The translations under genes and the position numbers were made by a program. The notes under the pieces were generated by a model that saw only the letters and a list, made by a program, of their open reading frames with translations, was not told where the DNA came from and did no database searches. A stretch of 45,970 bases of DNA from Candidatus Latescibacterota bacterium. GTDB taxonomy: Bacteria; Latescibacterota; UBA2968; GCA-2709665. The stretch lies in assembly GCA_963667175.2 (NCBI GenBank), contig CAXXXF010000009.1, forward strand, positions 1-45,970, read 5' to 3'. This document shows, one piece after another, positions 1 through 45,970 of the stretch. Each line of letters begins with the position of its first letter. Positions within the stretch are counted from its first letter, which is position 1.

Positions 1-1335
1 ATCAGTGACGTCAGATCGAGGCCCCGCCCCAGATCCGCAGCAAGGTCGGACACTGCCGAAAGCCGGTCGAAAGGCGGTCGACGCGCCGGCGAACCCACGG
101 GTTCAGATTGATCTTTCGGCCGGGCCAACCTGGCAAGGAGACTCGACGCCTGGCGAACATAGTGGGGTGTCTGCAGGACCGCCGCTTTGCGCGCTGCCGA
201 CTCGAGTCGCAACCGCGCCATATCCGGTTTGCCGTGCTCAAGATAATACCGGCCGGCCGCCAGCAGCGAGCGGCACCATTCGAATCGCCGGCTTGACCGG
301 TCGCCCTCGACGGACCGCTCGAACGCCTCTTCGGCCTCAGCATGTCGACTCGCGGCCGCCATCGCGACCCCGATCCCGCGCCAGGTCACCGTAGGAGTTT
401 CGCCGGCCATCCGGGTGCCCGCGCGGGCGCTTGCCGCCCATCTCACCGCCTCGTCGGAGCTCCCCAGGGCCGAGCAGGCCTCGGCCATCAGGCCGAACGC
501 CCAGTAGAGCTGATGCGCGTCCTTAAAGTGAGACAGAATCTCAACGGCCATTCTTCCATATACGGATGCGGTCTTCGCGTCGTTCTTCTCCAGTGCGATC
601 GAACCAAGGTAAAACTGGCTCACACCTTCCGCCACGGTTCGTCTCCACTCGCGGTCTGCCCTCCAACTGTGCGCGGAAGAACTCTTCAGCACGTTTGAAA
701 TTTCCGGTCTGAAAAGCGGCCGTGCCGGTTAGATGCATATCGCCAACGGGACTGGCCCGGCCAACCGCTTTGTCCGACCGTTTCAGAGCAGATTGGAACC
801 CGATATGAGCATCTCCAAGACGATCGTCCAGATGGGCGATGCAAGCCCTGAAATAGCTGGCTTTCGACCTGCTCGCCGCGTCATCGGCCCTCTCGAAATA
901 TTCGAAAATGCGCCTCAGTTGCACCCTGGCTTCCTCCCGCCGTTCCATCCGCACGTAAAGGTCTGCCAGCCACCCCCTCCCATCCATTTCTTTCTCTGGA
1001 AGCCCGAGCTTTCGGTAGATTGCAATCGCATCCAGAAACGCCCGTTCGGCCGCGTCGAACAACCGGGAACGGGCGTTGAGAATACCGAACTGGCACAGAA
1101 CCATCGCCTTCTCATCGGGAGTGTCGTCTGTAATCAGCGACCACGCATCCTGTGCCTTCTCCCTGGCCTCCTCGACGTAGCCCCGTGAAGACAGCGCGTT
1201 GGAATAATCGCACAGAAACCCTATCGCGGATCTGACGCTGTCGGCAGGCACAGCATCCGCGTCATCAATCCTAAACCGCGGTTTTGATACGCCTTCGAAC
1301 ATAATGTACGCGTGGTCGACGGATGAGTCAGCCAC
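1..1335 (-). CDS. TPR-repeat protein, probably continuing into a sensory/regulatory domain; one frameshift near 659-661; runs off the left edge
   Basis: ORF 541..1335 has TPR-like helical repeats (AERAFLDAIAIYRKLG, AEEFFRAQLE). Removing one base from CCC at 659-661 joins it to a frame open to position 1 with more TPR-like repeats (SQFYLGSIALEK, AEAEEAFERSVE). Confidence 0.65.
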
Positions 1336-1459
1336 CTGGCTCTATAGCGTTTCACGCAAGAAGCCAGGACGTTGTCTACAATCGGATCATTACAACTCAA
1401 CAAAAAACAAGCCGAATCGTGAGTTTTCCGTTCCTTCCTACGGTTGCAGACCGAGTGTT

Positions 1460-3602
1460 TCACCCGGAATCCTTCCGCCCCGTCAACAGCTCCAGCGGAT
1501 GGATGACGTTGATGCCCGTGCCCTCGCGCAGGTGGATGGCGCAAACGCTGCTTTCGGTGACGATGGTGTCCACCTTCGCTTCCTGAAACGCCTGAAACAG
1601 CGGTTCTCCCACGGCCTGCGAAAGCTCGTATCCGAGCATTCCCTTCTTCATCCCGAACGTTCCCGCCATGCCGCAGCAGGTGCCCGTCTCGATCAGCTCA
1701 ACCTCGGCGCCGCGCCGCCTCAGATAGTCCATGGCCTGGCGGCCCGCATCCAGGGGCCGCTGGTGGCAGGAGACGTGGAATCCGAACCGGCGGCCCCTGA
1801 AGTCAGCCGAAGGGGCCCCGCCTCCGGCGCGCGACTCGAGCATTTCGAGATACGCGAACAGCTCGTGCGTCCGTTCCGACACGGCCTTCGCATCCGCAAG
1901 ACCGTATAACAGCTTGGGATAGGATATCTTCAGACAGTACGCGGCCGTCGGCTCCGTGGCGACGATATCGTAGCCCGACTCGACGTAGGGCGCCATGAGG
2001 CGCACGTTCTCCTCGGCCAGCTTCTTTGCCCGCTTGAGGTCTCCATAGCCGATGTACGGGTAGCCGCTGCCGCGCTGCCTGGGCAGAACCACCTCGCATC
2101 CCAGCGCTTCCAGCGCCTCTACGGCCGCCCGGCCCAGTTCCGGCGCATTGTAATTCGCGAAGAGGTCGGCAAAGAATACCACCCGGCCCGCCGGTTCCGC
2201 CACCCGAGGCGCCGCGCCCCGCATCCTGAACCATTTCGCCAGCGTCTGACGCCTGAACGGGGGCAACGCCCGCCTCCGGTCGATGCCCGTGAACGCCTCC
2301 ATCGCCCACCGGAACACGCGGTTCCTCATCATCCAGTTGGAGACGGGCGCCGTGGCACAGCCGAACTTCGCCATCCCTTCCGCGGCCATCAGAATCCGGT
2401 TGACCCGGGGGTGACCGTTCTCCTCGCCGTCGCGGTCCTTCACGCCGGCAATCATCATGGGAATATCGATTTCGGCCGGACAGATCTCCTTGCAGAGCCC
2501 GCAGGAGATACAAAGCGGCGCGAACTCGGCGGCCTTGTCCAGTCCGTGGACCTCCGACGTCCAGGGGATCCCGATCGGTCCCGGATAGATATGGCCGAAT
2601 GTGTGCCCGCCGACCACTCCGTAGGTGGGACAAATATTCATGCAGGCGCCCGCAGCGGATGCAATTCAGCGCGTCCTTGAACAGGGGATCCTCACGCATC
2701 CGGCTGCGTCCGTTGTCCAGGATGATGATATGCGACTCCCGCGGTCCACGTCCGTCCCCCGTTCCCAGAGGAGACCGCCCCCCCATCATTGTCACGTACG
2801 TCGTCAGATGCTGCCCCACGGCGCTGATGGGATGCGCGAGCATCATCTGCAGCGCATCCTCGACCGTATCCACGATCTTCTCACACCCCATGATGCAGAT
2901 ATGGACGTTGGGTATACTTGAAACCAGGCGCGCGTTGCCCTCATTGGTCTCGATGACGATCGCACCGGTCTCCGCGACCCCCACGTTGGCCCCAGTCATC
3001 CCGATATCCGCGTTCAGAAAAATCGGCCGCAGGTACTTGCGCACGATTCGCATGATGGCGTCCACGTCATTCGGCACGTCCTTCTGCGTCACCTCCCGGA
3101 ATATTTCCGCGACTTCCACCGCCGTTTTGTGTACGGCAGGGAAGACCAGGTGAAAGGGCTTTTCCTTCACTTTCTGGATGATCAGTTCACCCAGGTCCGT
3201 CTCGATCACGTCCACCCCCGCCTCTTCCAGAGGTTGATTCACCTCGATTTCCTCGCTCGTGAGAGACTTGGACTTGGCCACGGTCCTGGCCCCGCGCTTT
3301 TTCACGACGTCCAGAATGTACGCAATCGCGGCGGGGCCGTCGTTCGCCCTGAAAACCTCCGCGCCGCGCTGCCGCACCTTGCGTGAAAACCGTTCCAACA
3401 GTTCGTCCTGCTGCTCCAGACACCGGACCTTGACCGAACGAACCGCGTTCCGGAACCCCTCGCCCGCCGGCAGCGCGCCCACGGCCTTGTGCCGGCTGTC
3501 GCGGCCGCGCTTCATCGCGCGGTAAAGCGCCGTCCTGCTGGACCGCGCTTCGAGCGCACGGTCGATTTTTTCTTCCAGTCGCTGGTACCGACCCTTCAGC
3601 AT
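1460..3602 (-). CDS. lutB: LutB/YkgF-like lactate utilization protein (LUD domain + 4Fe-4S dicluster) fused to a CCG-domain Fe-S oxidoreductase region; frameshift at 2649-2651
   Basis: N-terminal half has KSKSLTSEEI, ETDLGELIIQ, GANVGVAETG, NEGNARL and CIRCG. The other frame continues MNICPTY, CISCGLCKEICP, CCGMAGTFG. Deleting one base restores CIRCGACMNICP. Confidence 0.85.
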
Positions 3603-3660
3603 CGTCCACTTCCTTTGCGCGAAAACCGTCTGGTTTGAATTCGAACCGCCAGGACGTATC

Positions 3661-4227
3661 CTATGCGTCCAGAATGACAGCGTGAGCCATCTCCGGGCCA
3701 TGGACACCCAGCGTGAGCCGCATCTCGATATCGGCAGTGCGGCTCGGGCCCGATATGAACGTCACGGTGGCATTCTCCGGCTGATCTGTCATAAACTCAC
3801 GAATCCGGGGTCCTGCGTCCATCAGCGTCTCCTCAATCTCCTCGGCCCGAACGACGCCCAGATGCGCCCTTGGCAGCGTGGAAACCAGCCGGGTCGCGTC
3901 GTCTGTCGCGAATTCGACGAGCGCGCCCGCGTCGGCCACGGCAAACTCCGCCCAGGACACCCCCACGTCCACGGCGTCGATCGCGCCCGGCAGCGTTGAA
4001 CCGTCGTAGGGCGGCCTCGACAGCCCGACCCCCGCATCAGCGCACCGCGACGCCAGTTCCCGCATCAGTGCTTCCGGAAGCTCAGCCGCGGCCAGCCGGG
4101 TCCCCCCGCACTCGCGAACGACCGAGAGCACCGCCTCCGCCGCGGCCGCCAGGCTGTCGACTCTGTGTACGCGTCCCGAGAGCGTTTCGTACTTGGATAC
4201 AAACCGTTCGATGACTTCGGCCGCCAT
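3661..4227 (-). CDS. lutC: LutC/YkgG family LUD-domain protein
   Basis: C-terminal FISGPSRTADIEMRLTLGVHGP signature; adjacent to lutB. Confidence 0.9.
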   Translation of the reverse strand: MAAEVIERFVSKYETLSGRVHRVDSLAAAAEAVLSVVRECGGTRLAAAELPEALMRELASRCADAGVGLSRPPYDGSTLPGAIDAVDVGVSWAEFAVADAGALVEFATDDATRLVSTLPRAHLGVVRAEEIEETLMDAGPRIREFMTDQPENATVTFISGPSRTADIEMRLTLGVHGPEMAHAVILDA

Positions 4228-4530
4228 CACTCCCCCCTTTCCATGACGTCCCGACACCATGAGTTTCGGGCGCAAACAAGGTAAGCGCAAAACGGTCCCG
4301 GGTCAACCGTCACCCGGACGGACCGCGCTTCCGAACCGGTCCGTTTTCGATTGTCGCGGTTGCGCGGGCAACGTATATTCGTCGCTCCGGAATCGAGGCC
4401 GGTTCGGCGTCTCGTCAGACCGGATTCTTGCCGATTGTCACCGGCGATGCGGTCGTGCGTTCCCTGCGGTTGCCGGGAGATCCGGGCCACCGCCGTTTCG
4501 GCCGGCGCGTCAACCCACGGAGCACTTCCA

Positions 4531-5526
4531 ATGGTGAAGCCCATTCGCATTCTGCACATCGGCCTGGGGCCGCTCGGACAGATGCTGGGACCGTATTTGG
4601 CGGAAAAGGATAATCTGCAACTGGTCGGCGCCGTCGACGTCGATCCGAGAATGGCCGGCCGTGACCTGGGGACCCTGTACGGCCTGGAGCGGCCGCTGGA
4701 CGTCGCCGTGGCGTCAGAACCGGACGCCGGGACGATGAACGTCGCGGACGTCGCCGTCGTCACCACCGTGTCCGAACTTTGCGCGCTGCTCCCCACGCTC
4801 GAACGAATCATGGAGGGCGGCCTGAACGTGGTCTCCACATGCGAGGAACTGGCGTATCCCTGGGTTGCGGAACCGGAACTCGCCCGTCGCATCGACGATG
4901 CTGCGAAGGCCAACCGCGTATCCGTACTGGGCACCGGTGTGAACCCGGGGTTCCTGATGGACTTTCTGCCGACCGCGGCCACCGCCGTCTGCCGGAACGT
5001 GGAGTCCATCCGGGTCGAACGCATCCAGGACGCTTCGCAGCGGCGTTTGCCCTTCCGCGAGAAAATCGGCGCAGGACTCTCCGTCGACGCCTTCGAGAAA
5101 CGCGTCCGCGGACGCAAGATCCGCCACGTGGGACTGACGCAGTCCATGCATATGGTCGCGTCCGGACTCGGCTGGCGGCTGGAGAGGACCGAGGATATCG
5201 TGGAACCGGTGATCGCGCGAACGGAGGCGCGCGGGAAGGACTGGTCCGTTCCGGCCGGACGGGTCACGGGCGTGAACCAGACGGGCAGGGGTTACATGGA
5301 CAACCGGGAGGTGCTCACGCTCGTTTTTCGCGCAGCCGTGGGCGAACCGCGCCCCAGAGACCGCATCCGCGTCTTGGGCACTCCGGAAATCGATCTCGCC
5401 GTTGCCGGCGGCATCAATGGAGACGTCGCCACCTGTTCCATCGTCGCCAATGCGATTCCGGTTGTCCACCGTGCGCCGCCCGGCCTGCGTACCATGGTCG
5501 ACGTCCCCCCCATATCGGCATTCTAA
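4531..5526 (+). CDS. NAD(P)-dependent oxidoreductase, dihydrodipicolinate reductase-like / 2,4-diaminopentanoate dehydrogenase-like
   Basis: Rossmann GLGPLG; NVVSTCEEL, GTGVNPGFLMD, GGINGDVAT, PGLRTMVD motifs. Confidence 0.75.
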   Translation: MVKPIRILHIGLGPLGQMLGPYLAEKDNLQLVGAVDVDPRMAGRDLGTLYGLERPLDVAVASEPDAGTMNVADVAVVTTVSELCALLPTLERIMEGGLNVVSTCEELAYPWVAEPELARRIDDAAKANRVSVLGTGVNPGFLMDFLPTAATAVCRNVESIRVERIQDASQRRLPFREKIGAGLSVDAFEKRVRGRKIRHVGLTQSMHMVASGLGWRLERTEDIVEPVIARTEARGKDWSVPAGRVTGVNQTGRGYMDNREVLTLVFRAAVGEPRPRDRIRVLGTPEIDLAVAGGINGDVATCSIVANAIPVVHRAPPGLRTMVDVPPISAF

Positions 5527-5733
5527 CAGTCCGTTGAAAAAGTCGCTCTGCAGGCGAGGCCGAGTCATTGTGGCCGAAGACAAGACGCGCGACCGACGCG
5601 AATCCCTGGATTCGGGGAGGGAGCGCCTGCCTGCCGCAGGCAGGCAACGCCGTATTTCGGCCATAAGGGCCGGTCGCCTGTCTGCGTGCGAACGCACACG
5701 CAGGCAGCCCGGATGGACTTTTTCAAAGGGCTG
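5527..5733. mobile_element. MITE family A, copy 1 (207 bp)
   Basis: Imperfect TIRs CAGTCCGTTGAAAAAGTC / GACTTTTTCAAAGGGCTG flanked by a CTAA direct repeat (5523-5526, 5734-5737); highly similar to 43651-43829; no transposase. Confidence 0.9.
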
Positions 5734-6036
5734 CTAACCCCATGCCGGGCGTCCTCCTTCCCGCATGGGCCGATACGCCGCCTGACTCAACCCTCGACCT
5801 CAAGCCCTCCGCGACCTCCCGGCGTACTCCAGAATCCGCATTGCTGTTGCAAAATATACACGTCTGTGTTATTCTTTCACAGGGCCAGGCGATGCGCCGG
5901 ACCAGGATCCGGGCGCAAACGCCTGTTTTGCATCCGATTCGAGATAAACGCAAGGCGGTTATCCTGGTACGGTTTTTGCGGAATTTGATTAACCTCCTTG
6001 AACGAGGTCGGGCGGATTCCCGCGGAGGTTAGCGCC

Positions 6037-7398
6037 ATGTCTCCAAGATATCTCACGATTCGGCCGAATTCCGGCAACCGGTCTACGCGACCGGACACTG
6101 GCGCGATTTGCTGCCGGATTGTCCTGCTTGCCCTCCTCTTCGCATGTGCGGACGCCTCGCTGTTGTACGCGCAGGATGGCACCGGATACGTGGTGGAACG
6201 CATCGAGGTTCGCGGCAATCGCAAGACAAAAGCCGATATCATCCTTCGTTCCCTTCCAATTCACACCGGTGACCGGCTCACACCAGGCAGACTGGATGCC
6301 AGCCGCGAATCGCTCTACCGCACGCGCCTCTTCCGGACGGTGCACGTCGCGCCAAAGCCCGGCACCCAACAGGGCAAGGCCGTGCTGGTGGTCTACGTCG
6401 ACGAAAAGCGGTTCGGCGACGCCGGCATCAGCTTCGAATACACCGAACTGGACGGATTCGGGCTTGCGGCCGACGCCTACCATGTCAACCTCGGCGGCGA
6501 GGGCAAGACCGTGGGCGTCGAGTATTCGCACGGTGAGCGACTGCAGCGCTTTGGCTTCAGCTATGCCGACCCCTGGCTGACCAGCGGGTGCGTCTCCTTT
6601 CATGCGAAAGCCCACTTTTCGCGGGCCGATCGGGACATGTACCGCAGTTCCGATCCGTTGAAACGCGGCCTGTACGACGTGGACAGACTCGGCGGCGCCA
6701 TTGGCATTGGCAAGCCCGTCCGCGAGAAATACCGTCTGGTCGCGCGTTACGCCTTCGACGAGATTCGCGTCAACGACTTCGACGAACCGGAAGTCTTCAT
6801 TTCGGGACCGGACTTCACCCGGGAGATCAGCGCGGCTCTGGGACGCACGCCGATATCCACCTTCGGCATCAAACTCTACCGGCAGCCCCCCTCGAGATTC
6901 CGGGGCGGCACCCCGGGGTTCGATTTCAGTTTCCGAATGGATTTCGCACCCGGCGCCCTGGGAAACAACCCGAGCTACCTGCGGACCCGAGTGGAGGCCT
7001 ACCGCCATTTCGCATCCCTTCCCGGCCAGATCCTGAGTATCGGGGGACGCGCGGGTCACATCTTCGGTACACCCCCGTTTTTTGACCGGTTCTATTTCGA
7101 CGGTCAGAATCAGCTCCGGGGGTTCGAACGGCGCGCGATCGGCCCCGAGGGCGGCACGGAGTTTGTTTCGATAGAAGGCGTCTATGCGATCGCATCCCGG
7201 CCTATCGGCAGGATCTACTGTTTTACCGAGTGGGCCGCGATTCGCCGACCGGTCGGGAAGGGTCACGTCAGGGATTCGAACGGCACCTATGGTATCGGCG
7301 CATTGCTGTTTAACCGGATCGACATCAGCTACGGCTTGAAAAGGGGCACGCTCATCGTGAAATTCCACCGGTTCGGCGGAATCAACATGGGTCTGTAA
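6037..7398 (+). CDS. Omp85 (BamA/TamA-like) outer membrane protein with an N-terminal POTRA domain
   Basis: Signal peptide, POTRA-like VERIEVRGNRKTKADIILR...LYRTRLF, barrel lid motif QLRGF. Confidence 0.8.
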   Translation: MSPRYLTIRPNSGNRSTRPDTGAICCRIVLLALLFACADASLLYAQDGTGYVVERIEVRGNRKTKADIILRSLPIHTGDRLTPGRLDASRESLYRTRLFRTVHVAPKPGTQQGKAVLVVYVDEKRFGDAGISFEYTELDGFGLAADAYHVNLGGEGKTVGVEYSHGERLQRFGFSYADPWLTSGCVSFHAKAHFSRADRDMYRSSDPLKRGLYDVDRLGGAIGIGKPVREKYRLVARYAFDEIRVNDFDEPEVFISGPDFTREISAALGRTPISTFGIKLYRQPPSRFRGGTPGFDFSFRMDFAPGALGNNPSYLRTRVEAYRHFASLPGQILSIGGRAGHIFGTPPFFDRFYFDGQNQLRGFERRAIGPEGGTEFVSIEGVYAIASRPIGRIYCFTEWAAIRRPVGKGHVRDSNGTYGIGALLFNRIDISYGLKRGTLIVKFHRFGGINMGL

Positions 7399-7459
7399 GC
7401 CGGAGGGAACGGCGCCCGGTTACCCGCCCATACCGAACGAAACAGACCAAGCTCCCGAA

Positions 7460-8086
7460 ATGCATACCTATCGAGGCAAAGCAGAGGCGTCCACGCGAAT
7501 TGTCGGCATTTGCGCTTGCCTCGTTTTTTTTGTGGCGTTCCCCGTCGATTCCGGCGCCCGGGACGTCACCGTCGCGGCGCGGACGGTCTACGTGCGGGCG
7601 GACACGCTGAAACTGAATATCGAACTGGATTCTCTCTTTTCGCGTCGCGCACTGGATGCCATCGCGTCAGGCCTGATCACGTCGGTCGTCATGGAATTCC
7701 GGCTGGAATCGGACCGGCACTCGAAAGCGCTGGAACGCACGGTAGGGATGCGTCTGGACCACGACATCTGGGAGGGAAGGTATCGTGTGGTGCGCAACAC
7801 CGGCCGGCTGGACACCCTGCAGACGGCCCATTTCGATACGGTCAAGACGTTCTGCTCGGTCCTCCAGGGCCTCTCGATCGGGCCGCTTCCCGACGGCCGC
7901 AATTTCAGGCTGCGCCTTCGCGTGGGCGTCACCCCCATTTCCGTAGAACAGGAGCAACGCTCACGCCGCTGGCTTAATGTCCTGCAGAGAGGAAGCCTGC
8001 TTGAGCTCTTCATCTCGCTGGACCGGCCCACGAAACGCACCCCGTGGATCGATGTCAGCCAATTCTCGCCGGAGGATCTGCAATGA
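7460..8086 (+). CDS. DUF4390-like exported protein
   Basis: Signal peptide; size and position directly upstream of an NtrY-like kinase, with overlapping stop/start. Confidence 0.55.
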   Translation: MHTYRGKAEASTRIVGICACLVFFVAFPVDSGARDVTVAARTVYVRADTLKLNIELDSLFSRRALDAIASGLITSVVMEFRLESDRHSKALERTVGMRLDHDIWEGRYRVVRNTGRLDTLQTAHFDTVKTFCSVLQGLSIGPLPDGRNFRLRLRVGVTPISVEQEQRSRRWLNVLQRGSLLELFISLDRPTKRTPWIDVSQFSPEDLQ

Positions 8087-9579
8087 GATCCCTACCCCTG
8101 CGCTGGCGCATCGTCATCGCGCTCATCGCCCTCACGCTGGGCACCACACTGGCACTGTCCCTGCTTGCCCAACATTTCCTGGAGTCAGGCCTGCGGCTGC
8201 AGGACAACATCAGCGCGAGCACCAGCCGGGCACTGAACGACGCGGTCGAACTGGCAAGGAGCCATTACGAGAGCCGCAAGACGGCTCTCGGCGACGCGGG
8301 GACCCGCCTTTTCCGGTCTCCGCTGCCGTCGGAAGCCGTCCGTACGCGAGACCTGCGGCCGGTCCGTGCCTTCCTGGACCGTCACGACCTGGGTGACACA
8401 CGTCTGCGGCTCGCGGATGCGGATGAAGTCGCGTCGCTCAACCTGCGGGCGAACGCTTTCGGCCCGGCCGTGCGCAGGGCCGGCGAGCGCGACGCGTCGC
8501 TGGAACTGTACGTGCCCGCCGGAGAGATTGGACCGGCGGAAGCGGTCCTCGTCATCACAAGCCCGATGGTTGAGCTCAACAACGTCGAGCAGGCGGTCCA
8601 GGCCCATCAGTACCTGCGCATGATCGGAGGCGACCTCAGGGGCGAGTTCTTCTATTATTTCGCGCTGGCAACCGTCGCGCTTCTCGTGCCGGCCTGCCTC
8701 GTGGGCGTTCGAATCGGCTTCGGCGCCACCCGTCCTCTGCGCGAACTCGTCAAGGGCACCCGCGAACTGGCGCAGGACAACCTGGACTACCGTATTCCCC
8801 CGGGACGGGACGACGAAATCGGACTGCTGATCAGCTCCTTCAATCGGATGGCGGAGGACCTGACGCAGAACCGGCGGCAGCGCCTCGAGGCGGAAAAGGT
8901 CGCGGCCTGGCGCGAGATCGCCCGGCGCCTTGCCCACGAAATCAAGAATCCGCTGACACCGATTCAGCTGACGGTCCAGCAGATCCGCGACAAATACCCG
9001 GGCGAAGACCCCGCATACCGGAAGCTTGTCCAGGACTGTACCGAAATCGTCACGGAAGAGGTGGAGAGCCTGAGAAAACTGGTTCAGGAATTCGCCGACT
9101 TCGCTCGCATGCCTTCCCTGTCGCTCGGGAGGCACAGCCTGAACGGGGTGGTTGCCGATATCGTGCGGCTCTATCCTGAAGCCGGAATCGCCCTTGAACT
9201 CACACCGGAGATTCCCGATCTGGATCTGGACATCGAACAGATGCGCCGCGTGCTGATCAACCTGATCGAAAACGGTCTGGAAGCCGCCGGACAGCGGGGC
9301 CGGATCGTCATTCGGACCGAACGTCATCCGAACGCGGTCAAGCTCCTGGTGGCGGATTCGGGTCCAGGCGTGCCGGAACGGGATCGGGAGCGCATCTTCC
9401 AGCCGCACGTGTCTTCCAAACAAAGCGGCATGGGCATGGGACTGGCCGAAGTCCGCAGCACTGTCGAGAGCCACGGCGGCCAGATCGTCGCGGCGGGCGC
9501 GCCGGGAGGGGGCGCACAGTTTGAGGTTACCCTGCCCGTTCCTGAGGAACGGTCCAGACAGCCGGAGGAGAGGATATGA
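8083..9579 (+). CDS. HAMP-domain sensor histidine kinase, NtrY-like
   Basis: Two TM segments, HAMP (DDEIGLLISSFNRMAEDL), H-box AWREIARRLAHEIKNPLTPI, G boxes DSGPG and GMGMGL. Confidence 0.92.
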   Translation: MRSLPLRWRIVIALIALTLGTTLALSLLAQHFLESGLRLQDNISASTSRALNDAVELARSHYESRKTALGDAGTRLFRSPLPSEAVRTRDLRPVRAFLDRHDLGDTRLRLADADEVASLNLRANAFGPAVRRAGERDASLELYVPAGEIGPAEAVLVITSPMVELNNVEQAVQAHQYLRMIGGDLRGEFFYYFALATVALLVPACLVGVRIGFGATRPLRELVKGTRELAQDNLDYRIPPGRDDEIGLLISSFNRMAEDLTQNRRQRLEAEKVAAWREIARRLAHEIKNPLTPIQLTVQQIRDKYPGEDPAYRKLVQDCTEIVTEEVESLRKLVQEFADFARMPSLSLGRHSLNGVVADIVRLYPEAGIALELTPEIPDLDLDIEQMRRVLINLIENGLEAAGQRGRIVIRTERHPNAVKLLVADSGPGVPERDRERIFQPHVSSKQSGMGMGLAEVRSTVESHGGQIVAAGAPGGGAQFEVTLPVPEERSRQPEERI

Positions 9580-10958
9580 CAGAACCAACCATACTGGTGG
9601 TGGACGACGAACGCAACATTCGTCGGACCCTGGAGATGATCCTGTCTGCGGAAGGATACCGGGTGGTCTGCGCGGCTTCGGGCCAGGAAGCCCTCGCCGT
9701 GATGAAGTCCGAATCGCCGCAGGTGGTCCTGCTGGATATCGTCCTGCCGGGATCGAACGGGATTGAAATCCTGAAAACCGCACGGCAGAGCGACCCCGAC
9801 CTGGCCGTCATCATGATTTCCGGCCACGGAACCGTCCACGACGCCGTTGTGGCGACGAAGCTGGGCGCTTACGATTTTCTGGAAAAACCGCTGTCCCGTG
9901 AAAAGGTGCTGCTGACCCTCTCCCACGCACTTGAGAGTATCGAGCTGAGCGAAGAAAATCGCAATCTGCGCCGAAAGTTCGAAACGCGATTCGAGATGGT
10001 GGGCGAAAGCCAGGCCATCGCATCCGTTCGCGAACAGATCGCGAAGGTCGCCCCAACGAACGGCCGCGTCCTCATCCTGGGCGAGAGCGGCACCGGCAAA
10101 GAACTGGTTGCCCGGGATATCCACCGGAACAGCCGTCGATCCACGGGACCGTTCGTCAAAGTCAACTGTGCCGCGATTCCCGAAGAACTCATCGAAAGCG
10201 AGCTGTTCGGCAGCGACCGCGGCGCGTTTACGGGCTCGGTGAAGACCCGCGACGGAAAATTCCTGCTTGCGGACGGCGGAACGCTCTTCCTGGACGAAAT
10301 CGGCGATATGAGCCTGAGCGTCCAGGCCAAGGTCCTGCGGGCGCTTGAGCAGGGGGAATTCGAGCGGGTTGGCGGGTCCCGAACCCTGAAAGTGGACGTG
10401 CGCGTGATCGCCGCAACCAACAAGAACCTTCAACAACAGGTCGAGAACGGGGCATTCCGGGAGGACCTCTACTTCAGGCTCAACGTCGTGCCCATCACGG
10501 CCCCGCCATTGAGGGACCGTAAGGAAGACATACCCCTGCTCTCGGCGCATTTTCTCAAGGGATATGCCGACGAAAACGACTTCCGTCCCAAGAAGCTCAG
10601 CCCTGGGGCAATGGAGGCCCTGAAGAATCACGGATGGCCGGGCAACATCAGGGAACTGAAGAACCTGATAGAACGCCTGTCCATTATGGTCGCCGAAGAT
10701 ACGGTCGACGACCATCATCTGCCAGGCCTGGACGGTCCGCAACTCGGCCGCGGCGCCGAGCCTCCGGCGGCCGTTCGCTCACTGCCCGGCGTCGCGTCCG
10801 GGAAGAGCCTGCATCAAGTCCGTGAAGCCGTGGAAAAGGCCTACATTTCCGATGCATTGAAAAGAAACGGCTGGAACGTTACGAGGGCCGCCAGATTCCT
10901 GGGCGTTGACCGCACCAACCTCCACAAGAAAATCAAGTACTACAATATCGAGCGCTGA
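9576..10958 (+). CDS. Sigma-54-type response regulator (REC-AAA+-HTH), NtrX/NtrC-like
   Basis: Receiver (LVVDDE, LLDI), GESGTGKE, GAFTGS, LFLDEIGD, WPGNIREL, Fis-type HTH. Confidence 0.93.
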   Translation: MTEPTILVVDDERNIRRTLEMILSAEGYRVVCAASGQEALAVMKSESPQVVLLDIVLPGSNGIEILKTARQSDPDLAVIMISGHGTVHDAVVATKLGAYDFLEKPLSREKVLLTLSHALESIELSEENRNLRRKFETRFEMVGESQAIASVREQIAKVAPTNGRVLILGESGTGKELVARDIHRNSRRSTGPFVKVNCAAIPEELIESELFGSDRGAFTGSVKTRDGKFLLADGGTLFLDEIGDMSLSVQAKVLRALEQGEFERVGGSRTLKVDVRVIAATNKNLQQQVENGAFREDLYFRLNVVPITAPPLRDRKEDIPLLSAHFLKGYADENDFRPKKLSPGAMEALKNHGWPGNIRELKNLIERLSIMVAEDTVDDHHLPGLDGPQLGRGAEPPAAVRSLPGVASGKSLHQVREAVEKAYISDALKRNGWNVTRAARFLGVDRTNLHKKIKYYNIER

Positions 10959-11016
10959 CAGGCCGGGAGACGGCCGCGTTTCCGCACGCGCGGACGCCGC
11001 GGTCCGGAGACAACCA

Positions 11017-12153
11017 TTGAAAACGGCGTTCCTCATCCTCCTCCCGATCCTTGCCTGGGTTCAGGACGCCCGCGCGCAGCCGGACGACGTTTCCCGGTTC
11101 GAGAAGCTCTACCGGGGAGCACGGCTCCGATACAATCGCGTGGACGGCGCCTACCTGGGGTATCGCCTGTCCGTCCGCCGCAAAGATCGGCCGCGTCTCA
11201 CGGCTTTTGCGGAAAGTGGATACGGCACTGCCAGCGGCTCGATCCGTTGGGAAGCGGGCGTGGGCTACCAGGGCCCGGTAACCAGCCTGAACGTCGCTGT
11301 CTTCGACAGGTCCGACACGCCCGACCGGGGCATTGTCGGCGCCACCGAAAACAGCCTGCTCAGTCTCCTCTTCAAATGGGACCACCGCGACTACTTCCGT
11401 GCGAAGAACGGATTTGAAGCGAACGTCACCCTCAGGCCGAAACGGAGGCTCTCCGTCGTCGGGGGCCTGACCGCGTACCGCTGCGAACCCCTGCCGGTCA
11501 GGACCGCCTGGAGCCTCTTCTTCCCCGATCGCCCGTATCGGATCAACCCGCCTGCCCGGCGCGGCGACGTCGGCATGCTGTACGCCGGCGTCGTGGTCGA
11601 CACGCGCGTCAGGAGCCCGCTCTTCCGCAACGCCTGGCACGGACGAGTGCGCGTTGAGCGCGGCTTTCGGGACTTCGCCTTCCACGGGCTCACCCTGGAG
11701 GGCAAGCGCTACCAGAAGGTAAGGTTCGGCCGCCAGGGCCTGATTGTGCGGGCCCGGTTAAGCGCCCGCGCAAGCACGGCGCCGCAGTTTCTTTTCGGTC
11801 TGGGCGGCGTCGGCACCCTGCGCGGGTACGACATCAAGGAATTCACCGCCAACCGGCTGGTCCTGTTCAATCTCGAATACGCCTTTCGCGGCGACGTCCT
11901 TCCGAAAATCCCCTTCAAGGGATTTCGTCTGCTCAACCTCACCGTTTTCACGGATGCGGGATGGGCCGTGCTGGCGCCGGAATCCGCCGGTCTGACCGAA
12001 GGATTCGGAGACCTGGACCTCGCCTCCTTCAGGGCAAGTACCGGCCTCGGCATTGCGCTTCCGCGTCAGCTCCTCAGGCTGAACGTGGCCCGCCGGCTCG
12101 ACAGGGCCGATGCCGCATGGGGCCTCTCTCTCAGGCTCCGGTTCAGTCTCTGA
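11017..12153 (+). CDS. Outer-membrane beta-barrel protein, Omp85 barrel-like
   Basis: TTG start with signal peptide, RYNRVDG, GGVGTLRGY lid-like motif, C-terminal alternating hydrophobic strand. Confidence 0.65.
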   Translation: MKTAFLILLPILAWVQDARAQPDDVSRFEKLYRGARLRYNRVDGAYLGYRLSVRRKDRPRLTAFAESGYGTASGSIRWEAGVGYQGPVTSLNVAVFDRSDTPDRGIVGATENSLLSLLFKWDHRDYFRAKNGFEANVTLRPKRRLSVVGGLTAYRCEPLPVRTAWSLFFPDRPYRINPPARRGDVGMLYAGVVVDTRVRSPLFRNAWHGRVRVERGFRDFAFHGLTLEGKRYQKVRFGRQGLIVRARLSARASTAPQFLFGLGGVGTLRGYDIKEFTANRLVLFNLEYAFRGDVLPKIPFKGFRLLNLTVFTDAGWAVLAPESAGLTEGFGDLDLASFRASTGLGIALPRQLLRLNVARRLDRADAAWGLSLRLRFSL

Positions 12154-12189
12154 TTCAGCCCTCGGACCCGAGCGCATGAATGACAGAAA

Positions 12190-12219
12190 GCCCCGGAATC
12201 TCCCTCCGGGGCCCTTTTT
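12190..12219 (+). terminator. Intrinsic terminator between convergent genes
   Basis: GCCCCGGA-loop-TCCGGGGC stem followed by a T tract. Confidence 0.7.
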
Positions 12220-12313
12220 GTTCGCATGTCAGCGTCCGCACTTCAGCGGTCCGGCGATGTTCCGCCGCCGCCGCATGTGAAATCCGAGGACCGCGCGCCG
12301 GATGATCTCCGGA

Positions 12314-13588
12314 TTATGTGCCCTCCTGCCAGGAACTGAGATACCGCTCCTGGTCTGCGGTCAGCGAATCGATCTCCACGTCCATCGCCTCCAGCTGCAG
12401 CCGCGCGACCTCCCTGTCGATATCGTCGGGCAGCCGGTACACCCTCGGCTCCAGCTTATCGGCGTTCCTGATGCCGTATTCCACCCCAAGTGCCTGATCG
12501 CAGAACGACAGTGACATCACGGTGGACGGGTGCCCCTCCGCGCACGCCAGGTTCACGAGACGACCCTCGCCACAAAGGAACAGCGACCGCCCGTTCAGGT
12601 GATATTCGTGAAACAGAGGGCGCACTTCCTCCTTCTTTTCCGCCATCGTTTCCAGCCCGTCGACGTCAATCTCCAGGTCGAAGTGGCCGGCGTTGGCCAC
12701 CACCGCGCCGTCCTTCATGACCTTCATATGTTCCCTGCTCACGACGTGCTTGTTTCCGGTTACCGTGACGAACAGGTCGCCGATCCCGGCAGCGTGCGCC
12801 ATCGGCATCACCCGGAATCCGTCCATCCGAGCCTGCAGCGCCCGGAAGGGGTCCACTTCCGTGACAATGACCTCGGCTCCCAGCCCCCTCGCCCTCGAAG
12901 CCACGCCCTTTCCGCAACTTCCATAGCCGACGACGACGACCGCCTTGCCGCTGATCAGAAGGTTGGACGCCCGCACGACACCGTCCAGCGCGGACTGTCC
13001 CGTGCCGTAGAAATTGTCCATCAGGTGTTTGGTGTCGCAGTCGTTGACGGCAATGATGGGATACTTCAGAGCATTGTCCTTCTCCATCGCGCGCAGCCGG
13101 ATGATGCCCGTTGTGGTCTCTTCGCAGCCGCATACGATTCCCGGAATCTGATCCGGGTAATTCGTGTGCACCTCGTTGACCAGGTCGCAGCCGTCGTCGA
13201 TGGTCACGTGGGGCCGGGTCTCGATAACCGCGCGGAGGTACCGGTAGTAGTCCTCTCGGGATTCGCCCTTGTAGGCATAGACCGCAACGTCTTCGGCAGC
13301 GAGGGCCGCCGCCACGTCGTCCTGTGTGGAGAGCGGATTGCAGCCGGTGATCGACACGGTGGCGCCGCCGGCCCGCAACGTCCGCACGAGCACGGCCGTC
13401 TCTTTGGTGACGTGGAGCGCCATGCCGATCCGGTATCCGCTGAGCGGTTTTTCGCGTTCAAAACGTTCCCGTATCTTCAACAGCGCGCCCATCTGCTTCT
13501 CGGCCCATTCGATGTTTCTGAACCCCTGTTCCGCCAGACCGACGTCCTTTACCTCGTATCCCACGCCTTTCTCCTCTCGATCCACCAA
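12314..13588 (-). CDS. ahcY: Adenosylhomocysteinase (short type)
   Basis: CNPLSTQD, IDDGCDL, EETTTG, DNFYGTGQS, NAGHFD, GRLVNL..AEGHP. Confidence 0.97.
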   Translation of the reverse strand: MVDREEKGVGYEVKDVGLAEQGFRNIEWAEKQMGALLKIRERFEREKPLSGYRIGMALHVTKETAVLVRTLRAGGATVSITGCNPLSTQDDVAAALAAEDVAVYAYKGESREDYYRYLRAVIETRPHVTIDDGCDLVNEVHTNYPDQIPGIVCGCEETTTGIIRLRAMEKDNALKYPIIAVNDCDTKHLMDNFYGTGQSALDGVVRASNLLISGKAVVVVGYGSCGKGVASRARGLGAEVIVTEVDPFRALQARMDGFRVMPMAHAAGIGDLFVTVTGNKHVVSREHMKVMKDGAVVANAGHFDLEIDVDGLETMAEKKEEVRPLFHEYHLNGRSLFLCGEGRLVNLACAEGHPSTVMSLSFCDQALGVEYGIRNADKLEPRVYRLPDDIDREVARLQLEAMDVEIDSLTADQERYLSSWQEGT

Positions 13589-13591
13589 TGG

Positions 13592-14758
13592 CTACGCCAG
13601 TTTCCGCGCGGCAGCCTTAAGGGCTTCCGCCTTGTCCGTACGTTCCCAGGTAAACCCTTCCTCTTCCCGGCCGAAATGTCCGTAGGCGGCAGTGCGTTTA
13701 TACACCGGACGCAGCAGATTGAGAGACCGGATGATGCCGGCCGGCCGCAATTCGAAGTGCGAACGGATCAGCGTCGAAATATCGGCTTCGCCGATCGTAC
13801 CCGTACCGAACGTATCCACCACGATCGACACCGGCTCCGCCACCCCGATGGCGTAGGCCAGCTGCACCTCGCACCGGCTGGCGAGGCCGGCCTTCACCAC
13901 GTTCTTTGCGACGTAACGCGCGGCATAGTGCGCGCTCCGGTCGACCTTGCTGGGATCCTTTCCGGAGAATGCCCCGCCGCCGTGCCGTCCCACGCCGCCG
14001 TACGTATCCACGATGATCTTCCGGCCGGTCAACCCCGTGTCTCCGTGGGGTCCGCCAACCACAAATCGCCCGGTGGGGTTGACGTGATAGACCGTGTCGC
14101 CGTCGAGGTAACGCGCCGGGATGACCTCCTTGACGACGTGCTCGATCATATCGCGGCGGATTCGGCCGTGGCACACGTTCGGGTCGTGCTGCGTGGAAAT
14201 CACCACCGTGTGCACGCGCACGGGCGTGTCGTCCTCGTACTCCACGGTGACCTGCGACTTGCTGTCAGGGCGTAGATAGGGAAGCGTTCCGCTGTGGCGG
14301 AGCCCCGCCAGGGCCATCACCAGCTTATGGGACAGCATAATGGGCATCGGCATCAACTCGGGCGTCTCCCGGCAGGCGTACCCGAACATCATGCCCTGGT
14401 CGCCCGCGCCCTGCTCTTCGTGCAGGCCCTCGCCCTCCGTCACGCCCTGCGAGATGTCGGGCGACTGCGTATGCAGTGCGAGCAGCACGCCGCAGGAGTG
14501 GTGGTCGAATCCGTACGCCGAGTCCGTATATCCGATGCATCGAATAACGTCTCGCACAAGTTCCTGTATATCCACCCGGGCTTCCGTGGTCACCTCGCCC
14601 GATACGATCACCTGCCCCGTGGTCACCATGGTCTCGCACGCAACGCGCGACCGGGGGTCCTCTTCCAGCATTGCGTCCAGGACCGCATCGGAAATCTGAT
14701 CGCAGATCTTGTCCGGGTGGCCCTCGGAGACCGATTCTGAGGTAAATAAGCGCCGCAT
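13592..14758 (-). CDS. metK: S-adenosylmethionine synthetase
   Basis: [35 protein letters not shown]. Confidence 0.98.
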
Positions 14759-14889
14759 GAATGCCTCTTTTCCTGTCACAGGAATTCCGAAAATGCCCGC
14801 GATCTCGGGTGTACGCCCGTTTTATCGCTCAGAAGCTACTTAGAAAATAACCTTTCAGATTTCGAAGAATCCTGTTGTTTTTCTTTTAT

Positions 14890-16230
14890 TTAAGCAGCTT
14901 GTAGCGTAAGCGCAACGTTGTACCCCAACTTTTCCAGGCGATGGGAGAGCCGAGAGACAACGTCGTGTTTCTTGCGCTGATCGAAATAGTTGCTGCCCGG
15001 ATCTTGATAGGGTTGTGTGTGACAGGCCATATGATAGGCGGCTGTGAGAATGGAATGAGCCACTGCCACCAAGGCGCGTTTCTTGCCCCGTCGTGCGGCC
15101 AACCGACGATAGAGAGCGGACAGATAAGTGTCTTTGGTGCGCGAGGCCGCCCAGGCCGCCTGGACGAGGGCAAGACGCAACGCAGGATTGCCTTTGGTGG
15201 TGCGCCCCGATTGACGTTTCCCTGCGCTTTCATGGTTTCCAGGCGCTAAGCCGACCCAGGAGGCCAGATGCCGGTGGGTGGGGAAGCGGCCCATATCCAC
15301 GCCCATTTCGGCCACCATAACCTCGGCCACGGTCTGGTTGACGCCAGGAATCGTATCCCACAAGGCCATGGCCTGATTGGGAAGGAGCCGAGAAGCTTGC
15401 GCAGGCTTGGACGAGGCGGCGGTTGGTGACTGCGCAGGCTTGGGCGAACCGCCCGAAGGAGGCTGCGGGTCTTTTGGGGGCACACCCATCGCCTCAATGT
15501 GTTGAGCGATCTGGTCGGACAGCTGAGAAAGTTGTGTTTCCAGAAAGTCCAGATGCACCAGCAAGTGGCTCAACAAAAAGCGATGGTGGGGTCGGAAAAA
15601 GCCGGTCAGCGCCTGCTCTAGGTCGGCCTTCTTGTTGCGCAAGCGGCCCTTGGCCAACTCCGCTAACGCTGCTGGATCTTCCTGGCCTTGGATGAGCCCT
15701 TTTAGTATGGCCCGACCCGACACGCCCAGCGTATCGCTGGCCACACTGGACAGCTTGATGTTGGCGCCCTCCAAAGCCTTCTGCACCCGATTGATCACCC
15801 GGGTGCGCTCCTGCACCAATGTGGTGCGATACCGCGTCAGATCACGCAAATCCCGCTGGAGGGCAGGGGGGATAAAGCTCGCTTTGAGCAAGCCGTGTTG
15901 CAGCAGCCCGGCCAGCCACTCAGCATCCCGGACATCGGTCTTGCGTCCTGGCACCTGTTTGACGTGCTGCGCATTGACCAGCAAGACTTCAAAGTTGGCT
16001 TCCAGCACGTTGAAGATGGGCTTCCAATACTCGCCGGTGCTTTCCATCGCCACGTGGGTGCAGCCCCACTGAGAAAGCCAATCGCTCAACGCCAGCAACT
16101 GCCGGGTCATTGTGGAGAAGGTCTTTACCTCTCGCCGGCTCGGCTTTGACCCTTCGGCCTTCATCCGGCAGGCAACGACCGTCTTTTTGTGGACATCCAA
16201 ACCAGCGCAACAAGGGTAGATGACATGCAT
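14890..16230 (-). CDS. IS110-family DEDD recombinase/transposase
   Basis: GLDVHKK, AMESTG, KTDVRDA (DEDD), IPGV, HESAGK catalytic-serine region; RBS GGAGG upstream. Confidence 0.97.
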   Translation of the reverse strand: MHVIYPCCAGLDVHKKTVVACRMKAEGSKPSRREVKTFSTMTRQLLALSDWLSQWGCTHVAMESTGEYWKPIFNVLEANFEVLLVNAQHVKQVPGRKTDVRDAEWLAGLLQHGLLKASFIPPALQRDLRDLTRYRTTLVQERTRVINRVQKALEGANIKLSSVASDTLGVSGRAILKGLIQGQEDPAALAELAKGRLRNKKADLEQALTGFFRPHHRFLLSHLLVHLDFLETQLSQLSDQIAQHIEAMGVPPKDPQPPSGGSPKPAQSPTAASSKPAQASRLLPNQAMALWDTIPGVNQTVAEVMVAEMGVDMGRFPTHRHLASWVGLAPGNHESAGKRQSGRTTKGNPALRLALVQAAWAASRTKDTYLSALYRRLAARRGKKRALVAVAHSILTAAYHMACHTQPYQDPGSNYFDQRKKHDVVSRLSHRLEKLGYNVALTLQAA

Positions 16231-16487
16231 CGCAGGCCTCCTGTGTCTGATCCGGCTGGTCGGGTATCTGCTGGGATAAGAGTCTACTTGGCGGGCTCTC
16301 CCTTTACAGGGGGCGACAATAATGGATACCTCCAGATACCCAGGTCCAACTGTTTTTCAGGCTCATAGCACCATCTACAAAACGACCTTCGACCAGCCAA
16401 GGGTTATGGTGGCCAACAACCTACCACACAAGTCTGTTGACGCAACCATTTTCATCATTATGGGTGCCCCAAAGGGGCATGACAACT
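16231..16487 (-). ncRNA. Putative IS110 bridge RNA region
   Basis: Nested stems GGCTGGTC/GACCAGCC, GGTC/GACC and GGGTATCTG/CAGATACCC enclose two internal-loop hairpins. Located in the non-coding end upstream of the recombinase. Confidence 0.65.
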
Positions 16488-16681
16488 GTATTGAAATCAC
16501 TGGCGAGTTCCCGAGCGCGAGCGAAGAAGCGACGGTTATGAGGCGCGAGGGGCGCGCAACGCCGACGGGAAAGTCCGCCCATATCTAGAGATACGGGTGG
16601 ACTTGACCAACGCAGACCGGCGCTTTTGCAGCCGCCTGCCTTGCCTGCGGCAGCAGGCAGGCGCGAAGACCGCTGGGGATT

Positions 16682-18466
16682 TTAAGACAGCTTCTCGAGT
16701 CCGGCTGGCACTTTTTCCAGGTTGTCCTGTGTCTTCCGGGGTTGCACTTTCGCCAGCGCGGCGTACAGGTATTCCCGAATGGCGCCTCTGGTATGCAGGG
16801 CCAGCACCTCGTCAGCCAGCCCTCTCGCCTCTTCCATGGTGATCGACCGAATCGCCTGTTTGATCTCCGGAACCATACGCGGGCCGACGCTGAATCCATC
16901 GACTCCGAGCCCCATCAACAGAACGCAACTGTGCGGGTCGCCCGCCATCTCCCCGCAGACCGTTACCGGGATGCCGTGCCGGCGCCCTGCGGCCACCACC
17001 GACTTGATCAGGCGCAATACAGCGGGATGAAACGGATCGTACAGGTAGGCCACCCGCTCGTTGCCCCGGTCCACCGCGAGAGTGTACTGGACAAGATCGT
17101 TGGTGCCTATGCTGAAAAAACTCACCTCGCGCGCCAGCTGATCCGCCACCACGGCCGCGGAGGGCACCTCGATCACCGCGCCCACCTCGCAACCCTCGTC
17201 GAACGGCACGCCGGTCCGCTTCAGTTCGTCACGGGCGTCGCCCAGCACCGACTTGGCCTCCATCAGTTCTTCCACGCCCGATATCATCGGGAACATCAGC
17301 TTTACGTTTCCGTGTGCGCTGGATCGGAGGATGGAGCGCAACTGAATCCGGAACAGGTCTCTGTTGGCCAGGGAATGCCGGATGGCGCGCCAGCCCAGAA
17401 ACGGGTTGGTCTCTTCGTCGCCATGCGAGGCGTGCTCCAGCTTGTCTCCGCCCAGGTCCAGCGTGCGAACCACCAGCGGATGGGGCGCCATCTGTTCGGC
17501 AAGGCGTGTGTACGCCGCCGTCTGTTCGTCTTCGCCGGGCAGACTCGATCCGGCAAGGTAAAGGTATTCGGTACGAAACAGGCCGACCCCCTCAGCGCCA
17601 TACGCCAGTGCGGACCGTCCCTCTTCCGGCAATTCGATGTTTCCCTGGAGGCACACGCGAACGCCGTCCAGGGTTTCGGCGGGCACATTGGTGAACTTCA
17701 GCAACCCCTTCTGCAATTCCGTGAACCTGCTGGCTTCGGCGCGGTACCGGCCGAGCGTCTCCGAGTCGGGCCGGATATAGACCAGCCCGCGATTCCCGTC
17801 CACAACCGCGGTATCGCCCGGCTCGGCCGATGTCAGGGCCGCCTCGACACCCACCACCGCCGGAATCTCCAGCCCTCTCGCAATAATGGACGCATGCGAC
17901 GTTGCCGCGCCCGCTACGGTGACCACGCCCAGCACGCTGTCGCGCTTCATGCGGGCTGCCTGGGAGGGTGTCAGCTCGTGAGCGATCACGATTGCCGGGG
18001 CGGTCATCCCATCCAGCAACGGGTCTTCCCGCCGGCACAATCTCGCCAGCACCCGTTTCTCAACGTCCAGGATGTCAGCGCGCCTGGCCCTGAAATACTC
18101 GTCCTGGATCGCCTCGAATTGCCGGCGAACCTTCTGAAGGGTCAGCCAGAACGCATATTCCACGTTCACCCGATCCTTGCGGACCGAAGTCAGGGTGGGC
18201 CCCTGCAGGGCCGGGTCTTCCAGGATCGTCAGGTGTGCGTCGAATATCTGGGCGTGTTCCGGCCCCAGGTTCTCCTCGACCCGGGCGCGCGTGCCCTTCA
18301 GATCTTCCGCGACGGAAGCCAGCGCATCCTGAAACCGTCTCACCTCGCCCTCGACCTCATCGTCCGAGATGCGCCGGTAGTCCACCCACGGCTCTTCCGG
18401 GTCGTGAAGATAGACCGGACCGATGGCGATGCCATTCGACGCCTGGATGCCTTCCATTACCTTCAT
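16682..18466 (-). CDS. ptsI: PEP-protein phosphotransferase (PTS enzyme I)
   Basis: TSHASIIAR phospho-His, GVGLFRTE, RTLDLGGDK, NPFLGWRAIR, SIGTNDLVQY, CGEMAGD. Confidence 0.97.
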   Translation of the reverse strand: MKVMEGIQASNGIAIGPVYLHDPEEPWVDYRRISDDEVEGEVRRFQDALASVAEDLKGTRARVEENLGPEHAQIFDAHLTILEDPALQGPTLTSVRKDRVNVEYAFWLTLQKVRRQFEAIQDEYFRARRADILDVEKRVLARLCRREDPLLDGMTAPAIVIAHELTPSQAARMKRDSVLGVVTVAGAATSHASIIARGLEIPAVVGVEAALTSAEPGDTAVVDGNRGLVYIRPDSETLGRYRAEASRFTELQKGLLKFTNVPAETLDGVRVCLQGNIELPEEGRSALAYGAEGVGLFRTEYLYLAGSSLPGEDEQTAAYTRLAEQMAPHPLVVRTLDLGGDKLEHASHGDEETNPFLGWRAIRHSLANRDLFRIQLRSILRSSAHGNVKLMFPMISGVEELMEAKSVLGDARDELKRTGVPFDEGCEVGAVIEVPSAAVVADQLAREVSFFSIGTNDLVQYTLAVDRGNERVAYLYDPFHPAVLRLIKSVVAAGRRHGIPVTVCGEMAGDPHSCVLLMGLGVDGFSVGPRMVPEIKQAIRSITMEEARGLADEVLALHTRGAIREYLYAALAKVQPRKTQDNLEKVPAGLEKLS

Positions 18467-18558
18467 CGGTATGCAGCCCTTCGAGTGGGAGGGAATCCCG
18501 CGATGTCGTGCGGCGCGCCGGCCGGCGGATTCCGAATACCGGTTACCGGTGCGGAACG

Positions 18559-18819
18559 TCAATCGAATTCGCCCTCGATCATCCGCACGATTTCGTCCAG
18601 CGCTTCCTCTTCATCCGGCCCCGCGGCACGGACGCGAATTGTGGAGTCCGTCTCCGCGGCAAGCATCATCACGCCCATGATGCTCTTCCCGTTGACTTCG
18701 ATCCCATCCTTGATCAGGGTAATCTCCGATACAAACTTCGCGGCCGCCTGCACAAGAAGGGCCGACGGCCGCGCATGGATACCCAACCTGTTTTTCACCG
18801 TGGCTTGTCGTTCCGCCAT
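18559..18819 (-). CDS. ptsH: HPr phosphocarrier protein
   Basis: GIHARP (His15) and NGKSIMG (Ser46). Confidence 0.96.
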   Translation of the reverse strand: MAERQATVKNRLGIHARPSALLVQAAAKFVSEITLIKDGIEVNGKSIMGVMMLAAETDSTIRVRAAGPDEEEALDEIVRMIEGEFD

Positions 18820-18861
18820 AACCTGTTCGTATCGCTACGTTAGCCCATGCAGGAAGGCTAC

Positions 18862-18890
18862 AATCTATCTAAATCCCGCCGTCATGTCAA
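18862..18890 (-). promoter_or_regulatory. Sigma70-type promoter for ptsH-ptsI
   Basis: TTGACA-17 bp-TAGATT. Confidence 0.7.
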
Positions 18891-18952
18891 GCGCCGCCGA
18901 GTCTGTCCGGAACCGCCTCCACCCCCTTCATACCCCGCGGCCGCGCCGCAAG

Positions 18953-18980
18953 AAAAAACCGCCCGGCGCCTCCCGGGCGG
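18953..18980 (-). terminator. Intrinsic terminator after the GGGP synthase gene
   Basis: CCGCCCGG-loop-CCGGGCGG followed by a T run on the minus strand. Confidence 0.75.
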
Positions 18981-19013
18981 CTGAAACCTCCCTGTACTCC
19001 GGCCGGCGGATTC

Positions 19014-19760
19014 CTACCCTCCGTGTACGGCGCCGGCAAACTCGCGCACCAGCGCCGGGTCCCGTCGGGCTTCCAGAATGCTGCCCACCACGACAAAGTC
19101 GGCGCCGGCCGCCGCTTTCGCCCCGGCATCGCCAGGTTTCCGGATGCCCCCCCCGGCAATCACCGGTATCGCGACGTTTTCCGCGACTGCGGATATCATG
19201 TCGTCGGACACCATCCGCTCCGCCCCGCTGCCCGCATCCATATAGACGCACTGCATCCCCAGATACTGGGCGGCCAGGGCGTGCGCGGTCGCAATCTCCG
19301 GCTTGTCTCCGGGCATCGGTTTGGTGTTGCTGATAAACTCCGCCGTGGTCTGTCGCCCGGAATCCACCAGCATATAGCCGGTTGAAATCGTCTCCAGGCC
19401 GTATGCCCTGACAATGGGCGCCGCTTTCACCTGCTGCCCGATCAGCAGGTCCGGATTGCGCCCGCTGATCATGCACAGAAAGAGTATGGCGTCTGCGGCC
19501 GACGAGACCTGGTTCATATCGGGACCGGGAAAAATCAGCACCGGAATTCCGATCGCGCGTTTGACCTCTCTGACCACCCGGTCGAAATCGGTGTAGAGCA
19601 GAAAGCTGCCGCCAAGCAGGAGGGCGTCGGCGCCGTTTTCGGCGCACGTCGCGGCCGCATGGACCACGTCCTGCTTGTCCATCCGGTCGGGATCCAGAAG
19701 GCACAGAAAGCCCGTGCCCCGCCGTCTGAGAACCGCTTTAAGGTGGTCGTAGGTCGACAT
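19014..19760 (-). CDS. Geranylgeranylglyceryl/heptaprenylglyceryl phosphate synthase (group II-like)
   Basis: LLDPD, LLGGS, IFPG, MISGRNP, GYMLVDSG, YMDAGSGA, GGGIR, VVGS. Confidence 0.9.
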   Translation of the reverse strand: MSTYDHLKAVLRRRGTGFLCLLDPDRMDKQDVVHAAATCAENGADALLLGGSFLLYTDFDRVVREVKRAIGIPVLIFPGPDMNQVSSAADAILFLCMISGRNPDLLIGQQVKAAPIVRAYGLETISTGYMLVDSGRQTTAEFISNTKPMPGDKPEIATAHALAAQYLGMQCVYMDAGSGAERMVSDDMISAVAENVAIPVIAGGGIRKPGDAGAKAAAGADFVVVGSILEARRDPALVREFAGAVHGG

Positions 19761-19770
19761 GAGTTCTGAC

Positions 19771-22392
19771 TCACCTTCCCAATTGTGCCCGAACAATGCC
19801 GGGAACCCGGGCGAGCGCTTCGGGCATCTTCTCCGGATGCCTGCCACCCGCCTGCGCGAGGTGGGGACGTCCGCCGCCGCCGCCGCCCACAAGTACAGCC
19901 ACCGCCTTGACGATGGGTCCCGCCTGCACGCCCCGCCGGATGAGGTCGTCCGTCACCACCGCGATCAGGGAGGCCTTTCCGTTCAACGCCGCGCCCAGCA
20001 CGCCCACGCCGGAGCCCAGGGTTTCCCGAAGCCGGTCGCCCATTTCCCGGAACGCCTCCACGTCCGCCGGCTGGACGGCGGTCGCCACCACCCGAACCCC
20101 GTCCACGTCGATGGCTTCGACGGCCAGGTCGCGCATCCGCTCCCCCGCGGATGCGCGGCGCAGGGATTGAACCGTCCGTTCGAGCTCCCGATTTCTGGAC
20201 ATCAACCGATTGACCCGATCGGGCAGCGCGTGGGCCTCCACGCCCATCAGACCCTTCAGAACGGTTAGGGTGGACCGTTGCTTTTCGATGAGCGCTTCAA
20301 CGCCCGCCGCGGTGACAGCCTCCACCCTCCGGACGCCGGACGCCGTGCCCGTCTCGGCCGTCAGCTGGAGCATGCCGATCTGACCCGTGGAACCCACGTG
20401 GGTGCCCCCGCAAAGTTCCAGGCTGAAGTCCCCGACGCGCACCGTCCGTACGACGTCGCCGTATTTTTCGGAAAACAGCATGCGGGCGCCCATCCGACGG
20501 GCCTCCTTCAGGCCGACCATTTCGGATTCCACGGCGAGGTCGCGGCGAATGACCCGATTCACGAGTTGCGCGATCTGCTCCTGCTGATCGGGTGAAACGG
20601 CTTCGAAGTGATTGAAGTCGAAACGCAGCCGGCCCGGCGCCACCAGCGAACCGGCCTGATTCACGTGGTCGCCGAGCACCTGGCGAAGGGCTTCGTGAAG
20701 CAGGTGGGTGGCCGTATGATTGCGGGCTGTATCCGTCCGGCGCCCGACGTCGACTCGCGCCTCCACACGGACGCGTTCCAGCGTGTCGGCGCATCCCCGC
20801 GACAGACGCCCCCGATGCACAATGCCCTCACCCGACCGGAACGTCTCCTCGACCCGGACCTCCACGTCCCCGTTCCCGATGAGCCCCTGATCGCCTACCT
20901 GCCCACCCGCTTCGGCGTAGAACGGCGTCTCCTGCAGATAGACGTCCACCCGCCCGTCCGCTCCGGATTTCCACGCCACGACGCGGGTATCCAGCGCAAG
21001 ACGCTCGTACCCCAGAAACACGGAATGTTCCTTGGGAAGGAAATCGTCTGAAACCGCCTCCTGAGACGCGAAGACCCGGCGCCCCGCCTCCCGTGAGCGC
21101 GCCTGCTGGGCCGCCATCTCCCTTTCGAACCCTTGCAGGTCCACCGCCAGACCGCGCTCCGCGCCCATCAGCTGAGTGAGGTCGATCGGAAAACCGTAGG
21201 TGTCGTACAGGCGAAACGCGTCCCGGCCGGATATTCTCCCCTCCCGGGAGACGACCTCGAACATCTCCAGCCCGCGGTCGAGCGTTTTCCCGAACCCTTC
21301 TTCCTCGGACCGGATGACCCTGGATATATGCCCGGCCTGTTCCGCCACCTCGGGAAAAACGTCCCCCATGACCCGTACGACGACGGGCACCAGCCCGTGA
21401 ATGAACGGATCGTGCATCCCCAGCGTGCGCCCGTATCGCGCCGCGCGCCTCAGAATCCGCCGGAGCACGTACCCGCGTCCCTCGCTGGAGGGCAGCACGC
21501 CGTCCGCGACGGCGAAACAGAGGGTGCGGACATGGTCGGCGATGACCCGCATGGCCACGCGGTTTTCGTCGTTGTACGGTTTCCCGGTGATCTCGCCGAT
21601 CGCGGCAAGAATGGGCTGGAACAGATCGGTATCGTACGTGGATTCCACGCCCTGCAGCACGGTGCAGATGCGCTCGAATCCCATTCCGGTATCCACGTGC
21701 TTATCGGGCAGCGGATGCAGCGCGCCGTCGGCGTCTCGGTTGAACTGGATGAAGACCAGATTCCAGATTTCAACCGAATCCGGCCCGTCCAGGTCCGGGC
21801 CCTCCCGGTACCACGACGCGGGATCGTCTCCGAGATAGTAGTGCACCTCCGAGCACGGGCCGCACGGACCGGTCTCGCCCATCTGCCAGAAGTTATCGGT
21901 CTTGTCCAGCCGAAACACCCGTTCCGCCGGGAGGTCCGTCATTTCCACCCACAGGGCTTCCGCCTCCTCGTCCGCCGCCAGCCCGTCTGCGTCGTCTCCG
22001 CCGAATACCGTGGCGCAGAGCCGTTCCCTGGGCAACTGCCAGACCTCGGTCAGCAATTCCCACGCCCACGCGATGGCCTCCCGCTTGAAATAGTCTCCGA
22101 ACGACCAGTTGCCCAGCATTTCGAAAAACGTATGATGCTGAGAACTGAAGCCCACCTCCTCCAGGTCGTTGTGGCGCCCCGAGACCCGAATGCATTTCTG
22201 CGTATCCACCGCCCGGCTGTACTCCCGCCGGCCGGTTCCCAGAAACACGTCCTTGAACTGATTCATCCCCGCATTGGTAAACAGCAGGGTGGCATCGTCC
22301 TGTGACGCCACTGGCGCGCTCGGCACGATCCTGTGACCTCTGGCCTCGAAAAACCGAAGATAATCCGCGCGAATGTCGGTTGAAGTTCTCAT
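19771..22392 (-). CDS. alaS: Alanine--tRNA ligase
   Basis: LLFTNAGMNQFK, HHTFFEMLGNWSFGDYFK, HTATHLL, ELCGGTH, GGGGGR. Confidence 0.98.
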   Translation of the reverse strand: MRTSTDIRADYLRFFEARGHRIVPSAPVASQDDATLLFTNAGMNQFKDVFLGTGRREYSRAVDTQKCIRVSGRHNDLEEVGFSSQHHTFFEMLGNWSFGDYFKREAIAWAWELLTEVWQLPRERLCATVFGGDDADGLAADEEAEALWVEMTDLPAERVFRLDKTDNFWQMGETGPCGPCSEVHYYLGDDPASWYREGPDLDGPDSVEIWNLVFIQFNRDADGALHPLPDKHVDTGMGFERICTVLQGVESTYDTDLFQPILAAIGEITGKPYNDENRVAMRVIADHVRTLCFAVADGVLPSSEGRGYVLRRILRRAARYGRTLGMHDPFIHGLVPVVVRVMGDVFPEVAEQAGHISRVIRSEEEGFGKTLDRGLEMFEVVSREGRISGRDAFRLYDTYGFPIDLTQLMGAERGLAVDLQGFEREMAAQQARSREAGRRVFASQEAVSDDFLPKEHSVFLGYERLALDTRVVAWKSGADGRVDVYLQETPFYAEAGGQVGDQGLIGNGDVEVRVEETFRSGEGIVHRGRLSRGCADTLERVRVEARVDVGRRTDTARNHTATHLLHEALRQVLGDHVNQAGSLVAPGRLRFDFNHFEAVSPDQQEQIAQLVNRVIRRDLAVESEMVGLKEARRMGARMLFSEKYGDVVRTVRVGDFSLELCGGTHVGSTGQIGMLQLTAETGTASGVRRVEAVTAAGVEALIEKQRSTLTVLKGLMGVEAHALPDRVNRLMSRNRELERTVQSLRRASAGERMRDLAVEAIDVDGVRVVATAVQPADVEAFREMGDRLRETLGSGVGVLGAALNGKASLIAVVTDDLIRRGVQAGPIVKAVAVLVGGGGGGRPHLAQAGGRHPEKMPEALARVPGIVRAQLGR

Positions 22393-22445
22393 GATTCGAA
22401 ACCGCGATGGCTCGGGCGCACGGGAATCAAGGCGTCGATTCCGGC

Positions 22446-22976
22446 TTACGCCTCCGGTGCGCCGTCGCGTCCGCTTTCGCTGAATTCAAGCCAGGCCCGC
22501 TGCGCCGCCGCCTGTGCCACGTCCCCGAATCCGCGACGCCCCAGGAACCCGTACATTCTCGAGAGCGCCTTCCGCCTGTCGACGCCGTCGTATTGCCGGC
22601 GGCGCGACCTCAGCAGCTCCAATGCGACGGCTTCCGGATCTACGTTGGCGAACGCCTCATCCAGCACCTCATCGGCCGTCGCGGCGGCGATGCCCTTTTT
22701 CATCAGATCGTGCCGGAGCAGGGCAGGGCCCGAGGGTCGAAGACGCATGCGTTCCTGAACGAAGCGGAGGGCAAAATCCCGGTCATCGACCAACCGGAGC
22801 CGGCGCAAACCCTCAAGGGTCTGCTCGATCACCGACTCGCCAAACCCTCGCCGGCGCAGCCTCTCTTTTACTTCCGCACGCGAGTACGCCCGCGCGCTCA
22901 GCAGTCGAAACGCCGCGTTCTTCGCCTTTTCGACCTCCATCTGTCGATCCGACGGCGAACGGGAATCCGGTTTCAT
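22446..22976 (-). CDS. recX: Regulatory protein RecX (start uncertain)
   Basis: RLLSARAYSRAEVKERL, DDRDFA, FLGRRGF; directly downstream of recA. Confidence 0.9.
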   Translation of the reverse strand: MKPDSRSPSDRQMEVEKAKNAAFRLLSARAYSRAEVKERLRRRGFGESVIEQTLEGLRRLRLVDDRDFALRFVQERMRLRPSGPALLRHDLMKKGIAAATADEVLDEAFANVDPEAVALELLRSRRRQYDGVDRRKALSRMYGFLGRRGFGDVAQAAAQRAWLEFSESGRDGAPEA

Positions 22977-23066
22977 CCGCGGCGCCTCGATGACTCGATC
23001 TCCTGTCTCCCGGCCTGACAGTCCGTTGGAAGAGACCATCCGGGCGCGTGCGCTGCCCGACCCGGT

Positions 23067-24107
23067 TCAGCCGTTGCCGCTCGCCGCCGCCGCCCCGTTA
23101 TCCGCCAGGCCCACGGCCTCGCGCACGCGGGTCTCGATCTCCGCTGCGAGCGCCGGATGTTCCTTCAAATGGTTCTTGACGTTCTCCCGCCCCTGACCCA
23201 GGCGGTCGTTGCCGTAGGAAAACCAGGTGCCGCTCTTGTTCACGATGCCGTGGAGTTCGGCAATATCCAGAAGACTGCCCTCTTTCGAGATGCCCTCTCC
23301 GAACATCAGATCGAACTCCGCCTCCTTGAACGGCGCGGCCATCTTGTTCTTGACGACACGGACGCGGACCCGGTTGCCCGTTACTTCCTGGCCGTCCTTG
23401 ATGGCGCCGATCCGACGGATGTCCATCCGCACCGACGCGTAGAACTTGAGCGCGTTTCCGCCCGAGGTCGTTTCGGGATTGCCGAACATCACGCCGATCT
23501 TCATCCGGATCTGGTTGGTGAACATCACACACGTCTTGGACCTGCTGATCGAGCCCGAGAGCTTTCGCAGCGCCTGGGACATCAGCCGCGCCTGCAATCC
23601 CACGTGGGAATCGCCCATGTCTCCCTCGAGCTCCGCGCGGGGCACAAGCGCCGCGACCGAGTCCACCACCACCACGTCGAATCCGCCGCTGCGCACGAGC
23701 GTGTCGGTGATTTCAAGGGCCTCTTCCCCGGTATCCGGCTGGGAAATGAGCAGGTTTTCCAGATCGACTCCGATCCGCTCGGCGAGCTCGACGTTGAGCG
23801 CGTGTTCCGCGTCGACAAACGCGCACGTCCCGCCGGTCCGCTGCGCCTCCGCGATGACGTGCAGGGTCAGCGTGGTCTTTCCGGATCCCTCCGGGCCGTA
23901 AATCTCGACGACGCGGCCCCGCGGTACGCCGCCCGCGCCGAGGGCGACGTCCAGCGCGAGCGCACCGGTCGGAATCACTTCGACTGCCACCTGTCCGTTC
24001 TCCTCGCCGCCCAGCCGCATGATGGAACCCTGGCCGAACTGCTTTTCGATTTGCGAGATGGCCAGATCGATGGCCTTCTCCTTGCCGGCGCCATTCCGTT
24101 TCGACAT
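23067..24107 (-). CDS. recA: Recombinase A
   Basis: [48 protein letters not shown]. Confidence 0.99.
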
Positions 24108-24342
24108 CTCGTTGCCCCTCCTGACTGGATTTGCCCGTTGGATCACGGCGCAGCCCACGGCCTGTGAGGAGCCCGATTCCCTGCGCCGAAACACATGCGA
24201 ACGCCAATTATGATGAACACCCGTCCATGAATCGATGCCGGATGGCGCGTGAAATTCCCCGGAAGGACCGGAGAAGCCACGCGGTGTTCCGTCCCGGAAT
24301 GGGGTGGCCCGAACATGGGACGGAACACACGATACAAGAATT

Positions 24343-24371
24343 AATATATCCGCAGTCGGATGAGAAGTCAA
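24343..24371 (-). promoter_or_regulatory. Sigma70-type promoter upstream of recA
   Basis: TTGACT-17 bp-TATATT. Confidence 0.7.
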
Positions 24372-24424
24372 GCCCTCCCCGGCTCGAAAAAGCCATCCGG
24401 ACGTCACGTTGGCTTTCGAACCGG

Positions 24425-24994
24425 TCAGCCCGACTTTCGCGACCCGGTAAGACGCGCGTGACCCAGCGTTTCATATTCGGCGAGTCCCGACCTCAAATCG
24501 CTGCTGTACAAGACGATACGGTCCACTCCGAAACGAACCGACCGGACCGCGCCTGCCAGTTCGCGGGGCAGGCGCACCGCGCCCTTTCTCGCGCGCCCAA
24601 GCGTCAGATGCGGATGGAACGGCCGCGTCTCCCTCCTGAACCCGATCCTGCAAATCGCGTCTTCCAGGTCGGCCCGGAGCCTGCCCAGAAGCGCGGTTTC
24701 CCCTCCCACGTCCAGCCATATCACCCTCGCCCGATCCGGGTTTGGCGCGCCCACGTGGGTGGTGTGCAACGACATAGGCGGCGTCCTACCGGCCGCCGTC
24801 CGCATGGACTCCAGGATGAGCGGCACCGAAGCGCATTCCACGTTACCCAGGAATTTGAGGGTGAGATGCATACCCTCCGGCCTCACCCACCTGACCCTCG
24901 CATCCAGGTCCGCAAAACATCTCCGGGCGGCCGCGCAGGCCGGGATCACCGCCCTTGGGAGTTCAACGGCAACAAATGTGCGCAACGTCGTCAT
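24425..24994 (-). CDS. thpR: RNA 2',3'-cyclic phosphodiesterase (2H family)
   Basis: Two HxT motifs: MHLTLKFLG and FHPHLTLGR. Confidence 0.92.
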
Positions 24995-25051
24995 CGATGC
25001 CCCGTCCCTGAACAGGGTACAGGTCGGGCAGTCTGTTACGGGGATGGTACG

Positions 25052-25513
25052 CTAACCGCTCCACAGGGCCAGGCCCGCCCGAATCAGAAGATTTCCGTAA
25101 ATCCCCGCGATCACGTCGTCAGTGACCACACCCCACCCTCCGGGCAGTTTTTCGGATGCCCTTGCGGGAGGCGGCTTCAGGACGTCCAACACGCGGAAAA
25201 TAAAAAATCCGGCAACCCCCATCCCTGGCGACAGCGGCAGGAAGGCTACCGTGAAATAGAATCCGGCAAACTCGTCGATGACCACCGGTCCGGGGTCCGG
25301 ACCCCAGGCCTTTTCTCCGGCGGAGGCGGTACGGACGGCCACCGCAACCGTCAGGACCAGAACAAGACACCAGGCAGGAAATCCAATCGCCGGCGCCAGG
25401 TAACAGGCCGCGAGGTACGGAACCATCGCCGCGGCCGTGCCCGCCGTGCCCGGCGCGACCGGGACGTATCCGGAGAAGAATCCCGTGGCGAGCACCCGGG
25501 TCCACAGATTCAA
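25052..25513 (-). CDS. pgpA: Phosphatidylglycerophosphatase A
   Basis: APGTAGT, DPGPVVIDEFAG, FRVLDVLKP, GVVTDDVIAG. Confidence 0.92.
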   Translation of the reverse strand: MNLWTRVLATGFFSGYVPVAPGTAGTAAAMVPYLAACYLAPAIGFPAWCLVLVLTVAVAVRTASAGEKAWGPDPGPVVIDEFAGFYFTVAFLPLSPGMGVAGFFIFRVLDVLKPPPARASEKLPGGWGVVTDDVIAGIYGNLLIRAGLALWSG

Positions 25514-25544
25514 ACCAGCGGCCTCCGATCCCCGGTTCAGGTTG

Positions 25545-26195
25545 TTAGCCCTGGTCCCGGCCGTGTTCCACCAGGTAGAGCACGCCCGACACGACCGCAA
25601 GCAGGGTAACCGCCGCCACAAGGACGTTGAGCACCATCTGCGAACCCGTATCCACCAGTACCAGAGGCTGAGAGGTCAACTCAGCGGTAATCACGCGCAC
25701 GTTGATGAAGACCAGGATGCCGAATGCCAGCACCAGTTGCAGCATGGTCTTCCATTTCGCCAGCCGGGACGTGACCACCGGACGCCCTTTGCGGATCGCG
25801 TACACCCGCAGGCTGGTAATCACGGCATCGCGGATCAGCATGGCGCCTACCAGCCAGGCCTCGACCATCCCCAAAAGCACGAAGGAAACGAGGGCCGAGG
25901 AAACCAGCAACTTGTCGGCAAGCGGATCCATGAACCGCCCGAGGCTGGTGACCGTTTTGTCGCGGCGGGCGAACCAGCCGTCGAAGAAATCGGTCAGCGA
26001 CGCCACGGTGAACACCAGCAACGCGAGGATCTTGTTGAATCCGCTGTCCGAAAAAATCAGCGCCAGAAAGACCGGTGTCAGGACAATCCTCAATCCGGTC
26101 AGGATGTTTGGAAACGTGACCATCCGGTCGGCGGGCTGCGGCTTCGGCAACCGGATCCCCTGCGGCCTGCCGCGAAGTGTATCGGTGCGGTTCAT
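25545..26195 (-). CDS. pgsA: CDP-diacylglycerol--glycerol-3-phosphate 3-phosphatidyltransferase
   Basis: PNILTGLRI, TDFFDGWFAR...GRFMDPLADK. Confidence 0.92.
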   Translation of the reverse strand: MNRTDTLRGRPQGIRLPKPQPADRMVTFPNILTGLRIVLTPVFLALIFSDSGFNKILALLVFTVASLTDFFDGWFARRDKTVTSLGRFMDPLADKLLVSSALVSFVLLGMVEAWLVGAMLIRDAVITSLRVYAIRKGRPVVTSRLAKWKTMLQLVLAFGILVFINVRVITAELTSQPLVLVDTGSQMVLNVLVAAVTLLAVVSGVLYLVEHGRDQG

Positions 26196-26785
26196 AGTTC
26201 TCTTCGTCCATCCAGGGCTCGGGCAAGCGTGACCTGGTCGGCCAGCGCGAGGTCGCTCCCAACGGGCAGCCCGCGGGCGATCTGCGTTACGGTCACGTCG
26301 TGCGCTTCCAGGATCTGCTTGAGGTACTGCGCGGTTGCGTCGCCCTCGACGGTGGGTCCGTTCGCCAGAATCACTTCCCGAATCCCGCCGCCGTTCAGCC
26401 GCGCCACAAGGGGTTGAATGTTCAGTTCGTCCGGTCCGATGCCGTCCAGGGGGGAGATCCGTCCTCCAAGGACGTGATAGAGGCCGGTATAGGCCCGCAT
26501 CCGTTCCAATGCCAGCAGGTCGCCGACGAAATCGACCACCATCACCTGCGACCGGTCCCGCCGCTCATCCTGGCATATGGGGCAGGGATCGCTCTCCGAC
26601 AGATTAAAACATGCGCCGCACGCCCGGACCCGGGTCTTCACCTCCACCATCAGTTCAGCCAGCGCGCGCACCTCTTCGGTCTTCCACGTGAGAACGTCCA
26701 GCGCGATCCGTCGCGCGGACTTTTCGCCGATCCCCGGCAGCCGTCCCAATCCGGCCGCCAGCCGGTCGATGGCATTGGACGCCAT
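26192..26785 (-). CDS. recR: Recombination protein RecR
   Basis: LPGIGEKSARR, C4 zinc finger, YHVLGGRISPLDG, Toprim region. Confidence 0.97.
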   Translation of the reverse strand: MASNAIDRLAAGLGRLPGIGEKSARRIALDVLTWKTEEVRALAELMVEVKTRVRACGACFNLSESDPCPICQDERRDRSQVMVVDFVGDLLALERMRAYTGLYHVLGGRISPLDGIGPDELNIQPLVARLNGGGIREVILANGPTVEGDATAQYLKQILEAHDVTVTQIARGLPVGSDLALADQVTLARALDGRREL

Positions 26786-26865
26786 CCTCACTCTCCTCGA
26801 ATGCGGTTACCGGGACTTTCCGTCTCTCTACCGGGGTTTTCCGCATTTCAAGCGATCGACACCTG

Positions 26866-27189
26866 CTATATGCCCAGGTCGACGCCCGGCGGCAACATCC
26901 CTGCCGTTGCCCTCTGCATTTCCCGGTCGGCCATCTCCTGCGCCTTTTCCCGGGCCTGCTGTATGGCGGCCATGATCAGGTCTTCCAGCATCTCCACGTC
27001 CTCGGGGTCCACCACTTCCGGGTCGATCCTGACCCCAACGATCTGCTGCTGCCCGTTGGCCCGCGCCACCACCATGCCGCCGCCCGCGGAGCCCTCCACC
27101 TCCCGGGACGCCAGTTCCTCCTGCACTTTCGCCAGTTTGGCCTGCAGCTTCTGGGCCTGCTTCATCATTCCCGCCATGCCCTTCGCCAT
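26866..27189 (-). CDS. ybaB: YbaB/EbfC nucleoid-associated protein
   Basis: MMKQAQKLQ, GSAGGGMV, EMLEDLIMAA; lies between dnaX and recR. Confidence 0.95.
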   Translation of the reverse strand: MAKGMAGMMKQAQKLQAKLAKVQEELASREVEGSAGGGMVVARANGQQQIVGVRIDPEVVDPEDVEMLEDLIMAAIQQAREKAQEMADREMQRATAGMLPPGVDLGI

Positions 27190-27202
27190 CGCGTCCTCCC
27201 CG

Positions 27203-28870
27203 TTACCGGCTTACGACTTCCCCGTCGAAAATTTCGAGTGCCATCTGGACGCGTTCGTCCGTCGCCGCCCGATCGTCCTGCGCCGCGCCGCCGTCTTCCA
27301 CCCGGTCGACGTCACAATCGACGCGAAGGGAAACGCCGAAAAAATCGCCCGTTGCTCCATCCAGAAACTCCCCGTTGCGCCGGACCTGTTCCGCGTGGAA
27401 CGAATTGCCCGACTTGAAGACGAGTTCCAGCCGGCGGTTGCTCAGTGTCGCCGGCGCGCCCTCCGCCAGAAACGTCCCCAGACTCACCTTCTCAGACTTC
27501 ACGTGCGCCACGAAGTCCGGCCACTTCTCCCGGACGGCCTCGATCGTCAATCCGTCGCCCCGGGACGGCTCGGGTTCGGCCTGAACCGGCGCGCCGGGAA
27601 CCTCCCGAGCCTCGGCTTCGGTAGGCGGCGTTTCACTGGAAACGTCGGACGACACGGGTGGGTCCGTCGGCCCCGGTTCGCCGCGCGGTTCGAGACGCGA
27701 CGTCGCGGGGGGCGCGGCCTTGCCTGTACGCAGCATGCCTTCGAGCCGGTCCAGCCGGGCCATCACCTCGTCGACGGCCTGGGACGGCGCCATTTTCACC
27801 AGCTTCATCACGGTCAGTTCCAGCCAGAACCGCGGATTCGAAACCCGGCCAAGCCGCGCTTCCAGGTCGGAAACCGCCTGTAACATCCGCAGGAGGTCTT
27901 CCTCCTGGAATCGCGCGCCCGCCTCGCTGTACCGCGTCTGGTCGGCCGGGGACAGATCGTCTCCGGCAAGGCCGTCGGACACGCGCGCCACCAGAAGATA
28001 ACGCACGTGTTCGAGCAGACCCTGGGTGAACTCGCCGGTATCGCCGCCGCCATCCAGGACGCGTTCCACCGCACGCAACGCGGATGCCCCGTCTGAATCG
28101 AGCGCGGCCTGCGTGAGTTCGAAGTAGACGTCGACGGGAATGACACCGAGCAGGTCCCTGACCGCCCCTGCGGAAACGGGTCCGTCCGTATACGCGATGG
28201 CCTGGTCGAGCAGATTCTCGGCGTCGCGAAGCGCGCCGTCGGCCTTTCGGGCCAGAAGAAAGAGCGCTTCGTCTTCCGCCGCGACCTCCTCGGCCTCAGT
28301 GATCTTCCGGAGCTGGCCGACGATGGCCTCGGTGGAAATCCGACGGAAGTTGTATCTCTGGCAGCGGGAAAGAATCGTCTCCGGCATCCGGTGCGGCTCG
28401 GTGGTTGCCAGCACGAACACCACGTGGGGCGGGGGTTCTTCCAGCGTTTTCAGGAGCGCGTTGAAGGCCTCCGCCGTGAGCATGTGAACTTCATCGATGA
28501 TATAGACCTTGCGCTTGCCTCTGGTCGCCGCAAAGCCAACCTCTTCCCGCAGCTGACGGATCTCATCGATGCCCCGGTTCGACGCGCCGTCGATTTCCAG
28601 GACGTCCATGCTCTTGTTGTCGGCGATCGCATTGCAAAGTCCGCAATTGCCGCACGGCTCCGGCGTGGGCCCCTGTTCGCAGTTGAACGCCTTGGCCAGC
28701 AACCGCGCCATTGTTGTCTTGCCGGTTCCCCGTGGGCCGCAGAACAGATAGGCCTGCACAACGCGGTCCGAACGGATGGCATTCTGCAGCGTCCGGACGA
28801 TGTGGTCCTGCGCCACCACGTCATGAAACACGTTGGGCCGCCACTTGCGGGCGATCACACGATAGGCCAT
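27203..28870 (-). CDS. dnaX: DNA polymerase III subunit gamma/tau
   Basis: ARKWRP, GPRGTGKT, EIDGASNRG, IIDEVHML, SRC motif. Confidence 0.97.
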   Translation of the reverse strand: MAYRVIARKWRPNVFHDVVAQDHIVRTLQNAIRSDRVVQAYLFCGPRGTGKTTMARLLAKAFNCEQGPTPEPCGNCGLCNAIADNKSMDVLEIDGASNRGIDEIRQLREEVGFAATRGKRKVYIIDEVHMLTAEAFNALLKTLEEPPPHVVFVLATTEPHRMPETILSRCQRYNFRRISTEAIVGQLRKITEAEEVAAEDEALFLLARKADGALRDAENLLDQAIAYTDGPVSAGAVRDLLGVIPVDVYFELTQAALDSDGASALRAVERVLDGGGDTGEFTQGLLEHVRYLLVARVSDGLAGDDLSPADQTRYSEAGARFQEEDLLRMLQAVSDLEARLGRVSNPRFWLELTVMKLVKMAPSQAVDEVMARLDRLEGMLRTGKAAPPATSRLEPRGEPGPTDPPVSSDVSSETPPTEAEAREVPGAPVQAEPEPSRGDGLTIEAVREKWPDFVAHVKSEKVSLGTFLAEGAPATLSNRRLELVFKSGNSFHAEQVRRNGEFLDGATGDFFGVSLRVDCDVDRVEDGGAAQDDRAATDERVQMALEIFDGEVVSR

Positions 28871-28942
28871 AAGGGACAAGCCTCGCACCCATCCATCCGT
28901 CACGCACGAACAGGATAACACATCGGGAAGGGACGTAAAAAG

Positions 28943-29213
28943 GCCGTGCACCCCGCTTCGGCTCTCACGCCGGGGTCTTCGGAAAGCGCCAGCTCCCGCC
29001 AGGGGCTCCCGCGGCACACGGGCCGGGTTGCCTACCGCTGCTACCTTCCGGTCCTGACGGGGTTCGGCAATCGTCCGTTGCGCAGGACCTGGCGATCGAC
29101 ACCACGTTCTGACCGAAACACGTTCCGGTATGAAAAGCCTCAGACGGGGAATTCAACCCCGCTATAGCGGATTGCGGGCTACAGGGCGCCGCTACTCCCC
29201 CGTCTAGCACGAC
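28943..29213 (-). ncRNA. ffs: Large (Alu-domain) bacterial SRP RNA
   Basis: 5' GTCGTGCTAGACGGGGGAGTAGCGGCGCCCTGTAGCCCGCAATCCGC resembles Bacillus scRNA; S domain CCCCGTCAGGACCGGAAGGTAGCAGCGG; 3' GGGTGCACGGC; directly upstream of dnaX. Confidence 0.93.
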
Positions 29214-29280
29214 CTGAGTTCAGGTTCAGCAGCCGGTCTTGGAGCGGTGGGAGCCGCCGAGGGCAACCGGCTGCAATTTC

Positions 29281-29356
29281 TGGTGGAGCTGATGGGATTC
29301 GAACCCACGACCTCCAGAGTGCGATTCTGGCGCTCTCCCAGCTGAGCTACAGCCCC
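29281..29356 (-). tRNA. tRNA-Ala(CGC)
   Basis: GGGGCTG acceptor with G3:U70, anticodon CGC, TTCGAAT, encoded CCA; 76 nt. Confidence 0.96.
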
Positions 29357-29408
29357 ACGCAACGCTCACGACGCGCGAAGCACAATGCCGGAAAGGCATG
29401 TCCTCATT

Positions 29409-29786
29409 TTATGCTTCGCTTTTTTCAATTGATATCCCGTCTTCCCGGGAGGCTGCTTTCAGCGCCTCCACGCCGGAAAGCACGCGTCCGACGGGGTTTA
29501 CGGGACTGGCAGGCCGGATCTCGTCTCCCTGGCTGGCAGGGGTCGGGCCGTAGAAGATACAGAATGCCTTGCCTGGTGGCCAATAGGCGAGATCGCCCGC
29601 TTCCACGATTTCCTGAGGGTCCTCCGGATCGGCGGTGACGGGGACCTGAAAGTAGATCTCGTCGCCCCAGGTATTGAAGTCGCTACGGATCGGCAACTCA
29701 GCCAGGATTCTGGACGCGGTTTCGGAATCGTTCAACTCCGCGGCCAGTTCGATTTCCCCCACCGTGATCTTAATGGATTGCGCCAT
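29409..29786 (-). CDS. Cyclophilin-like fold protein (DUF369-like)
   Basis: WGDEIYF, GDLAYWPPGKAFCIFYGPTP. Confidence 0.85.
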   Translation of the reverse strand: MAQSIKITVGEIELAAELNDSETASRILAELPIRSDFNTWGDEIYFQVPVTADPEDPQEIVEAGDLAYWPPGKAFCIFYGPTPASQGDEIRPASPVNPVGRVLSGVEALKAASREDGISIEKSEA

Positions 29787-29926
29787 TGGCTTCTTCCATG
29801 GACAAACCCGACTCCACACATGGTCGGACAGGATGTAAAACGGAAGTCCGGAATGCCCGCTAATTCAAGCTTATAGCGCTATATCCGCCCACCCTTTACC
29901 GGAGAGTAGACGATGCGACAGGATTC

Positions 29927-30019
<93 letters not shown>

Positions 30020-30294
30020 ACAAAGCGGCTCGAGACCCGAGCAATCAAACAAAAACGCGTGTATCGAAGTCCCGCCCTCGATTTTGCCGTCGCGCAAATC
30101 CCAGGCGGTTCTCAACGGCCGGGACACGCCGTTCCCTACAAATATTAAGATACAATAATCCACGGATATCCGCAACATTTTCGGTATCAATCAGGATTGC
30201 CCTGTTTAGTGTAGAGGGAGCCTCGGATTCTGACTTCGTCGTCCTACCTTTCTTGATCCGTATCACAGTTTTCGCTAAATTGCGAAGGCATACC

Positions 30295-31044
30295 ATGGAT
30301 GGAATAGATCATTTATTCGCGGCGAAATACGAGACGAGATTATTTCCGAAAATGAACGACACCATCTGTTGGGACGGACTTACGCAGGGTCGGTCCTGCA
30401 GCGCCGACGAAGCCATCGCCCGGCATGCCTTGGCCGATGCCGCCAGGGATGCCGAATGGACCCGCGTTTTCGAGATTCTCACCAACTACCGGAAATGGTG
30501 GGACCCGACCCGGCACGGGAGTTGGGTCAACGCCACCCGGCTTGACGGTTCGTCCTGGTACGCCCCTTTGCATCAGGCTGCCTGGCACGGCGCGGCGGTC
30601 GCAGTCGCCGAACGGTTGATCGGTCTGGGCGCGTGGCGGACGCTCAGGAATGCCCGGGGAGAGCGGCCGTTGGACGTTGCCAATCGAAGAGGGAACCGCC
30701 GCCTGCTACACGTTCTGGCCCCCGAATGCAAGCACGACGTCCCTCGCGAGGACCTATCTGAAATTCAAGCGCACTTCCATGCCGTCATTCGCGTCCGCGC
30801 AGAACACCTCGTGGTCGAACAGAGACTGCGGTTGCCGGAATTGGAGCCGTTGCTGGAACTGGATCAACCGGAAATGTGGTTTGCCGTACCAGGGATGGCG
30901 GGTGGATTCCACTATTGGCTGCGTTCTGAGTGTGATGAGATTCAGCTCGTTTCCGAAAGTTGGTGCCGCGTGGTGGGAGGTTCGGGACAGCGACACAAGA
31001 TTACGCCGCGCGGAAGCCGCCTCGTCGACGAGGGATTCGTGTAG
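30295..31044 (+). CDS. Ankyrin-repeat-like protein with an uncharacterised C-terminal domain
   Basis: APLHQAAWHG...LIGLGA...RNARGERPLDVA ankyrin pattern; C-terminal WFAVPGMAGGF...SWCRVVGGSGQRH. Confidence 0.7.
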   Translation: MDGIDHLFAAKYETRLFPKMNDTICWDGLTQGRSCSADEAIARHALADAARDAEWTRVFEILTNYRKWWDPTRHGSWVNATRLDGSSWYAPLHQAAWHGAAVAVAERLIGLGAWRTLRNARGERPLDVANRRGNRRLLHVLAPECKHDVPREDLSEIQAHFHAVIRVRAEHLVVEQRLRLPELEPLLELDQPEMWFAVPGMAGGFHYWLRSECDEIQLVSESWCRVVGGSGQRHKITPRGSRLVDEGFV

Positions 31045-31212
31045 CCCACTACGTATCTCCCGCCGTTCCTCTTATGTGCCAAATTCCGACGGTCCGTTAC
31101 ACGGCCTTGCAGGTTACTTGAGGATGCCATCGTGAGTCTTCGGTGTTTAGTAAGATTTCGCTTCACGAGTTTGGACCGACAAGCAGTAGGCATATCCTGG
31201 TACGTCACACAC

Positions 31213-31380
31213 TCAGATGGTGTCGAAATAAGTGTCGTTGATCGTGACTTCCGCGACCATTCGCTCGGTAACGTCAACACCGACCCTGTATTTGGCGATG
31301 AGTTCGCACAATTCGTCGCCGTCTATCAAGTCGATCGGTGGCGCGCCGTCCCGGGTCGCTTCCTTTCGTGCTGCGGGTGT
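31213..31380 (-). pseudogene. mrr: Remnant C-terminus of an Mrr-type restriction endonuclease
   Basis: Own translation TPAARKEATRDGAPPIDLIDGDELCELIAKYRVGV...INDTYFDTI*; in-frame stop at 31396-31398 upstream and no start codon. Confidence 0.75.
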
Positions 31381-31466
31381 TTGCTCAATTGGCGCCTAGC
31401 ATGTTCCTTTTGACGATGCCGATTCCCCTCCCTTTGGCGTGGATGTCTCGGTGGACGGACCTAAGT

Positions 31467-34400
31467 TTACTCCGAGTTCTCCGTTGACAATTCCGCCTGT
31501 CGCAAGACGAGCTGCGTCGCGTCTTCGGCCAGATCCGGAGGGTAGCCATACCTTGCCAGCAACCGGCGAACATTGCGCCGCAGGTTTGCCCGTACGGACT
31601 CACGTTGAGTCCAGTCGAGCTTGGGCATGCTCTTGACCATTTCGGTCAGTTTCCGAGCCATGAGACGCAATGTATCGCTCTGCATCGCTTCTCTGGCTGA
31701 CTCGTTCTCCGCCAGGGCGTCGTAAAAGGCAGTTTCCTCGCTGCTCAGACCCAGTTCTTCACCGTGGCGTTGCGCGTCCCTTAGACTCTTCGCCAAGTCG
31801 ATCAGCCGCGAGATCATCTCGGCGGTGGTGATCGTCCTGTTCGTATAGCGCAGCATCGCGTCGTCGAGCGCCTCCCGGAAATTGCGGCTCCGGACAATGT
31901 TCGTTCGTTCCGTGATACGGATCTGGTCATAGAGCAGTTTGCGAAGCGTCTCCAAGGCCAAGTTCTTCTGCTCCAGCGCCGCCACCCGACCGAGGAACTC
32001 GTCGCTAAGGATATCAAGGCGGGCGTCCGACAGCCCCGCGACGGTGAACAGGTCGATCACATCGTCGGCATCGACCGCACCGCCGATCACCTGGCGCACT
32101 GCGGCGTCGATGTCGCGCTGCCGTGCCTGACCGGCGTCACCGCCGGTGTCGTCGGTCAGGCGTTTGCGAATCATCGCCGTCACGCGCTGGAAGAACGCGA
32201 GGTGCGGAGCGACGGCCTCCGTCTCCGGGCGTGGAACCGCCAGCGCGAAGGCTGCCGACAGCTCCTTGACCAGCGTGCGCAGGCGCTTCCAGCCGTCGTT
32301 CTGCCCAAAAACGTGATCGATTGCGCGCAGATACACCTGAAGTACGGATTGCGGTTTGGCGTCGAGCGCCTGCTCGTAGTCGCAACCGTGGAAGAAGCCA
32401 CGCAGCTTCTCGAAGGCCGCTTGCATGGCAGGCACAGCCTCGTTCTGCACCCTCCTGACCGCCTCGCCCGTGCCGCCGGCCTGGGTGTACGTCGCGAGCG
32501 CATCCGCCAACTGATCGGCCAAGCCCAGCAGGTCCACGATCAATCCACCGGGCTTGTCGCCGTGGACACGATTCACGCGCGCAATCGCTTGCATCAGGTT
32601 GTGCCCGGCCAGCGGCTTGTCCAGATACATGGTGTGCGCCGGCGGGCAGTCGAAGCCGGTCAGCCACATGTCACAAACGATCACCAAGCGCAGATCGTCG
32701 TGAGGGGCCTTGAAGCGCTCGGCCAGACGCTTGCGGGCGGCCTTGGTACGCACATGGCTCCTGAGCGGCTCGGGATCTTCGTTGCTGCCGGTTACGACCA
32801 CCTTCATCGCCCCACGTTCGTCATCGACTTCGTGCCAGTCCGGGCGTAACGTACGGATCGCCTCGTAGAGCCGCGCGGCGATGTCGCGGCTCATGGTCAC
32901 CACCATCGCCTTACCTTCCATCGCGGCACGGCGCTTCTCCCAGTGTTCGACGATGAACGCCGCCAGGCGTTCGATGCGCTCTTGGGCGCCGACCAGGGAC
33001 TCCAGCGGTACTCGGATGCCGTCCTCAGCCCCTTCCCCGCCAAGGTGGGGGTTGGCGACGTACTTGACCACCTCCTCGGCGACGCGCGCACCCTCCTCGT
33101 CCACCTTCAGCTTGATGATCCGGGATTCGTAGTAGAGCGGCCGGGTGGCGCTGTCTTCGACGGCCTGGCGAATGTCGTAGACGTCCGTGTACTCGCCGAA
33201 GACGTGAGTCGTGTTTCTGTCGTCGCGCTCCAGCGGCGTGCCGGTGAAGCCGACGAATGTGGCGTTCGGGAGCGCCTCCCGCATCCAGCGCGCGCCGCCC
33301 TCGACGAAGCCGTACTGGCTGCGGTGGGCCTCGTCGGCCATAACGACCACGTTCGAGCGCTCCGAGATCACACCGTGCGCCTCAGCGAACTTCTGAATCG
33401 TTGTGAACACCACCCCGCCTGCCGCGTGGTCGAGCAAGGCTTTGAGATGCTCCCGGCTCACGGCCTGGACCGGATCCTGACGAAGCAGCACGCGCCCGGC
33501 AGCGAAGGTCTCGAATAGTTGATCGTCCAGATCGTTGCGGTCGGTGACCATGACGATCGTCGGGTTGGTCATGCGCGACTCTCGGATCAACCCCCCGGCC
33601 AACATCAACATGGTTAGCGACTTTCCCGAACCCTGGGTATGCCAGACCACACCCCCGCGGCCATCGCCCGTTCCGGATGGCGGCTTGAGACGCGCAAGCA
33701 CGCGCGCGCGCGCCTTGCGCACCGCGCGGAACTGATGGTAGCCCGCTATCCTTTTGTCGATCTCGCCACGTTCGTCCTCCTCGAAGGTGACGCAAGTCCG
33801 CAGGTAGTCGACCAATGTCCGCGGATCGAACAGGCCCCTGATCAGCGCCTCCAGGGTCGGCGCGCCGCCATCTTCGCGATCGTTGATCGGGCGCCAGGGC
33901 ATGAAACGGCCGCGCCTGCTGGTGATCGAGCCGACGCGGGTCAGCATGCCGTCGGAGACCACGAGCACCAGGTTCGACACGAACAGGTCGGGGGCGGTCT
34001 GCATGTAGCGGTCGAGCTGGTCGATGGCCACGCCCGGGTTTGCCCGGGTGTCGGTCGGGTCTTTCAGCTCAATCAACGCGATCGGCAGCCCGTTCAGGAA
34101 CACTGTCAGGTCCGGGCGGATGATCTTGTCCGAAGCTCCGGCGACGCCGAGCTGGCGCAGTACGCGCAGATCGTTCGCGGCCGGGTTGTCGAAATCGACC
34201 AGCCGCGCGCGGCCGCCGCGCCTCTCGCCGCTGTTCGATTCCTGGTACTCGATCTCGACACCGTCGGTCACCAGCGCGTGGAACCAGCGGTTGTTCCGGA
34301 TCAGCGTCGGGTGCGGTGGGCGCGACAGGATGCGCACGACCTCTTCAATGGTGTCGTGTGGCAGATCGGGGTTGAGACGATGAACGACACCGCTCAGTAT

Positions 34401-34526
34401 CGTGGTCAAAATCACGCTTCCCGGTCCGAACCAATGCTTTTCAGTCAGTTCGGATGCCGACATCACGGGAATCCTTACGGACTCGAACCACGCAGCGGCA
34501 GAGAGTTCTGCAGTCAGCTCATCCAT
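31467..34526 (-). CDS. hsdR: Type I restriction enzyme R subunit
   Basis: [19 protein letters not shown] nuclease motif, [29 protein letters not shown]. Confidence 0.96.
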
Positions 34527-35253
34527 CGGAGTCCTCCGACATGCTCTCGCCTTCCGCGATCTCCTCGCTCTCCGCTTCGGATCGGTTTCTGAACTCCACA
34601 AGGCTCTTGCGATAGGCCAGACGATCCTGGTGATGAAGCGCCTGACTCGCGCTGATCGGAACCTCTTCGATCTCGATGTCCGAGTACTTGGCGTCAAGAT
34701 AGCTGTCGAAATCCGTGTGAACTCCGAACCTCAAGTGGTTGATCGGATCGCGGCCGATTTGCTCTTGATGTAACCGGAACATGAGCCCGACAGCGGCATC
34801 GACCGCTGTTGCCGTGAGCATCGCATAGTCAACGGAAAGCACGGGTTCCAGCGCATCACGACCATGTGGCCCGACTCCCTGGCTCTTGCGCAAGGCCACG
34901 ACACCGTCAACCAGTGAGTTCAGCCCCCGCAGGATACTGGCGACGCCACGTTCAGCGTCCTTGTCGTCGGGATCCAGGGCTGTCAGTTGCAATGTCCTGA
35001 TTGCCTGCGTCATGAGCCAATTCGGCTGTGAATTCTCCGGGACCTCCTCGCCGCGGTCCAAGAGTATCGTGACACAGACGGTTTCCAGTAAGCCTCGGCA
35101 GTGTGTGAATGCAATTCCGGGGTCATCCTGGATTGTTCGTTCGATGGCCTCGACTGCGAGTCTCAAGGATGTCGCAGTCGGATACCGTTCGAAGAGTTGG
35201 CGACAGCTACGGAGTTCGAAGGGTCGGTCAGGACTCACTCTCGACCTCTCCAT
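34519..35253 (-). CDS. Abortive-infection C-terminal (Abi_C, HEPN-like) domain protein
   Basis: [13 protein letters not shown] and [23 protein letters not shown] pattern; overlaps hsdS and hsdR. Confidence 0.65.
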
Positions 35254-36442
35254 CCACCTGTACCCGTACTTCGCCGGACAGCAACTTCGGAAGGAGCACG
35301 TCGCGCATCGCCGCCAGCCTTCGCGATTCGATCATCAACTGACCAAAGAGATCGAAAATCGGGCCGAACACTTCGTTCGCTTGATGAAGGACCTCATTCG
35401 GAGGCACGACGACCTGCGTTTCTTGAAGGTGTCCGCGCCTTATGTGTCCCATCGTTGTTGCCTTGCTTGCCGCGATGGCGCGGAACCACGGCAGGTGCCG
35501 CCGAATCCAGAGGAAGCAAAACCAACTCGGGAAACGCGACGATGTGACCTTGAACAGATGCTGATTCAGGGCACCCTTGCCACCGTACCAGAACGCGACT
35601 TCGAGTGTGCCGGACCACGAGAACAACAGATCGCCATCGTCGATCACATACTGCTCGGCCACGTCGCCATTCGCCCAAGCAGCACCTTCTACCGAACCCT
35701 TGCGGAGTTCGGCGATCTTGATTACGCGCAGGTCTTCGCCATCGCCGCGAGGCGGGTACTTCTGAAGTGCGAGTCCGTTCAGGAACGTCGCGATCGAAGC
35801 GATCCCCTTCATCTTCCAGCCCTCCGGCACGGGACCGACGTCGGAATCGACAAAGCGGGTGGGCAGGGCGTCGAAGACGTGCTTGGGCATGGAAGGGAAG
35901 GAGGTCGCGCAGGCGGCCTTGGCCTTCATCGGCTCGAAGTCTACGAACCATGACCGGAAGATTGCACCTGCCAGCCGATCCAGCGCCCGTGCCGATCTCT
36001 GGTTTTGTTCAATTTTGTCGTCGAGGGCTCCGAGGACACCAGCGATAGCGCGCTGCTCGTCAGGGTCGGGCACGACCATCTCGCGTGGATACACCGCCGC
36101 ACGCGTGGTTGACGGGATGGGTGAGCCGTCGTCGATCTGGCCGAGTTGATGGTGAATGATTGCGTAGTATAGCCACCGCATATCAAGATCTGACTTGGGA
36201 ACGACAAAATACGCGGTGTCAATAACAAAGAACGGATCGGCCGAATACTGAACGCCTCTATGCGCCCCCTTTCGACCCAGGATTACACCGGGGCCATCAG
36301 CAAGTGGCCTTTCGGTCCAACCGATCGGACCATTGGCGCCAAATACGCGAAAATGCCCAGCAGCATTGGAATAGTCTCGCAGACTCTTTCCATACTCGAG
36401 CGAGATTTCGTCGCCCCACGTAGACTGACGCCATTCATTCAT
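35228..36442 (-). CDS. hsdS: Type I restriction-modification specificity subunit
   Basis: Two TRDs with conserved [26 protein letters not shown] and [12 protein letters not shown] regions. Confidence 0.95.
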
Positions 36443-38120
36443 CCGGATTGATCTCTATTAGTCGATTTCGAACCACCGCTTTCAACCGCTCCCCCTCTCC
36501 AAAGCACTTCTCTAACTCGGCCAGTAAGCGCGGGTATTTTACCGCGAAGGGCTCGCCATCGTCTTTGACTTCCTCCGCGCCGACATATAGACCGGGCGTT
36601 AGTACGAAGTCGTGCTTGCCGATTTTCGCGACCGTGTCCGCTTTGCAAAAGCCAGGAATGTCGCTGTACACCCATTCGCCATGCTGCGCGTCGACCCACC
36701 AATCCGGCGCGGGCTCACCCCGCCACTGGCGGAAGGCGTAGACGATGCGGCCGAGGTCGGAATCGAAGTTCGGGTCACCCATGCCGCCGGCCAGCGTGCT
36801 TTCGCCATCGTCGCCGCCAGTGAGTACGCGGAGCGTGCGAGTCCGCATAGTGCCGAGCTTGCGGGCATCGATGAAGAGGGTCTCGCCCTTGCGGTCGCGC
36901 CCACCGTGCTTAAGGCTCCGGCCGATCTTGTCGCGAGTGAGGAACCACAGGCAGGCGGATATGCCGGTGGTCAGGAAGAGTTGTGCCGGCAGCGCGACGA
37001 TGCAGTCCACCAGGTCGGCTTCGACGATGCGCTGGCGAATCTCTCCTTCTCCACCCGAACCGCTCGAGAGCGAGCCGTTGGCCATGACGAAGCCGGCGAC
37101 GCCGCCGCCATGCCCGTTGGGCGGGGCCATGTGGTGGATAAAGTGTTGAATCCATGCGAAGTTGGCATTGCCAACCGGCGGCGTGCCGTGGCTCCAACGC
37201 ATGTCGTCGGCCAATAGCTTGCCCGACCAGTCCGAGACGTTGAACGGCGGATTGGCGAGGATGTAGTCGGCTTTTAGGTCGGGATGCAGGTTGCGCAGGA
37301 AACTGTCGGCGGGGTGAGAGCCAAGGTTGGCCTCAATGCCGCGGATAGCCAGGTTCATGTGCGCCAGCCGCCAGGTAGTGGGATTGGACTCCTGGCCGAA
37401 GATCGAAATGTCGGTCTTCTGCCCACCGTGGGCTTCCACAAAGCGCTCGGACTGCACGAACATGCCGGCCGAACCGCAGCAAGGGTCGTAGACGCGGCCC
37501 TCGTAGGGTTCGAGCATCTCTACCAGCAGCCGTACGACGCAGCGCGGCGTGAAGAACTCGCCGCCGAGCTTGCCCTCGGCCTGGGCGAACTTGCCGAGGA
37601 AATACTCGTAAACGCGGCCGAGAGCGTCGCGGGCTTTTGCGCGGTCGTCCTTAAAACCGACGTCGGCGATCAGGTCGATCAGCCCCTTCATCTTTTCCGA
37701 GGCGATGCCGCGGCGGGCATAATCGCGCGGCAGCTTGCCCTTCAGGTTCGGGTTGTCGCGCTCGATGGCGAGGATGGCGTCGTCGATCAGCGTGGTGATG
37801 TCCGGTCGCGCGGCTTGGTTCTGAAGGTTCTGCCAGCGTGCCTCGGGCGGCACCCAGAAGACTCGCTCGGCCGTGTACTCGTCACGGTTCTCCAACAGGC
37901 TTTCGATCTGAGGCCCGCTGATGCCTTCGGCTTCCAGTTCGGCCTTGAGCTCGCCGCGCCGTGCCTCAAAGGAGTCGGAAATGTACTTCAAGAAGAGCAG
38001 GCCGAGGACGACATGTTTGTACTCGGCAGCGTCGATCTGACCGCGCAAGGCGTCTGCCGACTTCCAGAGAATTTCGGCGTCCGCCAAGTCGGTGGTGGAT
38101 ACAATGCCATTCTTCGTCAT
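36435..38120 (-). CDS. hsdM: Type I restriction-modification N6-adenine methyltransferase
   Basis: [32 protein letters not shown]. Confidence 0.97.
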
Positions 38121-38399
38121 GTCGTCGTGTAGACACCTCCCCTATGGCTTTGGAGTACTGCCACCGCCTTGAACCAACAAATAGCCCATTCGACTCTGTG
38201 CAGAACTTTGGACTTGCCGGACCGCATTGAGTACGCGACAGCGGTCTACTTGTCGGTGAGCGTAACCATCCTGCGACCGTGTTCCCCGAGGCTGGGCTAG
38301 CCAACCCCTATCCCACCTTGAGACTTCAAGTGTAAACTGCAATTCCAAGCCGAAGAATACAAATAAATGGTTTATTTACGATTATTTAAATCACATATT

Positions 38400-38490
<91 letters not shown>

Positions 38491-38570
38491 GCTCGAACGC
38501 GGGGCGCGCCAGGAACCCGTACCGGATTGCGGCTTCCGCCACCCGACCGCGGCGAGCCACCACCGCGGAT

Positions 38571-39047
38571 TTACGGGTCTCTCTGGCGCAATGTTTGGAA
38601 GAACTGTTTCAGAATCCTCGAGCAGGGCGCTTCGAGGACGGCTCTGCGAACGTCGATCCGATGGTTGAGCCTGGGGTCGTCGACCACGTTTCTGAGCGAA
38701 CCGCAGGCGCCGGTCTTTGGATCGTCTGCGCCGATCACCAGTCGGGACACCCGCGCAAGCACCAGTGCGCCGGCGCACATCGCGCACGGTTCCAGCGTGA
38801 CGTAAACGACACAGTCCGCCAGCCACTTCATGCGGGTGCGCGCCGTCGCGGACCGGATGGCCAGCATCTCCGCGTGCGCCGTGGGATCGTTGTCCCTCAG
38901 GACACGGTTCTGCCCCCGCCCGACAACCTCCCCATTGAGCAGAATGACCGCCCCCACCGGCACTTCGCCGGCGTTTCCGGCGCCCTCGGCCTCGGCCAGC
39001 GCCAGCTGCATTCCGGCTTCGTCCGCGTCGTTCAATTCGCGCACCAA
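38571..39047 (-). CDS. tadA: tRNA adenosine(34) deaminase
   Basis: EVPVGAV, DPTAHAE, TLEPCAMC. Confidence 0.95.
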   Translation of the reverse strand: MVRELNDADEAGMQLALAEAEGAGNAGEVPVGAVILLNGEVVGRGQNRVLRDNDPTAHAEMLAIRSATARTRMKWLADCVVYVTLEPCAMCAGALVLARVSRLVIGADDPKTGACGSLRNVVDDPRLNHRIDVRRAVLEAPCSRILKQFFQTLRQRDP

Positions 39048-39204
39048 TCGGGCGGAGATTCACGTCATCAAAGGGTTCCGGATCGGCAGACGAATATACC
39101 GCTTTACCCGTTCTGCGTCAATCATTTTCCCTGTGAAACCAACGCGTCAGGGCACGGCTCCGGCGAACCGCAGGACTGGTGGAAACGTGGATTGAGGCCT
39201 CTCA

Positions 39205-40512
39205 TCAGGCGGCGCCCAGCTTCATGGCGAAGAACGGGATCAGCATCTCCCGTTCGTGCAGCCCGCCGTGACGGCCTCCGACCAGGTCGGACGGCATGGC
39301 GTCGTCCCGATAGGCGTGGAACAGCGTGGCGCTGCCCCGCATCAGGGCAAGCACGTCGCCGATCCGGCCCGACAGTCCTCCTGCGCGCGGCCCGTCTCCC
39401 CAAAGGCCGGCGGCCAGCGCGGGTTCGGTCTCGATAACACATGCCGATCCGCGCAGCCCGCGCTCCAGGGCGGATTTCACCTCCGGGACCGCGCCGTTGC
39501 ACACGTGGAAATTCGCCGACCGGGCCGTGCCCGTGGGCGGCGCCGCCAGCCGGTTGACCAGCCCGTCAATTGCATCGACGGGCACGATATCCTCCTCGTC
39601 CACCTGAAGATGCCCGTGGTCCGCAAGGAGTATGAACGCGGCGTCCGCGTCCTGACCCTCAAGAGGCGCCAGCAACTCTCTCTCAATCGCGTAGCCCAGG
39701 CTGTGGATCTCCCCCGCGGATTCCTCGCCTCCGGCGCCGTATCGATGCTGGATTGTGTCCATCGTGTCCGTGTAGAGCCAGAGACACGCCGGTTGTCCCG
39801 GGTTTGCGGTCACCAGCCTTCGAACCTGGATGAAGAGATCCGACGCGTTCACGAACGGGACCACGTCGGTGGCGCCGTCGTAAAGCATCTCGGACAGGCC
39901 GCTGTGCGCCAGCGAGCGATGGATCATGCAATAGGACGCAACCCCGGCCCCGGTCAACAGCCTGTGCACGGTGGGTACGCCCAACAAAACGCGAGCGTCT
40001 CCGCTGTTCTGCAGCATCCGGCCGTACCGCTCGTCCGCCTCCGGACTCATCCGGATCATATTCGCCACGTATCCCCTGTCCGGCATGTACATCCTGTACC
40101 CCGCGACGCCGTGTCCGGCAGGCGGCAGACCCGTGTGAAACGACGACAGTGCAACTGCCGTGGTAGACGGGAAGACCGACGTGATCGGCACGAACCGCCC
40201 CCGCTCCGCAAGCGTACTGAACCCCGGCGTCCGTCCGGAATCCAGGACGCCGGTCATGGTGATATAGCCCAGGGCGTCAATCAGCGCAACGACCAGTTTA
40301 TTGGCGCCCGCCAGTTCGCGCCCGACGACCTCGTCGGCCAGTTCCGGCGATCCCACACCGCCGATCCCGAAGTGCCGCAGCACCGTGGGCGCCACGTTCG
40401 CCACGCTGTACCCGTCGTACGCCGGCCATATGAACTCATCCGGCCATGGCGTTTCGCCGAGCCTCCCGGGACGCTGCAGGCGCTTCAATATCCGGCGCGC
40501 GTCAGGGTTCAT
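39205..40512 (-). CDS. Alkaline phosphatase superfamily, nucleotide pyrophosphatase/phosphodiesterase
   Basis: LIDALG, SVFPSTT, DTIQH, LADHGH, GRHGGL..REM. Confidence 0.88.
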   Translation of the reverse strand: MNPDARRILKRLQRPGRLGETPWPDEFIWPAYDGYSVANVAPTVLRHFGIGGVGSPELADEVVGRELAGANKLVVALIDALGYITMTGVLDSGRTPGFSTLAERGRFVPITSVFPSTTAVALSSFHTGLPPAGHGVAGYRMYMPDRGYVANMIRMSPEADERYGRMLQNSGDARVLLGVPTVHRLLTGAGVASYCMIHRSLAHSGLSEMLYDGATDVVPFVNASDLFIQVRRLVTANPGQPACLWLYTDTMDTIQHRYGAGGEESAGEIHSLGYAIERELLAPLEGQDADAAFILLADHGHLQVDEEDIVPVDAIDGLVNRLAAPPTGTARSANFHVCNGAVPEVKSALERGLRGSACVIETEPALAAGLWGDGPRAGGLSGRIGDVLALMRGSATLFHAYRDDAMPSDLVGGRHGGLHEREMLIPFFAMKLGAA

Positions 40513-40558
40513 TTCAGCTCCTGGTGAACAGGTGCGCAACGTTGAAAGACAAGGTCGA

Positions 40559-40587
40559 ATAATAGACCGCCCATGTGAGGATGTCAA
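40559..40587 (-). promoter_or_regulatory. Sigma70-type promoter for the phosphodiesterase gene
   Basis: TTGACA-17 bp-TATTAT. Confidence 0.75.
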
Positions 40588-40743
40588 GCCCGAATCCCGG
40601 CACACGGACGACGTCTGAGACCGGCGCGATGGAACGCTCGCACCTCTCTCGTTGCGGCGTCGGCAAGGACGTCGAACGCCATTTTTTGCTTGACACCGCG
40701 GGCCCCTTCTGGTTATTTTCTCCAGCATTCTGAATGCCAGGGT

Positions 40744-40819
40744 TCCGGCGTAGCTCAGCTGGCAGAGCGGGTGGCTGTTAACCACTAGGTCGTAGGTTCG
40801 AGTCCTACCGCCGGAGCCA
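40744..40819 (+). tRNA. tRNA-Asn(GTT)
   Basis: 76 nt cloverleaf, anticodon GTT, GCCA end; TTGACA at 40690-40695 upstream. Confidence 0.96.
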
Positions 40820-40995
40820 ATTTTTCGACCGACGTCGCCAGCGACTCAAAGGTCTACCCAAAGCCCCGGAGAGCGAGTCCTTCGGGGCCGCTTCGTATTC
40901 GGGAGGAAAACGCGCGTCGGACCGATGATCCACGATATCGGCCCTCCAGCCTCGCGCCTGACTTGAGCCGCGACATGCGGTTTGGAGCGAAACCG

Positions 40996-41442
40996 ATGAC
41001 CGCCGCGAAGCCAGCAAGAGACGCAACGGAGGCCGGCAAGGAGCCGGTCCTCCTCTCGGGAGGAAACCCTCAGATTGCGAAGGCCGACGGGGACGCACCG
41101 GTGCAGGCTTATATCGCGGCCATGCCGGGCTGGAAGAGCGACGTCGGACGCCGCCTCGACGACCTTATCGTGCGCAACGTGCCCGACGTGCGCAAGGCCG
41201 TTCGGTGGAATTCACCCTGGTACGGGATCGAGGGCGAGGGCTGGTTCGTGAGCTGCCATGTGTTCGCCCGCTACGTGAAAGTAACCTTCCTCAACGGCGC
41301 GTTGCTGCAACCTGTCCCTCCAGGTTCAGGCAAAGACAAGGATTCGCGCTGGGTCGACGTCCACGAAGACGAACTCGACGAAGTTCAGATGGCGGCCTAG
41401 GTCCGGCAGTCGGCCGCCCTGCCGGGATGGCGCGGGTTCTGA
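40996..41442 (+). pseudogene. DUF1801/YdhG-like protein with a probable nonsense codon at 41398-41400
   Basis: LLSGGNPQIAKADGDAPVQAYIAAMPGWK, KAVRWNSPWYG; after TAG the frame continues VRQSAALPGWRGF*. Confidence 0.6.
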
Positions 41443-41546
41443 ATTCCCCTTACGTTCGATCCGTGAGTTGAGGCACCCTGTTCCCCGACAAGCTTCGGGC
41501 GGGACCGCCCGGTCCTGAATTCACCGCAGAAAGGACTTCGAGAAAC

Positions 41547-42245
41547 ATGAACGTGTACCGAATCAGACCTGCGTCTGGCAGCCTGACGGCGCTGCTTGTG
41601 TGTCTCACGCTCTGGAGTTGTGCCGACCCTGAGATGAGTGAGACTCCTTCTACCGATGAATCGCCTGCCCAGGCGGGAAGCGGCGTGACGATCGTGAATC
41701 CGAATTTGGCCCTTGGCGACGAACTCACCGCACTCCCCGGGATGACGCCGGAGCTCGCCGACGCCATCCTGCGGCAGCGTCCCTTCCTCAATATGGAAGC
41801 GCTACACTCGGTCGTCGCACAGCATGTGAGCCGGGAGGACGCTGAAAAGCTCTACGTGGACATGTTCGTTCCGATCGACCTGAACCGTGCCGGCAACCGG
41901 GATATTCGCCTCATCCCGGGCGTGGGAGAACGGATCGCACACGAGTTTGAGGAGTACCGCCCGTATACGGCCATTGCCCAATGGGAGCGGGAGATGGGGA
42001 AATACGTGGACGACGCGGAGATCGAACGCATGCGGCGGTACGTCTTCGTGCCCATCGACCTGAACACGGCCACCGAAACGGAGATCCTGTCCATCCCGGG
42101 CGTGGGCAAACGCATGGCGCATGAGTTCGAGGAGTACCGCCCGTATACGAGCATGGAACAGTTCAGGCGTGAAATCGGCAAGTACGTGAAAGAAGACGAG
42201 GTCGCGCGGCTGGAGCGGTACGTACAAATCCGTCCGCAGGATTGA
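41547..42245 (+). CDS. Lipoprotein with three ComEA-like helix-hairpin-helix repeats
   Basis: Lipobox-like LWSC; repeats IDLN...IPGVG..AHEFEEYRPY...REIGKYV...ERYV. Confidence 0.75.
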   Translation: MNVYRIRPASGSLTALLVCLTLWSCADPEMSETPSTDESPAQAGSGVTIVNPNLALGDELTALPGMTPELADAILRQRPFLNMEALHSVVAQHVSREDAEKLYVDMFVPIDLNRAGNRDIRLIPGVGERIAHEFEEYRPYTAIAQWEREMGKYVDDAEIERMRRYVFVPIDLNTATETEILSIPGVGKRMAHEFEEYRPYTSMEQFRREIGKYVKEDEVARLERYVQIRPQD

Positions 42246-42338
42246 GGCTGTTAAGGCCGTTCTCGATCTGTTTTCGGACCGGTTGCACAAAGAAAGACCC
42301 CGCGACGAAATGCGCGCGGGGTCTTGTCGTATCCGATG
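42195..42338 (+). repeat. Direct repeat copy 1 (HhH gene 3' end + terminator hairpin)
   Basis: Similar to 43021-43154; contains AAGACCCCGCG...CGCGGGGTCTT. Confidence 0.9.
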
Positions 42339-42352
42339 CGTGGGGCCCGCTT

Positions 42353-42658
42353 TCAGCCGGTCTCGTACCGCTTAACGTTGACTTCGCCTGACCGGGCTCG
42401 CATCCGTGCGGCGTCGTACCAGGCCTGCATCCGCAGGAGCATCTCCATGCTTACGTCGAAGGACTTCTCGATGCGCAGAGCCATCTCCGCCGACAGGGCG
42501 GCGTGTCCGTTCAACAGGGCCGAAAGCGTCGCACGGCGGACACCGAGCATACGCGCCGCCTGTGTCACGTTCAATCCCGATTCCTCGATGACCTCGGTTC
42601 GGATAAAATCGCCCGGATGCGATGGGGTCATGCTTACGTCAATTCTGTTTGTATCCAT
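42353..42658 (-). CDS. higA: HigA-family antitoxin
   Basis: PSHPGDFIR, HTH, LSAEMALRIEKSF, LRMQAWYD. Confidence 0.92.
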   Translation of the reverse strand: MDTNRIDVSMTPSHPGDFIRTEVIEESGLNVTQAARMLGVRRATLSALLNGHAALSAEMALRIEKSFDVSMEMLLRMQAWYDAARMRARSGEVNVKRYETG

Positions 42659-42948
42659 CAGTGGTAGTCCTCCAGGTTCAAGCCGTCTATGCTACCGCCA
42701 TCTTCATTAAACGTAATCCGCCAGTTTTCAGAGACCGAGATGCTCCAATCTTCCTGACGATCGCCTGAGAGGCGATGTACCCGCCAACCACGAGGCGCAT
42801 CGTCTATGAAACTGCCGAGATCCTCAGACAGAATCAGGACCGTCAGGATCTTGCGCACGCGGTCGACCAGGTTCTGTCGCACGAACCGGGAGTTATCGTG
42901 TTCAAGCAATTGACGCAATCCCCGATGGCGGACAGACCGAATAACCAT
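42658..42948 (-). CDS. higB: HigB-family (RelE-fold) toxin
   Basis: IRSVRHRGL, HRLSGDR, WSISVSENWRITF, C-terminal LEDYH. Confidence 0.92.
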   Translation of the reverse strand: MVIRSVRHRGLRQLLEHDNSRFVRQNLVDRVRKILTVLILSEDLGSFIDDAPRGWRVHRLSGDRQEDWSISVSENWRITFNEDGGSIDGLNLEDYH

Positions 42949-42954
42949 AATACA

Positions 42955-42983
42955 AGTGTACGGTAAGACCGTTCACTGTGCAA
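42955..42983 (-). promoter_or_regulatory. higBA promoter with overlapping palindromic operator, probably leaderless
   Basis: TTGCAC-17 bp-TACACT, ending 6 nt before the ATG; inverted repeat AGTGTACGGT-AAG-ACCGTTCACT at 42955-42977. Confidence 0.7.
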
Positions 42984-43020
42984 GTCCTTTCTCTTGGGGC
43001 CCGTTCCACTCGATTGACAC

Positions 43021-43154
43021 GATGACGTCGCGCGACTGGAACGGTACGTAGAAATCCGTCCGCAGGAAAAAGACCGAACTCCGGCAGCAGCCAGACCGAT
43101 TGCGCAAAAAAGACCCCGCGACGAAATAGCCGCGGGGTCTTGTCGTATCCGATG
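43021..43154 (+). repeat. Direct repeat copy 2 (orphan HhH gene 3' end + terminator hairpin)
   Basis: Encodes DDVARLERYVEIRPQE versus DEVARLERYVQIRPQD in the gene; same hairpin and downstream GTCGTATCCGATG. Confidence 0.9.
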
Positions 43155-43272
43155 TGTTTTCAATTGTTTATTGTCCGACCTTCCATCCTTCCCATTTGTC
43201 CGGATAACACGTCGCCAGTGCATCCATTACCGGTTCCGTTCAATCCGGATCATTCTCGCTCAAAAGAGTGGC

Positions 43273-43599
43273 TTATGCTTCGACTCTAATCCGTCCATTC
43301 GGGACGGAGCGGGATTCACGGATAACTATGTCCACGTCACGCCCAAGCGACGTCAGCAGCCGCAAGAGGCGCTCCACGGAATACTCCCGAAAGTCGCCCC
43401 GCAGCAGACGCGACACGTCAGGCTGAGATAGCCCGAGGAGCTTCGCCGCCTCGACCTGCTTGAGGCCGCGTTGGCGAATGATCCTGTCGATCCGTGTGAC
43501 CAATTCGGCCTTAAGCAGGCGCACGTCGGCATCCGGCAGCCCCAGATCAGCGAATACGTTTCCGCTGCTGCGTTCGATCTTCACATTGCCGGTCTTCAT
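43273..43599 (-). CDS. XRE-family HTH antitoxin
   Basis: SSGNVFADLGLPDA, AAKLLGLSQPDVSRL, YSVERL; GGAGG RBS before MKTG. Confidence 0.9.
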   Translation of the reverse strand: MKTGNVKIERSSGNVFADLGLPDADVRLLKAELVTRIDRIIRQRGLKQVEAAKLLGLSQPDVSRLLRGDFREYSVERLLRLLTSLGRDVDIVIRESRSVPNGRIRVEA

Positions 43600-44155
43600 C
43601 GATATAACCTCCTGCAAAGTTCTCGCTAACATGTTGTTCTGCCGCTCTAACAGTCCGTTGAAAAAGTCGCTCTGCAGGCAAGGCCGAGTCATTGTGGCCG
43701 AAGACAAGGCGCGCGACCGACGCGAATCCCTGGATTCGGGGAGGGAGCGCCTGCCTGCCGCAGGCAGGCAACGCCGTATTTCGGCCACAAGGGCCGGACG
43801 CAGACCGGGTGGACTTTTTCAACGGGCTGCTACGCCTCAGCCTGATCAGGTCAATCTCAGGCTTCGGGGTTGCGATGCCCCGCCTTGCTTTCTTCTGAAA
43901 TGCATGCAGCACGTAGACGACTGCTCGGAATCGGACAGTGTAAACCGCACGGAAGGTATCACCGTCATGACGTGTGATGACTTCCAAGACGTTACTTCCC
44001 AAACCTCTTAGCGGTTTGACGTCCCGGTGTCTGAGTCCGACCTGTGCCTGATATAGAGCGTAGCCGAAGATTTGCCGTACGGCGTTCGGAAACGACATGA
44101 GATCCGATTTGCTGGAGCCAATCCATTCGACATGTCTGGGTTTGTTCGTGGTCAC
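43547..44155 (-). CDS. RelE/ParE (Gp49-like) toxin with an in-frame 61-aa MITE insertion
   Basis: WIGSSKSDL, FGYALYQAQ, GDTFRAVYTV, YVLHAFQKKA..GIATPK; MITE-derived SSPLKK...FQRTV before RAAEQH. Confidence 0.88.
   Translation of the reverse strand: MTTNKPRHVEWIGSSKSDLMSFPNAVRQIFGYALYQAQVGLRHRDVKPLRGLGSNVLEVITRHDGDTFRAVYTVRFRAVVYVLHAFQKKARRGIATPKPEIDLIRLRRSSPLKKSTRSASGPCGRNTALPACGRQALPPRIQGFASVARLVFGHNDSALPAERLFQRTVRAAEQHVSENFAGGYIDEDRQCEDRTQQRKRIR
43651..43829. mobile_element. MITE family A, copy 2 (179 bp)
   Basis: TIRs CAGTCCGTTGAAAAAGTC / GACTTTTTCAACGGGCTG; flanks CTAA / CTAC. Confidence 0.9.
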
Positions 44156-44160
44156 GTCTT

Positions 44161-44189
44161 AATATAGTGAATTCACCATAATTTCGCAA
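44161..44189 (-). promoter_or_regulatory. Toxin-antitoxin promoter with palindromic operator, probably leaderless
   Basis: TTGCGA-17 bp-TATATT, ending 5 nt before the GTG; palindrome TATAGTGAATTCACCATA at 44163-44180. Confidence 0.7.
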
Positions 44190-44466
44190 ACTGGCGATCA
44201 TACATACATCTGGGTAAGGCGCTTTTGCCGACGGAGGGAACGTGCCAGACCGATCCGACGCGGTATCCGCCCGCAAATTCGGACTTTCTGCACAAATCAT
44301 ACGTTTTTTCGTCATATTTCAAACTTCGCAATTGACCTGAACTCATTGAACCCATATATATTCAGTACTCATTCCGCGTCCGCGTCGCCGGGCCGGTCGG
44401 ATTCGCGGATTGCGGTACGACTTCGGCGGCGCAGTTTTCACCAATATTACCTTGAGGTCATCACCC

Positions 44467-45970
44467 GTGCATGAAATCGATTTTCTCGGGGATCTGATCA
44501 TCATACTCGGTTCGGCGGTCCTGGTCGCAACGGTACTGCGCCGCGCGGGCATCCCGTCGATCGCGGGGCTGATTCTTGCGGGTATGTTCGCGGGGCCCAC
44601 GGCGCTTGGCCTGGTGGACGACACGCATCAGGTCGAGATGATGGCCGAGGTCGGCATTGTCCTCCTGCTCTTCGGGATCGGTCTGGAACTCTCGCTGAGC
44701 CATATGAGGCGCATGTGGAATGCCATCCTGCTGGGCGGCGGCATCCAGGTGGCCGCCACGATCCTGTGCACCGCACTTGCGGCAGGATGGTTCGGCATGA
44801 AACCGGGGCCTGCCGTGTTTCTGGGTTTCGTTGTCGCGGTTTCCAGCACGGCTATTGTGCTGCGAGGGCTTTCGAGCCGCGGTGAACTGGACGCGCCGCA
44901 TGGCCGCCTGGCCGTTGGCATCCTGATCTTCCAGGACCTGTGTGTGGTTCCGATGATCCTGGCGGTGCCGTTTCTGGCAGGTCAGGATGGTACCACGTGG
45001 GAAATCGCGGTCGCTGCCGCCACGGGTCTCGCCATTCTGGCGGGTGTGCTTGTTGCAGCCAACCGTACGGTCCCCTACATACTCGCATTCGTTGCCAGGT
45101 CGCGCGAGAGAGAGTTGTTTGTACTCACGGTGTTTCTCGTGTGTTTCGGCATTGCGTGGGTCCTGTCTATGGCGGGAATATCGCTGGCGCTCGGAGCCTT
45201 CCTCGCGGGCCTGATCGTCGCCGGCAGCGAGTTTCGTCACCAGGCGACGTCGGACCTGATACCCGTGCGCGAAGCCTTCGCCAGCCTCTTCTTTGTATCC
45301 GTGGGCATGCTGCTGGATGTTTCAGAGGTACTTGCGCGTCTGTTGCCGACGCTCGGGCTCTGCGCGATCATTCTCGCGGGAAAGTTCGTCATCGTGCTCG
45401 TGATGGGCCTGATTCTTCGGCTTCCGCTCCGCGTCGCAATCCAGTCCGCGGCAACTCTGTGTCAGATCGGCGAGTTTTCGTTTGTACTCCTGAACGCGGC
45501 TTCCGGAACCGGCCTCCTCGACCCATCACTATCCCATAACCTTCTCCTCGCGATCATCCTGTCCATGTTGCTCACCCCCATCGCCATCGCCTTCGCCCCT
45601 CACCTTGCGCTCGGGGTCACCCGAATTCCGTGGCTGAACCGGATTCTGGATGCCGAGCCCCCCGGGATCGACACGCACGAACCACACAGCGACCACGTCA
45701 TCGTCGCCGGATACGGCCGGGCGGGCCGGGAGGTCTGCCACGCGGCCCGGGACGCGGGGTTCGCCTGCGTTGCGGTTGACGTCAACGTGGACAACGTTCG
45801 CAGAGCGCACGCGGCCGGCGACCTGGCGGTGTACGGTGACATCACCCAGACGGAGGTCCTTGAAGAACTCGGGTGCAGTGACGCGCGTCTGGTTGTGGTG
45901 ACGATCAACGACACCAGGGCGACGGAGGTCGCCGTCCGCGCGATCCGGCGGGTGGCGCCCGACACCCTCA
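44467..45970 (+). CDS. CPA2-family cation:proton antiporter with TrkA-N domain (partial, runs off the right edge)
   Basis: Own translation from GTG: MHEIDFLGDLIIIL...AEVGIVLLLFGIGLELS, SSTAIV, FQDL, LGAFLAGL, QIGEFSF, HVIVAGYGRAG. Confidence 0.93.
   Translation, partial: MHEIDFLGDLIIILGSAVLVATVLRRAGIPSIAGLILAGMFAGPTALGLVDDTHQVEMMAEVGIVLLLFGIGLELSLSHMRRMWNAILLGGGIQVAATILCTALAAGWFGMKPGPAVFLGFVVAVSSTAIVLRGLSSRGELDAPHGRLAVGILIFQDLCVVPMILAVPFLAGQDGTTWEIAVAAATGLAILAGVLVAANRTVPYILAFVARSRERELFVLTVFLVCFGIAWVLSMAGISLALGAFLAGLIVAGSEFRHQATSDLIPVREAFASLFFVSVGMLLDVSEVLARLLPTLGLCAIILAGKFVIVLVMGLILRLPLRVAIQSAATLCQIGEFSFVLLNAASGTGLLDPSLSHNLLLAIILSMLLTPIAIAFAPHLALGVTRIPWLNRILDAEPPGIDTHEPHSDHVIVAGYGRAGREVCHAARDAGFACVAVDVNVDNVRRAHAAGDLAVYGDITQTEVLEELGCSDARLVVVTINDTRATEVAVRAIRRVAPDTL

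Follow-up and report, generated by a model that had tools for sequence, protein, structure and literature searches.

The Locus and Its Features

The window, i.e., the whole 45,970-nt stretch of DNA that was analyzed, carries a nested pair of mobile elements between metK and ptsI (Table 1). The outer element is a MITE that lies over the end of ptsI, and the inner one is an IS110-group IS that has severed the tip of the MITE left inverted repeat from the remainder of the MITE. On the metK side, the sequence is 96% identical to that of the closest relative (genome G009) as far as 14830.

Table 1 Features of the nested insertion between metK and ptsI (positions in the window)
Feature	Position	Strand	Remark
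metK, left neighbor, intact	13592..14779	-	
MITE 3-bp target duplication, left copy	14829..14831	.	Single copy at the G009 empty site
MITE left inverted repeat tip (4 bases) plus CT core, separated by the IS from the MITE remainder	14832..14837	+	
IS110-group IS, 1,650-bp unit, span includes the core dinucleotide of each end	14836..16487	-	
IS short right end	14838..14889	-	Last eight bases, including the core, copied in the RNA at 7/8
Recombinase gene, 446 aa	14890..16230	-	Pfam and IS621 8wt6 match
IS long left end, 257 nt, encodes predicted bridge-type RNA	16231..16487	-	Conserved structure
Second internal loop (donor-binding) plus closing stem	16262..16341	-	Compensatory changes
Second-loop 3' strand word, copies IS right end plus core	16284..16291	-	
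Second-loop 5' strand word, copies IS positions 22–31 (subterminal left-end segment)	16319..16328	-	
First internal loop (target-binding) plus closing stem and distal hairpin	16343..16387	-	
First-loop 3' strand, strong target guide	16348..16356	-	Copies five flank bases, core, and first two IS bases
First-loop 5' strand, weak guide for the flank adjoining the right end	16373..16382	-	
Sigma-70-like promoter (predicted), entirely within the left-end tip	16457..16485	-	
MITE remainder: core, rest of left inverted repeat, body, right inverted repeat	16486..16694	+	
MITE 3-bp target duplication, right copy	16695..16697	.	2/3 bases agree with left copy
ptsI, last codons and stop now within the MITE right inverted repeat	16682..18562	-	

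The Inserted IS110-Group Element

The inserted unit of 1,650 bp can be placed equally well at 14836–16485 or at 14838–16487, with the CT core dinucleotide found at 14836–14837 and again at 16486–16487. CT lies at both junctions of every copy of the IS. The ends of the element are identical across all eight insertion sites in the window's own genome (G000). Judged by eye, the two ends are unlike each other and have no terminal inverted repeats. The copies are 97.6–100% identical to one another. On one contig (C2), two units lie head to tail with one core common to both; the joined-end sequence was seen solely in this form, and contigs do not separate a circle from a dimer.

The recombinase matches PF01548 (E 7.1e-34, residues 9–156) and PF02371 (E 8.1e-24, residues 292–374), and its best solved relative is the IS621 recombinase 8wt6 (E 1.4e-13). 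The catalytic residues of IS621 are D11, E60, D102, D105, and S241. The catalytic Glu, Asp..Asp, and Ser of the recombinase described here are aligned with the IS621 chain 8wt6_A, and the first catalytic Asp falls outside the aligned stretch of that chain, with an Asp at residue 12, within the Pfam match. In the IS110 group, the left end is described as greatly exceeding the right end in length and as encoding the RNA (PMC11208160), and this is the arrangement found here (257 versus 52 nt, with the RNA structure in the left end). The full IS was found in G000 alone among the 31 genomes searched. The insert has the appearance of a young, active IS110-group IS encoding a DEDD/serine recombinase, and the 257-nt left end upstream of the recombinase gene would supply its own promoter together with a two-loop bridge-type RNA.

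The MITE and the Order of Events

When the IS is removed, the left end of the rebuilt MITE agrees with the right end at 16 of 18 positions (inverted partner 16678–16695). Uninterrupted copies flanked by a 3-bp target duplication define the MITE proper as the 213 noncoding base pairs at 14832–14835 and 16486–16694, with the IS core at MITE bases 5–6. The initial annotation had described the CT-flanked insert correctly; its inverted partner was one base too short, and its length for the MITE and its position for the core within it needed adjustment to these values.

The uninterrupted copies that the initial annotation had called for were found. Three are present in G000 (C13, C16, and C3, each with 3-bp duplications recognized by eye), and a full-length copy with 84.5% identity is present in G006. 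The G006 copy, the best MITE match there, was considered as a candidate for the orthologous locus and rejected; the MITE is intact, but it lies at a different locus. The 213-bp MITE is present in 14/14 genomes of the genus. With a 17-base degenerate pattern for the MITE end that allows up to two mismatches, the counts were 16 in G000, 219 in G008, and 262 in G014, and 16 to 262 across the four same-genus genomes counted; the reversed pattern, used as a control, gave 0–1 matches in each of those three and a maximum of 4 in G015. Many of the G008 copies have two ends that agree perfectly with each other over 17 bases and are spaced about 150–200 bp apart. The closest relative, G009, has only 20 MITE-like ends.

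Three allelic states of the locus were recovered. The locus has neither MITE nor IS in G009 and in the metagenome runs X6 and X8. In contigs from runs X1 and X2, 14835 is followed immediately by 16486, i.e., they carry the MITE without the IS, at a joint that omits 1,650 bases and is placeable at either of two positions. The window carries both elements. Because all three states exist in nature, the sequence of insertions is secure. The MITE inserted first, onto the last ptsI codons and with a 3-bp duplication, and the IS then recombined into its left inverted repeat at the CT core, behind the outermost four bases. The identical ends at eight sites, the intact MITE copies, the end-pattern counts, and the MITE-only allele in X1 and X2 together indicate that the nesting is not a product of chance, and the central claim of the initial annotation, an IS110-family element nested in the inverted repeat of a MITE, is confirmed.

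The same observations dispose of a reading in which there is no MITE at all and the 213 bp belong to the IS or form an inverted repeat by chance. Nothing spoke for this reading after testing, and its probability is negligible. Copies of the IS elsewhere stop exactly at the core without the 213-bp sequence, and the 213-bp element stands alone in G000, across the genus, and, in X1 and X2, at the locus itself; the reading is refuted.

The Predicted Left-End RNA and Its Guide Strands

The left end is identical among all full copies of the IS except at IS position 67. This led to the rejection of natural reprogramming, the proposal that two classes of left flank reflect two variants of the RNA. The structure of the RNA was derived from an alignment rather than from a single-sequence fold. 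The consensus from 16 sequences has 28 pairs, 16 of them with compensatory changes. In the closing stem of the first loop, such changes occur in four homologues (L002, L007, L008, and L012), and in that of the second loop there are two to four per pair at five pairs. Folded as a single sequence, the left end is not more stable than its shuffles (z −1.18), and Rfam gave no family for the left end, its single match (E 0.3) being a chance one outside the element. The predicted promoter agrees at 10/12 hexamer positions with a 17-nt spacer and is the sole such site in 14700–16800, where shuffled sequence gives a mean of 0.6. RNA runs X17–X20 contain a fraction of 0.07–0.08 of the words sampled from the stretch.

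Across 25 elements, namely that of the window and 24 homologues, the 3' strand of the first loop copies the flank, the core, and the start of the IS, and target choice therefore looks RNA-guided. When the strand is compared with the flank of its own element, 7.32 of 9 positions match on average, compared with 3.92 for cross pairs, and 15 of the 25 elements are perfect; the five lowest scores (2–3 of 9) are one-base alignment shifts. The 5' strand of the same loop behaves differently. Held in a fixed register against the flank adjoining the right end, it showed no difference between own and cross pairs (2.83 versus 2.45 of 8), while a local score gave 4.55 for own and 3.45 for cross pairs, with a permutation share of 0.0013. 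On this local score, the window element's 5' strand reaches 3 with the MITE tip and 5 with the flank on contig C14. In register with the nine IS-derived left flanks of G000, it matches at a mean of 3.0 of 8 positions, compared with 1.92 for all core-plus-five motif sites in the genome (see below), a difference that is suggestive only.

The second loop appears to read the donor. In 11/14 homologues, the eight-base RNA word that corresponds to its right-end strand has a match beyond the 3' end of the gene, in a conserved right-end motif. Its 5' word matches the left-end segment of its own element at 7.36 of 10 positions, compared with 5.64 for cross pairs, a mean that 0 of 20,000 permutations reached. 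The two internal loops covary with target and donor, the second target strand weakly. A bridge RNA would be made from the left end and would guide recombination, with the 3' strand of the first loop probably the main determinant of target choice and the other strand making a weak contribution.

Target Sites of the IS and Its Derivatives

Within the MITE inverted repeat, bases 5–11 of the MITE supply the core-plus-five motif that the strong guide copies, and MITE ends are therefore recurrent landing sites for the IS and its small nonautonomous (mini) derivatives across the genus. Right flanks are known for seven IS copies, and the same five bases follow the core in six of them, with the window copy matching at four of five. 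The single mismatch between the strong guide and the window target predates the insertion, because the IS-free contig from X2 is identical to the window there. Of the eight full IS insertions in G000, two occupy MITE ends. In the other six, similarity to the MITE is confined to the core and, in the five with a known right flank, to the five bases that follow it on the right. Insertion in unrelated sequence, which the initial annotation had named as grounds for abandoning its view, was thus encountered in part. Most of the eight sites have a long open frame next to just one of their two flanks.

The mini elements extend the pattern beyond G000. One of six lies in a MITE end in G000, and in 11 related genomes 25 of 39 mini-element ends, judged by eye, lie directly against a MITE end at this same position, although some of these flanks are near-identical between genomes and may represent one event. 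Both MITE ends are used, and the mini elements range from about 160 to 660 bp. In G009, two of three mini ends are in MITE ends despite the small number of such ends in that genome. The MITE ends are a recurrent but not exclusive landing site, given the 25/39 mini ends, the 2/8 full IS insertions, and a second guide strand that fits the MITE tip no better than chance.

The reading we favor, with a probability of about 0.65, is that MITE ends are recurrent sites for the IS and its mini derivatives by virtue of the RNA-guided core-plus-five motif and are not their sole sites. There may be some preference for MITE ends beyond this short motif, and their enrichment may in part reflect the survival of insertions in neutral DNA. 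It is plausible that a MITE hit by the IS is immobilized.

Alternative Explanations for the MITE-End Insertions

The initial annotation had gone further and proposed that the element is programmed against the MITE end. In that reading the MITE inverted repeat is the full cognate target, and the six other insertions in G000 are off-target or half-match events. The four-base MITE tip does stand to the left of the core in three of the nine IS-derived left flanks (on C9, on C6, and at a solo right-end fragment on C6) and beside many decayed mini fragments. G000 has 729 sites with the core-plus-five motif, and only eight of these also carry the MITE-like four bases to the left, all unoccupied. The share of relatives' mini ends in MITE ends is in keeping with a dedicated target, as is the agreement, judged by eye, of the 5' guide strand with the MITE tip at three of its four core-proximal bases, and a 2026 preprint, available in part, deals with half-match recombination. 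However, the fit of the 5' strand to the MITE tip is no better than that between unrelated pairs, and non-MITE sites outnumber MITE sites by six to two despite the 16 MITE-like ends on offer in G000. Some other autonomous element may also have mobilized the relatives' mini elements, with the full IS confined to G000 among the genomes searched. What stands of the proposal is a guide that copies its flank and the repeated use of MITE ends by the IS and the mini elements; the insertions elsewhere, a 5' strand whose fit to the MITE tip does not rise above that of unrelated pairs, and the mismatch at the window target do not support the rest, and we regard dedicated targeting as rather unlikely.

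Far less likely is that the relatives' counts arose by copying, with a MITE that already held a mini element multiplying as one unit in place of repeated insertion. Several of the flanks found in G003 and G004 closely resemble one another, and left flanks in which the MITE tip is followed by varied sequence are what would be expected if whole composites had moved. Against this, left-type and right-type MITE ends are both used, the sizes of the mini elements differ widely, and a split inverted repeat should hinder movement. In addition, two identical IS copies in G000 sit in different MITEs, one full-length and one truncated, and at opposite ends.

A broader scheme can be drawn for the genus, which consists of sponge-associated bacteria, though it is doubtful as a whole. 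It would have three levels: the MITE spreads, the IS guide is tuned to the MITE repeat as a safe harbor and the IS splits, and so disables, every MITE that it enters, and the mini elements share the guide. The scheme would include long guide strands on the 3' side of both loops, opposite to IS621, and a part of the donor that is read behind a terminal palindrome.

Relationship to Known IS110-Family Systems

In 2003, Partridge and Hall reportedly described IS4321 and IS5075 as inserting within transposon terminal inverted repeats. These elements insert in one orientation and at a fixed position in the inverted repeat, and their targets are autonomous Tn21-family transposons. Post and Hall are said to have described, in 2009, the targeting of integron cassette recombination sites by IS1111-family elements. 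The element in the window resembles IS4321 and IS5075 in having entered a terminal inverted repeat that belongs to a different transposon, but those belong to the IS1111 group, whereas here an IS110-group element has a MITE as its target. With the integron-site elements it shares the use of a multicopy mobile-DNA site as a landing place, and it differs in subgroup and in the kind of site. In the IS1111 group, the RNA is predicted in the right end and the subterminal repeats are long (PMC11208160).

The Pseudomonas putida elements ISPpu9 and ISPpu10 are IS110-family elements aimed at multicopy REP sequences, and MITEPpu9 is a nonautonomous derivative of ISPpu9 with its ends (PMC12288879). The six mini elements of G000 are comparable in being nonautonomous derivatives with IS end sequences. 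They differ from that description in having no recognizable small-RNA gene, in being genus-wide while the autonomous IS is in one genome, and in that the Pseudomonas target is REP.

Another close parallel is IS621 of E. coli, the model bridge recombinase of the IS110 group, with a long left end, a two-loop RNA that copies target and donor around a CT core, and a dispersed repeat as its natural target (PMC11208160). All of these features, along with the DEDD and serine recombinase, recur here, though the target is a MITE inverted repeat and not REP. The recombinase is larger, at 446 aa compared with the 328 residues of the solved IS621 chain, with about 135 extra residues between the domains. 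The predicted promoter lies wholly in the left end, while that of IS621 spans the joined ends in the same source (PMC11208160). In both loops of the window element the long sense-copy strands occupy the 3' side, compared with the 5' side described for IS621 (PMC11208160), which may be a difference of convention. One of the donor strands is a copy of a subterminal segment that lies behind a terminal palindrome.

With this case, the MITE inverted repeat joins the multicopy sites used by the IS110 family, among which REP, transposon ends, and integron cassette sites were known before. No IS110-family element in a MITE end was found among the matches listed, which covered titles and abstract openings of mostly open-access papers, and the target tables of PMC11208160 may contain one. 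The element offers a natural case of RNA-guide behavior outside the laboratory, with one loop strand copied faithfully from the flank in 25 elements and the other loose. The insertion sites share only half of the expected target, which bears on the specificity of bridge recombinases for genome writing. If the strand arrangement truly differs from that of IS621, this subfamily would widen the design space for bridge RNAs.

Three Allelic States at the metK–ptsI Spacer

The locus is found in three states, the window itself having MITE plus IS. In the closest relative (G009), whose flanks are 96% and 94% identical to those of the window, position 14830 abuts 16695, with neither the MITE nor the IS between them. 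Contigs from two sequencing runs (X6 and X8) likewise join 14827 to 16695 with one different letter in between. No MITE homology lies between the flanks in five of six further genomes of the genus examined, and in the sixth (G004) the locus stops at a contig edge. In contigs from runs X1 and X2, 14835 directly adjoins 16486, leaving an IS-free MITE; these contigs differ from the window at 4 of ~450 flank bases and at 0–1 bases of the MITE part. The existence of a locus lacking both elements and of one with the MITE alone indicates that the MITE arrived first, and the IS entered after it, exactly at the CT core. The nesting of an IS110-family element in a MITE inverted repeat, as proposed in the initial annotation, is therefore borne out by an IS-free MITE at the same locus. 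The assembly may itself derive from one of the runs, and the allelic states are to be read as polymorphism within a population, not as independent replication.

Insertion of the MITE also altered the end of ptsI, both its final codons and its stop. Across 16682–16697, the protein end consists of five residues and a stop taken from the right inverted repeat of the MITE. The ptsI product of G009 ends with two other residues, followed by its own stop.

Features of the locus, and IS and mini-element sites in the window's own genome (window coordinates on contig C9 unless another contig is named)
Feature	Location	Strand	Remark
metK	13592-14779	minus	left neighbor of spacer
metK–ptsI spacer	14780-16681		contains recombinase ORF
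ptsI	16682-18562	minus	right neighbor of spacer
MITE	14832-14835 + 16486-16694		213 bp (4 bases left of IS, 209 right)
Recombinase ORF, 446 aa	14890-16230	minus	both IS110-family Pfam domains
Loop 2, 3' strand	16284-16291	minus	copies right end plus core
Loop 2, 5' strand	16319-16328	minus	copies IS positions 22-31, right behind terminal palindrome
Loop 1, 3' strand	16348-16356	minus	copies five flank bases, core, first two IS bases
Loop 1, 5' strand	16373-16382	minus	weakly related to right-end flank
IS site	C9		window copy
IS sites	C6, C4 (first site), C14		from BLAST of this genome
IS site	C15, 871916-873312		internal deletion
IS site	C3		copy ends at contig edge
IS site	C4 (second site)		partial second copy in tandem, 85138-85296, 159 bp
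IS site	C2, 256751-260052		head-to-tail dimer, one CT in common
Mini element	C3, 37039-37245
Mini element	C16, 134332-134527
Mini element	C15, 818834-819013
Mini element	C6, 456556-456761
Mini element	C1, 5682-5880
Mini element	C10, 53998-54162

The MITE Family

The inverted ends of the MITE match at 16 of 18 positions. Uninterrupted relatives are present in the window's own genome on contigs C13, C16, and C3, with partial ones at other places; 3-bp duplications, judged by eye, border the uninterrupted copies. All 14 genomes of the genus contain this MITE family, as do 16 of the 18 other genomes searched in the bacterial family; a full-length copy is present in G006 (84.5% identity over 213 columns). 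A 17-base degenerate pattern of the MITE end, allowing up to 2 mismatches, has 16 matches in the window's genome, 20 in G009, 67 in G015, 219 in G008, and 262 in G014, against 0 to 4 per genome for the reversed-pattern control. The matches in G008 are paired, ~150–200 bp apart.

The IS and Its Copies

The recombinase frame contains PF01548 (E 7.1e-34) and PF02371 (E 8.1e-24), and among solved structures the IS621 recombinase is its best match (8wt6, E 1.4e-13). In that alignment, the catalytic residues Glu, Asp..Asp, and Ser of the published IS621 list have their counterparts. Within the 1,650-bp inserted unit, 257 noncoding bases lie upstream of the gene and 52 downstream, a long and a short end that correspond to the layout published for the IS110 group.

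With the region as a BLAST query, the IS is located at eight insertion sites in the window's genome (18 contigs, 5.52 Mb), with both ends constant, CT on each side, and 97.6–100% identity among copies. The joint of the C2 dimer is the one that a circle would have. The C15 copy lacks part of the recombinase gene through an internal 255-bp deletion (IS positions 427–681). A 33-bp in-frame deletion (IS positions 1041–1073, window about 15415–15447), found in the copies on C4 (83521–85139) and C14 and in the IS contig of run X6, falls within a low-complexity linker separating the two recombinase domains.

A Predicted Guide with Strict and Loose Halves

A sigma-70-like promoter is predicted at 16457–16485, entirely inside the left-end tip, with 10 of 12 hexamer positions matched. 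The left end is invariant among full copies in this genome except at position 67, so only a single guide is available. Upstream regions were aligned with those of 37 homologous loci (protein identity at most about 64%) from Chloroflexota, cyanobacterial, planctomycete, and other assemblies, and a two-loop structure is kept in them. RNAalifold gives 28 pairs, 16 with compensatory changes, both closing stems included, and the G-U pairs agree with the gene strand.

Guide strands were scored against an element's own DNA and that of other elements. The 3' strand of loop 1 scores 7.32 of 9 in own pairs versus 3.92 in cross pairs and is perfect in 15 of 25; the five lowest scores (2–3 of 9) are one-base alignment shifts. 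The 5' strand of this loop has no fixed register with the right-end flank, and its local score is 4.55 for own versus 3.45 for cross pairs (permutation share 0.0013, 11 homologues). For the window element its score is 3 against the MITE tip, compared with 5 against the C14 flank. In loop 2, the eight-base word of the 3' strand leads to a conserved right-end motif downstream of the gene in 11 of 14 homologues, and the 5' strand scores 7.36 of 10 versus 5.64, a mean reached in 0 of 20,000 permutations. The terminal palindrome at the left-end tip (16466–16478) is kept in homologues with altered letters. The position of the copied bases suggests that part of the donor would be read behind a hairpin. 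Judged from these comparisons, the IS behaves as a bridge-RNA-guided element whose target guide is strict in one half and loose in the other. The long DNA-copying strand is on the 3' side in both loops (16343–16387 and 16262–16341), whereas the published IS621 description puts it on the 5' side; this apparent difference in layout could be real or may be one of convention.

Landing Sites of the Full IS and of Mini Elements

Two of the eight insertions are within MITE ends. The window copy interrupts a full MITE at its left end, and the C6 copy interrupts a truncated one at its right end, oriented relative to the repeat as in the window. The other six are in DNA unrelated to the MITE. The five bases after the core are identical in six of seven known right flanks, and the window copy matches at four of five. 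The IS-free contig of run X2 carries the window's mismatched base, which shows that the target differed at this position before the IS entered it. Left flanks, including a ninth from a solo right-end fragment on C6, are variable; three of nine show the four-base MITE tip, and three others form a second, loose class. The core-plus-five motif occurs at 729 sites in this genome, 8 of which also have the four-base tip, all unoccupied.

Among the 31 genomes searched, the full IS is found only in the window's own; after it, the recombinase has its best match in G009, at 36% identity. The last ~46 left-end bases are found in 11 of 14 genus genomes and in G015. The window's genome has six nonautonomous elements of ~200 bp with both IS tips and no gene or recognizable guide loops, one of which adjoins a MITE-like end, together with many decayed fragments of the right-end side. 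A comparable case is MITEPpu9, described as a nonautonomous derivative of an IS110-family element (PMC12288879). In the relatives, 40 tip-bearing places were taken and the tip was recognizable in 39, with flanks judged by eye. In 25 of these 39, the mini end passes directly into a MITE end at a constant position, and both types of MITE end are struck; the remainder comprise 3 with a tip-like start only, 1 tandem joint, and 10 unrelated flanks. At places whose other tip could be located, most left flanks terminate in the MITE tip.

The reading we favor, with a probability of roughly 0.65, is that the MITE inverted repeat contains the strict half of the target at its bases 5–11 and is thereby a recurrent landing site of this lineage. 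The initial annotation went further and saw an element programmed against the MITE end. The recurrence of MITE ends as sites holds, and the same IS ends are seen at all eight sites, but six of these are elsewhere and the loose guide strand lacks a fit to the MITE tip. Dedicated targeting of MITE ends, with the other insertions as half-match off-targets, is a doubtful alternative; neutrality of MITE ends may also have led to their over-representation among surviving insertions. For these reasons the claim of programming exceeds the evidence.

Some flanks of the relatives' mini elements recur across genomes, so independent events number fewer than 25; copying of composites is a very improbable account of the pairing. 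That no MITE is present can practically be dismissed. IS110-family elements are reported to target dispersed repeats (PMC11208160), and a literature search of partial coverage listed no description of one inside a MITE end.

Other Repeats and the Host

Purine-rich short repeat modules occur at >50 places in the window's genome, often in arrays (e.g., C15 868400–869200, C6 497100–497500, and C4 341000–341600). They overlap the right-end side of mini elements and border the first C4 IS copy. A further family of ~265 bp with >40 matches (e.g., C4 37249–37514 and C3 500901–501044) has no relation to either the IS or the MITE. The stretch is present mainly in sponge and marine metagenome runs from several studies (X1–X9), and the host is therefore probably a sponge-associated bacterium.
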